A stretch of 64,000 nucleotides of DNA from Octopus vulgaris. Lineage: Eukaryota. Positions within the stretch are counted from its first letter, which is position 1; each line of letters begins with the position of its first letter. A program made the position numbers and the translations under genes. The stretch lies in NCBI GenBank assembly GCA_951406725.2, contig OX597814.1:123752001-123816000 (forward strand), written 5' to 3'. Positions 1 to 64,000 of this stretch are shown piece by piece. The notes under the pieces were generated by a model. It had not been told where the DNA came from. It saw only the letters and a program-made list of their open reading frames with translations, and did not search any database.

Positions 1-103
1 GGTGTTTTCGCTCAATAAACACTCACAACGCCCGGTCTGGGAATCGAAACTGCGATCCTACAACCACGAGTCCATTGCCCTAACCACTGGGCCATTGTGC
101 CTC
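1..103 (-). mobile_element. tRNA-derived SINE head (family D), truncated by window edge
   Basis: Minus strand GGAGGCACAATGGCCCAGTGGTTAGGGC...GTTTCGATTCCCAGACCGGGCG has A/B boxes; same head at 36134 and related head at 4943. Confidence 0.75.
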
Positions 104-400
104 CACAAACACACACACACACATATATATATGTATATGTATGTATGTATATATCATTCTTAGGAAACTGCTTACTTCCCTCAATCCATTGTCTGTATCC
201 TCTCTTATGCTCTCCTCCTTGTACTTTGAAGGGTGCTCTGGCAACACATCCCAACTGTCGTTCTCTTCTTTCCAGCTACTCCCATTCTCCCTTATATAAC
301 GTGGGGAAGCCATGTATCTTCTCTAAAGCAAGATTTTTGTGCTTGTCCCTCTGTCATACCTGCCATAAAACCACCTTACCTTCTCAAATATCTTCTCCTC

Positions 401-577
401 TACTTACTCTTTTACTTGTTTCAGTCATTTGACTGCAGTCATGCTGGAGTACCGCCTTTAGTCGAGCAAATCGACCCCAGGACTTATTCTTTGCAAGCCT
501 AGTACTTATTCTATCAGTCTCTTTTCCTGAACCACTAAGTTACGAGGACATAAACACACCAGCATTGGTTGTCAAGA
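401..577 (-). mobile_element. SINE family A, 3' part
   Basis: ttttacttgtttcagtcatttgactg...ggttgtcaag matches full copies at 2895 and 14768. Confidence 0.8.
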
Positions 578-609
578 TGACAAAGATGATGATGACAATG
601 ATGATGATG

Positions 610-683
<74 letters not shown>

Positions 684-1046
684 GATGATGATGATGATGA
701 TGATGATGATGGTAATGATGATGGTGATGGTGATGACGAAGATTATAAAGATGATGATGATGATGATGATTATGATGATGGTGGTGGTGGTGGTGGTGGT
801 GAGGATGATGATGATGATGATGATGATGAGGTGGGGAAGGAGGTGTGTTGGAGGAGAGGGAGGAGGTGATTGGGGAGTACAGGAGGAGGAAGAGGAGGGA
901 GGGGAAGGGAGGAGTACAAGGACGACAACAACAATGATAATGACAATGATGATGATGGTGATGATGGTGATGATGCAATGATTATGATGATGATGATGAT
1001 GAGGATGATGATGATGAGGATGATGATGATGATGGTGATGATGATG

Positions 1047-1118
<72 letters not shown>

Positions 1119-1203
1119 GTTATGAAGATGATAATGATGATGATGATGATGATGGTGATGATGATGGTGATGATGACAGTGATAATGATGATGATGATGA
1201 TAA
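578..1203. repeat. (ATG/GTG)n microsatellite block
   Basis: Long imperfect ATG/GTG/GAG triplet runs. Confidence 0.95.
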
Positions 1204-1669
1204 ATAAGAAACTGTTAAAGTTACCCCTGATCTTCTCAACAAAGCAAAAAAAAACATTTAAGTAAAAAACTACTTCCTTTAGAATCACCAAGTTTTTTGT
1301 TGCAATAACTGCTGTTCATTGATTATATTTTGTCTCTACCAAACTGAACATTTTATATTCTCAATGCACAATATTTTCAACTGTTTGTGTGTTTCTGTGA
1401 GTATATATAAATGTCATTCAATAATTATACACACTGTTTTCTTATCTGATACTGATGTTTATCACTTACATGAAAACTAATGGAATTACTGTTTTCAATT
1501 ATGATTGTGGAGTCTAGATACTGTAACTAGAGAGATGGGGGTGGATGGGTTAGCTGACAACACTTGGCATCCTTCCTCCACACGCCAACAGACTGCATCA
1601 TTTCTTCATCCTCCACTCCTCTTTATTCATGTACGTCTTCTGTCTGTAAAGTAATTATCTTACAACCAA

Positions 1670-2650
1670 TGCCATTGACACCATTGCTACTGCTATCGCC
1701 ACTTCTACTGCGGCCACCACTACTGCTATTGCCGCCACAGCTTCCGCTGCCACCACCACAACCGCCACTGCCACCACCACACCGCCACTGCCACCACCAT
1801 CACCAATTCCACTAACACCACCATACCACCATAACACCACCATACCACCATACCACCAGACGTTGTTTCAGTCACGTCTGCCATCATCATTATCATCATC
1901 ATCGGGATTGGTGTTGGTTGATGTTGTTGTTATAACGTCTACTTTTCCATGCCTGCATGGATCAGATGAAACTCATTGAGGCAGAATACCAACACCATCA
2001 CCATCCTTCACCATTGCCCTCGTTCACACCAATGTCTTCATCTTCATTATCATCATCGCCATTGTTGCCACCATCACCATAACCACTGACACTACCACCA
2101 CTACCACCACCATCACAATCACCATCATAGCTGCCATTGCATCACTACTAAGACAGCCACTGCCATGACCACCACGATGACCATCACCACAGACCACCAC
2201 CATTGCCACCACCACAGCCTACCACCATTGGATCACTACAAAGACAACCATTGCCATCATCATCACTACCACCATCACTGCCATTGCATCACTACTAAGA
2301 CAACCACTGTTATGACCACCACCATGGCTATCACCCCAGACCACCACCATTGGACCACTACAAAGACAACCATTGCCATCACCACCACCACCACCGCCAC
2401 CACCACCGCCACCACCACCAAACCACCACCACCACCACCATAACCACCACCACCACCACCACCACTGCCATTGCATCACTACTAAGACAACCACTGCCAT
2501 GACCACCACCATGACCATCACCACAGATCACCACCATAACCACCACCATTGGATCACTACAAAGACAACCATTGTCATCACCACCACCACCACCACCACC
2601 ACCACCACCACCACCACAACCACCATTATTACCCTACATGCCACCATCAC
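1670..2650. repeat. (CCA)n-rich region containing a higher-order minisatellite
   Basis: Unit ctgccattgcatcactactaagacaaccactg...ggatcactacaaagacaaccattg recurs at about 2131, 2278 and 2465. Confidence 0.85.
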
Positions 2651-2894
2651 AACTGTCTATTGGAGGAGACCTCTTACCTTAACTACCACTGAGTATTTTA
2701 CTGTTGTTATACTCACACTTTAACAGCCATTGTGTATGTGTTCTTCTAATTAATATCAAGTAATTATTCCAGTTTGAATAAATGAGTTTATCAAACTATT
2801 GTTACAAACTTTCCTTGCAAAAAAATAAAAGCCAAGGAACATTACTTGAATTGGCTAATGAAATTTGTATAATTAACATAGTTAATGATATATA

Positions 2895-3134
2895 CTTTTT
2901 TACTCTTTTACTTGTTTCAGTCATTTGACTGTAGCCTTGCTGGAGCACTGCCTTTAGTCGAGCAAATCGACTCCAGGACTTATTCTTTGTAATCTTAGTA
3001 CTTATTCTATTGGTCTCTTTTGCCGAACCGCTAAGTTATGGGGATGTAAACACACCAGCATTGGTTGTCAAGCGATGTTGGGGGGACAAACACAGACACA
3101 CAAACATATACGCACACATACATACATACATACA

Positions 3135-3170
<36 letters not shown>

Positions 3171-3345
3171 CACACATATATACGAGAGGCTTCTTTCAGT
3201 TTCCGTCTACCAAATCCACTCACAAGGCTTTGGTCGGCCTGAGGCTATAGTAGAAGACACTTGCCCAAGGTGCCACAAAGTGGGACTGAACCTGAAACGA
3301 TGTGGTTGATAAGCAAGCTACTTACCACACAGCCACTCCTGCGCT
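2895..3345 (-). mobile_element. Full-length tRNA-derived SINE family A with internal microsatellite
   Basis: Minus-strand head GCAGGAGTGGCTGTGTGGTAAG...GGTTCAGTCCC, body, internal (TACA)n and tail ...GAAACAAGTAAAAGAG; many copies in the window. Confidence 0.9.
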
Positions 3346-4107
3346 TATATATACATAAATTCTTAATAAACTGAAATATGAAGAAAGAAAAAATAAAATC
3401 AAGGGGTAATTATTGGTGACATTCAAGGTGAAGAGTAGACAACTTAAAAAAAAAATAGGAATTAATTAATTAATAAAAAAAATAGGAGTTATCAATTTTC
3501 ATGTTTATGGAAAAATCTGATATTTGTTGCTAACAAAGATTAGTCTTTCCTGACATAAAAATTATTTTCTGTGAAATTAGTAATAATTTCTTGGAATTGT
3601 CTCCCCTTTTCTTTGTGAGTTGCTCAAAACTGCTGCATGGTTTTTGTTTGCTTTCTCTAATTTTAATTCATCTGAAATTTTTGTTTTGCATACATCATTC
3701 AGAATATCACTATCTATTCCTGATTATATAATACACGTCATACTTGTGTTCAAACACCCACAGTGAAATGAAGGTGTAATTGAGTGAGCAGTGAGTGGGA
3801 AATCATGATGACAAACAATATGGATATTAATATTTTTGATATTTTAGTAATGTTATTGTTGTTTAGTCTCATGTTGGACTTTTTCTAACCAACCAATGAT
3901 AACATTGTAGTCCAACAATGACCATTCCTCTTATAGTAGACTTGCAGTGCAGGTTTCTGATCCTGCTAAAGTTTGTTGGCCGGGTGAGAATGTCATATAA
4001 CACACTGTAGAGACAGAGAGAGAGGGAGGGAGAGAATCTTAAGATATTAGTCAATATGTCATTATGTCATTATTTAAGACAGAGCAATGTGATTTGAAGA
4101 ATATCTG

Positions 4108-4680
4108 TGGCTGTGTGACAAGAAGTTTGCTTTGAAGGTGGCGAGCTGGCAGAATCATTAGCACACTGGATGAAATGCTTAGCGGTATTTCATCTGCCAT
4201 TACGTTCTGAGTTCAAATTCTGCCGAGGTCGACTTTGCCTTTCATCCTTTCGGGGTCCATAAATAAAGTACCAGTTACACACTGAGGTCAATGTAATCGA
4301 CTTAATCCGTTTGTCTGTCCTTGTTTGTCCTCTCTGTGTTTAGCCCCTTGTGGGCAATAAGGAAATAAGAAGCTTGCTTCCCAACTGTATGTTTCCAGGT
4401 TCAGTCCCACTGTGTGGTGTCTTGGGCTAGTGTTGTCTGATATAGTCTCAGGCTGTCCACAGCCTCGTGAGTGGATTTGGTAGATGGAAACTGAAAGAAG
4501 CCTATTGTATGTGTGTGTGCATGTGTGTGTCATTGTGTTTGTGTTTGTTCCCCATCACCACTGGACAACTGGTGTTGGTTTGTTTATGTCCCAGTAACCT
4601 AGTCATAGTACTGGGGTCAATTTGTTCCGCTAAAATTCTTCAAGCATGGCCTCAGTCTAATGACTGAAGCAAGTAAAAGA
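4108..4680 (+). mobile_element. SINE A interrupted by a SINE B (4133-4367)
   Basis: TSD agaag(t/c)ttgctt at 4121-4132 and 4368-4379; SINE A head resumes after the insert. Confidence 0.85.
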
Positions 4681-4942
4681 TAGAAAAATATAAAAAAAAA
4701 GAAAAACATACAGAGGTGGTGTCCCAGCATGGCCACAGCCTTAGGGCTGAAACATATAAAAGAATAAAAGAATAGAGGATCTCAAAGTTCATATAAGAAC
4801 TGGTTACATTGCATAATGCAGCACATCTCACACAGAAAAAGAAAATAATGATAAAATGCCATTTTGTGATGCCATTTCATAGTTATATACGCCATCACTA
4901 TGACTTCTTCTCATTGGTTAACTTATCTTACCAGTGCCAAAT

Positions 4943-5245
4943 GTGTAGGCACATGGCCTAGTGGTTAGAGCAGTGGACTTGCAATTGAGGGATTGCAGGT
5001 CCGAATCTCAGACCGGGCAATGTGTGTTATTATGAGTGAAACACCTAAGCTTCACGTGGCTCTGGCAGAAGGTAATAGCAAACTTCTGGTGACTCTTTCG
5101 CTACAACTTTCTCTCACTCTTTCCTCCTGCATCTTGCAACTCACGTGCAATGGACCAGCGTCCCGTCCACGCGGGGAACCTATATGCCAAGGAAACTGGG
5201 AAACCGGCCCTTATGAGCTAGGCATGGCTCAAGAAGTAACAAACA
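4943..5245 (+). mobile_element. tRNA-derived SINE (family D) with 13-bp TSD
   Basis: Head ggcacatggcctagtggttagagc...ggtccgaatc; TSD accagtg(c/a)caaat at 4930-4942 and 5246-5258. Confidence 0.85.
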
Positions 5246-5517
5246 ACCAGTGACAAATTAGATGCCACTGTACTCACATGTTTGTTTGTTTGACTAATTT
5301 CTTGAACGCTTTGCTCTTTTATCTCAGAAGCTATTGAAACTAGATAATCTGACGCTTTATATAAATAAGGTACAGGTATGACCATGGAGTCAAGAAGTTT
5401 ATTCTGGATTTGATTCCATTGTGTGGCATCTTTGGTGGCTTTTACCACTACTTCAGATCAACCTAAGCCTTGTAAGAGAAACTGAGTAGACAGAAACTGT
5501 GTAGAAGCTTCTGTCAA

Positions 5518-5933
5518 GGTGGCGTGCTGGCAGAAACGTTAGCATGTTGGGTGAAATGCTTAGTGGTATGTCTGCCGCTATGTTCTGAGTTCAAACTCCG
5601 CTGAGGTCGACTTTGCCTTTCATCCTTTCGAGGTCGATTAAAAAAGTACCAGTTATGAACTGGGGTCGATATAATCGACTTCATCCGTTTGTCTGTCCTT
5701 GTTCATCCTCTCTGTGTTTAGCCCCTTGTGGGTAGTAAAGAAATAGGTATTTTGTCTGCCGCTACGTTCTGAGTTCAAATTCCGCCGAGGTGGACTTTGC
5801 CTTTCATCCGTTCGGGGTCAATTAAAAAAGTACCAGTTATGAACTGGGGTCGATATAATCAACTTAATCCATTTGTCTGTCCTTGTTTGTCTCTTCTGTG
5901 TTTAACCCCTTTTGGGCAATAAAGAAATAAGAA
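5518..5933 (+). mobile_element. SINE family B dimer
   Basis: Two tandem copies of gttctgagttcaaa...gcctttcatcc...aagtaccag...aaagaaata. Confidence 0.9.
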
Positions 5934-6099
5934 GCTGTGTAGGAGCACATTAGATGGATTATATTAATTCAGAGGCACAGTTTTATTACACTGTATCATG
6001 TTGCTTCTGCCAGAGAATTACATTAACGGCATATGCATCTTGCATGTTAATTCACTGAATATATTGAAGCGGGAATATTTAGCTATCATATCACTAAAT

Positions 6100-6440
6100 C
6101 CCATGTCATAAATATTACCTACATCACTGAAAATGTCTGACTGATCAAGACTTTGCATGAAACAGGTTCCAACAACAGTTTCATCTTTTTGTGAATGCAT
6201 CAACATATATTCAATTCACCTTTGCTACTTCAACAAACTGTGAAGAGATGGTAGACAGACTGTGAAGAGATGGCAGACAGCAGCTGATCCCAGCTGGCAA
6301 CATGAAAGCTATGAACAGGCAATGAAGGAAAACCATTAGAAGACAGTAGCATAGCCAGCAGCTAAATAATAAATGAACAGCAACACCAGCACCTGCTAAC
6401 ATTTTGATTTCTGCTACAATTATACGAATCCAAGAACAAT
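6100..6440 (+). mobile_element. Highly decayed RTE-like LINE C-terminal relic
   Basis: Fragment translates as TVKRWQTAADPSWQHE, like the RTE W..A.DR..WR motif; many stops. Confidence 0.3.
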
Positions 6441-6960
6441 AATATTCAAACACTCTCATTCATAATAATGACAACATTTTTCTTTGTTCATGAAAAGAAC
6501 AAATATTTTGTTTATCAAGAATCTCAACAAATATCAGTGTTCTTCTTTGTAACAAGGTAATGCAGTGGATCAGACAAATAAATCCTCTTTGATTTATGAA
6601 TATCCAATTGCATTATACAATGCTGAGCATGCATACTAATGTAAACATGTAAGCATGGTTTTTCACACCAAAATTATTACTACACGATGAAGGCTGTGAA
6701 ACAGCTGTAATCCTAAAGATGTCAGATGATTAAAGAAATATGATCACCTCTCATGTCTTCTGACTTTTATGGTTTATGCACACCTAATTGAATCTTCTGC
6801 AAGAATACTTTGCATTACACTTCTCTCTATTGGATTACTATATGGACTGTTAGTTGAATCAGTTAGAGAAGCTTTCTGTGATAGCCACACGATTCTCTGA
6901 ATCCATATCTTATGCTACAAATTATATATATATATATATATGATGATATATTTATATATA

Positions 6961-7337
6961 GTGGCTCTGTGGTAAGTAGCTTGCTAACCAATCACATGGT
7001 TCCGGGTTCACTCCCACTCCGTGGCACCATGGGAGCAAGTGTCTTCTACTATTGCCTTGAGCCAAGCAAAGCCTTGTGAGTGGATTTGGTTGACAGAAAC
7101 TGGGTGTGTGTGTATGTGTGTCTATATGTTTGTGTGTATATGTTTATCCCTCCACCATTGCTTGACGACCTATGTTGATGTGTTTATGTCTCTGTAACTT
7201 AGTGGTTTGGCAAAAGAGACCGATAGAATAAGTACTAGGCTTACAAAGAATAGGTCCTGGGGTCAGTTTGTTCAACTAAAAGTGGTGCTCTTCATTGCCA
7301 CAGTCAAATGACTGAAACAAGTAAAATGATAAAAGAA
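6961..7337 (+). mobile_element. SINE family A
   Basis: gtggctctgtggtaagtagc...gactgaaacaagtaaaa. Confidence 0.9.
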
Positions 7338-7485
7338 TGTATACATATATATATATATTGGCGTTAAGAAAGGCATCCAGCCGTAGAAACCATGCCCAAT
7401 CAGATTGGAACCTGGTGCAGTTTCCTAGCTTACCAATTTTCAGTCAAACTGTCTAACCAATGCCAGTGTAGAAGGTAGATGCTAA

Positions 7486-7517
<32 letters not shown>

Positions 7518-7894
7518 ATATATATACAAATACATACATACATACATACATACATACATACATACATACATACATACAAGCATACATACCCTCTCTCTCT
7601 TTCGGAGAGGCACAAGCACCTACATGCACATATACACACAGGTAGTAACTTCCGCCTGCCGAATTCAATCACAAAGCTTCGGTCGGCTCGGGGCTATAGC
7701 AGAAGACACCTACCCAAAGTGCCTCGCAGTGGGACTGAACCCGAAACTATATAGCTAGGAAGCAAGCTCCCTAACCACACAGCCATGCCCGGCATACATA
7801 TATATATATATATATATAAAATTTTTTTGTAATGAGATAACAAAGTTTCTGCCAGCTCACTGCCTTTCAAGTCAAAGGTCTTGGCCATTTCTCA

Positions 7895-8818
7895 CTGCCT
7901 TCTTGAGGAAGATCGACCAGGTCGTTCAGTTGAGTTTGATGATAAGCTTCTTGAGGCATAACTGCATTATCAGTTGAAGAATTGGCAATAAAGTTTAGTT
8001 CAAACCATACAAGTGTTCATCGTCATCTTCAATAACTTGGAAAGGTTCCTAAACTTGGAAAATGGCTGCCTCATGAATTGTCTGAAAGCAGCCACAAATC
8101 CCGAGTTGACATCTGCTCTTCTCTCCATTCTCACGAACTCATTTCACCCTTTTTGGATAGACTTGTGACTGGTGACAAAAAATGGATCTTCCATCGTAAT
8201 GTTAAATATCATAAACAGTGGCTTGGTAAAACGGATAAAGCTCAACCACATCTGAGAAGGGAACTTTGTGGGAAAAAGGTTCTTCTCTCTATCTGGTGGG
8301 ATTGCAAAGGAGTAATTCACTTTGAATTGTTAGCACCTAATGCAACAATCAATGCTCAAGTCTACTGTCAACAATTAGAGCGTTTGAACTGAGCTACGAA
8401 GAAGAAAAGACCCTTTTAGTGAATTGAAAAGGAGTGATGTTTCATCAGGACAATGCGCAACCCCACACTGCAAAGATCACATCACAGAAGATCAAAGAGC
8501 TGGTTGGGAAAAAATTCCTCATCCACCTTATTCTCCTGACCTTGCTCCTTCAGACTACCATTTGTTTCGTAGTTTACAGAATCATTTGGGGAACATAAAT
8601 TTCGCAAGCCAGGAGGAGGTCGAAACTGACTTTCAGAGTTCTTCACTTTGAAACCAAAAGAGTTTTACAATGATGGGAATAAAAAGCTTATAAATAGATG
8701 GGAGGAAGTCATAGATAATCAGGGAAAGTACATTGATGATTAAATTTCAAATAAATATAACATTTGATCACTTGTTTTCTTTATTCAAAATTCAGACAGA
8801 ACTTATGGGATGACCTGA
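7895..8818 (+). mobile_element. Mariner (DD34D) transposon relic, 5'-truncated and frameshifted
   Basis: Motifs WLPHEL, LVTGDKKWIF, FHQDNA, PHPPYSPDLAPSDYHLF; right TIR ttatgggatgacctga followed by TA. Confidence 0.92.
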
Positions 8819-8820
8819 TA

Positions 8821-9355
8821 CAACAGTGTAAGTATCTTGAGAGAGAAGGTGGGCATAAGAAGCATCAGATATAGTGTGCAAGAGAGACAACTGCGCTGGT
8901 ATGGTCAGGTGATGTGTATGGACAAGGACAGCTGTATAAAATAGTGCTGATCTTTAACTGTGGAGGGAACATGTGGAAGAGGTAAACCCAGGAAGACTTG
9001 GGATGAAGTGGTGAATCATGATCTTCAGATGTTGAGCCCCATGGAGACAATGAATGAAAAGTGACTGAGACCTTTGACAATATGCTATGCTTAAGAAGAC
9101 TGGTCAAGCCAAGTGAAATTCTAGTTGTTGATGATACTGGTGTCTCATAACAGGCACGCTTTGAATGTTGAGCCTCACAGAGATGATAAGTGACCAAAAC
9201 CTTTGGCAATATACCATGTTTTGGAAGACTCATCAAACCAACTGCAAATTGCAGTTGTAGCTGAGACTGGTTTCACATAGCTGGCACCTATGCTGGTGGC
9301 ATGTAAAATGCACCCATCACACTCTTGGAGTGGTTGGCATTAGAAAGGACATCTG
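8821..9355 (+). mobile_element. RTE LINE 3' fragment
   Basis: Encodes VQERQLRWYGQV...GTCGRGKPRKTWDEVV, homologous to 58533-58830. Confidence 0.85.
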
Positions 9356-9438
9356 ACATAACTTTGCTTCTCATCCTTGAAGTGATGAAAAGCAAAGTTG
9401 ACCTCAATTGTGTTTGAACTCAGAACATCACGTTAGAC

Positions 9439-9439
<1 letters not shown>

Positions 9440-9470
<31 letters not shown>

Positions 9471-9549
9471 TGGTTTCTTTTCATATTCTTTTCATTATTA
9501 CTGTTATCATTTGTGTTAAACAACAACCCCAACAATACTAATAACAATG

Positions 9550-9589
<40 letters not shown>

Positions 9590-9615
9590 TGATAATAATA
9601 ATAACAATAATAATG

Positions 9616-9670
<55 letters not shown>

Positions 9671-9678
9671 TGATAATA

Positions 9679-9719
<41 letters not shown>

Positions 9720-9750
9720 CATAATAATAATAATCATAACAACAACAATA
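9440..9750. repeat. (AAT)n microsatellite
   Basis: Long AAT runs. Confidence 0.95.
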
Positions 9751-10417
9751 AAATTATAACAAACTGGATATTTCTTTCTCTTTTAAACTCTTTTCTTCCA
9801 ATATTTTGCTTTTTTTTAAGCCAATTACTAGAATATTAAGTATGCGACACCCTTCATCATTTGACATGTGATGTGATGGTGGTGGTGGGGAACTGTGGCT
9901 CATATAAAAACAAAATCAGACACTACCATCCCACATACAAATGAAATACAATAGAAATATTTTTATATGCAGAACTATATAGCAACAGAATTTCATTAAG
10001 ATATTTGTGATTATAATAACAGTAACTACTGTTGTTGTTCTTTAGCCCTTGGATAGCACAATCAATCAGACTAGGTTTTTCTTTTTTTACGAATAGCATA
10101 TTCAGGACTACAATAATTTATGCATTTACCCTTTGTTAAGGTCATATGATATGTTTTGAAGGATGTTTCACTGGTATTTCTAGAAGGTTCAGCTAATGAA
10201 TAGAGAGTCCATGTTGTGGCTTGACAGTAACATTCTAACCAGTTATTTACTATAACCAATAATATACTGCTTGTGAAAAGTGGTTGGCGTTTGGATGGGC
10301 ATCCAGCCACAAAAAGTCCTGCCAAAACAGACACAGAAGTCTGGTGCGGGCTCCTGTCAAACCCCCCAACCCATGCCAGCATGGGAGGTGGAAGTTAAGC
10401 AACCATGGTGATGATGA

Positions 10418-10478
<61 letters not shown>

Positions 10479-10566
10479 TTAAATAAGGGTAGAAATTGAT
10501 ATTAATCAATTAAAACCAGTGGCCTAGCATGTTTTTAAAAAAATCCGAAGATTAAAAATTTTTTTA

Positions 10567-10722
10567 CATACAAAATTTATAGGACTGACCACTAAAAGTG
10601 GATAGCCTTTATGCTAGATACAGACGTCAAAATCGCCATTTTCCATGAAGAATGCGATTTTGACGTCTATATCTAGCGTAAAGGCTATCCACTTTTAGTG
10701 GTCAGTCCTCTAAATTTTGTAT
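10567..10722. repeat. Near-perfect inverted repeat, arms about 70 bp
   Basis: tacaaaatttataggactgaccactaaaagtggatagcc...aaaatcgc pairs with gcgattttg...ggctatccacttttagtggtcagtcctctaaattttgta. Confidence 0.9.
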
Positions 10723-11274
10723 ATATATACATTTACACACACACACACACATCACAACATCCCTCATCCACTCTCACTATTTATGCACCTCCTTCAACCC
10801 ACCATGCTTTCACCCTATCTTCTTCAGTATCATTGTCATAATAAAATTCCCCTCTTTCACATACTACTCTGTTAATTGGTGGTCAAAACGAGCCATTAGT
10901 TTTGTCGAAAATGTGGTAACCTCTCTCATGCTGGTGCCATGAAAAATACACCCAGTATACTTTGTGAAGTGGTTGGTGTTAGGAAGGGCAACCAGCTATG
11001 TAAGTCAAGCCAAAAATGAACTTTATGAGCAAGATGTTCTCTTCCAACCTATCTAGGAGAGCAACAACCATCCGTTGAACCCATTCCAACATGGAAATGG
11101 ACATAAAACAAAGATAATGACGATACACTAACACACACATTTACATGTATATGTGCATGTATATACATATATATATTTATATATAGAAATAATTGAGATT
11201 CAGCTGAATTAGGTACTTAAGTTGAAGCACCATGTTAGTCTGGTATTATCCGTACAGCTCAAAGTAAGGTGAAT

Positions 11275-11583
11275 AAAATCAAAATAAGCAACAGGATATC
11301 AAGAAATGATGCAGTACAACCATTTCAAGTGGCTCCATTTAATTGAGCAATGCAATCATTACATCAATTTAAATGCAGTGCCATCTTCAGCTGCACAGAT
11401 AAACAGAATTTTAAATAAATAGAAATTAATTGTGTCTGACTGATTAAAATTCTATTTATTTGTGCAGCTGAAGGTGGCACTGCATTTAAATTTATGTAAT
11501 GATTGCATTGTTCAATTAAATGGAGATGCTTGAAATGGTTGTACTGCATCATTTTTTGATATCCTGTTGCTTATTTTGATTTA
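11275..11583. mobile_element. Fold-back element (arms about 140 bp) with a hammerhead motif in each arm
   Basis: Arms are reverse complements; minus strand 11394-11311 reads GCAG CTGAAGA TGGC...GCCA.. GAAAT GGTT GTA CTGC. Confidence 0.75.
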
Positions 11584-11589
11584 CCCATG

Positions 11590-12035
11590 CCAATGGAACA
11601 CTAAGAGCACCATCTGAGCATTATCGCTGCCAGAACAGCTGACTGGCTTCTGTGCCGGTGACACATAAAAAGCACCATTCAAATGTGATTGTTACCAGCA
11701 TTGCTATACTGGCACTTGTGCCAATGGCACGTGAAAAACATTCGAGCGAGGTTGTTGCCAGTGCCGCTGGACTGGCTCCTGTGCAGGTGACACATAAAAA
11801 ACACCACTTGAGCGTGGGCGTTGCCAGTACTGCCTGACTGGCTCTCGTGCTGGTGGCACATAAAAGCACCCACTACACTCTTGGAGTGGTTGGCGTTAGG
11901 AAGGATATCCAACTGAAGAAACTCTACCAGATCAGATTGGAATCTGGTACAGCCATCTGGTTCACCAGTCCTCAGTCAAATCGTCCAACCCATGCTAGCA
12001 TGGAAAGCGGACGTTGAACGATGATGATGATGATT
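11590..12035 (+). mobile_element. RTE 3'UTR copy (family C) with internal ~55-bp repeats and (GAT)n tail
   Basis: ggttggcgttaggaagg...catgctagcatggaaagcggacgttgaacgatgatg, homologous to 57867-58300. Confidence 0.9.
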
Positions 12036-12040
12036 ATGAT

Positions 12041-12071
<31 letters not shown>

Positions 12072-12816
12072 TATTTATGTATATATATATATCATCATCA
12101 TCATCGTTTAATGTCCATTTTCCCTGCTAGCATGTGTCTCAAATTTTGGTTAAATCAGTGTTTCTCAAAGGGGAGGCCTATGGGACGGTCGGACAAGTTG
12201 TTTTGAGAAAATTTGCTGTAAATGTTTGACAACTCAGCACCATCCATTGGACGGGGAGGGGGTGTTTTGCTTGTATATATATATATATGTATATATATAT
12301 GTAACAAAAGAAATACTATTTATTATTATTTATATTCTAAGTGCTTTCATTCCTTCAATGAAATTTTCAAAGGCTGAGTATTATTGAGCAGATTTCTTTA
12401 TATGTATGTGTTTGTGAGGAAAATCAGCTATTTGTTGAAAAATACCAGGAATTCAAATATATTTACTAAATGTGTTTCCTTCTCTTTGAGTTATAATTCA
12501 CTGATTTGCAAAAGAAGTCAGACTACCAGGAAGTCAATATGTAATTGAATGTGGTTTTCTTTGTTCTTTAACGAAGAGTACACAGTGTATGTATGTATGT
12601 ATGTATGTATGTATGTATGTATGTATGTATGTATGTATGTATGTATGTCTGTGTGTATGTATGTATGTATGCATTTATGTATGTGTGCATGTGTGTATAT
12701 GTATGTATGTGTATGTGTGTGTATTATGCATGTATTAATATATGTATGTATGTGTGACTGTTTGCATACATATTTATATATGTGTGTGTGCCTATATAAA
12801 TGTGTGTGTGTGTGTC

Positions 12817-12847
<31 letters not shown>

Positions 12848-13131
12848 ACGTGTCCATAAATAGACACATACTTATATATTTATTGAACGATACAGCTATG
12901 GAGACTCACTTACAGGACATCAAGTTTCTGTGTCAATGATACAATGATCACTGCACTTCTTCAGCTTCGTTGGTGTAGTTATGTATCTCATTGAATAATC
13001 AATACCATACAAGTCCAAGTTGAAGTGCTTTCATGAAAGAGAGAGTGCTCAACTGTTCACCAACACCAATCCACCCTAAGAAGCATGAGGGTTTTTGCTA
13101 CTAAGTGGGTGTTGGGAAATCTGCATATTAA

Positions 13132-13783
13132 CCCTTTTGTCGCCATATTTCTGTTGAGATGATCTCTTTATTCTTTTCTCACTTTTACTTGTTTCAGTCA
13201 TTTGACTGCAGTTATACTGGAGTACAGCCTTTAGTCGAGCAAATTGACCCCAGGACTTATTCTTTGTAAGCCTAGTACTTATTCTATCGGTTTCTTTTGC
13301 CGAACCGCTAAGTTATGGGGTTGCAAACACACCAGCATCGGTTGTCAAGCGATGTTGGGGGAACAAACACAGACACACAAACACACACACACACATATAT
13401 ATATACACACATATATATATATAAGACAGGCTTCTTTCGGTTTCTGTCTACCAAATCCACTCACAAGGCTTTGGTTGGCTCAAGGCTATAGTAGAAGACA
13501 CTTGCCCAAGGTGCCATGCAGTGGGACTGAACCTGGAACTATGTGGTTGGTAAGCAAGCAACTTACCACACAGCCACTCCTGCGCCTATGCTCTGTGTTT
13601 CTTTCAATTAATTTTAAATATAACAAAGAATTTAGTAAAGTAACTTAGTTATCATTAAGCTAGTGTTAGGAACATAAATTCTGACAAAGGTTTGGTAGAA
13701 GATTTTAATTCAAAACTCATGAAAACAAAGACATTTGTACTACAGAGCTTGGGCTGGTTTCAGCCAGGCTGGTAATGAAAGGG
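13132..13783. mobile_element. piggyBac-like MITE interrupted by a SINE A (about 13165-13587)
   Basis: TTAA|CCCTTT...AAAGGG|TTAA ends; uninterrupted inverted copy at 38028-38249. Confidence 0.8.
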
Positions 13784-13874
13784 TTAACAAACTGTGTGTG
13801 GCAACAAAAAAGGTAGACCTCAAAAGCATTGGAAACAAAGGTGAATCTCTTTTGTCATCACATATGGTTTGTTA

Positions 13875-13939
<65 letters not shown>

Positions 13940-14105
13940 TCATCATCCTCAACATCATCATCATTTACTGTCTGTTTTCCATGCCTGCACAGGCTGGATG
14001 GGTTGACAGATGCTGGCCTGCCAGAAAGCTGACCAGGCTTCAATTCTGTGTTTTGGCATGGTTTTTAAGGTTGGACACCCTTCCTAAAGCTGACCACTTT
14101 ATAGA

Positions 14106-14434
14106 GTGTACTAGTTGCTTTTTATGTGGCCCAGCTTATATATTTTACTTGTCTCAGTCATTGGACTGTGGCCATGCTGGGGCACTGGTTCTAAAGGATT
14201 TAGTCAAACAAACTGACTCCAATATTTATGTTTTTTTTAAGCCTGATACTTATTCTATATATGTCTTTTTGTGTACTAGTTGCTTTTTATGTGGCCCAGC
14301 TTATATATTTTACTTGTCTCAGTCATTGGACTGTGGCCATGCTGGGGCACTGGTTCTAAAGGATTTAGTCAAACAAACTGACTCCAATATTTATGTTTTT
14401 TTTCAGCCTGATACTTATTCTATATATGTCTTTT
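14106..14434. repeat. 165-bp near-perfect tandem duplication
   Basis: gtgtactagttgc...tatatgtcttttt at 14106 and 14271. Confidence 0.95.
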
Positions 14435-14532
14435 TGGACCATGCCGCTAAGTTACAGGGATATAAACAAACCAACACTGGTTGGTTGTCAAGCACAAACA
14501 AAAAGACATGCTAAAATATATACATATACCAT

Positions 14533-14563
<31 letters not shown>

Positions 14564-14767
14564 TGATAATGTTTTGGTTTCCATTTACCAAATCCACTTT
14601 CACAAGGCTTTGGTTGGCCCAAGGCTATAATAGGAGAGAACCCAAACCATATGGTTCTGATGCAAAATTCCCATCACATATCATACCTGCTATAAATACA
14701 TCTATACATACATACATACATACATACATACATACATACATACATACATACATACATACATAAATAC

Positions 14768-14931
14768 ACGCAGGAGCGGCTGTGTGGTAAGTAGCCTGTT
14801 TACCAACCATATGGTTCCGGGTTCATTCCCACTGCATGGCACCTTGGGCAAGTATCTTCTACTATAGCCTTGGGCTGACCAAAGCCTTGTGAGTGGATTT
14901 GGTAGACAGAAACTGAAAGAAGCCCGTCATA

Positions 14932-14968
<37 letters not shown>

Positions 14969-15192
14969 GAGTGTATATGTTTGTGTGTCTGTGTTTGTCC
15001 CCCAAACATCGCTTGACAATCGATGGTGGTGTGTTTACATCCCTGTAACTTAGTGGTTCGGCAAAAGAGAACGATAAAATAAGTACTAGGCTTACAAAGA
15101 ATAAGTCCTGGGGTCGATTTCCTTGACTAAAGGTGGTGCTCCAGCATAGCCACAGTCAAATGACTGAAACAAGTAAAGGAGAGTAAAAGAGA
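14768..15192 (+). mobile_element. Full-length SINE family A
   Basis: cgcaggagcggctgtgtggtaag...gaaacaagtaaaggagag. Confidence 0.9.
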
Positions 15193-15649
15193 ATACATAC
15201 CTACAAAACACACACACATATATATACCATATATACTCGAGAAATGGTTGATCTCATGTAAAAGTTAACTCCCTATTTTTGGTTAAATAATTAAGTATTT
15301 TCCATAGACCCGGTATAAAAATCAACCCTAGTATTTCATGAACAACAGGACAACATTTGTGGGCCAAGGTACCGTATTATAGAAATAGCACTGTCACAAA
15401 ATTGTGTGGCTATCTTACTGTAGCCTGCTCTATAGGTGGAAAGCTTAGTGCTTACAATTGAATGCTCAGTGCTCATAGTAAAATACTATTTAATAGTGAG
15501 CACTACGCATCTGTTGATGGGAGCTACATTACCATTACTAAAATGCATGCACAGGATATGCTGCAAGCCTTGCATACATCTTGAAGCACAATAAACACAT
15601 GCATCATACTCGTTGTTGTTTAGATAGTGAGAAATGTGTTTCATAAAAA

Positions 15650-16097
15650 GCGGCGAGCTGGCAGAAACATTAGCACACCGGGCAAAATGCTTTGCGGTAT
15701 TTTGTCTGTCTTTTACGTTCTGAGTTCAAATTCTGCCGAGGTCGACTTTACCTTTCATCCTTTTGGGGTCGATTAAATAAGTACCAGTTATGCACTGGGG
15801 TTGATATAATCGACTTAATCCGTTTGTCTGTCCTTGTTTGTCCCCTCTGTGTGTAACCCCTTGTGGGCAGTAAAAAAATAAGAAATGTTAGCACGCTGGG
15901 CAAAATACTTTGTGGTATTTTGTCTGTCTTTACATTCTGAGTTCAAATTCTGCCGAGGTCAATTTTGCCTTTCATCCTTTTAGGGTCAATAAATTAAGTA
16001 CCAGTTATGCACTGGGGTCAATGTAATCAACTTAATCCCTTTGTCTGTCCTTGTTTGTCCCCTCTATGTTTAGCCCCTTGTGGGCAATAAATAAATA
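15650..16097 (+). mobile_element. SINE family B dimer with 14-bp TSD
   Basis: TSD agaaatgtgtttca at 15630-15643 and 16098-16111. Confidence 0.9.
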
Positions 16098-16173
16098 AGA
16101 AATGTGTTTCACAGACAACACTATTGACAAACACTGGCAAACACCACTGTCTAAATTCATGCAAAGGCATGAC

Positions 16174-17076
16174 AGATCTTTTCAGTTTGGTTGCCAGTGG
16201 CTCCAAAAATTAAAGTTTACCAAAAATTTTAATTTGGCATAATAATACACTTGCCCAAACTGAATTGCTGGACATTATTCACATTATTTCCATTATTTAC
16301 ATTCGACAGATATTTGTCCTCATCTTGTTTGTTGTTAATACAACGTTTCAGCTGATATACCCTCCAGCCTTCATCAGGTCAAATATCCGTCGAATGTAAA
16401 TAATGTAAATAATGTACATAATTCTTCATCTCTTAAATATAGAACTGAATTGCTGGAGTTATTTAATTTTTTCCAGAAAAATGTTTTAAAAAAGTTATAG
16501 AGGTTTAAGATTGGATCATTTTCACCCAGTCAGGAAACAGGATTTGGAAGCTGTTATTTTGTGCTTGACTGCACATTTTGTCGTCAACATCATAAAAATA
16601 GCACATGTTGTCAAGATTTGTAAACAACACATGTTACGTCTCTGGTAATTTTCTTTCATGTAAATAAATGTTTATATTAATTACAAAATTTGCCAGCAAA
16701 ATCTTTTAAAATGATGATGTTCCAAATGATATACCATGCTTCCTCGCAAATAAAAGACTTTTCAAAGACTGCTGTCAACACATGCTTCCTCACAGACTTT
16801 TCAAAGACCGTTACTATGGCAACAAGCAAATGAGTTCTCATGTTTCCGTTTGTTACTATTGAAGCAGACATGAATGTGTCTGTGGCCTACGATTGGCTAA
16901 AATTACCAAAATGTTCAAACTTTAATTACTAATAACTCTTTATTTATTGATTTATAGCTAAAATTACTTTCACATCATTAATTAGCCTATAAAAGTGTAT
17001 CATTACACTGAATATGAAATCAATTCAAACAGAAACTTGATGCTGGAAGCCGCTGGCAACCAAACAGAAAAGATCC
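16174..17076. mobile_element. Non-autonomous TIR element with 8-bp TSD (Merlin-like)
   Basis: ~32-bp TIRs (a/g)gatcttttc.gtttggttgccag.ggct; TSD (g/a)gcatgac at 16166-16173 and 17077-17084; empty site ggcatgac|tt seen in the paralogous repeat near 17273. Confidence 0.8.
16273..16442 (-). mobile_element. 170-bp hammerhead-containing mini-element with 15-bp TSD
   Basis: TSD aactgaattgctgga at 16258-16272 and 16443-16457; internal 36-bp inverted repeats; minus strand CTGATGA AGGCTG...CAGCT GAAAC GTT. Confidence 0.8.
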
Positions 17077-17786
17077 AGCATGACTTTGATAAGCCTAAAC
17101 ACATTCAATTAATTGCTAGATCAGTGGTTCCTATGTGACTTTTATATTTTCCTCATCTCCATGTACAAGAAACACATATTATACGCTCGTCTATTTACAT
17201 GGCGAGAAACATGTTTCACAGATAGCACTGTCGAAGAACAACAACAAACACCACTGTATGAATTCGTACAGAGGCATGACTTCGGTAAGCCTAAAAACAT
17301 TTAATTAAACACTAGATCAGTGTCTCCTATGGAATCCTTCAACATTTTTTGCCATGGAACCATTCAACATTATTTTTAAAAACATCAAACCCCTGATAAC
17401 TTTCAGGGAACCCCGGGGTTTTGCAGGACACATTTTGGGAATCCCTGCTCCAGATTCACAACTCTACACTACATTATGGACATTTACTGGTAACTGCGCA
17501 TGAGAGCGACAGTCTTGATTATAGGTTTCATTATTTACTAGGACACATGTTTTGTTGTATAGAATTGGCAATATTATTATAATTCATTGTGTTTTTGTTT
17601 TTATTCACTTAGAGATCAGTTGGGCTTCTGTTGCTGATATGGTAGATCATTCAAGCTTGAATTTTAGCCCCACAAAAGTAGTATCCATGTAATAGTTGAG
17701 CCCATCAATTTGACCTTAAAAAATGGTCTAAAAAGTTCGACTTTTACATGAGTATATACAGTATATATGTTATATGTATGTATGTA

Positions 17787-18020
17787 TTCTTTTATTTTTT
17801 TACTTGTTTCAGTCATTTGACTGTGGCCATGCTGGAGCACCACCTTTAGTCGAACAAATCAACCCCAGAAATTACACTTTGTAAGCCTAGTACTTATTCT
17901 ATCAATCTCTTTTGCCGAACCACTAAGTTACGGGGATGTAAACACTCCAACATCAGTTGTCAAGTGATGGTGGTGGGGGGCTCAAACACAGACACACAAA
18001 TACATACATGCATACATACA

Positions 18021-18056
<36 letters not shown>

Positions 18057-18267
18057 TATAAGAATTTTTTGCGTAATGAGATAAAAAAAAAAAACCAAGG
18101 CTGTATAGATATTAGAGCATTTATAGATAGAAGGTCTTACAGCTGTTTCTAAGATATTAATTAATAATATCCCTTCATCGGAGACTGTGTGAGAGGAAAT
18201 TAAGTCATAGATAGTTTAGATGTGATACAACTAGAGAGTGAGGTGGAGGAAAGAAAATAGATGTAAG

Positions 18268-18335
<68 letters not shown>

Positions 18336-18492
18336 GATGAGCATCTTTCAGTTTCTGTCTACCAAATCCACTCACGAGGCTTTGATTGGCCTTAGGTTAT
18401 AGTAGAAGACACTTGCTCAAGGTGCCAGTGGAACTGAACCTGGAACCTTGTAGTTTGGAAGCAAGCTTCTTATCACACAACCACTCCTGTGC
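17787..18492 (-). mobile_element. SINE family A with a foreign insert in its internal microsatellite
   Basis: Tail half at 17787-18000 and head half at 18333-18492, separated by unrelated sequence carrying a hammerhead motif. Confidence 0.8.
18133..18186 (-). ncRNA. Type I hammerhead ribozyme motif (U4C core variant)
   Basis: Minus strand GTCT CCGATGA AGGGATATT ATTAATT AATATCTT A GAAAC AGCT GTA AGAC; stems I, II and III all pair. Confidence 0.75.
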
Positions 18493-18704
18493 CAACCACT
18501 TAGCAGAGTGTGGTGTGTGCTTTTTAATTGCCACCAGCATCCATTTAGTTTCATTTGAGCAAACACCTCATAATGTGCACTTGTAAGCTCCCATGCATTT
18601 TGTTCACCAGCACATATTAATTCCATCTCCTGCGTTAATCCACTGTTATGGGTATATGTGTGGAACTCCTTTCTGCTTAGGATTAATATAACAGTCACAA
18701 TAAT

Positions 18705-18993
18705 AACATGAGGATGGAAATTGATAGGTTTAATTACGCATCATAACATATGTTTCTACATCACACACCATAGTTAGATTGCAATTTCCATATTCATATA
18801 AAATTATTTAAGAATACTCTCAATAATTATGTACTTGAATACTTTTTTTTAGCTCCGTTGTTAGTGTAGATGCTTAAACTTAAATGATATTATACAAATA
18901 TGAATATTGCAACCTAATGATGGTGATGGTGTGTGATGTAGAATCATATGTTTTGGTGCATAATTAAAGCCTATGAATTGACATCCTTATGTT
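18705..18993. repeat. Diverged inverted repeat (arms about 110 bp) with a degenerate hammerhead relic
   Basis: aacatgaggatg...catcacacacca pairs with tggtgtgtgatg...catccttatgtt; relics CTAATGA and GAAAC ATAT GTT. Confidence 0.65.
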
Positions 18994-19672
18994 GGTAAAC
19001 TGGCAGAATCATTAGCATGCTGGGCAAAATGCTTAGCAGTATTTCGTCTGTCCTTACATTCTGAGTTCAAATTCCACTGAGGTCAGTGTTATCTTTCATC
19101 CTTATGGGGTTGATAAAATAAGTACCATTTGAGTATGGAGGTCGATGTAATCCATTTATCCTCTCTTTGAAACTGCTGGCCTTGTGCCAAAATTTGAAAT
19201 CATTATAGTTATTACTATAATAATAATAGTAATTATTATTATTATTATTATTATTATTGTATAACCACACACTGTCTCCCACACATTCAGGCTTGTCCTT
19301 TTAGTGGTACTTAAAAAGCACCAGTGCTGCACGAGTACACCCATGCTGGTGGCAATTAAAAAGCCACACTGCTAAGTGGCTGGCATTAGGAAGGGCATCC
19401 AGCCATAAAAACCATACCAGATATATAACCATGTATACATATATACATGTAATTAGCTTGTATACATGTATGAATGTATTATGTATTTGATACAAGGGAA
19501 TTATTGTATAAGCACTTTCACTGACTGCAGTTTTTCAAACACACTTAGTGTGTTTGAAAAGCTGAATGCTGTGAAAGTCTTTACACAAAAACTTCCTTAC
19601 ATCAGGATTGTATACTATTTTATATATATATATGCACACACACACACTACAACACACACACACACACACACA

Positions 19673-21340
19673 TATGGACAAGGTGTAGAAAGGGTCATAG
19701 CTCAATTAATTAGGAAGAGAGTTAGCTTAGATGAGATGCAGTTCAGATTTGTACCAGGGAGAAACACCACTAATGTGATCTTCCTGGTGAGAAATACTTG
19801 GCCAAAAATAAATCCCTGTTTTTGGCTTTTGTTGATAAGTAGAAAGCCTTTAATAGAGTCCCCTGCTCCCTTGTCTGGTGATAGGGAGAGATGAGTGGAT
19901 AGTAAGAGATGTACAAGCATATACAGGAATGCTGTTAGTTAGGTGAGAGTTACCAATGAGTATATCAAGGAGTTTGGTGTACAAGTAGGAGTACACCAGG
20001 GTTCAGTTCTTAGCCACTTCTTATTTATAATGGTCCTCCAAGCCATAACTGAGGGATTTAAGACTGGCTACCCTTGGGAGCTCCTCTATGTCAATGACCT
20101 TGTTCTTATTACTGAATCACTACCAGAACTCGGGAACAAATTTCAGGTATGGAAGCAAGGTGTGAAATCAAAGGGCCTTCAAGTCAATCTAGCAAAGACC
20201 AAAGTATTGATAAGCAGGAAAACAGACAAACTGCTGATCCCTTCAGGGAGATGGGCCTGCTCAGTATGTCAAAAAGGTGTCAGTAGGAACTCCATATGGT
20301 GTACCCAGTGCAAGCTATGGACACATAAGAGGTGCAGCAGTATCACTGGATGACTAATGGAGAAAGTAGTCTCTACATGTGACAGATGTGCAGGTACATT
20401 AAACACCAGGAATGTACAAAAAATAAACTCCCTCATATGCCAGGGGGGATCTCAGAAGTAGTAGACAGTTTCTGTTACTTAGGTGACCAAGTTAGTAGTA
20501 GGGGTGGTTGTTCTGAATGCATAGCTGCTAGAATAAGAACAGGCTGGCAAAGTTCAGAGAGCTACTACCTCTGTTAGTAATGAAGGGTCTCTCCCTCAGA
20601 GTGAAAGGCAGATTGTATGATACCTGTGTATGAACAGCTATGCTACATGGCAGTGAGACATGGGCTGTGACTACTGAGGATATCTGAAGACTTGAAAGAA
20701 ATGAAGCCCGTATGCTCTGCTGGATGGGTAATGTCAGTGTGCATGCATAACAGAGTGTAAGTGATTTGAGAGAAAAACTGGGCATAAAAGGTATCAGATG
20801 TGATACGTAAGAGAGAAGACTGCACTGGTATGGTCATGTGATGCATATAGATGAGGACAGTTGCACCAAGAGGTGTCAATCTCTAATTGTAGAGGGAACA
20901 TGCAGAAGAGGTTGACCCAGGAATATGTGGGACTAAGTGGTGAGAATGGATCTAAAGATGCTGAGACTTGCAGAGGGGATGACTGAGACCCAAGACTCCT
21001 AGCCATTTGCTGTACTTGAAAAGACATGTTGAGCTGAGTATAAGCATGGTTGCCTTTGCATACAGGCTCATCCCCTACAACCCTTTCCAGCTGAGCATCC
21101 CTAATCTTGCAGGCTCATAGGTGCTGGTGCCGTGCAAAAAAACACCCATACTGGAGCTGCATAAAAGCACCCCATACACTCTGTAAAGGTGCTGGCATTA
21201 GGAAGGGCATCCAGCTGTAGAACCCATGCCAAAACAGGCATAAAGCCTGAACAGCCCTTCAGATGTCAAACTGTCTAATCGATGCCAGCACGGTAAACAG
21301 ATGTTAAGAGATGATGATGATGACGATGATGACGATAATG
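19673..21340 (+). mobile_element. 5'-truncated decayed RTE LINE (RT, PHD-like finger, C-terminus, 3'UTR, GAT tail)
   Basis: VGVHQGSVLSHFLF, ELLYVNDLVL, CSVC..CTQC..HKRC; same family as 57867-61289. Confidence 0.92.
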
Positions 21341-22300
21341 ATGATTATGATGATGGTGATTGTGTATTGTAAATATAGTATGTATTGACTGTGATTGCAC
21401 TCCTGTTATTTTGAAGATACTGAGTTATGATAGGGATTTATCTCCCATGTTACATCATGTTTGGATGTAGAGATTCACACTACTTGTGCACGCACATATA
21501 CATACAATGACATATATTCATCCATGTACATGCTAAATATCAAATGTTTAAAGGATTGAAAGATAGATAGATAGAGAGTGAGAGATAGAGATAGTGACAG
21601 ACAAAGAGAGAAAGAGAGAGAAGAGAGAGTGAGAGAGAAAGAGAGCAAGAGAGGGAGAGAGAATGAGTGAGTGAATGTGTAAAGACTAGGTAAATACAAG
21701 AGAAGGAGTGGAATGAAGAAAGAAGAAAAGGAAAAAAAATGTTTTGGAAAAAGGCTGGAAAAGTGTAAATTTCTGAAGGCATTGGTAAAGCCGGGGGAAA
21801 ATCTACATATATCTGAAGATGTATATAGAGCAAGGAGCATAATAAACAAAAACGGGGAATATTATGTTGCATATGTCCAGTGTCTGAATGTAAATTTTCT
21901 CATGTTGAAGCAGTGGGTGAAGATATCCATATTAACCTTGAAATAAAAGTTTGGCTTCGTTGATTTTTGTAAATTCTTAGAATTGTGTTCTTTTGTGTTA
22001 TGTAGGATGTACATCCCTTGGTAGCATTCATGAACGGTCTCGATTTTTTATGGATCTTTCAGCTGATGTAAAAGCCTGACATGTGTGTATGTCTGTGTGG
22101 AGAGAGAGAAAAAGAGAGAGTAAGTGAAAGAGAGAGAGAGGAGAGAGAGAGAGAGCAAGAATAATTTTCTATTGCTTTTAATACTTAATCTTTTGTTAAT
22201 CTAGGATGAATTATTTCAAATTATGAAAGGAAACTGGAGTGTAGGTCATATATTATTCTCTATGTTTTGTATGAAATTACTGCTTACCTGGACTGATTTA

Positions 22301-22416
<116 letters not shown>

Positions 22417-22599
22417 CGCTACTATCTTTGAGAAAAGTTTGGTTAGGACAGTTCAATTTCATTTTGATCTATACAAATATATTTTGTTCCAGTGGGAAAG
22501 ACTTTCTAAGCTATCGGCTCCGATAAAGAACATGTCAGCTATAATATTGTCATTTTCATGTTATCTAGGACTCTTATCAACTGAAGTCTTGCAATATCA

Positions 22600-22674
22600 T
22601 TGTTATCTATCTATCTATCTATTTCCCATTCTCTCGCTCCCTTTCTCTCTATCTATCTTTCCATCCATCCATCC

Positions 22675-22725
<51 letters not shown>

Positions 22726-22857
22726 CATTCTCTCTCTTTCTCTTTCTCTTTCTCTCTCTCTCTCTCTCTGTCTATCTATCACTCTCTATGTCTATCTATC
22801 ACTCTCTATGTCTATCTCTTTCTCTCCTTATCTATCTATCTATCTATCTATCTATCA

Positions 22858-22912
<55 letters not shown>

Positions 22913-22917
22913 CATCC

Positions 22918-22981
<64 letters not shown>

Positions 22982-23160
22982 CTCTCTCTATCTATCTCTC
23001 TATTCTCTCTCTGTCTATCTTTCCATGTATGTATGTATATATGTATGTATGTATGTATCTATCTATCTATCTATCTATGTATGTATGTATGTATCTATCT
23101 ATCTATCTATCTACCAATTCTCTATCTATCTCTATCTATCTATCTACCTATCTATCTATA
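22600..23160. repeat. (TCTA)n/(TC)n microsatellite block
   Basis: Direct reading. Confidence 0.95.
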
Positions 23161-23515
23161 AATCAATACATATATACATAGGTACACACAAACACACACA
23201 CAGAGGCAAATTTATCTTTATTGTTAGTGTGACACAGGAAGGGAATTCTGACATTTCAAGCAGAGCTAATTTTATCCATTTTCCTCCATCCCACTAATTC
23301 ACATTACATCCCCCCACCACCACACAGAAAAGACTTTTGTTTTTCCGTAAACTGACTATAAGACATAATGGTATAACAATCTTTGTGAATTATTAAATTC
23401 AATAGATGCCAACATATTAGCCTCATGGTGTGGACAAGTCAACACACACACACACACACACACACACTCATGAGATTTCATGTATGAAATATTGGTCTAT
23501 TTCCCAACACCTTTT

Positions 23516-23555
<40 letters not shown>

Positions 23556-24059
23556 TTTACAGCTGTTGTTTACATATTATTTCTCAATCTTGACCATAAT
23601 AGGAATCTTGTTACAGGTGAACCATATTTGAACCATACTTGTATACATGCATTTAACCAATGCTGGACTCCCTCCAATAGTCACTTGGCCTGTTAGAAAC
23701 AGCAGCAAGATATTTCTCAATTGACATCTTATCATTTTTAAGAAAAGGGAAGAACATATTAGATAATGGAAATCGTAGATATGCCACTAAAAAAACCAGA
23801 TGGTCACAGATGCAACGCCTTTGATAATTGCTCTCCTTGAACAGGTCTGTCCAGGAGCTAAACAACAACAGTATATAAAAAAATCAATGAGTTTATACGT
23901 CTAATGAACTAGAAAAACAATTCTAATTAATTAAAACCCACCACCTATTACCCAGCAAGTTAACATTTCCCATGGCCAGGAACAAAGAAGTTGTTTATCA
24001 TCTCAATGTAATGTTTGTAGTTCACAATAACATTTCCATTATTGTCTTAAAAAAAAGTA

Positions 24060-24815
24060 AGGACCAATGGTGACAGCTTTTCCAACAGCACACTGGACTG
24101 TCACTTTTGGGCTGTGTAGTGGTCTTTCGTACAGTTCTCTCGGATTTTTAGGGGCACAATAACGATGGTTCTGTTGATTTACCATACCATTGAGATGAAA
24201 ATGAGCTTAATCACTCATTAACAAAATGAGGTTGTCATTTGCCTCAAAAATTACTTCCATCTAATGTGCAAAGTTAAGCCGCTGTGCATAGTCCCATGGT
24301 TTCAACTGTTGCCCAGTGACCAATTTGTACGGGTGGAAATGCAGGTCTTCATGCAAAATATGCCTTACCAATTGATTACTGATGCCAAGTTCAGTGGAAT
24401 GACTCTGAGTAGAGCGATTCGGACTCTGTATCAAAGCTTGTCTGATGCGTTCTACATTTTCCAGGGTCCAAACCATTCGTGGTGGCCCTACTAGTCTCCT
24501 ATTCATTAGTGTACTTTGTGTACAAAGTGCATTCACCCAACGTAAGATTGTGTTATGGGTGGGAACAGCCTGATTTTTGTGAATGTAGAAGTGGTGCCAA
24601 AAATCATACTGAACTGCTGTGACAGATTTGTTATTCTTCACATAACTGTTGTAGGCAAACACATGTTGCTCTCTCATCCACAGCACCATGGATTCATCTG
24701 AAAAGAAGAAAAAGGTAAAGACAACATGGACCAAATGACACCTGTCAGAAATATGTCCCTCCCACTGGGGCTGAGTAATAGCCCTTTCAAAAACGTCCAT
24801 TCTCTCTGCCCTGCC

Positions 24816-24818
<3 letters not shown>
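24060..24818 (-). mobile_element. Tc1/mariner-superfamily transposase relic (DUF4817-type HTH N-terminus)
   Basis: MVLWMREQHVFAYNSYVKNNKSVTAVQ..VPTHNTILRWV..TLENVERIRQALIQSPNRS..ILHEDLHFHPYKL; later F..SDE-like remnant. Confidence 0.8.
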
Positions 24819-24851
<33 letters not shown>

Positions 24852-25215
24852 CAAGTAAGTTAGGGGTTGTGGATCCAACCCACTAAGGGATAATATTTAT
24901 CCAATATATTGTTGGTATAATACCCAAATTATTAATACACAAGTGTTTTTAATTGCAATGCAATTAACTAACTTATTGTATTAAATGGGTGAAGGTAAAG
25001 AAATATTTTACCATTAATTTATGATACAAATAAGAAAATGGAGAAACAATTTAGTTGGTTCATCAGCTTTTGGATATTAGAATGTTGACTTATTTATTTA
25101 TTTAACAAAAAAGAGAACCTTAATAACATACATATATACATTATAATTCAATACATATAAGATAATAATGCAATTATAAAAACCTTAATATAAATTATTG
25201 AAATCATTAAAATCA

Positions 25216-25340
25216 CTCTTACAGCTGTTTCAGCCTATGGACAAAAGTAGTTTTTCAGTGCCTATAGTTGTCAATTATATTGAGGTTGTTGGCATTTAAA
25301 AATAGGGTACTTATATATAACCATAGGCCTCGTCAGAGAT
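25216..25340 (-). ncRNA. Type I hammerhead motif with ~80-nt insert in stem II
   Basis: Minus strand TCT CTGACGA GGCCTATGG...CCATAGGCT GAAAC AGCT GTA AGA. Confidence 0.75.
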
Positions 25341-25565
25341 TATAAAGAACTTTCAAAATATAAATACATGAAACAGGATACACGTACAATTTAATATATA
25401 TAAATATAAACAAATATCCATATACACATACACACACACATATATATATACACACATAAGCAAAGTATATACACTTTTACATGTGTATAAATACATAAAT
25501 AAGCACAATTAACCAATAAGTCCAAGCAAATAGACCATTCGTCATATGTGTGTGTGTGTGTGTGT

Positions 25566-25890
25566 GTGGCACGTGAAAAAACATTCGAGCGAGGTCGTTG
25601 CCAGTGCTGCTGGACTGGCTCCTGTGCAGGTGGCATGTAAAAAACACCATTTGAGTGTGGCCATTGCCAGTACCGCCTAATTGGCCTTTGTGCCAGTGGC
25701 ACGTAAAAGCACCCACTACACTCTCAGAGTGGTTGGCGTTAGGAAAGGCATCCAGCTGTTGAAATTCTGCCAGATCAGATAGGAACCTGGTGCAGCTATA
25801 TGGTTCGCCAGTCCTCAGTCAAATCGTCCAACCCATGCTAGCATGGAAAGCGGACATAAAACGATGATGATAATGATGATGATGATGATC
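25566..25890 (+). mobile_element. RTE 3'UTR copy (family C)
   Basis: Homologous to 11590-12035, ends in (GAT)n. Confidence 0.9.
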
Positions 25891-26599
25891 TTCTCTATTG
25901 AAATCAGACATTAAATGATGACGATGATGGTGGTGATGGTGATGATGATAATGATGATGATATACACACACACACATACACACATGGATTTCTTTCAGTT
26001 TCCATAAATGGAAACCACACTGAAGGCTTTGGCTGGCCCAGAGCTATAGTCAATGACACTTGCTCAAGGTGCCATGCGTTGCAATTGAACCTGTGACCAC
26101 ATGGCTGGGAAGCAAGCTTCTTAACCACATACCCAGACTTCATACTGAGTAGCAGGAATGAGAGAGAGAGAGGGAGAGAGAAAGAGAGAGACAGAGATTT
26201 TTTTGGTTGCACTGATACCAGACAGAAGATTAAACTATTCTCAATAGTTCTTCATTTGACAAATTTAAGTAGTTTTCTGTATACACATATACAGCTCTGT
26301 TTACTCCATTTTGTCTGATTGATAAAATATAAGAGACACTCAACTTAATGTTTGACTTATTTGGTGTAGGGAGGACGTTCACCTGAATATTGTTTTGAGA
26401 ATAATTTCTTATCTAGAAACTTCTCATCTACAGAAGTGAAGATTGAGGTGAGATTTGATTGCTTTTTCTGTAAGATAAAACAGTGGAATTCCTGCTTTGA
26501 TAAAAACCATACCCTCACTCAACCTGGAAAAAGAAAAGAAACCACCGAGAAACCAAATAAACACATAAGGTTCTCTCACTGATTGGTATGATGTATAAA

Positions 26600-26756
26600 T
26601 GAAGGGGTTCTGAAAAGTTCTTGGCTTTATGGGTATTGTGAAAGGCCGGGTTGGAGGTCCAATCTTCTGAGTTCTTTTACAGGGCTTAGAAAAACTGAAA
26701 GATCACTGCTATAACTGTGTAAATCTAAAAGGGGAATATGTTGAATGAAATTATAT
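26600..26756 (+). mobile_element. Partial mariner-derived MITE
   Basis: gaaggggttctgaaaagttc TIR and CVNLKGEYVE* remnant; inverted relative of 51345-51555. Confidence 0.7.
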
Positions 26757-26969
26757 AATTATTCTAATGTTATAGAGTGTGCAATTTTTACAGATATACT
26801 GACAATATATATATGTACACACAAACACACACACACACATATTGTTGTATTTCGGGATGGTCATTTTTCTCTTTTGCCAAATAAACTGCAGGGACCTTGC
26901 TGAAACTAACAATTGGAACCTGGTGCAGTTCTCTGGCTTGCCAGCTCCTGTCAAACCATCCAACCCATA

Positions 26970-27293
26970 AAAGAGTAATGGGTATGGGATTGCAACGAGA
27001 AAGTTCTCCTCTGAGGTGCAAGTCCAGGCAAAGTTGTTTTATGGAAGACCAGCAGTCGCCCGTGCATACAAGCCTCTCCTCTCCATGCCACCAGTGTTAT
27101 CCAAGAGAAAGGCAAAGGGGCCGATACAGCTTGGCACCAGTGACGTCGCAACTCAGTTTTACAGCTGAGTGAACTGGAGCAACATGAAATAATGTGTCTT
27201 GCTCAAGAACACAACACAGCCCGGTCTGGGAATCAAACTCGCTATCTCATGATTGTGAGACCAATGCTCTAACCACTGAGCGATGCATCTCTA
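26970..27293 (-). mobile_element. tRNA-derived SINE (family E) inserted in an RTE tail
   Basis: Minus-strand head gctcagtggttagagc...gtttgattcccagacc; TSD catccaacc(c/t)ata at 26957-26969 and 27294-27306. Confidence 0.85.
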
Positions 27294-27328
27294 CATCCAA
27301 CCTATACCAGCATGGAAAATGGATGTTA

Positions 27329-27376
<48 letters not shown>

Positions 27377-27388
27377 GAAGATGATGAA

Positions 27389-27433
<45 letters not shown>

Positions 27434-28140
27434 AATGATATATGCACACATACTCCAGGTCTGCTCAGTAGGGCTGACTTGGGGGATACAAAGAGCAAAT
27501 TATCATTATTGAAGGGGATTATTTTGTAAAATGATTAAAAATTAAGGCAATGTAAAAAAAAAAAATGTGAATGCATTTTAAACCTTTTAGGTGGCCATAT
27601 TTCTCTCTTCTACTTCTGTGACTTAATTAATTTTTGAAAAAAATTATTCAAAATTTCTTTTCATTTATGGGTATATTAACCTAATGTTTGGACCTTAACG
27701 ATTGAACAAAAGGTTTTCCCATTAAATTATTATAAAAGGTTTCAATTTAAATATAAACACTTGCAAAGAGGAAATTTTATATCATCAAGCAGGGTTTGTA
27801 TAAAAAAATATTAATGAATAACCTACTTTATAAAGATTGGTGAAAAAGTTGAGATAATCTCCAGTTATTTTAGCATATAATATCAGGATGAGACATATTG
27901 TAACGGAAATGTTTAAAGAGATTTCATACTTAGCAGCAGCAGGAATGAGAGAGAGGGAGAGAAAGAGGGAGAGGGAGAGAGAGAGGGAGAGAGAGGGAGA
28001 GAGAGATAGAGATAGTGATAGCGATAGAGAGAGAGATAGTGAGATAGATAGAGAGAGAGAGGGAGAGAGATAGAGAGATAGAGAGAGAGAGAAATAGAGA
28101 TAGAGAGAGATAGAGAGATAGAGAGAGATAGAGATAGAGA

Positions 28141-28172
<32 letters not shown>

Positions 28173-29229
28173 TATAGAGAGAGAGATAGAGAGAGAGACA
28201 CACACACACACAAACACACATACACACACACGCACACTCACACACGCACACTCACACACTCACGCACACACGCGCGCGCGCGAACACACACACACACACA
28301 CACACACACCTTTTAGCTGCTTTGAAACCAGACTGAAGATTAAACTATTCTCAATAGTCCTTCATTTGACAAATTTAAGTAGTTTTCTGAAAGAGCTTGT
28401 TAATGGTAAAAACTGCGAAACTAATTGCAATATGGTATGCCTGTTAGCTGTCATCTGTTAGATATTTATTCTGAGGTGGTATCAGTGAGTAATGAAGACG
28501 AAATGTGAATGACAATAGTAAATCAATGCAGAAGCCTACTTTTGTCTTTTTTTGTGGCATTCATTGAAGGAGAATTTCTGTGGTTTAATGAATTGTGAAA
28601 AATTTTATGGCAGCTAAAGTTTTCAATGAAATTACATAATGAAAAACTCCTTTAAAGTGAGGAATCATCATATGTATTATAAATGTAAAAGAAACAAATT
28701 CTATAAACCATTTTCTACTTTATAAAAGAGAAAACAACAAAATCATAGTTTACTATTATCATTAATTAATTATACTTCTCTTTCGATCAAAATGTAAAAA
28801 AATATTTGAGTGAATGGTGACTTACCATTTCGTCAACAAATATTGTTTACTTGAAAGGTATTACAAGGAACACTTTTCTTTCAAATTTATGTCAGAAATT
28901 TACATAGAAAAAGAGGGAAATAGAGACATTTAATAATTAGAATGACATTTCAATGTTCAGTTTTGAAAGGGAAGTTGTTTAAATGTGATCAGATATTGAT
29001 TGTTATCAGCATAATATCTCGCACCTCTATATTTAACATTTCTCTATTGTGTTGTTACACAATTCTAACAATGATTTCTTACATTACCACTGTGTTATAA
29101 ATATGGAAAGGAAACAACTAGTTGAATGGTATAATTTTAGTTTATTACTGGTATTTATCATCTCTAATGTTTATCTCATCAACCCGTCGTTAATTTTAAT
29201 GAAAGGCCACAAATTGCAGAGTGTGGGAA

Positions 29230-30110
29230 GATAAAGTTTTGCAGGGAAGATGAATACTGCAAGCTAGCCACCTGTAAGGAAGAAGAATGAGGGGACTTGA
29301 CGGGTTTCTGTTGACCTTGAAGGTAAATACCTATTTCTTTACTACCCACAAGGGGCTAAACACAGAGAGGACAAACAAGGACAGACAGATTAAGTCGATT
29401 ATATCGACCCCAGTGTGTAACTGGTACTTATTTAATCGACCCCGAAAGGATGAAAGGCAAAGTCGACCTCGGCGGAATTTGAACTCAGAACGTAGTGGCA
29501 GACGAAATACCTATTTCTTTTCTACCCACAAGGGGCTAAACACAGAGAGGACAAACAAGGACAGACAAACGGATTAAGTCGATTATATCAATCCCAGTGC
29601 ATAACTGGTACTTAATTTATTGACCCCGAAAGGATGAAAGGCAAAGTTGTCAGAATTTGAACTCAGAACGTAACAGCAGATGAAATACTGCTAAGCATTT
29701 CACCCAGCGTGCTAACATTTCTGCCAGCTCGGCGCCTTTTGAAGGTAAAAACCACTTCCCTCTTTTTGCCACAAAAGGACTCAACATTGTTATGTGGTGC
29801 AAAGAAAGCAGTAAAGATGGCTGATGGTTCCTCGGGAGGCAAATATCAAAGAGGTTTCTTCAGGAGAGACAGAAAATACAGTGAATCGGTTGAACTACGC
29901 AAAACCAACGGATGGGAAGCAATTTACCTTTGTATAGAGATAGGTGTTAGAGGATTTGTTGGAACCAAGGTTTACTGAATGCTCAGGAGTCTTGGGTTAG
30001 GTGTGAAGGAAAGAAAAGATGTTGCTAGAAAATTGTTGGAAGCCACTGAGAAAGCAGATCATTATATTTGGCTCAAGAGGGAGGATAAGTGTTGCAGTAA
30101 GAATGAGTAT
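29230..30110 (+). mobile_element. Restriction-like-endonuclease non-LTR retrotransposon relic (HERO-like C-terminus), split by a SINE B dimer
   Basis: VSVDLEGK|NHFP..., KYSESVE..NGWEA..IEIGVRGFVG, LLEATEKADHYIWLKRED resemble HERO-clade RLE domains. Confidence 0.7.
29328..29738 (-). mobile_element. SINE family B dimer with 11-bp TSD
   Basis: TSD ttgaaggtaaa at 29317-29327 and 29739-29749. Confidence 0.9.
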
Positions 30111-30134
30111 TGGGGATGTAGAAACATCTCACCC

Positions 30135-30337
30135 AGATGTATGCTTAGTGGTATTTCATCAGCCGTTATTTTCTGAGTTCAAATTCTGCCGAGGTCAACT
30201 TTGCCTTTCATCCTTTCGGGGTTGATAAATTAAGTACCAGTTACACGCTGGGGTGGATGTAATTGACTTAATCTGTTTGTCTGTCCTTGTTTGTCCCCTC
30301 TGTGTTTAACCTCTTGTGGGCAATAAAGAAATAAGAA
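30135..30337 (+). mobile_element. SINE family B monomer
   Basis: Body match; agaaacatct on both flanks. Confidence 0.85.
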
Positions 30338-30664
30338 ACATCTGGCCCAAAGTCACAACATTTGACTCAATAAAGCTTGTCCAGTTGTGCAGGAGTTTTA
30401 TCACCTCCATTAGTGGGTGGCTCTAGGCAGCTCTGGAGTCATGATGGAAGGGTTTGAAACACTTACAGAGCTGCTTCACTGCCTGATGAGACACTGGCTC
30501 CTGCATTTGGAGATGAAGTACATCAACACTTTCAGCATGGCAAGAAAGAGCATTCAGCTGTAGATTACCCTTCCAAAGTAGACAATAGAGCTCAACACAG
30601 CCCTGAAGCTTGGCAGATTCTGTCAAACTATCCAACCCATGCCAGCATGGAGAACGAACATTAA

Positions 30665-30718
<54 letters not shown>

Positions 30719-31590
30719 GTGGTGGTGGTGGTGGTAGCAGTGGTAGGGTAATGGTCGTGGTGTTTGTGTGAGGTGTGATGATGATGACGATGACGACGAC
30801 GACGACGGCGACAGCTACCTATCTCCACTTCCAGCGCCTCTTAACTCCAGGTTGGTAAACAGACTGTCATCTTGCGTCAGCTTGATATATTAAATTTCAC
30901 TTTAGATAGTAAAGTTTTTGAGTTTAAAAACGTTTATATGCCATGGGGAGAAGAACACCACAATTTTCCTTAGGCTCTGCTATTTTTTGACTTATTCACT
31001 TTAGATATGTTTGTTATCTGTCTACATTAGCTGTCTACATTAACTATCTATACAACTTGTTTATTTTAGCTGTCTTTAATTTCTTTATTATTCCGTTGAA
31101 TTATTATGATTACCAGACTAGTGATATTAGTTTTGATTATTAACATAATCTGTCATCTACCATTACTACAATTTCATGAATATACTCTCTCACATATTCT
31201 TGGAAAAAAGACAGAACGTAAAACTATTTCATATTCAGGTGTATTGGATGGTGGTTATCTATGGTATGGGAGCATAATAGATACAAGTGTTGGAGCTCTG
31301 TGTTTAAAGTTTAAGTTCTTGGGTTCAATCTCAGTTAATGGTTGATGCCGGCATCAGTTGTTAGTTGTTAGAGCACTGCATCCTTCAAAACTTCCATGCT
31401 TCCTGAGATTCGCCAACATTACACCTGATTTTTTTCCCTTCATACACACGCAAGCATGTATCTGACTCATACACTGTTCACTTCCCAGACATTTGTACAT
31501 TACTGCATAAGCTTTATATGCACTTTTGACAAGTTGTGGTGCACCTGAGCACTGTATACAATAATTTCATTATCATTATTATTATCGTTG

Positions 31591-31679
<89 letters not shown>

Positions 31680-32639
31680 ATATAGCAGATGACTATAAAA
31701 TATAATGTATAACTCTTCATACAGCAATAAATCATAACTGATAGTTATGATTTACTGTAATAGATCATAGGCTGTTAGCGAAGGTACCTCATATAACACA
31801 TGATTCAGTAACAGAGCATACATTAATAGTAAAGATACAAGATATAGAACATTGTAATAGATCTTGCACAAATGGTTAAGATAGATCCTATAATACATCA
31901 TACAGTAAAAGATCATATACTAATAGTTATATACATCATATAATACATCATACAGATCATATGTGAATAGTTAAGATGCATGATATAGAATGTCATAATA
32001 AATCATACACCAATAGCTAAGATACCAGGTTGCCTCAAAAGTATTTCAAGCTTTAATTAATAGTTCAAATAAATTACATATGGAAAGTGCTTATTTAACA
32101 GAATATATCCTGTCATATTCTGTTGCCTGTTTCTATCACTGGGCCAGAAGCTCAATTCCATGCTTATACCATTTGGCTGGTTTAAAAGTAAAAATCTCTC
32201 TGCACTCATCTTCAACCTTTGTCAGTGCAGAAAATGAGCTATGGCTTGGAAAGAGTGGTAATCTGATGATGCAAGGCCTGGGCTGTAGGCAGGGTGAGGC
32301 AGCACTTCCATGTTCAAGTTTGTGCTTGGGCACATTCGCATTGTGTAAGCTATGGCATTGACATGCTGTAGGAGTGTGCATCTTTGATTGACTCATGCTG
32401 AGTTGCAGGCTTTCAAAGCAACATATACTCACTGCAGTTGTGAAGCATAAAAGTTAGCATTCACAGCATTATCATCTGAGACAAGTTCAAACTTAAATAC
32501 TCCCTTGAAATTCTTAAAATACCAAACACAAAATATGATCTGTTCAAACTGCCCTTGTTTGACAACAGGTTCTGAAGCCTGGCTGGAATGCAGCTACTGA
32601 TTTCTCTTATAAAAATAGATAAATTTTTCATCCCAATTT

Positions 32640-33020
32640 ACAATTCAACACCAAAAGCAGGCAACTCGGAGATTTGCCTACAGTTATTTGCAAATGTTCA
32701 TCCATCATTGAGCCTGCTCATTGGTCAGTTCATGAAGATCTTGAGGTGACAATTGATGGTGGTTTGTGAAAGACCAAGTTCTGCTGACAATGTATGAGTG
32801 CTTGTGCTTGGCTGTTGGTCATCCTTTTGAAGCAATGTCTCAGTTTCCTCAACAGAAAGTCTCCCTGAACCTTGTTTCTCCTCAAGGCTGGTGTCACCTT
32901 CCTTGAAATGGCTGAGCCAGTTTTGCACCACATGTTCACTGACAGTTTTTGGGCCTTCCACATCATTAATTTCTTTTGTTGTTGCCCTTGCAAATGGTAT
33001 GATAGAACAAACAGAAATTC
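32640..33020 (-). mobile_element. Mariner transposase N-terminal relic
   Basis: ATTKEINDVEGPKTVSEHVVQNWLSHFKEGDTSLEEKQGSGR, a mariner HTH region. Confidence 0.8.
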
Positions 33021-33149
33021 TTTGTATATGGACAACCACAATTTGTATGATGTAATTGATTAACAACTAGAAACACTGCTGCAAGCAGTGCAAAGATTTA
33101 CTATTAGAATTGATAAGAAATTTGGGTTTGAAAAAATACTCTAACCAAA

Positions 33150-33600
33150 TTAAAAAAAACACTAATTTTATGTTAGACAAAGAAAGAGATTAGATGCAGA
33201 TTTATACATAAGAATTAAAGAACTAGACAAAGTACAACATACAAATGAAAGAAAATGTTAAGAAGAAATGCTATTGACACATTATATTGATATTTAAAAT
33301 GGAGTTAAATACAAATAAATAAATAAATAAATAGCTGAAGTTCTAAGTATCAATACTTTAGCTGTCCAAGAAATATTTTCAATTGGATGCTAAGTAAATT
33401 AGAAGAACAAAAGAAAAACAAGACAAAATAATAATTGTATGTACAACACACTGCCAAAATCTGACATAAAAAGACGATATTTAAAATAAACAGAGACAAA
33501 TAAAAGGGTTTCTGAAAGTAGAAAACTATTAAAAGGTATATATTAATGACAGAGGCAGTATTAATTCATTATTAATTTATCCCCACTTAATCACGGACAT
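33150..33600 (+). mobile_element. R4/Dong-like non-LTR relic
   Basis: Fragments SINTLAV, NWMLSKLEE, RKTRQ and PKSDIKRRY resemble the R4/Dong post-RT region. Confidence 0.4.
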
Positions 33601-34402
33601 TCTGCTAGAACAAACTTGACTACAGTAGGTACCATGAAAGAAACTCTCATACTGGTTTTTGGTGCAAAATGCACTCTTGTTTACATCACTATTAAAAGAG
33701 TATTAAAGAAGTATTAAAGAGTATTAAAGGCAGTGTTGAATAAAATGTATTTGTGTGAAGTCGTGTTTAACATGTTAGAATGTATTTGGATGTGATAAGA
33801 ACTTTCACTGTGGGAATACTCCCAGGAGAAAATTCTTGTGTAAAATCACATTTTATTTTGGGCTGTGAGTAATGTCATTGGATTGTTGGATGAGTCTCTG
33901 CACTGTTCACATTTCATCAACCACAAAAATTACTAGTTCAGTCACTCCCAGCCCAATAGGAATAGAATTATTCTTATAAAGACAGCGCATGGAATGTTTG
34001 CTGTTGGTCTTGTCAGCCATGACCTCTCCCATGAGAAAGAATGTGGAGGAGGATGAATGTCCTGATTTGACACTGTCATCACCGCCTTTGATGGGCTGTC
34101 ATAAGCAAAGTAGTGACTAGAAGTGACTAAGATCACAAGATACCCCTGGAGAAGATGTTAGCCCATTGCAACATTGAGGGGAGGTAACAAGTATAATGTT
34201 TTGATCCCAGTACTTGACTGGTACTTTATTTTTTATTGACCCTGAAAGGATAAAAGGCAAAGCTGAACTCAGTGGGATTTGAATTAATAACATAAAGAGC
34301 TGAAAGAAATGCTGCTAAGCATTTTGTCTGATTTGCTAACGATTCTGCCAGCTTGCTGCCTTTTCCAGAGTTATAGTTCCTCGTAAAAACTATTGAAATC
34401 AT

Positions 34403-34875
34403 TATCATCATCATCATCATCATCGTTTAACATCTGATTTCCATACTAGACGATTTGACTGAGGACTGGCGAACCATATAGCTGCACCAGGCTCCAATCT
34501 GATCTGGCAGGGTTTCTACAGCTGGATGCCCTTCCTAACGCCAACCACTCCGAGAGTGTAGTGGGTGCTTTTACGTGCCATCGGCATGAGGGCAAGTCAG
34601 GCAGTACTAGCAACGGCCACGCTCAAATGGTGCTTTTAACATGCCACCTGCACAGGAGCCAGTCCAGCGGCACTGGTAACGACCTCACTTGAATGTTTTT
34701 TCACGTGCCAGTAAGGCGACACAGGTAACAATCTTGCTCGAATGGTGCTTTTTACATGCCACTGGCATGGAGGTCAGTTTGCTGTTCTGGCAATGATCAT
34801 GCTCGGATGGTACTCTTAGCACTGCACTAGCATGGATGCCAGTCATCGAATTTGATTTCGATTTCGATTTTGATG
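34403..34875 (-). mobile_element. RTE 3'UTR copy (family C)
   Basis: (CAT)n then cgtttaac..., internal repeats, gatttcgattt run. Confidence 0.9.
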
Positions 34876-35109
34876 AAATATCTGGAGATATCTGGTGGAG
34901 AATAGTTATGTCTCATGAGTAGATGTTAAAAACACCATAGGTAATTAAACAGGTGATTCTCAAATCTGAGATCAAATGTTACAAGAAGCCATTTAACCTT
35001 TCACTCTTTCTGGGGTCTAAATATACTGGTGGGGATGAATTTATGTTTATCTGTTATACTGACCCTTAGCATTGGCACAAAGTCATAAGTGTTGCAGGAG
35101 GATACAATC

Positions 35110-35445
35110 TGTTACATTGACTGCAGTACTTGATTGGTTCTTTAGGTTATCCAAAGGATGAAAAGCAAAGTTAACCTCGGTGGAATTTGAACACAGTATG
35201 TAATGGCAGACGAAATAACTATTTCTTTACTACCTGCAAGGGGCTAAACACAGAGAGGACAAACAAGGACAAACAAATGGATTAAGTCGATTATATTGAC
35301 TCTAGTGCGTAACTGGTACTTGATTTATCGGCCCCGAAAGGATGAAAGGCAAAGTCCACCTCGGCGGAATTTGAACTCAGAACGTGATCGCAGACGAAAT
35401 ACCACTAAGCATTTCACCTGGGATGCTAAAGATTCTGCCAGCTCC
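35110..35445 (-). mobile_element. SINE family B partial dimer
   Basis: ggatgaaaggcaaag...gaatttgaactcagaacg occurs twice. Confidence 0.85.
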
Positions 35446-36133
35446 CCCATTAGCCAAATCATCATATTGACATCCACTAATAATAACAAATGCAAATTCA
35501 GGCAGAGGGTTAGGATTAGGAGGGGTAGGGGAGTTAGTTGATTCTATCTACCCCAGTACTCGACTTGTTACTTTATTTTTTTGACTCAGAAAAGATGAAA
35601 GGCAAAGTTGATCATAGCAGGATTTAAACTCAGATTGTAAAAAGCCAGAACAAACAACATTAAGCATTTTTTCCAATGCTCTAAGAGATCCACCAGGCTG
35701 CGTTTTTTTTTTTTTTTGACACACAATAATAATATGTCCGATCTGCTCCAATTTCTGAGAATTCATACCCTACAACAGAACATGTTCTAGGTTTCGGGTA
35801 CGTAGAAAAATATGGAATTGTTGTAGTGGCAATGTCATTGAACAATAGATCTGTTTGATCAAGGCTGAGCTGGGACTGAACAATTACAGCTCTACAGATA
35901 GATGTAAGGGAGATAACTACGCTTTGAGCCAGCTTTTGCCCTTTTTTTAATTATTTTTTTTGACGTCTCTTGATCTTAATATTTGAGCTGGAATTAAGGC
36001 AGAAACGTTAGAATTCTGAACGAAATGCTTAGCGGTATTTCGTCTGCCGCTACATTCTGAGTTCAAATTCCTCCGAGGTTGAAATCGCTTGTGCGTATTA
36101 TACACGAGGTTAAAAATGTAAAAATATTTTCTA

Positions 36134-36422
36134 ACCAGTGGTTAGGGCAGCGGTCTTGTGGTCGTAAGATCGCGGTTTCGATTCCCAGACCGGGCGTTGT
36201 GAGTGTTTATTAAGCGAAGACACCTAAAGCTCCACGAGGCTCCGGCAGGGGGTGGTGGCGATCCCTGCTGTACTCTTTCGCCACAACTTTCTCTCATTCT
36301 TTCTTCTGTTGGCCTGCTCACTTAACCAGTGGGGTGGCGTCATCTGATGGCTAAAACAATGCGAAGCGCATTGTGACCAGCGATGTGTAGCAACATCTGA
36401 TAGCCTGGTCGGTCACGGTGAT
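36134..36422 (+). mobile_element. tRNA-derived SINE (family D head, alternative tail)
   Basis: Head near-identical to the reverse complement of 1-90; middle shared with the 4943 copy; 3' tail differs. Confidence 0.8.
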
Positions 36423-36446
36423 ATACATACATACACATACACACAC

Positions 36447-36496
<50 letters not shown>

Positions 36497-37669
36497 CACA
36501 TATACATACACCTGTACATGTATGTATGTGTGTTTATGCATATGGCAAAATGCACAAAAACAAACACACATATGCATATATGTACACACATGCAAAATAA
36601 ACAGTCGACCCCTTAAAGTAACTGTTATTCCATATGAAACAAAATGACTAGGGTTACCAGCTGCACCCTTCAAATATTGTGTAATCACATATTTTGGAGA
36701 TAAAAGATGTATTCCTAGTTGAACTGAAATAAAATTTGCTCCATACTTTAATATTTTAGTTCTCATCGCATGCTGAGAAGAATGGCACAGCGTGACTCTC
36801 AGACCAGACAATAAAACTTCTGATAGTAGGAAAGTTTTCTTAGACTTGAGAATTTGTGGTTCTGACAAAAGTTCCTATCAAAGGTTTTGATGAAAGTGTA
36901 ACTTTAATCTATATTCATATTCTGGCAGCTGTTTAGATATCTTTTAACAGATGAAATATTTATGTTTGTGTATTTTATATTATGCATGTGTAACGGGCAG
37001 GTGGTACCGCCTGTGTAAAACTTAATACATTATAGACATTCAAGAGAAGTATACTCTACGAGCTTTAAATCATTTGTCAGTATTTAATTAAATGCAACCT
37101 TCAGATTTCTCCCTGAAGCAAAATAAAACTTACAATAGACAAACATTTTAAATAGTTTCCTATCAGTAGTTTGTAATATTATTTATGACTTTCATATATT
37201 ATAAACGATTATATTCAATAGCTTCCAGTTTGAATTGATTTACCTCCCTTGCTAAGTTAATATTAAGTTTGGATATTTGGTTTAGATTTATCTTGAAGTG
37301 TCAACTTGTTTGTAATGATTCTCTTAAATATATTGAACTTTTATGTAAGTAGGCAGCTTTAGGTTTATAGAGAGATTAAGTGAGAGTGTGTGACGTTTAT
37401 GCTTTTCTGAAGAGTATAAGAATGAAGAGTGAAATGCCAATAACTAGCTGAAGCACAACCTGGGTTCATCTAGAGCTTTTAGTATATTAAAACAGATTTT
37501 TAAGTATATTGTTTTACCAATTCTGTTAATAAGTTAATGTCTCCTCTGTCATTCAGTACCCTCACATGGTAATCTCAGATTATACTGTTGTGGGGTAGAA
37601 GGTCGAAATGGCTGAGTGGTGTTGTATTTCACCTAAGTACTGTATAAAATAAACTGTGATTCATACTTC

Positions 37670-37870
37670 TCATCATCATCATCCAGTGTTTTATATCCGG
37701 GGTTTTGTCCCCATTAATAGGGGTGGCCGGATCTACCTCAATGTCATAGCAACTGCCCTCTTGCCTGGTTTTGGGCGTCCCCATTTTTCAAACCGATCCT
37801 CCCAATCTCCTCCTCCACCTGTCCCCTACACCTTTTCCTTGGTCTACCTCGCTTTCTCACTCCAGTTACC
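37670..37870 (-). mobile_element. 3' end of a second LINE family with (GAT)n tail (probably RTE)
   Basis: Homologous to the reverse complement of 62763-62940. Confidence 0.7.
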
Positions 37871-38027
37871 TCTGTGGTTCATAAAATAGAGTCTAATCAA
37901 ATACTGGGGTTAATGTATATGGAAAACCCCTGCCTTTAAAATTGACCTTCCTTGTGCCTAAATCAAAACCCATTGTTCTTGTTGTTATTTTTGTTGTTGT
38001 TGTTATTTCTGTTGTTGTTGTTATTAA

Positions 38028-38249
38028 CCCTTTTGATACCAAACTGCCTAAAACTGCCTCTGGCTCTGTAGTACAAAAGACTTGTTTTCAAAAGTTCTGA
38101 ATTAAAATCTTCCACCAAACCTTAGTCACAATTTATGTTCCTAACACTAGCTCAATGATAACTAAGTTATTTTACTAAATTCTTTGTTATATTTAAAATC
38201 AATTGAAAGAAACACAGAGCATCTCAATAGGAATACGGTAATGAAAGAG
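38028..38249. mobile_element. piggyBac-like MITE, intact
   Basis: TTAA|CCCTTT...AAAGAG|TTAA; matches 13132-13783 in inverted orientation. Confidence 0.8.
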
Positions 38250-38906
38250 TTAAGGTGGCAAGCTGGCAAAATTGTTAGCATGCTGTGCAAAATGCTTAGA
38301 GGTATTTTGTCTACCACCATGTTCTGAGTTCAAATTCTGCTGAGGTCAACTTTGCCTTTCATCCTTTTGGGGTTGATAAATTAAGTACCAGTGAAACACT
38401 TGAGTCAATGTAATCAATTAGTCCCCTCATCCAAAATTTCAGGCCTTGAGTTTTTAGTAGAAAGAATTATTAAGGCAGTGAGCAGGCAGAATCATTAGCA
38501 TACTGGGCTAAATGCTTTCCGTCTTTATGTTCTGAGTTCAAACTCTGCTGGGCTTGACTTTGCCTTTCAGAGAATATTTTGGTGATTTATGGATGGTACA
38601 CAGTGGGGGCATTCTATGGTGCAATGGACAGTATAGACTGGTGACAAGTGGGAATATAATCATCTTATAAGAACAGTGTGTGCTGATGTTATTCTGTGTG
38701 TTATATAGACAGTGTAGGATGAGGTTACTTATTTGGGTTCGAACAATGAAGAGTGGAGACATTCTGTGGTGTTACAAATATTTTACACTTTTCCAATAAA
38801 TACACAGGTTTTGATTTGAATTGATTTTATACATTTCATGTGAAACTGAAAGAAATACTGAACAAGAAAGAGGGAGGGAGAGAGAGAGAATGAGAGAGAG
38901 AGAGAG

Positions 38907-38956
<50 letters not shown>

Positions 38957-38980
38957 GTGTTTATTGTATTATGTGATATA

Positions 38981-39032
<52 letters not shown>

Positions 39033-39154
39033 TAATGTTTTGGCACTTTGGGGCAGTTGTCTTTAACTACAGCCTCAGGCCAACCAAAATATTGTGACTG
39101 AATTTGGTAGATAGAAACTGAAAGAAACTTGTGTGTATATATATATATATTTTT

Positions 39155-39560
39155 TTACTCTTTCGCTCTTTTACTTGTTTCAGTCATTTGACTGCAGCCA
39201 TGCTGGAGCACCACCTTTAGTCGAGCAAATCGACCCCAGGACTTATTCTTTGTAAGCCTAGCACTTATTCTTTCAATTTCTTTTTGCCAAACTGCTAAGT
39301 GATGGGGGACATAAACACACCAACAGTGGTTGTCAAGCAATGGTGGGGGGACAAATACAGACACAAACAACAAATACATATATACATATATATACATACA
39401 TACATATATATACACAGCAGGTTTCTTTCAGTTTCTGTCTACCAAATCCACTCACAAGGCTGTGGTCAGCCTGAGGCTATAGTAGAAGACACTTGCCCAA
39501 GGTGCCACACAGTGGAACTGAACCCAGAACCATGTGGTTGGGAAGCAAGCTTCTTACCAC
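39155..39560 (-). mobile_element. SINE family A
   Basis: Full body match. Confidence 0.9.
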
Positions 39561-39859
39561 GCACACACACACACACACACACACACATGTCACTGCTATA
39601 ATCGGTTTTGCAATGGTTATTTTTCTGGAAGCGTCTCTGCTGTGGTCTCACGAAGCTCCTTCCGGAATTCCTCATGAAAAGTGTGTGAGGGTGGGCATGC
39701 CTCAAGATCGTGTGTGCTGGCACATCTGTAGTGCTGCTTCTAAGTTGTGTATTATACGTGCAGTTTCCATTTTGTCCCTTCTTTCTTTTTCTTTTTTTTT
39801 TTTTATAAATAATACATGAGCATGTTATTAAAAATGAACTTACACGCATCGAGATGTAA

Positions 39860-40260
39860 CTAAATAATACATTGACTGCCAACCTCCAGCCTGTTGTTAA
39901 TTTGGGGCCCTAGGTTGTCTATGAAGATAGCTTCCTTAATTCTTAGATTACCTAAATATCTTTCATTGGCCTCAGTTGTGACTATTATGCTTTTGTCAGT
40001 GTTCTGGCATCCATCTAGATATTTTCTGAAGGAGGAGGCTCTCATGTTCAGATGTTCTTTGATGCGAATGTGTAATGGTCTTGTTGTACTACCCACATAG
40101 AACTTGTTGCATTTGTTACATTGTATTCTATACACAACATTTACCTGTTGGCATAAATCTGTGTCATGGATGGGGCAGTTTGCTAGTGTGCATTGATTGC
40201 TGTCCCTTGCTCATTTCTTTGCGAGGTGTCTTCTCAGGGAGTTGCTGGAGTGGGCTAGTT
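39860..40260 (-). mobile_element. Penelope-like element GIY-YIG endonuclease relic
   Basis: CTLANCPIHDTDLCQQVNVVYRIQCNKCNKFYVGSTTRPLHIRIKEH...LRIKEAIFI..PQINNR. Confidence 0.9.
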
Positions 40261-40330
40261 GTATGTCTAGTCCTTTTCTTCTTATGCCTCTTCGGATGGC
40301 TGTAGTTACCCTCTTGCTAAAATGAATGAA

Positions 40331-40376
<46 letters not shown>

Positions 40377-40988
40377 TGTCTGTCTGTCTGCATGCATGCA
40401 TGCATGCCAACAAGGACATTTAATTTAGATATATAATAAAAAGGTATACATACTCTCTAGCAACTGTTTCTAGCTGTTTTTCGTGGCATATCAAATTAAG
40501 CACTCAGAGTGCATAGCCATGAATTTGAGACACCTGATAAAAAATAAAAAAACTCCTCGTATATTTTATATGTAGCATCATCATACATACCTTTATATGA
40601 GCAGCCACGCATTACAGATGCACACACTTACTCACACACACAGCCACACATGTGAAAGTCACTAGCCCCTCTCCACCCACACACTCACATTCTTACATAC
40701 ACATACACCCATGTGCACCTTCATTTTGGGATCACCAATACTTTATTATCTCCCCTTCTTTCAAACTTCTTTTCTAATCAGTTGCCACGCTTGACCACTA
40801 AATCCATGTCTTTTTTATTCTCTCTCTGTTTATTTTCTTTTATTCCTTTCTGTTGAAGAGGCTCGAAATGTAAAAGACTTTCTCATCTTCCGAGCATTAA
40901 ACTAATACACCTGCTTGTTGTTCATACACCTGTCTTCGTCTTTTGTTTTTCTATAAATTTCAACTACACACACACATAAATATACATA

Positions 40989-41045
<57 letters not shown>

Positions 41046-41425
41046 CAGCCGAAATTTGCCACGATGAATCGGTGTCTGACTGAAGAATGAAGGCTCTGAA
41101 TTACTGTCCGTTTTTCCGTGTTTGTCAATTCGTGAATTTCACGTCCTTTATATATAAGTTTTATTATATATCATCATCATCATCATCATCGTTTATATAT
41201 ATATGTATATAGTGTGGCTATGCTGGGGCACTGCCTTGTAGAATTTTAGTCAAATGAATCCACCGTGCACTATTTTTCTAAGCATGGTACATGTTCTATC
41301 GGTCTCTTTTGGTCTAACTGCTAAGTTATGGTGATATAAACACACCAGAATCATTGGTGGGGAACAACACAAACTGAAAGAAACACATGCACACACACAC
41401 ACATACACACACACACACACACACA

Positions 41426-41461
<36 letters not shown>

Positions 41462-42607
41462 TACACATACATGCTTCTTTCTGTTTCTGTCTACCAAATC
41501 CACTTATAAGGCTTTGGTCAGCCTGAGTCTATCATAGAAGACAAAGTGTGACTGATACCAAGAACCATGTGGTTGGGAATCAAACTTCTTATCATATACC
41601 CATGCCTGTACCTACATATTTATATTTATCATGTACACACTTACATACACATATAGAAAATGTTAAAAACATTCCACAGAAGTCTGGAAATAAACAAAAA
41701 CAATGAAAGGAATAAAGTGTACAATTTTTTTTTACATTCCAGTAATTAATTCCAAAGTACATACTTACAATTATGTCAATATACAATAAAATGTATTCAT
41801 AAGCAGATTATCACAATCAAATTATTTGAAAAGAGATTATTACATATTCCAGAATATGATATCATACACAAAATACATTCTTATAATTAAATCATTTCAA
41901 GATTATGTATTCCAAAGTACATTTTTACATTCAAATCATTTCAAAACATTATTAACATTTCAAAGCACATAATTACAAAAATACATAATCAGATATTCCA
42001 AAGTACATAGTTCCAAACCGGTTTCACTTCTTATAGTTGATGTTCATTGCAGTGAAAGTAGGCAAGTGGCCAAGTAGTTAAGGTGTTGGATTCATTCTCA
42101 TAATTTGGTGATTACAACAATAACAACCACGATAGTAATGGTGGTAAGGAGATTGGTTGTGATGATAATGATAGTTGTAGAGCTGCTGGTGGTCATCATC
42201 ATCATCGTTTAATGTCCACTTTCCATGCTAGCATGGGTTGAACGATTTGACTGAGGACTGGCGAACCAGATGGCTGCACCAGGCTCCAATCTTGATCTGG
42301 CAGAGTTTCTACAGCTGGATGCCCTTCCTAACGCCAACCACTCTGAGAGTGTAGTGGGTGCTTTTACGTGCCACAGGTATGAGGGCCAGTCAGGCAGTAC
42401 TGGTAACAGCCATGCTCAAATGGTGTCTTTTTTTTACGTGCCACCTGCACAGGAGCCAGTCCAGCGGCACTGGCAACGATCTTGCTCAAATGTTTTTTCA
42501 TGTGCCAGTAATAATCATTGCTTATGTTTTTCCATTGCTGATTTTAAGACCAACTATTTGAGCTTCTGTTGCTAAAACTGGCGATCACATCTTTCATTAG
42601 TGTAGAT

Positions 42608-43043
42608 AGGCACAAGAGTGGCTGTGGGGTAAGTAGTTTGCTTACCAACCACATGGTTCTGGGTTCAGTCCCAATGTGTGGCACCTTGGGCAAATGTCTT
42701 CTACTATAACCTCTGGCTGACCAAAGCCTTGTGAGTGGATTTGGTAGATGGAAACTGAAAGAAGCCCATTGTATATATATATACATATATATATGTTTTG
42801 TGTGTGTGTGTGTGTGTATGTTTGTGTGTATATGTATGCTGTCTGTGTTTGTCCTCCCACCATCACTTGACAACTGATCCTGGTGTGTTTATGTCCCCAT
42901 AATGTAGCAGTTCAGCAAAAGAGACCAATAGAATGAGTACTAGGCTTACAAAGAATAAGTCCTGGGGGTCGATTTGCTCAACTAAAGGCAGTACTCCAGC
43001 ATGGACACAGTCAAATGATGGAAACAAGTGAAAGAATAAAAGA
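42608..43043 (+). mobile_element. SINE family A
   Basis: Full body match. Confidence 0.9.
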
Positions 43044-43079
43044 ATACACTACAGAGGAATCCCAGATTGATAGTGAAAC

Positions 43080-43740
43080 CAAAGTCTATGAGTTTTCTTT
43101 ATCCCCGTTTTGATGCAACATGCAATGAATTTATTCATGATGAACTCCACCATCAGTAGGAATGAAAAAAATAGGACAACATGCATCTTTACATCTCTGT
43201 AATAACGTCAAACCTCCCCATATTCCCATTTTAAATCCCGAGGAACAAGAAAATAGGACAGCATGCATCTTTACATCTCTGTAATAATGTCAAACCTCCT
43301 CATATTCCCATTTTAAATCCAGAGGAACAAAAAAAATAGGACAACATGCATCCTTACATCTCTGTAATAATGTCAAACCTCCCCATATTCCCATTTTAAA
43401 TCTCGAGGAACAAAAAAAATAGGACAACATGCATCCTTACATCTCTGTAATAATGTCAAACCTTTCCATATTCCCATTTTAAATCTTGATGCTATAACAT
43501 GTCTAATAAATCGATCATATGATGTTGATATCATAGGTGAGGGATTCCATACAGCATGGTGAACTTCCATACAAATAATTTGAGAATGCAGTGAAAGGTC
43601 TTCTTGAAGTTGATGGAGTTGATGTATCAACATGGAGCTGTTGGAATTTTAAAATCAGCTGAGAGATGTTGCAAAACATGAGGATGTCTTCACTGCAGGG
43701 TCTTCTGCCATTGAATCCCCAACCCTGTTCTTCTTATAAA
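43080..43740 (-). mobile_element. Old RTE-like RT relic containing a 4x ~83-bp tandem amplification (43165-43487)
   Basis: YINSINFKKTF..LYGIP and FDVITE..CMLS..FLLMVEFIM remnants; ataggac recurs at 43171, 43253, 43336 and 43419. Confidence 0.7.
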
Positions 43741-43811
43741 CGTTCACCAACTACTTTCTTCAGGTGAAGAACACTTTCCCCAGCATAAGAGCAGGATAAA
43801 CAGTCAAACAC

Positions 43812-43888
<77 letters not shown>

Positions 43889-44251
43889 TACACTGACACA
43901 TATACACAAGTATATACATACATTTATATATGTATACATGCATATAAGCATGCATGCTTACATACATTCATAGATACATGAATGCATGCATACATACATA
44001 CTTACCCATCTATACACATACATACACAGATACATCTTCAACATTTAACATCCATTTTCCATGCTGGCATGGGTTGGACAGCTTGACAGGAACTGGCAAG
44101 GCCAGGGGCTGCACCAGGTTCCATAGTCTGTTTCGTCTTGTGTTCTACAGCTGGATGCCCTTCCTAATGCCAACCACTTTACAGAGTGTACTGGGTGCTT
44201 TTTATGTAATACCATCAACAGTGATTTTTAATGTGGCACCAACACCAATGC

Positions 44252-44298
<47 letters not shown>

Positions 44299-44540
44299 GT
44301 ATAATAGAAAAAGGTTTCATAGAAAAAAGACTACATGTGGTATAAATAGGGGAAAAGTAAAAAGAAAGAAAATGCACATTAGGTATAAAAGTGATGACTT
44401 TTTTTTTTATAAAAACAAAGATATATACAAACAAATAAATGATTTGAGGCAGAATCAAGAAGTATAAAAATCATTATTATGAGTCAATACAGAAAGTCAT
44501 ACTGGTTTTTTTGTTTCTTTTTGCTTTTCCTCCACATATA

Positions 44541-44617
<77 letters not shown>

Positions 44618-44624
44618 TAATATA

Positions 44625-45052
44625 AATAATAACAGACGATGGATAATTGCCAGTTCATTACAACTGTTTCTTACTCATCTTTTCAAAAGAAGAATGAGAA
44701 TATTACTGTATTACAAAAACCCGTAATCATCAGATGAAACATAATTTTACAAACAAAAAGACTATTCCAAGAATACAGCAGGGGCGTGACTAAAGTTTGA
44801 TGAGATCAATTATGAAAAGGGAGAATGACCAATGGCCAACTTTGTTGGTCAGTCTCCCTTTACATAGTTGGCCTTGTCAAACTTTAGTCACATCCCTGCT
44901 GTAATCTTGGGATAGTCTTTTTGTTTGTAAAATTACGTTTCATCTGATAATTACGATTTTTTGTAATGGAGTAATATTCTCATTCTTCTATTAAAAAGAT
45001 GAGTAAGAAATGGCTGTAATGAGCTGTCAATTATCCATCGTCTGTTATTATT
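44625..45052. mobile_element. Fold-back element (arms about 208 bp, 12-nt loop) with a hammerhead motif in each arm
   Basis: Minus strand 44738-44654: TTCAT CTGATGA TTAC...GTAA GAAAC AGTT GTA ATGAA. Confidence 0.85.
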
Positions 45053-45504
45053 CATTTGATTATAATACACTGAGGGGATTTACGATTTGTTGGACACCTT
45101 AGAGAAGCATTTTTCAACTGGTGTTCTCCAGAACCCTAGGGTTCCACAAAAGTTTCCTAGGGGTTCTGTAAGAGTGAGATAAGCTAATGCTAATTTCATC
45201 AACATAATATTACTATACATGCACAACATATTATTGGTTATTGTAATATAGACATCATCCTATGTAACCTATTATGCTATCAAAAGATACTCTCTCTTTT
45301 TATTTTCTCTCTCTGTTTATTTCTGTGTTTCTTTCTGTTGAAGAGAGTAGGCTCAAAATGTTAAAGACTTTCTCACTTCCTGAGTGTTAAACTAATACAT
45401 CTGTTTGTTGTTTACATATCCATCTTTGTCTTTTGTTTTGTTTGTTTTTTGTAAATATATATATATATGAGGTAGTTTTGTGCCATTTAGCATCTTCTTT
45501 CAGT

Positions 45505-46271
45505 AAACAAAAATATCCTGTTGTTAATGTTGAAATTCCAATGAAGGAGCCTTGGATCCTCCTCCTCCTCCTCGTTTAACTTCTGCTTTCCTTGCTGGTA
45601 TGGGTTGGATGGTTCAACTGGGGTCTTGGAAGCCAGGAGGCTGCACCAGGCTCCAATCTGATCTGGCAGTGTTTCTACAGCTGGATGCCCTTCCTAACGC
45701 CAACCACTCCAAGAGCGTAGTGGGAGGTTTTTATGTGCCACCAGAACAAGGGCCAGAGGAGGCTGGCAATGGCCATGGGAGCCAGTCAAGTGGTGCTGGC
45801 ATCAGCCACAACTACAATTTCCATTTGATTGTGGTTTGATTTGATTTTGATATTGATGCTGATGTACTCTAGGTTAGAAACCAGTTCTTTTTCAATGGGC
45901 AAGAAATCTGGAAATAAAACTGAATAAGGACATACATAGATCCGATCCAAAGCTGGAGCTGTAAAAATCTGTAAAATTTTCCAGAAGTTTAACATTTAAA
46001 TATATATGAGCATATCTAGATATGCAATTATATGCATGAGAATACATAAAGCAAAACATACAAATCTGCACATATATATACATACATATATATACATACA
46101 CACATACATACATGCATGCATGTATATAGACATGCATTTATACATATATAGATACAAACAAAAATACTCTGTTGATGTTGAAATTCCAATGAAGGAGCCT
46201 CGGATTTAGGTTGGAAACTAGCTCTTTCTCTATTGGCAAGAAATCAAGAAATAAAGCTGAACAATGATGTT

Positions 46272-46319
<48 letters not shown>

Positions 46320-46858
46320 CATTGATACATACATACGTACATCCAATCCATCACTGGAATGGTAAAAATCTGTAAAACTTTCCAGAAGTTTAGCATTTAA
46401 ATATATATGAGCATGTCTAGATATGCAACTATATGCATGAGAATACATACATAAAACATAAAAATCTGCACATACATGCATACATAACATCCATCCATCC
46501 ATCCATCCATCCATACATACATACATACATACATGCATACATACATTTTTCAAAATGTAACCACATGTAAATCGTTGGCTATTTTCTTTCTCCATCTTCC
46601 CTTCTATTGGACTGTCCTCTGTTTCCGAAGAAGAGAGTCTGCTCGAAATGTTAAACCATCTTTCTTTCGTTCCCTGAGCATCTACTAATACTTTACATGT
46701 ACCACGTCCTCACGTTGTTGTTTTTTATGTTTGTTCTTCTACATACATACATTTTTCCATACAAACAAAAATACCCTATTGTTGATGCTGAAATTCCAAT
46801 GAAGGAGCCTTTCTTTCTCTATTGGTAAGAAATCTAGAAATAAAACTGATCACCGACA

Positions 46859-46893
<35 letters not shown>

Positions 46894-47565
46894 CAAATAA
46901 AATTAAAAACAGAACACAAAGGATATCGCGGTACACGTGTTTCATGCTTTATAAACAATCCATTATTACATCAGTGTATTATTGATATAAAAGATGGTTT
47001 AAAGTTCTCTTCAGCGGCAACCATTGTTAGTCCAAAGAATTACATCACAATATAAAAAATATGGAAAGAACATATAGTATTACTCATTATAATAGGTATA
47101 TCATATCTCTCTGAGAAAGTCTATTTGTAAAAATTTCCTAACTGTATAACTGTATAAAGATTCATTGGATTTCGAAAATCTGCCCATACTGTATCACCAC
47201 TCAATACAGTTAGGAAATTTTACAACTACACTTTTTCAAGGAGATATGATAGACCTATTATAATGGGCAATACTACATGTACTTTTCATACTTTTTATAT
47301 ATTGTGATGTAATTCTTTGGACTAACAATGTTTGCGGCTGAAGAGAGCTTTAAACCATCTTTTATATCAATAATACACTGATGTAATAATGGATTGTTTA
47401 TAAAGCATGAAACACATGTGCTGCAATATTCTTTGTGGTCTGTTTTTAATTTTATTTGATATATTCTCCCTCACCTCTGCCACTATCTGGCATATACAGG
47501 TGCCTACACTTATCAAGTATTCACCCTAAATTTACAGTACATACATACATACATACATACATACA

Positions 47566-47600
<35 letters not shown>

Positions 47601-47781
47601 CCATCACTGGAACTGTAAAAATCTGTAAAAATTTCCAGAAGTTTAGCATTTAAATATATATGAGCATGTCTAGATATTCAACTATATGCATGAGAATACA
47701 TACGTAAAACATATAAATCTGCACATACATGCATACATACATACATACATACATACATACATACATACATACATACATACA

Positions 47782-47815
<34 letters not shown>

Positions 47816-47935
47816 CATACATGAAAAATACCCTGTTGTTGATGTTGAAATTACAATAAAGGAGCCTTGGATTTAGGTTAGAAACTGGCTCTTTCTCTAT
47901 TGGCAAGAAATCTAGAAATAAAACTGAACAAAGAC
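45505..47935 (+). repeat. Interrupted tandem array of a ~340-bp unit with a hammerhead-like motif
   Basis: gttgaaattccaatgaaggagccttggat.taggtt.gaaac..g.tctttc near 45530, 46178, 46788 (deleted) and 47844; second half gtaaaaatctgtaaa...atgcatgagaataca near 45961, 46362 and 47615. Confidence 0.85.
46891..47461. mobile_element. Fold-back element (arms about 255 bp) with a hammerhead motif in each arm
   Basis: Arm consensus GCGG CTGAAGA GAGCTTT...AAAGCAT GAAAC ACGT GTA CCGC. Confidence 0.85.
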
Positions 47936-49211
47936 ATACATACAAACATACATATGTATACAGCACACACTGCTACATTTCTGATCCACCCAATATTTGA
48001 TGTGGTTCAAATAAATATTTGACAAACACTCACAATGAAAGTTAAGTACATCTGATATAGTTATAACTGGATTTATAGGGTATTCGACACATACCCCAGG
48101 TGGTAGTTTTAAGGGTAGCTTTATCATTGAAAACTTTAATCAATATCTTAACACTATATGTTGAACTATTTTACTGTTGAGGGTGGGGGATGTGTTGCTG
48201 TTGTTGTTGTTATTGTTGTAGCAGTTGTTATTTTTTTCCTTTTAAGTAAATATTTATTTACACTAGCATAATTATATTTATGTAGGGTGGGTCAGATTTG
48301 TACCAGTATGTGGCATGTATGTATGTGCGTCTGTATGTATGTCTGTATGTATGTGTGCGTGTGTGTGCGTGTATATGTGTGTGTGTGTGTGCATGTATGT
48401 ATGTATGCATGTCTGTATGTATGTAAGTATGCATTTACGTATGTATTTATGTATGTATCTATGTGTGCGTATGTATGTATATATGTATGTATGCAGGTAT
48501 GTATCTATGTATGTATGTACATATATATGTATGCACATATTCACTTATGTATGTTTGTAGGTGTCTATATGTATGTGTGTGTGCATGAGCTTATGTATGT
48601 GTGTATGCATGTATGTATTCACGTATGTATACATGCATGTATGTGTGTGTATATGTGTGCATGTGTGTATGTACATATATATATGTGTATAAGAATGTAT
48701 TTACGTATGTATGTTTATATATTCAGAAGTGATATTAATATTTGTAGACTTACAAAAAACTTCCAATTAGATCAAAAATTCTTTAAGTACCATAACTGCA
48801 TGGTACCCCACCGCAGATGATTTGCACCATTACAATACATTTCCCAGATCTCAGAGCCACCATTTTTGCCCTTGATGGTAAAAATGGAACTGTGATGCAA
48901 TTGCCAGAATTCTTGAAGGAGATACTTTAGAACTCTTTCTTTTTTTCACCATTGTCCTTGATTATGTACTTCAAGTATTTACAACAAACAGTAAAAGTCT
49001 TCTAGTTACTCCAGGGCAATCTTCATGCTGTTTATCCAAACAAACTCTTTCATGTTCAACCCAGTGCATTCTGGAAAAAGTGGTTGGTATTAGGAAGGGC
49101 ATCCAGCTGTAGAAACTGAGCCCAAACAGATTACAGAACCCGGTGTGGGCCCTGGACTTGCCAGCTCCTGTCAAACTGTCCAAGTCATGCTAGCATGGAA
49201 AATGGATGTTA

Positions 49212-49652
49212 AATGATGATGATGATGATGAGGAGGAGGAGGATGTGTAGGAGGATGAAGAAGTAGAGGAGAATGAGAATTAGGATGATGAAGATGATGA
49301 GGATGTTTGTAGGAAGATGAGGAAGAAGAAGAGAATGAGAATTAGGATGATGATGATGAGGAGGAGGAGTATGATGTGTAGGAAGATGAGGAAGAAGAGG
49401 AGAATGAGAATTAGGATGATGAGGATGAGGATGAGAAGGTACTTGAGGATGAGGATGAGGAAGGAGAGGATGAAAAGGAAGAGGGTAGGGAAGAGGATCA
49501 GGAAGATGATGATGATGCTGATGAAGAGGAGGAGGAGGAGGATGTGGATGAGAAGGCACTTGAGGATGAGGATGATGAAGAAGAGGATGAAAAGGATGTG
49601 GGTGAGGAAGAGGATCAGGAAGATGATGATGATGATGATGACAATGATGATG
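49212..49652. repeat. GAT/GAG low-complexity tract with higher-order repeats
   Basis: gagaatgagaattaggatgatg occurs three times; gagaagg.acttgaggatgaggatg twice. Confidence 0.85.
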
Positions 49653-49942
49653 TTTGTGTGTAAGAAGAGACTGGCATCTTCATATATAAGGTGTGGGTGG
49701 GAGAAAATTAGAGGTGATGTGTGGTAGTGAAGTATGGACAATAATTGTTTACACAGTCTGTATCATCCATCACAGGATGTTCCCAGACTCCAGTGTTTAT
49801 ATCTCCCACAGAATATCCTTATTGATAGCAGTGAGTTTGAACCATGTTCCTACTGATTACAAAGTGAACTTCTTGACCGCTCAGTGATTCATGTGCTCTA
49901 CACACACACATACATGTGTGTGTGTGTGTGTGTGTGTGAATG

Positions 49943-50071
<129 letters not shown>

Positions 50072-50419
50072 GTCTGTCTGTCTGTCTGTCTGTCTATTTG
50101 TCTGCCTGCCAGCCTGTCTGTCTGTCTATCTCCACATATTATATACATACATACATATATATGTATATACATACGTGTGTGTGAGTGTGTGTGTATACAT
50201 TCTATGCAAATATAGGTTCCTACATTTTTCCCTACCTTATACCTGCACCAAATATGACACTAACTAGAACCTTCCTAACTTCTTTCCCTGGTATTTCTCT
50301 TCATATACCACCCTCTGACAATCACCACCACCACCACCACCACCACCACCACCACCACCACCACCACCACCACCACCACCACCACCACCACCACCACCAC
50401 CACCACCACCACCACCACC

Positions 50420-50477
<58 letters not shown>

Positions 50478-50593
50478 CCACAGTTACTAATATCTCTCGA
50501 CCCTTTCCCTTACCATATCTCTACCACTGACCTATTACCTACTTACTTAAGACCCCCACCTTTGCAACCTCCGCACAAACACACATGTACACA

Positions 50594-50629
<36 letters not shown>

Positions 50630-51008
50630 CGCAACAGATCCACCAAAGTCATCACCCCTATGCCAACCACTACCTCTCGTACACCCAATTGCATACCTAC
50701 ACCCATTTACTATGTACCACTAGACAATCTTTGCCGCCCCCCCCCACCGCGCCACCATGCCGCCGCCACCACCACCACCACTACCACCACCACCACCACC
50801 ACCACCATCATCACGACCACCAATATGTCTTATCTGAGATATTTCTGTTGTCAAGCTAACAGTGTCTACTATTGTTTTGTGTGTATGGATTTGTGTATGC
50901 GCATGCGGGTACATGAGTATGTGTGTGGTTGTAGTGGTAGTAGTATTACTGGTAGTTCTTGTCATGAGAACATTGAAAAATTGGTGTTGAGAGTTTGAGG
51001 GTCCCAGT

Positions 51009-51206
51009 ATGGCATTTAGCAGAAGATATTCTTTAAAAGAGAGTTCAGACCAGAAGCCAACCTTGCTTACTCGACTTCATCGCAGACTCAGCCTACCGAG
51101 AAAATATGCCTCAAAGAAGAAACGGAAAATATCAGAGGCTTCTATTAATTCTTTGGATCAACCTTTCTCGGATTCTGATTTTCAAAGGTCTCATCAGTTG
51201 TCAGAG
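51009..51206 (+). CDS. Putative first coding exon of an unidentified host gene (66 aa)
   Basis: Non-repetitive protein-like sequence MAFSRRYSLKESSDQKPTLLTRLHRRLSLPRKYASKKKRKISEAS...HQLSE; AGTATGG start context; phase-0 donor GAG|GTAATG, after which composition becomes GT-rich. Confidence 0.55.
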
Positions 51207-51344
51207 GTAATGACCATTTATTGTAGTATTGGTTCTGGTATTATACTGGTAGTGGTGTTGTTGTGTGTGTGTTGTTGTGTTGTGGTTGAATGTGCTTGGA
51301 GAATTTTTAGTGTTTGTGGTAGGGATATATTGGTGCTGATGGTA

Positions 51345-51555
51345 CGAAGAGGTGTTGAAAAGTTCCTGGCTTTGGGTAAAAGAAAATACAGGAGGATCAG
51401 TCAATTATGATTTTTGTTCAACATATTCCCCTCTCAGATTCACACACTTATTGCAGCAGCCCTTCAGTTTGTCTAAGCCCTGTAAAAGAACTTGGAGTCC
51501 CAACCAGACCTTTTGTGACTCCCTTAAAATCAGGAACTTCTCAGCACCCCCTTCG
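51345..51555 (-). mobile_element. Mariner-derived MITE (211 bp)
   Basis: TA|cgaagaggtgttgaaaagttcctg...caggaacttctcagcacccccttcg|TA; keeps the transposase tail CNKCVNLRGEYVE. Confidence 0.85.
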
Positions 51556-51561
51556 TATGTA

Positions 51562-51598
<37 letters not shown>

Positions 51599-51621
51599 TA
51601 GAGCATTATGACAATATGATG

Positions 51622-51665
<44 letters not shown>

Positions 51666-51685
51666 ATGTGAATCTTTTAAAGATT

Positions 51686-51981
51686 CAATATGTGACCGTG
51701 TGTGTATCGTTGGCGATTTTTTTTCCTCCGTCTTCCCTTCCTTGGATCTTTCCATTTTCTATGTTTCTGATGAAGAGCTTCGCTCGAAACGTTAAATCCT
51801 CCTTCTTTCTTTCCTTTCCTGAGCGTCCAATAACACTATACTTGTTCCATGTCCTCACATTGTTGTGTTTTCTCTTTGTGTTTTCATGTTTGGATTAACT
51901 TTATACACACACACACACACATATATACACACACATATACATACATACATATATATATGTATATATATATATGTATATATA

Positions 51982-52042
<61 letters not shown>

Positions 52043-52424
52043 TATATATATATATATGTGACATTTCTCTTAAAAGTCTCCAGACCAGTATATATATATA
52101 TATATGTGAACTTTTTCAGCACCCCCTACATAGATATGGTGGTGGTGTGTCATAGTACATTAATGGCGCTGGATGTAGTAGTGTGTGGGTGGAGAATAAC
52201 GGCATGTTTGTGTTGGATATAGCAGCGTGGAGGTGGTATTACTTTGGCAGTGGTTCACTTGGTCCCTGAAGTGAATCTTCTAACATGGAACAAGCCTATT
52301 TTATGGGTTTGGAGAAGGTAAATAAATATATAAATTGACATAATATAATGTCTAAACGTTGATGAACCACCTATTGATCCCCTCCATTTTCTTATTGCTC
52401 TTTCTCTGTCTGTCTGTCTGTCTG

Positions 52425-52496
<72 letters not shown>

Positions 52497-52708
52497 GTTA
52501 ATCCAAACAAGAAAGCACAAAAAAACACAACAATATGAAGACGTGGAACAAATATAGTATTATTGGACGCTCAGGAAAGAAAGAAAGAAGGAGGGTTTAA
52601 CGTTTCGAGTGGAGCTCTTCGTCGGAAACATAGGAGAAGGAAAGATCCAGAGAAGGGAAGATAGAGGAAAAAAATCGCCAACGGTACAGACGAGGTCACA
52701 TTTTGAAA
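51686..52708. mobile_element. Inverted pair of ~215-bp hammerhead-bearing repeats (Penelope pLTR-like)
   Basis: 51686-51903 is the reverse complement of 52491-52708; third copy at 46562-46745; related copies at about 40800-40965 and 45290-45455. Confidence 0.8.
51762..51797 (+). ncRNA. Minimal hammerhead ribozyme motif
   Basis: TTT CTGATGA A GAGC TTC GCTC GAAAC GTT AAA with palindromic AACGTT. Confidence 0.75.
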
Positions 52709-52730
52709 AGGGAAAATATATATATACATA

Positions 52731-52766
<36 letters not shown>

Positions 52767-52814
52767 TGTATGTATGTATGTATGTATGTATGTATGTATG
52801 TGTGTGTGTGTGTG

Positions 52815-53385
52815 TCACAGAGACAATGACAAATGACTGAGACCTTTGGAATTATGCCATGCTTGAGAAGAAGACTCCCTCAAGCCAAGTGAAACATAGT
52901 CATGGAATATACTGGGGCCACACAACTGGCACCCATGCCAGTGGCATGCAAAAGCACACATTGCACTCTCAGAATGGAAGGCATTAGGAAGGGCATCCAG
53001 ACATAGAAACCATGCCAAATCAAACTGGGATCTGGTTCAGCCCCTTCAGCTTACCAGCTCTGGTCAAACTGTCCAACCCATGACAGTGTCGACGATGGAT
53101 GTTAAATGATGATGCATTTTCCATGCTAGCATGGGTCGGATAGTTCGACCGGGGTCTGGGAAGCCAGGAGGCTGCACCAGGCTCCAGTCTGATTTGGCAG
53201 TGTTTCTACAGCTGGATGCCCTTCCTAACGCCAACCACGCTGTGAGTATAGTGAGTGCTTTTTACGTGCCACCGGCACAAGGGCCAGAGGGGGCTGGCAA
53301 ATGGCCATGATCAGTTGGTGCTTTTATGTGTCACCGACACGGACGCCACTCAGGCAGCGCTGGCATCTGCTATGTTTGGACGGTG
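52815..53385. mobile_element. Two RTE 3' ends in tail-to-tail orientation
   Basis: Plus copy ends gttaaatgatgatg near 53114 and is immediately followed by a minus copy cattttccatgctagcatgg. Confidence 0.8.
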
Positions 53386-53419
53386 AAGATGATAGTAATA
53401 AACACACACATACACATAT

Positions 53420-53888
53420 TCTTTTAATTTTATTTGCTTCAGCCATTTGACTGTGGCCATGCTGGAGCACCACTTTTATGAATTTATTCATGAATTTGTG
53501 TTTACTCTCTCTACTCATTTTACTGTTTTACATGTTTCATGCTGGAGCACCGCCTTCAATCGAGCAAATCGACCCCAGAACGTATTCTTTGTAAGCCTAG
53601 TACTTATTCTATCGATCCCTTTTGCTGAACCACTAAGTTACAGGGACGTAAACACACCAGCATTGGTTGTCAAACGATGTTGAGGGGTTAAACACAGACA
53701 CACAAACACACATACACACATATATATACATATACATATATACAATGGGCTTCCTTCAGTTTCCGTCTACCAAATCCACTCACAAGGCTTTGGTCGGCCT
53801 GAGGCTATAGTAGAAGACACTTGCCCAAGGTGCCACGCAATAAACTGAACCTGGAACCATGTGGTTGGTAAGCAAGCTACTTACCACG
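53420..53888 (-). mobile_element. SINE family A with partial tail duplication
   Basis: catgctggagcacc occurs twice; full head to 53888. Confidence 0.85.
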
Positions 53889-54299
53889 TGTATATTGTGT
53901 GTGTGTTGTAGTGTTGTTGATCTTGATTAGATCCAAGTCAGCACTGATTGAGATCTATGACCAAAAGCGTTCCACCTATGACCAACCCAATTCAATGGCT
54001 AATGTATCCTTCCTTTTTTTTCATGAGGTTAAGGAATAATTTGGGGGTGATTTTGCTGTGATTTCTAGCAGGTTGAGCAACGACATTGAGCCATCCTTTT
54101 TGGCTTGAAGCTTGATGTGTGATGTCATATGTTGGTGACTGCATGAGTGTTAGGGAATCTCTGAATGTTTAGGAAACTAATGTTGTTTGTCTCTATGCTG
54201 TGTGTGTGTTCCTCTGTTTGTGTGTTTATAGACATTATATGTGTATGAAAGTGTATAGAAAAATGTATGTGTATGGAAGTCATGTCTGAATGAGAGTAC

Positions 54300-54346
<47 letters not shown>

Positions 54347-54534
54347 ATCATAGGAGATTATGTGTGTTTGGATATATGGCTACTACTTGATGGTGTGTTA
54401 TTTCTTTACAGTTTTTTTTGGGAACAGAAGTATGTGTGTGTGTGTGTGTGTGAATGGGGGGTAATTTGGGGTAGGGGTCATGCACTTGTATTTATATTTA
54501 TGTATTAGGCTGTCATTATGGAAAACATGTGTAT

Positions 54535-54617
54535 GAATGTCATATATATATGTATATATATGTGTATATATATGTACATTTGTATGTATTTATACATGCA
54601 TACATACATACATGCAT

Positions 54618-54652
<35 letters not shown>

Positions 54653-54826
54653 ACTGCAAAGCACTGCTGGGTTGTGTGTAACCTTGGTTAAACCAAATAA
54701 GATTTTGATTGGGATTTGGTTGATGGAAATTGCACCAAAATACATTGTGGGTATGTGTCCGTCCGTCCATATATATATATAATCTATGTGTATATGTATG
54801 TATGTATGTATGTATGTGTATATATG

Positions 54827-54865
<39 letters not shown>

Positions 54866-55558
54866 ACATACATATACACACACACATACATATATAAATA
54901 CATGTATGTGTGTGTGTATATATATATATATGTATGCATATATATGTATATATTTGCGCATATATATATATATGTGTGTGAATATATGTATATATTTATG
55001 CATATATACATATATGTATATGTATATGTATACATATATATATATATGTATATGTATATGTGCATACACACAGACACACACACACACACACATACATATA
55101 TATGTAAACACATGCACACATCCACATACACAAGTACCACTGTGTGTGTGGGCGTGTGTATATCTGAGTCCATATGCGTGCTAGTGTTTACCAATGTCAA
55201 ATCGGTGTATTATCAAAAAGCCTAACTTAGTGATTCAATAAATATTGGTTGATTAAATAAGTACAAGAATAAAATAAGTAGTGGGGTCAATATAATCAAG
55301 CAGAACCTTTGATGGTGGTACCCAGCTTGGCCACAGTCCAATGACTTGAACCGGTGAAAGAATAAAAGGCAGAGAATAAAAGAATCAAAGAATATGTATT
55401 TATGTGTGTGTGCGTATGTGTGTATGTGTATGTATGTATACATATATATATATATACATATACATACACACATATATATATATATATGCATATATATATA
55501 TATATATACATACATACACACAAACATACATACATGCATACATATACATACATCCATG

Positions 55559-55602
<44 letters not shown>

Positions 55603-55802
55603 CGTATATATATATTTACATATATACAGATATATACATTTATATATATATAAAAATGAAATATATAGATATATATACATGCATGTATGCATATACATAC
55701 ATATATGCATACATACATGCATATATATATACATACATATATATATATGTGTATATATACATACATATATTTATATCTATACATTTATCTATATATACAT
55801 AT

Positions 55803-55837
<35 letters not shown>

Positions 55838-56262
55838 CACATATATAATGTGTATATATATATATATATACAGATATATATATATGCATTATTACATTAT
55901 GTGCAATTTAGTATGTGTTATGTTTTGTTCTTATATACGAGATGTACGTATATATTTTCTATGCTCTTTTGTGGGTGTATATTTATTTTTATGTGACTGT
56001 ATGTATTTATGAGTTCATAAGAAAGTAAGAATATGTGTTGTGTAGGTGTGTAGTATGTGTGTGTGTATGTAAGAGCATATTTTAGTGAGTATGCTTAAGT
56101 ATATGTTTGTATGTCTGTGGATGTTTCGTAAAAGAAAAATTAAGTGAGTGTGTGTGTATGAATGTGTGTGTGTGTATATATATGAGTGTATGCATTTATT
56201 TGTGTTTGTGTATCGTAATGTAGATTTGTACAAATGAAGTTATATGTATGTGCATGTATGAG

Positions 56263-56294
<32 letters not shown>

Positions 56295-56385
56295 TGTATG
56301 TATGTATGTATGTATGTATGTATGTATGTATGTATGTATGTATGTATGTATGTATGTATAAATGTATGTGTGTGTGTATATGCAA
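54535..56385. repeat. (TA/CA/TG)n compound microsatellite field
   Basis: Direct reading; source of the many YIHT/CVCM ORFs. Confidence 0.95.
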
Positions 56386-56940
56386 GTGTATTTTAGTGAA
56401 TTGAAGCCATGTGCATAATTAAACAGATAAAATGAGCTAAGGGAAATAACTCAATTAGGCCTATGGTATGAATGTAGATAAATAAATTAGGAGTGATTTA
56501 ACTGAATAATATATATACAAAAACTTCTAGATGAGCAAAAGCTTCCTCGTTTAGTTACAGAAAGAAAACAAAACCACAATTGTTTGTGAGTCACCCAAAT
56601 AAAGGGAGATAATTTCAAGACCTCTCAAAATATATTTACATACTTAGGGAAAGGCATATCTCAGGTGTTTGTTTTTAGGCAAGAGGCAACAGGGCCACTT
56701 TCCAGTCTTTTAGACTCATCAGATTAGTATACTCTACTCAAGCATGCTTTCTTTGTACAGAAGACATTCATGTTAAAATACAAATATTTTCCCAGTCCTA
56801 TGCACTAAAAAATACATACAGTCACACAAAAATATGTATATACCTCCTTAACTGCATACAAAATATACTACGTACATTGCGTATATATGCATAAAATATA
56901 ACACATACTAAAGTGCACAGAACACAATGATGCATATATA

Positions 56941-57864
56941 TTGGGTCATCCCATAAATAATGCGGTTTTTTCAATTGCATGAACTAAAAGCTGGAGGGGG
57001 AGGGGATAAACTACCTGCATCAACTTGCTATAAAAATAGGTAGTAATTTTACCTTGTACTTATTCTTAGTGCAAGTTTTGAAGGGTGCAGTTCTATTTTA
57101 AAAGTTATTTTTTCAAAGCTGTGATGGAAGTGACAAAGGAACATATTTGGCATATTTTGCTTTATAAGTTTAATAAAGGCAACAATGCAATGGAAAGTGT
57201 CAGGAATATTAAGGCAGTATAAAGGGATCGGACAATAAGTGTAAACCATTGCCAATGATGTTTCCAGAAATTTCAAACCAGAAACTACAGCCTAGAAGAT
57301 GAGCCTTGTCCTGGAAGATCTATAGAGCTCAACCAGGATATCCTGCACACCCTGGTAGAACAAAATCCCATCATAGCTGTTGAGGAACAAGTAGAGAAGC
57401 TTGGATTTGGTCATTCAACCAGTAATTCAAGTCAGCACTAGAAGAAAGATGACTATCTTTGGTTTCAGAACGGAAGTTGTTCTTCCATGAGGATAATGCT
57501 TGGCCACACACAGTGAGGATGGCGCATTCCATAGGCTGGAGCAGTTTGAATAGGTACAATACTCTACCCACCATATTCGCCGGACATTGTCCCATCTGAT
57601 TATCATTTATTTTGCAGTTTTCAAAATCATTTGGATAGAGAAAATATGAATTCTGTAGATGATGTCAAAACAGCACTGGGGGAGTATTTTGCGTCATGAA
57701 CAAGTCAATTTTGGCAGAGGGGCCTTGCAAGTCTACCAGGTAGATGGAAGAACATTGTAGAAAATGAAAGCAAATATATTTTAGATTAAAAAAGAACTTT
57801 TTCAATCTTAATTTTGAAAAATAAAAGAAGTATAAAAAACTGCATTATTTATGGGATGACCCAA
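56941..57864 (+). mobile_element. Internally deleted mariner with both TIRs
   Basis: TA|ttgggtcatcccataaataatgcggtttttt...aaaaaactgcattatttatgggatgacccaa|TA; remnants HIWHILLYKFNKG, FHEDNAWPH, PPYSPDIVPSDYHLF. Confidence 0.93.
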
Positions 57865-57866
57865 TA

Positions 57867-60800
57867 TCATCATCATCATCATCATCATCATCATTTAGCG
57901 TCCGCTTTCCATGCTAGCATGGGTTGGACGGTTCAACTGGGGTCTGTGAAGCCAGAAGGCTGCATCAGGCCCAGTCTGATTTGGCAGTGTTTCTATGGCT
58001 GGATGCCCTTCCTAATGCCAACCACTCCGTGAGTGTAGTGGGTGCTTTTTACGTGCCACCCGCACAGGTGCCAGACGGAGCTGGCAAACGGCCACGAATG
58101 GATGATGCTTTTTACGTGCCACTGGCACGGGGGCCAGGCGAGGCTGGCAACGGCCAAGATCGGATGGTGCTTTTTACGTGCCACCGGCACGGGGGCCAGG
58201 CGAGGCTGGCAACGGCCATGAACGGATGGTGCCTTTTACGTGCCTGCAGCATGGAGTCCAGTCAGGGCGGCGCTGGCAATGGCCACGATCGAATGGTTCG
58301 CTTACTTGTCACCGGCACTGGTATCACAGCTGCAATTTCCATTGATGTTGATCGACTTCGATTTTGGTTCTGCTTTCTGATATCTGATTTGATTTGGTTT
58401 GATTTTGATTTTGATTTTGATTTTCACTTGCCTCAACGGGTCTTCACAAGTGGAGTTTTGTGTCCCAAGAAGGAAAGGTATGTATAAGTCGACTGGCTAC
58501 ATACCAGGTAGAGGCCACGGATTATGGTCTCACTAGTCTTGCCGGGTCTTCTCACGCACAGCATACTTCCATAGGTCTCGGTCTCTAGTCATTTCCTTGG
58601 TGAGACCTAAAGTTCGAAGGTCATGCTTCACCACCTCGTCCCAGGTTTTCCTGGGTCTACCTCTTCCACAGGTTCCCTCAACCGCTAGGGTGTGGCACTT
58701 TTGCACACAACTATCTTCAGCCATTCTCGTCACATGACCATACCAGCGCAAACGTCTCTCTTGCACACCACAACTGATGCTTCTTAAGTCCAACTTTTCT
58801 CTCAAGGTACTTACACTCTGTCGATTATGAACACTGACATTACACATCCATTGGAGCATACTGGCTTCATTTCTTGCGAGCTTACGCATATCCATGGCTG
58901 TTCGTACACATGCATCATACAGTCTGCCTTTTACTCTGAGCGAGAGGCCTTTTGTCACCAGCAGGGGTAAGAGCTCTCTGAACTTTGCCCAGGCTATTCT
59001 TACTCTAGCAGTTACACTTTCAGCACACCCGCCCCCGCTACTGACTTGGTCACCTAGGTAGCGGAAGCTATCAACTACTTCTAGTTTTTCTCCCTGGAAC
59101 GTGGTAGAAGTTGGTCTCTGCACATTTTCAGTGTTTATTGCTCCTGAGCATCTGCCACAGACAAAAACTATTTTCCTAGTTAGCCTTCCTTTGACATTGC
59201 TGCACCTCTTATGTGTCCATAGCTTACACTTGGTGCATCTTATAGAGTTTCTACCTTCCTACTTATTAGGACTTTGGTTTTGACTAGGTTGATTCTAAGG
59301 CCCTTCAATTCTAATCCTTGCTTCCACACCTGAAACTTCTCCTCCAGTTGGGACAGTGACTCAGAAATTAGAGCAAGGTCATCAGCATAGAGGAGCTCCC
59401 AGGGGCATCCTGTCTTGAATTCCTCCGTTATTGCCTGGAGGACTATGATAAATAGGAGGGGACTGAGGACTGAACCTTGGTGGACCCCAACCTCTACCCG
59501 GAATTCTTCACTGTACTCGTTGCCAACCCTCACCTTACTAGCAGCATCTCTGTACATGGCTCGCACAGCTCTCACTAACCATTCATCTATTCCTAGTTTC
59601 CTCATTGACCACCAGATAAGGGATCGGGGGACCCTGTCGAAGACTTTCTCCATGTCAACGAAAGCCAGGTACAGGGGCTTATCTTTGGCTAGGTATTTCT
59701 CCTGCAGCTGTCTTACCAGGAATATAGCATCAGTAGTACTTTTCCCTGGCACAAACCCAAACTGCATCTCATCTAAGCTAACTCTCTCTCTAATTAGTTG
59801 GGCTATAACCCTCTCCATAACCTTCATTACCTGATCCAGCAGCTTGATACCCCTGTAGTTATTTGTATCTAGGGCATCACCTTTACCTTTGTAGCAGTTG
59901 ACTATTATGCTGCTACACCAGTCATTAGGAATGACTCCTTCGTGTATCACCTGGTTAACTATACGGGTGACTAGGCTATAGCCTACACTACCAGATATTT
60001 TGAGCATCTCTGCAGTAATTCCTGATGGGCCTGGGGCTTTCCTTGTTTTCATGCTTGTAATTGCCTTAACTACTAAGGAACTGTCAACTCGGATTGCTGA
60101 TCATCATCATCATCATCATCATCGTTTAACGTCCGCTCTCCATGCGGTGATCTGGGGGGCCAGAACTATCAACTCGGATAGCTGGTCCCTCTGTTGGGTC
60201 AACATTTGGCAGACTCTCTTTATCCCATTCATTTTCTTTATTCAGCAACCTTTCATAGTGGCATCTCCAAACCTCTCTCTTTGCATCCTCATTTAGCGCA
60301 AGTGAACCATCATCCATGCGAACACACTTCTCTCCTACCACATCACGATTCTCTCTCACACACTGTCTTGCAACACGAAATACCTCAAGTCTTTCATCCC
60401 CACGGCTCAGAACATTGGCAAATTTTTTCTTATCCGCTTTCCCCTCTGGCTAAATAAACCTGTCTCCTAGCTTCCCTTCTGGCTGTCTGATACAATTCCC
60501 TGCTACCACCGTTCTTCCAGTCTCTCCAAGTCTGTTTCTTTTGTCTAATAGCCCTGTCCACCACATTGTTCCACCACCACGTTACTCTGGGTTGAGACGG
60601 GACTTTGCTCCATCCACAGATCTGGTCAGTGGCTGTCAGCAGATTGTCCCGTAGAAATCTCCAGTTGTCTTCCACATGAAGTGAAGCTATATCCCCTTCT
60701 ATTTCGTCAAAGGCTTCGAGTAGTATGTCTCTAAATCTCTGTCCATTTCCAGACCCTTCTCCTCCAAGCTGGTCTTCTTCTGGGCAACCATTTAGCTCTG

Positions 60801-61289
60801 ATCCTGATGTCGCTAACTACTAATCTATGTTGAGGAGTACATTCTTCGCCTGGAAAGGTTTTGGCATTTATAAGCAACCCTCTTTCCCTCTTTCTGGCGA
60901 GGATGTAGTCAATCTGACTAGTGTGTCTGCCAGAACGGTAGGTGACTAGTTGAGAGGTGGGTTTCCTGAAGTTGGTATTGCAAACTATAAGGTCATTTGC
61001 ATCGCAGAACTCCAGCAGCCTGGTTCCCTCCTCATTTCGAGAGCCAAAACCATAGCCACCATGAATGCCATGGAAGCCCCTGACATGCCGGCCAACATGT
61101 CCATTGAAATCACCTGCCACAAAGAGAAGGTCACTGTCATTTGTCAACGAGGTAGTCCGCAATAGGTAGTCATAGAATTGGTCTTTCTGTCCTTTCGGTA
61201 GCCCTGGTTGAGGGGCATATGCCGAGATGATGGTAGCTGACCTATGGTGAAACACTAATCTAATCTTAAGTACTCTATCACTTACTCTG
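57867..61289 (-). mobile_element. RTE-clade LINE, 5'-truncated, with frameshifts and deletions (APE endonuclease, RT, partial PHD-like finger, 3'UTR, GAT tail)
   Basis: APE motifs ISAYAPQ, AGDFNGHVG, SQIDYIL; RT motifs KAPGPSGI, NYRGIKLL, AFVDMEKVFD, GVHQGSVLSP, LYADD; VQERRLRWYGHV. Confidence 0.97.
60100..60162 (-). mobile_element. 63-bp RTE-tail insertion inside the RTE ORF with 22-bp TSD
   Basis: gaact(g/a)tcaactcggat(t/a)gctg at 60078-60099 and 60163-60184. Confidence 0.85.
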
Positions 61290-61490
61290 AAGATGAATGT
61301 CTTCAGAGGTAGTAAGGATATACTGTTGAGATAATGGCTGTGAAACTGTTAACAGTCTCATATCACTATCTCAACATCTATTTCTAATTGGTATATCCTT
61401 ATTACCTCTGAAGAGTTTCATCTTATAATAAATTTAATTTTATAAGTTAATTATCTTAAGATTTCTGAATCAAAACAGCTGTCAGAGATG
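61285..61490 (+). mobile_element. Hairpin cluster with a degenerate hammerhead motif
   Basis: ctctgaagatgaatgtcttcagag hairpin; inverted arms at 61301-61333 and 61367-61413; CTGAAGA GTTTCA...TGAATC AAAAC AGCT GTC AG. Confidence 0.6.
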
Positions 61491-61686
61491 TTGTCATATT
61501 TTATAATTAATAAATAATTTTATTAATTACCTCTCCATTTTTCTCCTTATTCTTTACATATATATATATGAACCACGGTTCATATGGTTATCTTATTGTT
61601 GATCTTTCTATAGATTGGTAACTAACCAGTATTTTCATTGGATTTATGATCCCTTAAGGAGGTTTATTACCTTTACTTGATATATA

Positions 61687-61835
61687 TATAAGGCAAAATA
61701 GGAAAATGGAGAGGATATAAAATTGATAAACATCAGCCAGTAAATATTTCATCATATCTATTTATTAAATGATAACAAACATGTGTTAAGTGGTACAAGT
61801 AAAGGAATATGAGATTAGCCAATAAATACGTAAAC

Positions 61836-61882
<47 letters not shown>

Positions 61883-62232
61883 TGAATTTCCCACATGTTA
61901 GTTTCCTACCATTTGTACTCTCTGAAGAAGCCTTGAGGCTCAACCATTACCCAATCTCTGTCCAATGTTTGTTCATCCCTGTACATCACTGATGTGATGT
62001 GGATGACTTGGTAGAAACGGCCGTAAGTGATTTGTTTCTGTACACTCATCTATTACTATTTACTCATTTCTCTCTATATATCTGTTTGTGTATCTATTGG
62101 CTGATCTCATATTCCTTTACTTGTACCACTTAAACACATGTTTGTTATCATTTAATAAATAGATATGATGTAATGTTTACCAGCTGATGTTCGTCGATTT
62201 TATATCCTCTCCATTTTCTTATTTGCCTTATA
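61687..62232. mobile_element. Fold-back element (arms about 155 bp) with a hammerhead motif in the loop
   Basis: Arms at 61687-61845 and 62075-62232; loop CT CTGAAGA (61922)...GAAAC GGCC GTA AG (62014-62027). Confidence 0.75.
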
Positions 62233-62424
62233 AATCTTGGGTAAATTTCCAATTTACCCCCACCTATACCTAGTATTCAATTGTAATATTGCCATGCAAT
62301 AGTAAGCAATTTGTTAAAAATATGTAGGTACACATCCAGTAGTATATGGATATTTAATATCCCTTAGATGGTTTATTAACCTTAACAACTTATACAGACA
62401 TATATATATATGTGTGTGTGTGTG

Positions 62425-62460
<36 letters not shown>

Positions 62461-62464
62461 TAAA

Positions 62465-62668
62465 GCACCATCCTGGCCTAGCTCTGTCTGGCACCTGTGC
62501 GGGTGGCACTCATACACGGAGTGGTTGGCGTTAGGAAGGGCATCCAGCCGTAGAAACACTGCCAGATCTGACTGGGCCTGATGAAGCCTTCCAGCTTCAC
62601 AGACCCCAGTTGTGTCCAACCCATGCTAGCATGGAAAACGGACGCTAAATGATGATGATGATGATGAT
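62465..62668 (+). mobile_element. RTE 3' end (family C)
   Basis: ggttggcgttaggaagggcatccagcc...gacgctaaatgatgatg. Confidence 0.9.
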
Positions 62669-62673
62669 ATATA

Positions 62674-62762
<89 letters not shown>

Positions 62763-62766
<4 letters not shown>

Positions 62767-62940
62767 AGTGGACAAGTGGAGGAGGAGATTGGGAGGGTTG
62801 GCTTGAGAAGGGAGGATGCTCAAAAAAGTGCAAGATGGCGAGATGGTGTGAAGGTGGCTGCTATGGCATTGAGGTAGATCTGGCCACCTCCGTTAACAGG
62901 AACAAACCCGGATTTAAAATACTGGATATTGATGATGATA
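62763..62940 (+). mobile_element. 3' end of the second GAT-tailed LINE family
   Basis: Homologous to 37670-37870. Confidence 0.7.
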
Positions 62941-63489
62941 CATAGATAGTCAATAAAAGATACAATAAAAGGAGCACACTCTAAAGAAAAGACACAGTTA
63001 ATATGGTGCAATGATCCAGTGGTGTTATCGCTATGGTTATCACTACTGGTCATATGGTTGGTAAAGTAGCTACTGGTGTTAGTGCGGACGTGGCCAGTGG
63101 TGACATTAGGTGCAGGGCTGGTCATCCCATCAGTGTTTAAGAAATATGTTTTAAAACATGTTTCTATGAGTGTGTGTGTATGTGTGTGCATGTGTGTATA
63201 TGTATCTGTGCCTGGGCAAGCATTTATGTTGGTATTATTATTAAAACAAAAATTTAAATTTTGGACATAGAGTTACCAAAGGTTTCATATCCACAAAGCC
63301 AAAGCCTTGTGGATAGCTTGTCAGACTCAATACAAAGTCAAAACGTTTAAACTTTCTACATTGCGAACATGAGGAAATACTCAGAAATTTAAATTTAAAA
63401 CTTAGCATATAAAAGCGTTAATGAGGATGGGATGTCTCCCCTGAACCAAAGGATAAAGCAACCATTATAGACCCGAAAAAGCTTAACTA

Positions 63490-63880
63490 GCAAACGGAGA
63501 GATCCAATTTTCCAGTAGGTAGTGTTTGAAGTGGACACATTTAGAAAAAAACTTCTTTACGGCTATTTAATGCATCAGGTTTAGTAAAGTCCTTAAGAAT
63601 TTTGGCTCTCTCTGCAATGCAGATTTTGCAATGGCCAGTCACATTAATATATGGACCTGGATGATCTATTATTTTCTGATATACATTAGCACTCTGATCT
63701 TTGAGGTGCCACATGTGGCAGGCCATTAACATTGACAACATCTTTCTGGGACTCTGAAGGATGACTGGTGGTTGTGGAAGTGACGTTTGAAAGATGTACT
63801 GGCAGATCTGATAAATTTACAAACTTAGGATGTGGCTATATTTGCACTCCTGGTATATCTCCAATAGGCTCTGGACCTGG
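63490..63880 (-). mobile_element. Second, divergent Penelope-like GIY-YIG relic
   Basis: KFIRSASTSFKRHFHNHQSSFR; HMWHLKD..KIIDH..PYINVTGHCKICIAERAKI..LNSRKEVF, then frameshifted KCVH. Confidence 0.75.
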
Positions 63881-64000
63881 GGATGCTGTTGATAACACCA
63901 TTGTTGATGCAGTCAGTATGGTGCAATGATCCAGTGGTGTTATCGCTATGGTTATCACTACTGGTCATATGGTTAGTGATGTAGCTACTGGTGTTAGTGC

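What the first reader, a model, noticed from the sequence alone, without database searches (positions are those of the whole stretch)
16258..16457. 170-bp ribozyme mini-retroelement with a perfect 15-bp TSD
Seen: an exact aactgaattgctgga duplication flanks a 170-bp insert. It consists of 36-bp inverted arms (16281-16316 and 16380-16415) enclosing an intact CTGATGA...GAAAC core on the minus strand, plus a short unique end. It has no tRNA head, no poly(A) or simple-repeat tail and no ORF, and it sits inside a TIR element, so both boundaries are clear. Inference: a minimal non-autonomous unit mobilised by target-primed reverse transcription, resembling a Penelope 'inverted pLTR only' insertion. 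Stem I appears truncated by the inversion.
Basis: partly seen in the sequence, partly recalled or inferred. Interest (0 to 1): 0.72.

Follow-up and report, generated by a model that had tools for sequence, protein, structure and literature searches.

The report
Cut-down, head-to-head Penelope retrotransposon insertion
This 170-base insert is not a separate ribozyme mini-element but two cut-short end pieces of a very common protein-coding Penelope-type jumping gene joined head to head, and the one unusual thing lies outside it: the parent's end repeat opens with a tRNA-like segment that likely acts as its promoter.

Summary
Observation confirmed: exact 15-bp duplication, 34/36-bp arms, hammerhead core, TIR host; 20 of 24 other host copies show the empty site, 0 of 24 the insert. 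The 'mini-retroelement' reading fails. Both arms are pieces of the pseudo-LTR of an autonomous Penelope/Poseidon-type element (RT + GIY-YIG-type ORF, ~2.7-kb unit); the long arm encodes its N-terminus. Of 89 copies picked on the ribozyme core, 52 are head-to-head pairs, 114-1141 bp, with fixed outer ends and variable inner joins; this copy's junction 21-mer is exact only here. The ribozyme keeps 2 of 5 stem-I pairs: likely dead. Five duplication bases equal the element's own end, so 10 bp + 175 bp fits equally. Family-level surprise: the parent's repeat opens with a tRNA-like A/B-box segment; 41 of 54 arms reaching it end at its 5' edge, and the sense strand lacks TTTT (P 0.01-0.04), suggesting Pol III transcription. 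This scan noted that on other DNA before.

The parts
16258..16272 (+). left copy of the target-site duplication (15 bp; or 10 bp, 16263-16272, if the five shared bases are given to the element)
   Evidence: exact repeat; present once in 20 of 24 empty host copies
16273..16379 (-). long arm: 5'-truncated pseudo-LTR of the parent Penelope, from 2 nt before the hammerhead core to the 'short' outer end inside the 9-nt repeats; reads as the N-terminal ~35 codons of the parent ORF
   Evidence: 93% to family body; 7 mismatches in 106 to the family majority; 9 of 21 residues match residues 19-39 of the 847-aa relative P0005, E 3e-4 pairwise
16340..16379 (-). minimal type I hammerhead motif, stem I reduced to 2 bp; likely inactive
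   Evidence: pair listing and ensemble; features of PLE minimal hammerheads in PMC4209133 (passages); no Rfam hit
16380..16442 (+). short arm: second 5'-truncated pseudo-LTR copy running to the 'long' outer end; 16380-16415 mirrors the long arm
   Evidence: alignment with tandem copies; 2 mismatches in 68 to the family majority
16416..16447 (+). Penelope 'tail': stretch between the two outer ends, present on one arm only; its last 5 bp overlap the duplication
   Evidence: 43 of 52 two-armed copies pair one long with one short end; tail described in PMC8557442, PMC3846280, PMC11167929
16443..16457 (+). right copy of the target-site duplication
16174..17076 (.). host non-autonomous TIR element (~0.77-0.9 kb in other copies, 8-bp flank duplication, hAT-like by inference) into which the Penelope piece inserted

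Best explanation
The insert is a head-to-head pair of 5'-truncated pseudo-LTR pieces of an abundant autonomous Penelope/Poseidon-type retrotransposon, likely made in one target-primed reverse-transcription event and likely dead since. Shown: identity of both arms with the parent's end repeat and ORF start; the duplication and empty site; two fixed outer ends about 30 nt apart and variable inner joins across the family; loss of hammerhead stem I. Inferred (from PAc biochemistry, PMC11167929): the element's RT-endonuclease nicked both strands 10-15 bp apart; each 3'-OH primed reverse transcription internally on parent RNA, one at the distal start site (possibly helped by 5 bp of pairing with the target) and one at the proximal site; the two cDNAs stopped after about 65 and 107 nt and were joined at their growing ends over a near-match (ATCAGG/ATGAGG); repair filled the gaps. 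The hammerhead is a passenger of the pseudo-LTR, not the engine of this copy. The parent's repeat starts with a tRNA-like A/B-box segment, absent from this copy, that likely serves as its promoter (about 0.5).
For: Family: 2963 first-look candidates; 2892 exact matches of a 27-nt core, control 0; roughly 30,000 arms (6 of 67 independently picked arms carry the exact core; wide error). Parent: in 27 of 30 loci picked on the endonuclease-coding DNA the repeat body follows downstream (four of the 30 are near-identical duplicates on one contig); in 6 of 30 loci picked on ORF 5' DNA a hammerhead-side repeat piece of 90 nt or more runs straight into the ORF; L322 and L324 span repeat-ORF-repeat over ~2.7 kb. 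RVT_1 at E 1.4e-10; 131 homologues with RVT_1/HTH_animal/GIY-YIG, among them an 836-aa Anolis protein at 33% over 98%; Atlas clusters with HTH_animal + GIY-YIG at 0.96-0.97. Architecture: 52 of 89 core-picked loci are two-armed; 43 of 52 pair a long and a short end; 20 of 52 have an exact duplication >=9 bp against 1.3% of 600 mismatched flank pairs; sizes 114-1141 bp. Eleven other short pairs all have different inner joins. Same layout (inverted pLTR, 31-bp tail, 9-10 bp TSD, pLTR holding the first ORF codons) in Adineta Pen2a (PMC3846280).
Against: No copy with an intact full-length ORF was found among those fetched (longest stop-free stretches 134-217 aa in L322/L324; 362 aa in L229), so autonomy is inferred from decayed copies and relatives. 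Pfam GIY-YIG did not hit the endonuclease region directly (0 of 3 fragments); the assignment rests on homologues and visible motifs. Two other loci (L333, L336) have nearly the same inner junction. 34 of 89 loci show no inverted arm. The order of priming and joining steps is not testable from sequence; PMC3846280 favours self-priming on an antisense template instead.
Confidence: 0.92

Rival explanations
1. One reading: a self-standing 170-bp non-autonomous ribozyme element (retrozyme-like) that is copied as a unit by Penelope proteins.
For: Clean duplication and empty site; stable hairpin; two other loci with nearly the same inner junction; the short arm keeps both RT-start regions, so re-mobilisation from a read-through transcript is conceivable.
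Against: Junction 21-mer exact only here, 6 places at <=2 mismatches of which 3 are unrelated DNA; L333 and L336 differ in outer ends and lack this copy's shared TCGA variant; sizes form a continuum; not tandem, one ribozyme only, stem I 2 bp, core paired away in the ensemble.
Confidence: 0.03
2. The template was not a full-length element RNA but a short SINE-like Pol III transcript started at the tRNA-like segment of some pseudo-LTR copy; the insert is a truncated copy of that short RNA. Same insertion chemistry, different template.
For: 41 of 54 arms that reach the tRNA-like segment end within 14 nt of its 5' edge (per-base end rate 0.10 against 0.002-0.004 elsewhere), only 13 of 140 arms go on into the ORF.
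Against: The insert ends long before the point where the two templates differ, so it cannot tell; the same edge is also the expected 5' end of a full-length element (L321) and carries a 5-bp hairpin that could stop or fold back RT.
Confidence: 0.5
3. The inversion arose by fold-back self-priming (on an antisense template, as proposed in PMC3846280) or by later deletion from a longer palindromic insertion, not by two primings.
For: Junctions at the tRNA-like edge often carry a short palindrome; long palindromes are deletion-prone (own knowledge); a 3-bp near-microhomology sits at this junction.
Against: This junction has no palindrome; fixed long/short outer ends on opposite arms match the two RT start sites and both-strand extension measured for PAc.
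Confidence: 0.25
4. Assembly artefact (a fold-back chimera of long reads).
For: Short perfect inversions are a known long-read artefact (own knowledge).
Against: Arms differ at 2 of 36 sites, ends are family-specific, a duplication flanks it, and the same layout with own duplications recurs in 20 of 52 pairs.
Confidence: 0.01

Closest known systems
Penelope/Poseidon-clade PLEs: Poseidon PAc of Anolis carolinensis (PMC11167929, parts 1-2 of 4 read)
   Same: Single RT + GIY-YIG-type ORF in partial tandems; hammerhead overlapping the ORF start; two internal 3' ends that define a ~30-nt tail inside the first 50-60 codons; both target strands used.
   Different: Here the ORF starts ~38 nt before the core instead of at stem II; a tRNA-like segment and (AAT)n precede it; a modest excess of target-element microhomology may exist (5 of 17 duplications overlap >=3 bp), whereas PAc primes without homology.
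Adineta vaga Pen2a/Pen2/Pen3 and D. virilis Penelope inverted-pLTR insertions (PMC3846280, PMC2377424, PMC8557442; passages)
   Same: Head-to-head inverted pLTRs, optional 30-40 bp tail on one end, 8-10 bp duplications, solo pLTRs, pLTR containing the first codons.
   Different: Those pLTRs carry Pol II-type (TATA/Inr or Inr/DPE) signals; this copy has no ORF body between the arms.
Animal non-LTR retrozymes (bioRxiv 10.64898/2026.07.22.740005, part 1 of 5 read; PMC7761336, passages)
   Same: Short, non-coding, type I hammerhead, related to PLE pLTRs.
   Different: Retrozymes are direct tandem repeats with two or more intact ribozymes that yield circles; this is one inverted pair with one broken ribozyme.
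Cassandra/Helenus/Ajax TRIMs (PMC10886601, abstract only) - analogue for the parent's repeat
   Same: Small-RNA-derived Pol III-type promoter placed inside a terminal repeat.
   Different: Those are non-autonomous LTR elements; here it sits in the pseudo-LTR of a protein-coding PLE.

Membership tests
EN+ Penelope-like element (parent family) | PLE-type reverse transcriptase ORF linked to the repeat | tested here: met
   RVT_1 E 1.4e-10; homologues 800-850 aa incl. Anolis protein; linkage in L322, L324
EN+ Penelope-like element (parent family) | C-terminal GIY-YIG endonuclease | tested here: inconclusive
   No direct Pfam hit; homologues over 97% of the query carry PF01541, Atlas clusters 13-26% GIY-YIG, weak match to this genome's Pfam-positive GIY-YIG ORF, E 0.03. 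Likely met.
EN+ Penelope-like element (parent family) | Pseudo-LTRs from partial tandems, direct or inverted | tested here: met
EN+ Penelope-like element (parent family) | 30-40 bp tail on one end of the insertion | tested here: met
   43 of 52 pairs long + short; RNA-read loose ends at both termini
EN+ Penelope-like element (parent family) | Minimal type I hammerhead in the pLTR (bulge after G8-A9, palindromic helix III) | tested here: met
   69 of 89 copies keep a 5-bp stem I, 66 of 89 the CUGANGA core; features from PMC4209133. No Rfam hit; activity untested.
Penelope/Poseidon clade specifically | RT phylogeny within the clade | not tested
   No tree built; label rests on domain order, ORF size, hammerhead-ORF overlap and similarity to the Anolis protein
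Non-LTR retrozyme | Direct tandem units, each with an intact hammerhead | tested here: not met
   one inverted pair, single ribozyme, stem I 2 bp
Non-LTR retrozyme | Self-cleavage and circular RNA | not testable with these tools
   no read pile-up at the cleavage site in two RNA runs, which is uninformative for such libraries
tRNA-derived SINE (this insert) | tRNA-like head with A and B boxes | tested here: not met
   absent from the window; present in the parent repeat
Pol III-transcribed element (parent) | tRNA-derived A/B boxes at the 5' end and no internal T-run terminators | tested here: inconclusive
   A/B-box matches and best similarity to two tRNA-Arg genes of this genome, z 6.7 and 5.4 but no Rfam tRNA hit; 41 of 54 arm ends at the edge; 0 TTTT runs, P 0.014-0.04; Pol III occupancy not testable here

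The most novel reading that the evidence does not exclude
The parent is a protein-coding Penelope retrotransposon whose promoter is a captured tRNA gene: RNA polymerase III reads the whole 2.7-kb element (its sense strand has purged T-run terminators), and every downstream pseudo-LTR sheds short SINE-like RNAs that the element's internally priming RT copies, giving tens of thousands of head-to-head ORF-less insertions of which this 170-bp piece is among the smallest. LINE and SINE would then be one sequence.
Probability: 0.45. Interest if true: 0.65.

Novelty: new variant of a known kind. Interest (0 to 1): 0.33.

Why it matters
The insert itself is ordinary: a dead, doubly truncated Penelope copy, of use mainly as a clean record (empty site known) of the two-ended Penelope integration reaction, which is still unresolved. 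The class 'new variant' is given for the parent family, not for the 170 bp: a tRNA-like segment built into the pseudo-LTR of a coding PLE was not found in seven literature searches (open-access full text only; Repbase, Dfam and paper supplements were not seen and may already hold the family). If Pol III drives it, it shows a route from an autonomous element to SINE-like progeny without recombination and raises the question of how an uncapped RNA is translated. Tens of thousands of two-armed copies also give a large natural data set for testing both-strand priming.

Tried and rejected
(1) Partner hunt by Pfam GIY-YIG: the 781-aa family found shares no sequence with this repeat in 30 + 20 loci; it served later as a control. 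(2) 'tRNA-headed SINE with a separate Penelope partner' was my first reading; dropped when ten copies ran 5' into endonuclease-coding DNA. (3) A GT..AG intron over the tail: dropped, since another frame is open from an upstream ATG through ribozyme and tail, matches P0005, and no such joint was among those listed (42 joints not shown, few reads cross the junction). (4) Rfam: no hammerhead or tRNA hit. (5) Folding as a test of activity: does not discriminate, since stem I has probability 0.001 even for the intact family motif. (6) RNA runs: no RNA holder listed by index; two raw RNA runs of a possibly different species cover the repeat on both strands about equally with no start/end pile-ups: no evidence on promoter or cleavage. 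(7) Contigs of four public runs on this locus: one 48-nt piece crosses the right junction without differences but with only 18 nt on one side, below the tool's bridging rule; polymorphism undecided. (8) Microhomology priming: 8 of 17 duplications overlap the long end by >=1 bp, 5 by >=3 bp, no formal null: suggestive only. (9) PDB search gave only distant RTs. L158 was dropped from the 90 pattern loci as a duplicate of L157; 29 of 140 arms end in the (AAT)n tract and could not be placed, and are left out of the 54.

Full report
Check of the observation. The 15-mer at 16258-16272 recurs exactly at 16443-16457 and nowhere else in the 64-kb window. The arms 16281-16316 and 16380-16415 are 34 of 36 complementary and the minus strand folds far below shuffles (z -8.7). 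The hammerhead core is on the minus strand at 16377-16371 and 16349-16345. Rfam lists no hammerhead here or on an intact family copy, so the call rests on the minimal-hammerhead features of PMC4209133 (passages): bulged base after the core, G10.1 pair, palindromic helix III. The host is a TIR element at 16174-17076 with 28 of 32 matching TIR bases and an 8-bp flank duplication (7 of 8); 3 of 5 complete host copies have an exact 8-bp duplication. Of 24 other host copies, 20 run from the upstream flank through a single copy of the 15-mer into the downstream flank, and none holds the insert. The insertion is real and younger than its host.

What it is a piece of. The insert finds 2963 first-look candidates in the genome (40 scored); a 27-nt core occurs exactly 2892 times, the reversed control 0 times; 6 of 67 arms picked on other grounds carry that exact core, which points to roughly 30,000 arms. 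Walking outwards, the repeat reads: tRNA-like ~75 nt, (AAT)n, ~50 nt, hammerhead, ~100 nt to a 'short' end among 9-nt repeats, ~30 nt more to a 'long' end. Ten copies continued 5' of the tRNA-like part into coding DNA. Searching with that DNA gave 30 loci; 27 carry the tRNA-like part right after the stop codon and 27 the repeat body (four are near-identical duplicates on one contig). Walking further 5' gave 30 more loci, 6 of which have a long repeat piece running directly into the ORF; L322 and L324 span repeat-ORF-repeat over ~2.7 kb. The ORF has RVT_1 (E 1.4e-10) and 131 homologues with RVT_1/HTH_animal, some GIY-YIG, including 800-850-aa proteins and an Anolis protein (Atlas agrees). Pfam GIY-YIG did not hit the fragments directly, no tree was built and no intact ORF was found, so 'autonomous Penelope/Poseidon' is well supported but partly inferred. 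The frame opens at an ATG ~38 nt before the core and reads through ribozyme and tail; the window's long arm translates without stops in that frame and matches residues 19-39 of the 847-aa relative P0005. So both arms are the pseudo-LTR, which is also the ORF's first codons, as in PAc (PMC11167929) and Pen2a (PMC3846280).

Is the 170-bp form a family? No. I took the first 90 loci on contig C1 from the exact-core list (89 after one duplicate), which is unbiased as to layout though biased to copies holding the core. 52 of 89 are head-to-head pairs with 3' ends outward, 34 show no inverted arm, 3 a partial one. Of the 52, 43 pair one long with one short end; 20 have an exact duplication of 9 bp or more (1.3% of 600 mismatched flank pairs); lengths run from 114 to 1141 bp without a peak at 170. 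Eleven other short pairs all differ in inner join. The junction 21-mer is exact only here; at up to 2 mismatches there are 5 more places, 3 unrelated and 2 (L333, L336) with nearly the same join but other outer ends, flanks and variants, best read as recurrences at a short near-match.

Boundaries. In tandem copies the element continues with the same five bases that open the duplication. So this site is either a 10-bp duplication with a 175-bp insert or a 15-bp one primed with 5 bp of pairing; sequence cannot tell.

Ribozyme. The family motif has a 5-bp stem I (kept in 69 of 89 copies); this copy keeps 2 bp, through truncation and one substitution, and in the folded ensemble five of seven core bases are paired away. 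Folding does not favour stem I even in the intact motif, so it is no test of activity; minimal PLE hammerheads work poorly and as dimers, and PAc integration does not need cleavage. The copy is likely catalytically dead and the ribozyme is a passenger.

How it most likely formed. Shown: duplication, empty site, two fixed outer ends, variable inner ends. Inferred from PAc, which nicks and extends both strands and starts reverse transcription at two internal sites that bound the tail: both nicks primed on parent RNA, one at each start site; the cDNAs stopped after ~65 and 107 nt and were joined. Because the arms overlap in template sequence, classical non-overlapping twin priming (recalled for L1) does not fit; two RNAs or strand displacement are needed. 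Self-priming on antisense RNA (PMC3846280) or later deletion from a longer palindrome remain possible (0.25).

The family-level oddity, outside this window. The parent's repeat opens with a tRNA-like segment: A- and B-box matches, in register with tRNA, best against two tRNA-Arg genes among 25 distinct tRNA sequences from 30 loci of this genome (z 6.7, 5.4; other isotypes follow closely), but without an Rfam tRNA hit. Of 140 arms, 29 end in the (AAT)n tract and cannot be placed; of 54 that reach the segment's 5' edge, 41 end within 14 nt of it, an end rate of 0.10 per base against 0.002-0.004 elsewhere. The majority of 8 long copies has no TTTT run in 2.5 kb; over the 2.25-kb coding part P is 0.014 (base shuffle) to 0.04 (codon shuffles), while four copies of this genome's other PLE, of equal T content, have 7-9 runs each; two neighbouring LINE ORFs have 1-2, as expected by chance (majority versus single copies is not a like-for-like comparison, and single decayed copies have 1-4 runs). 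This suggests Pol III transcription; a Pol II start at the same place or a hairpin-induced stop are not excluded. RNA reads did not bear on it. Seven searches of open-access full text found no such PLE; the nearest analogue is the Helenus/Cassandra TRIMs (PMC10886601, abstract). Eight earlier notes of this scan on other DNA of this genome reached the same family reading (seen after my own reading was set); they are not independent support. The host animal is likely an octopod (recalled repeat motifs; not tested).

Papers as seen: PMC11167929 parts 1-2 of 4; PMC13282606 parts 1-2 of 3; bioRxiv 10.64898/2026.07.22.740005 part 1 of 5; passages of PMC8557442, PMC3846280, PMC2377424, PMC4209133, PMC7761336, PMC8967140, PMC6962438; abstract of PMC10886601. 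No supplements were read; repeat libraries in them, Repbase or Dfam may already name this family.

Verdict. Interest 0.33, nearly all of it owed to the parent's tRNA-like promoter (0.45 likely, 0.65 if true).

Noticed in passing
window 16174-17076 within ~15630-17330: Three-level nesting: the Penelope piece sits in a ~0.77-kb TIR element (8-bp duplication, hAT-like by inference), which itself interrupts a ~196-bp-unit repeat (16098-16173, 17078-17135, 17205-17331 are related).
   Followed up: partly
window 14930-15177 and 17799-18046: Inverted pair of an abundant 250-bp repeat (82% alike), probably two independent SINE-like copies; inside them 15228-15300 and 17700-17765 look like decayed TIRs of another DNA element.
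   Followed up: no
L116-L119 (e.g. L116:905-4587): A second, young PLE family with many intact 781-aa RT + GIY-YIG ORFs preceded by a separate 330-380-aa ORF, a long 3' UTR with tandem subrepeats and no clear canonical hammerhead.
   Followed up: partly
L220:790-990: An inverted arm joins the element's long end directly to an internal RT-coding fragment, i.e. a template jump of over 1 kb within one arm; similar internal jumps in L195, L171.
   Followed up: no
L233:2109-3524, L238, L248, L253, L155, L159 (oriented): Other retroelements (an RTE/CR1-like LINE and further repeats) have repeatedly inserted into the (AAT)n tract of this Penelope's repeat, a shared target that breaks many copies.
   Followed up: no
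L129 near 3263: A different hammerhead-like motif in another abundant repeat next to a GIY-YIG fragment, probably the pLTR of a third PLE family.
   Followed up: no
family repeat, 9-nt units at window 16273-16298 and 16394-16411: The region of the short RT end is a 9-nt repeat of variable copy number that keeps the reading frame (Asn-Val-Asn); RNA reads show 3- and 9-nt indels here, recalling the Asn-rich inserts of rotifer Penelopes.
   Followed up: partly
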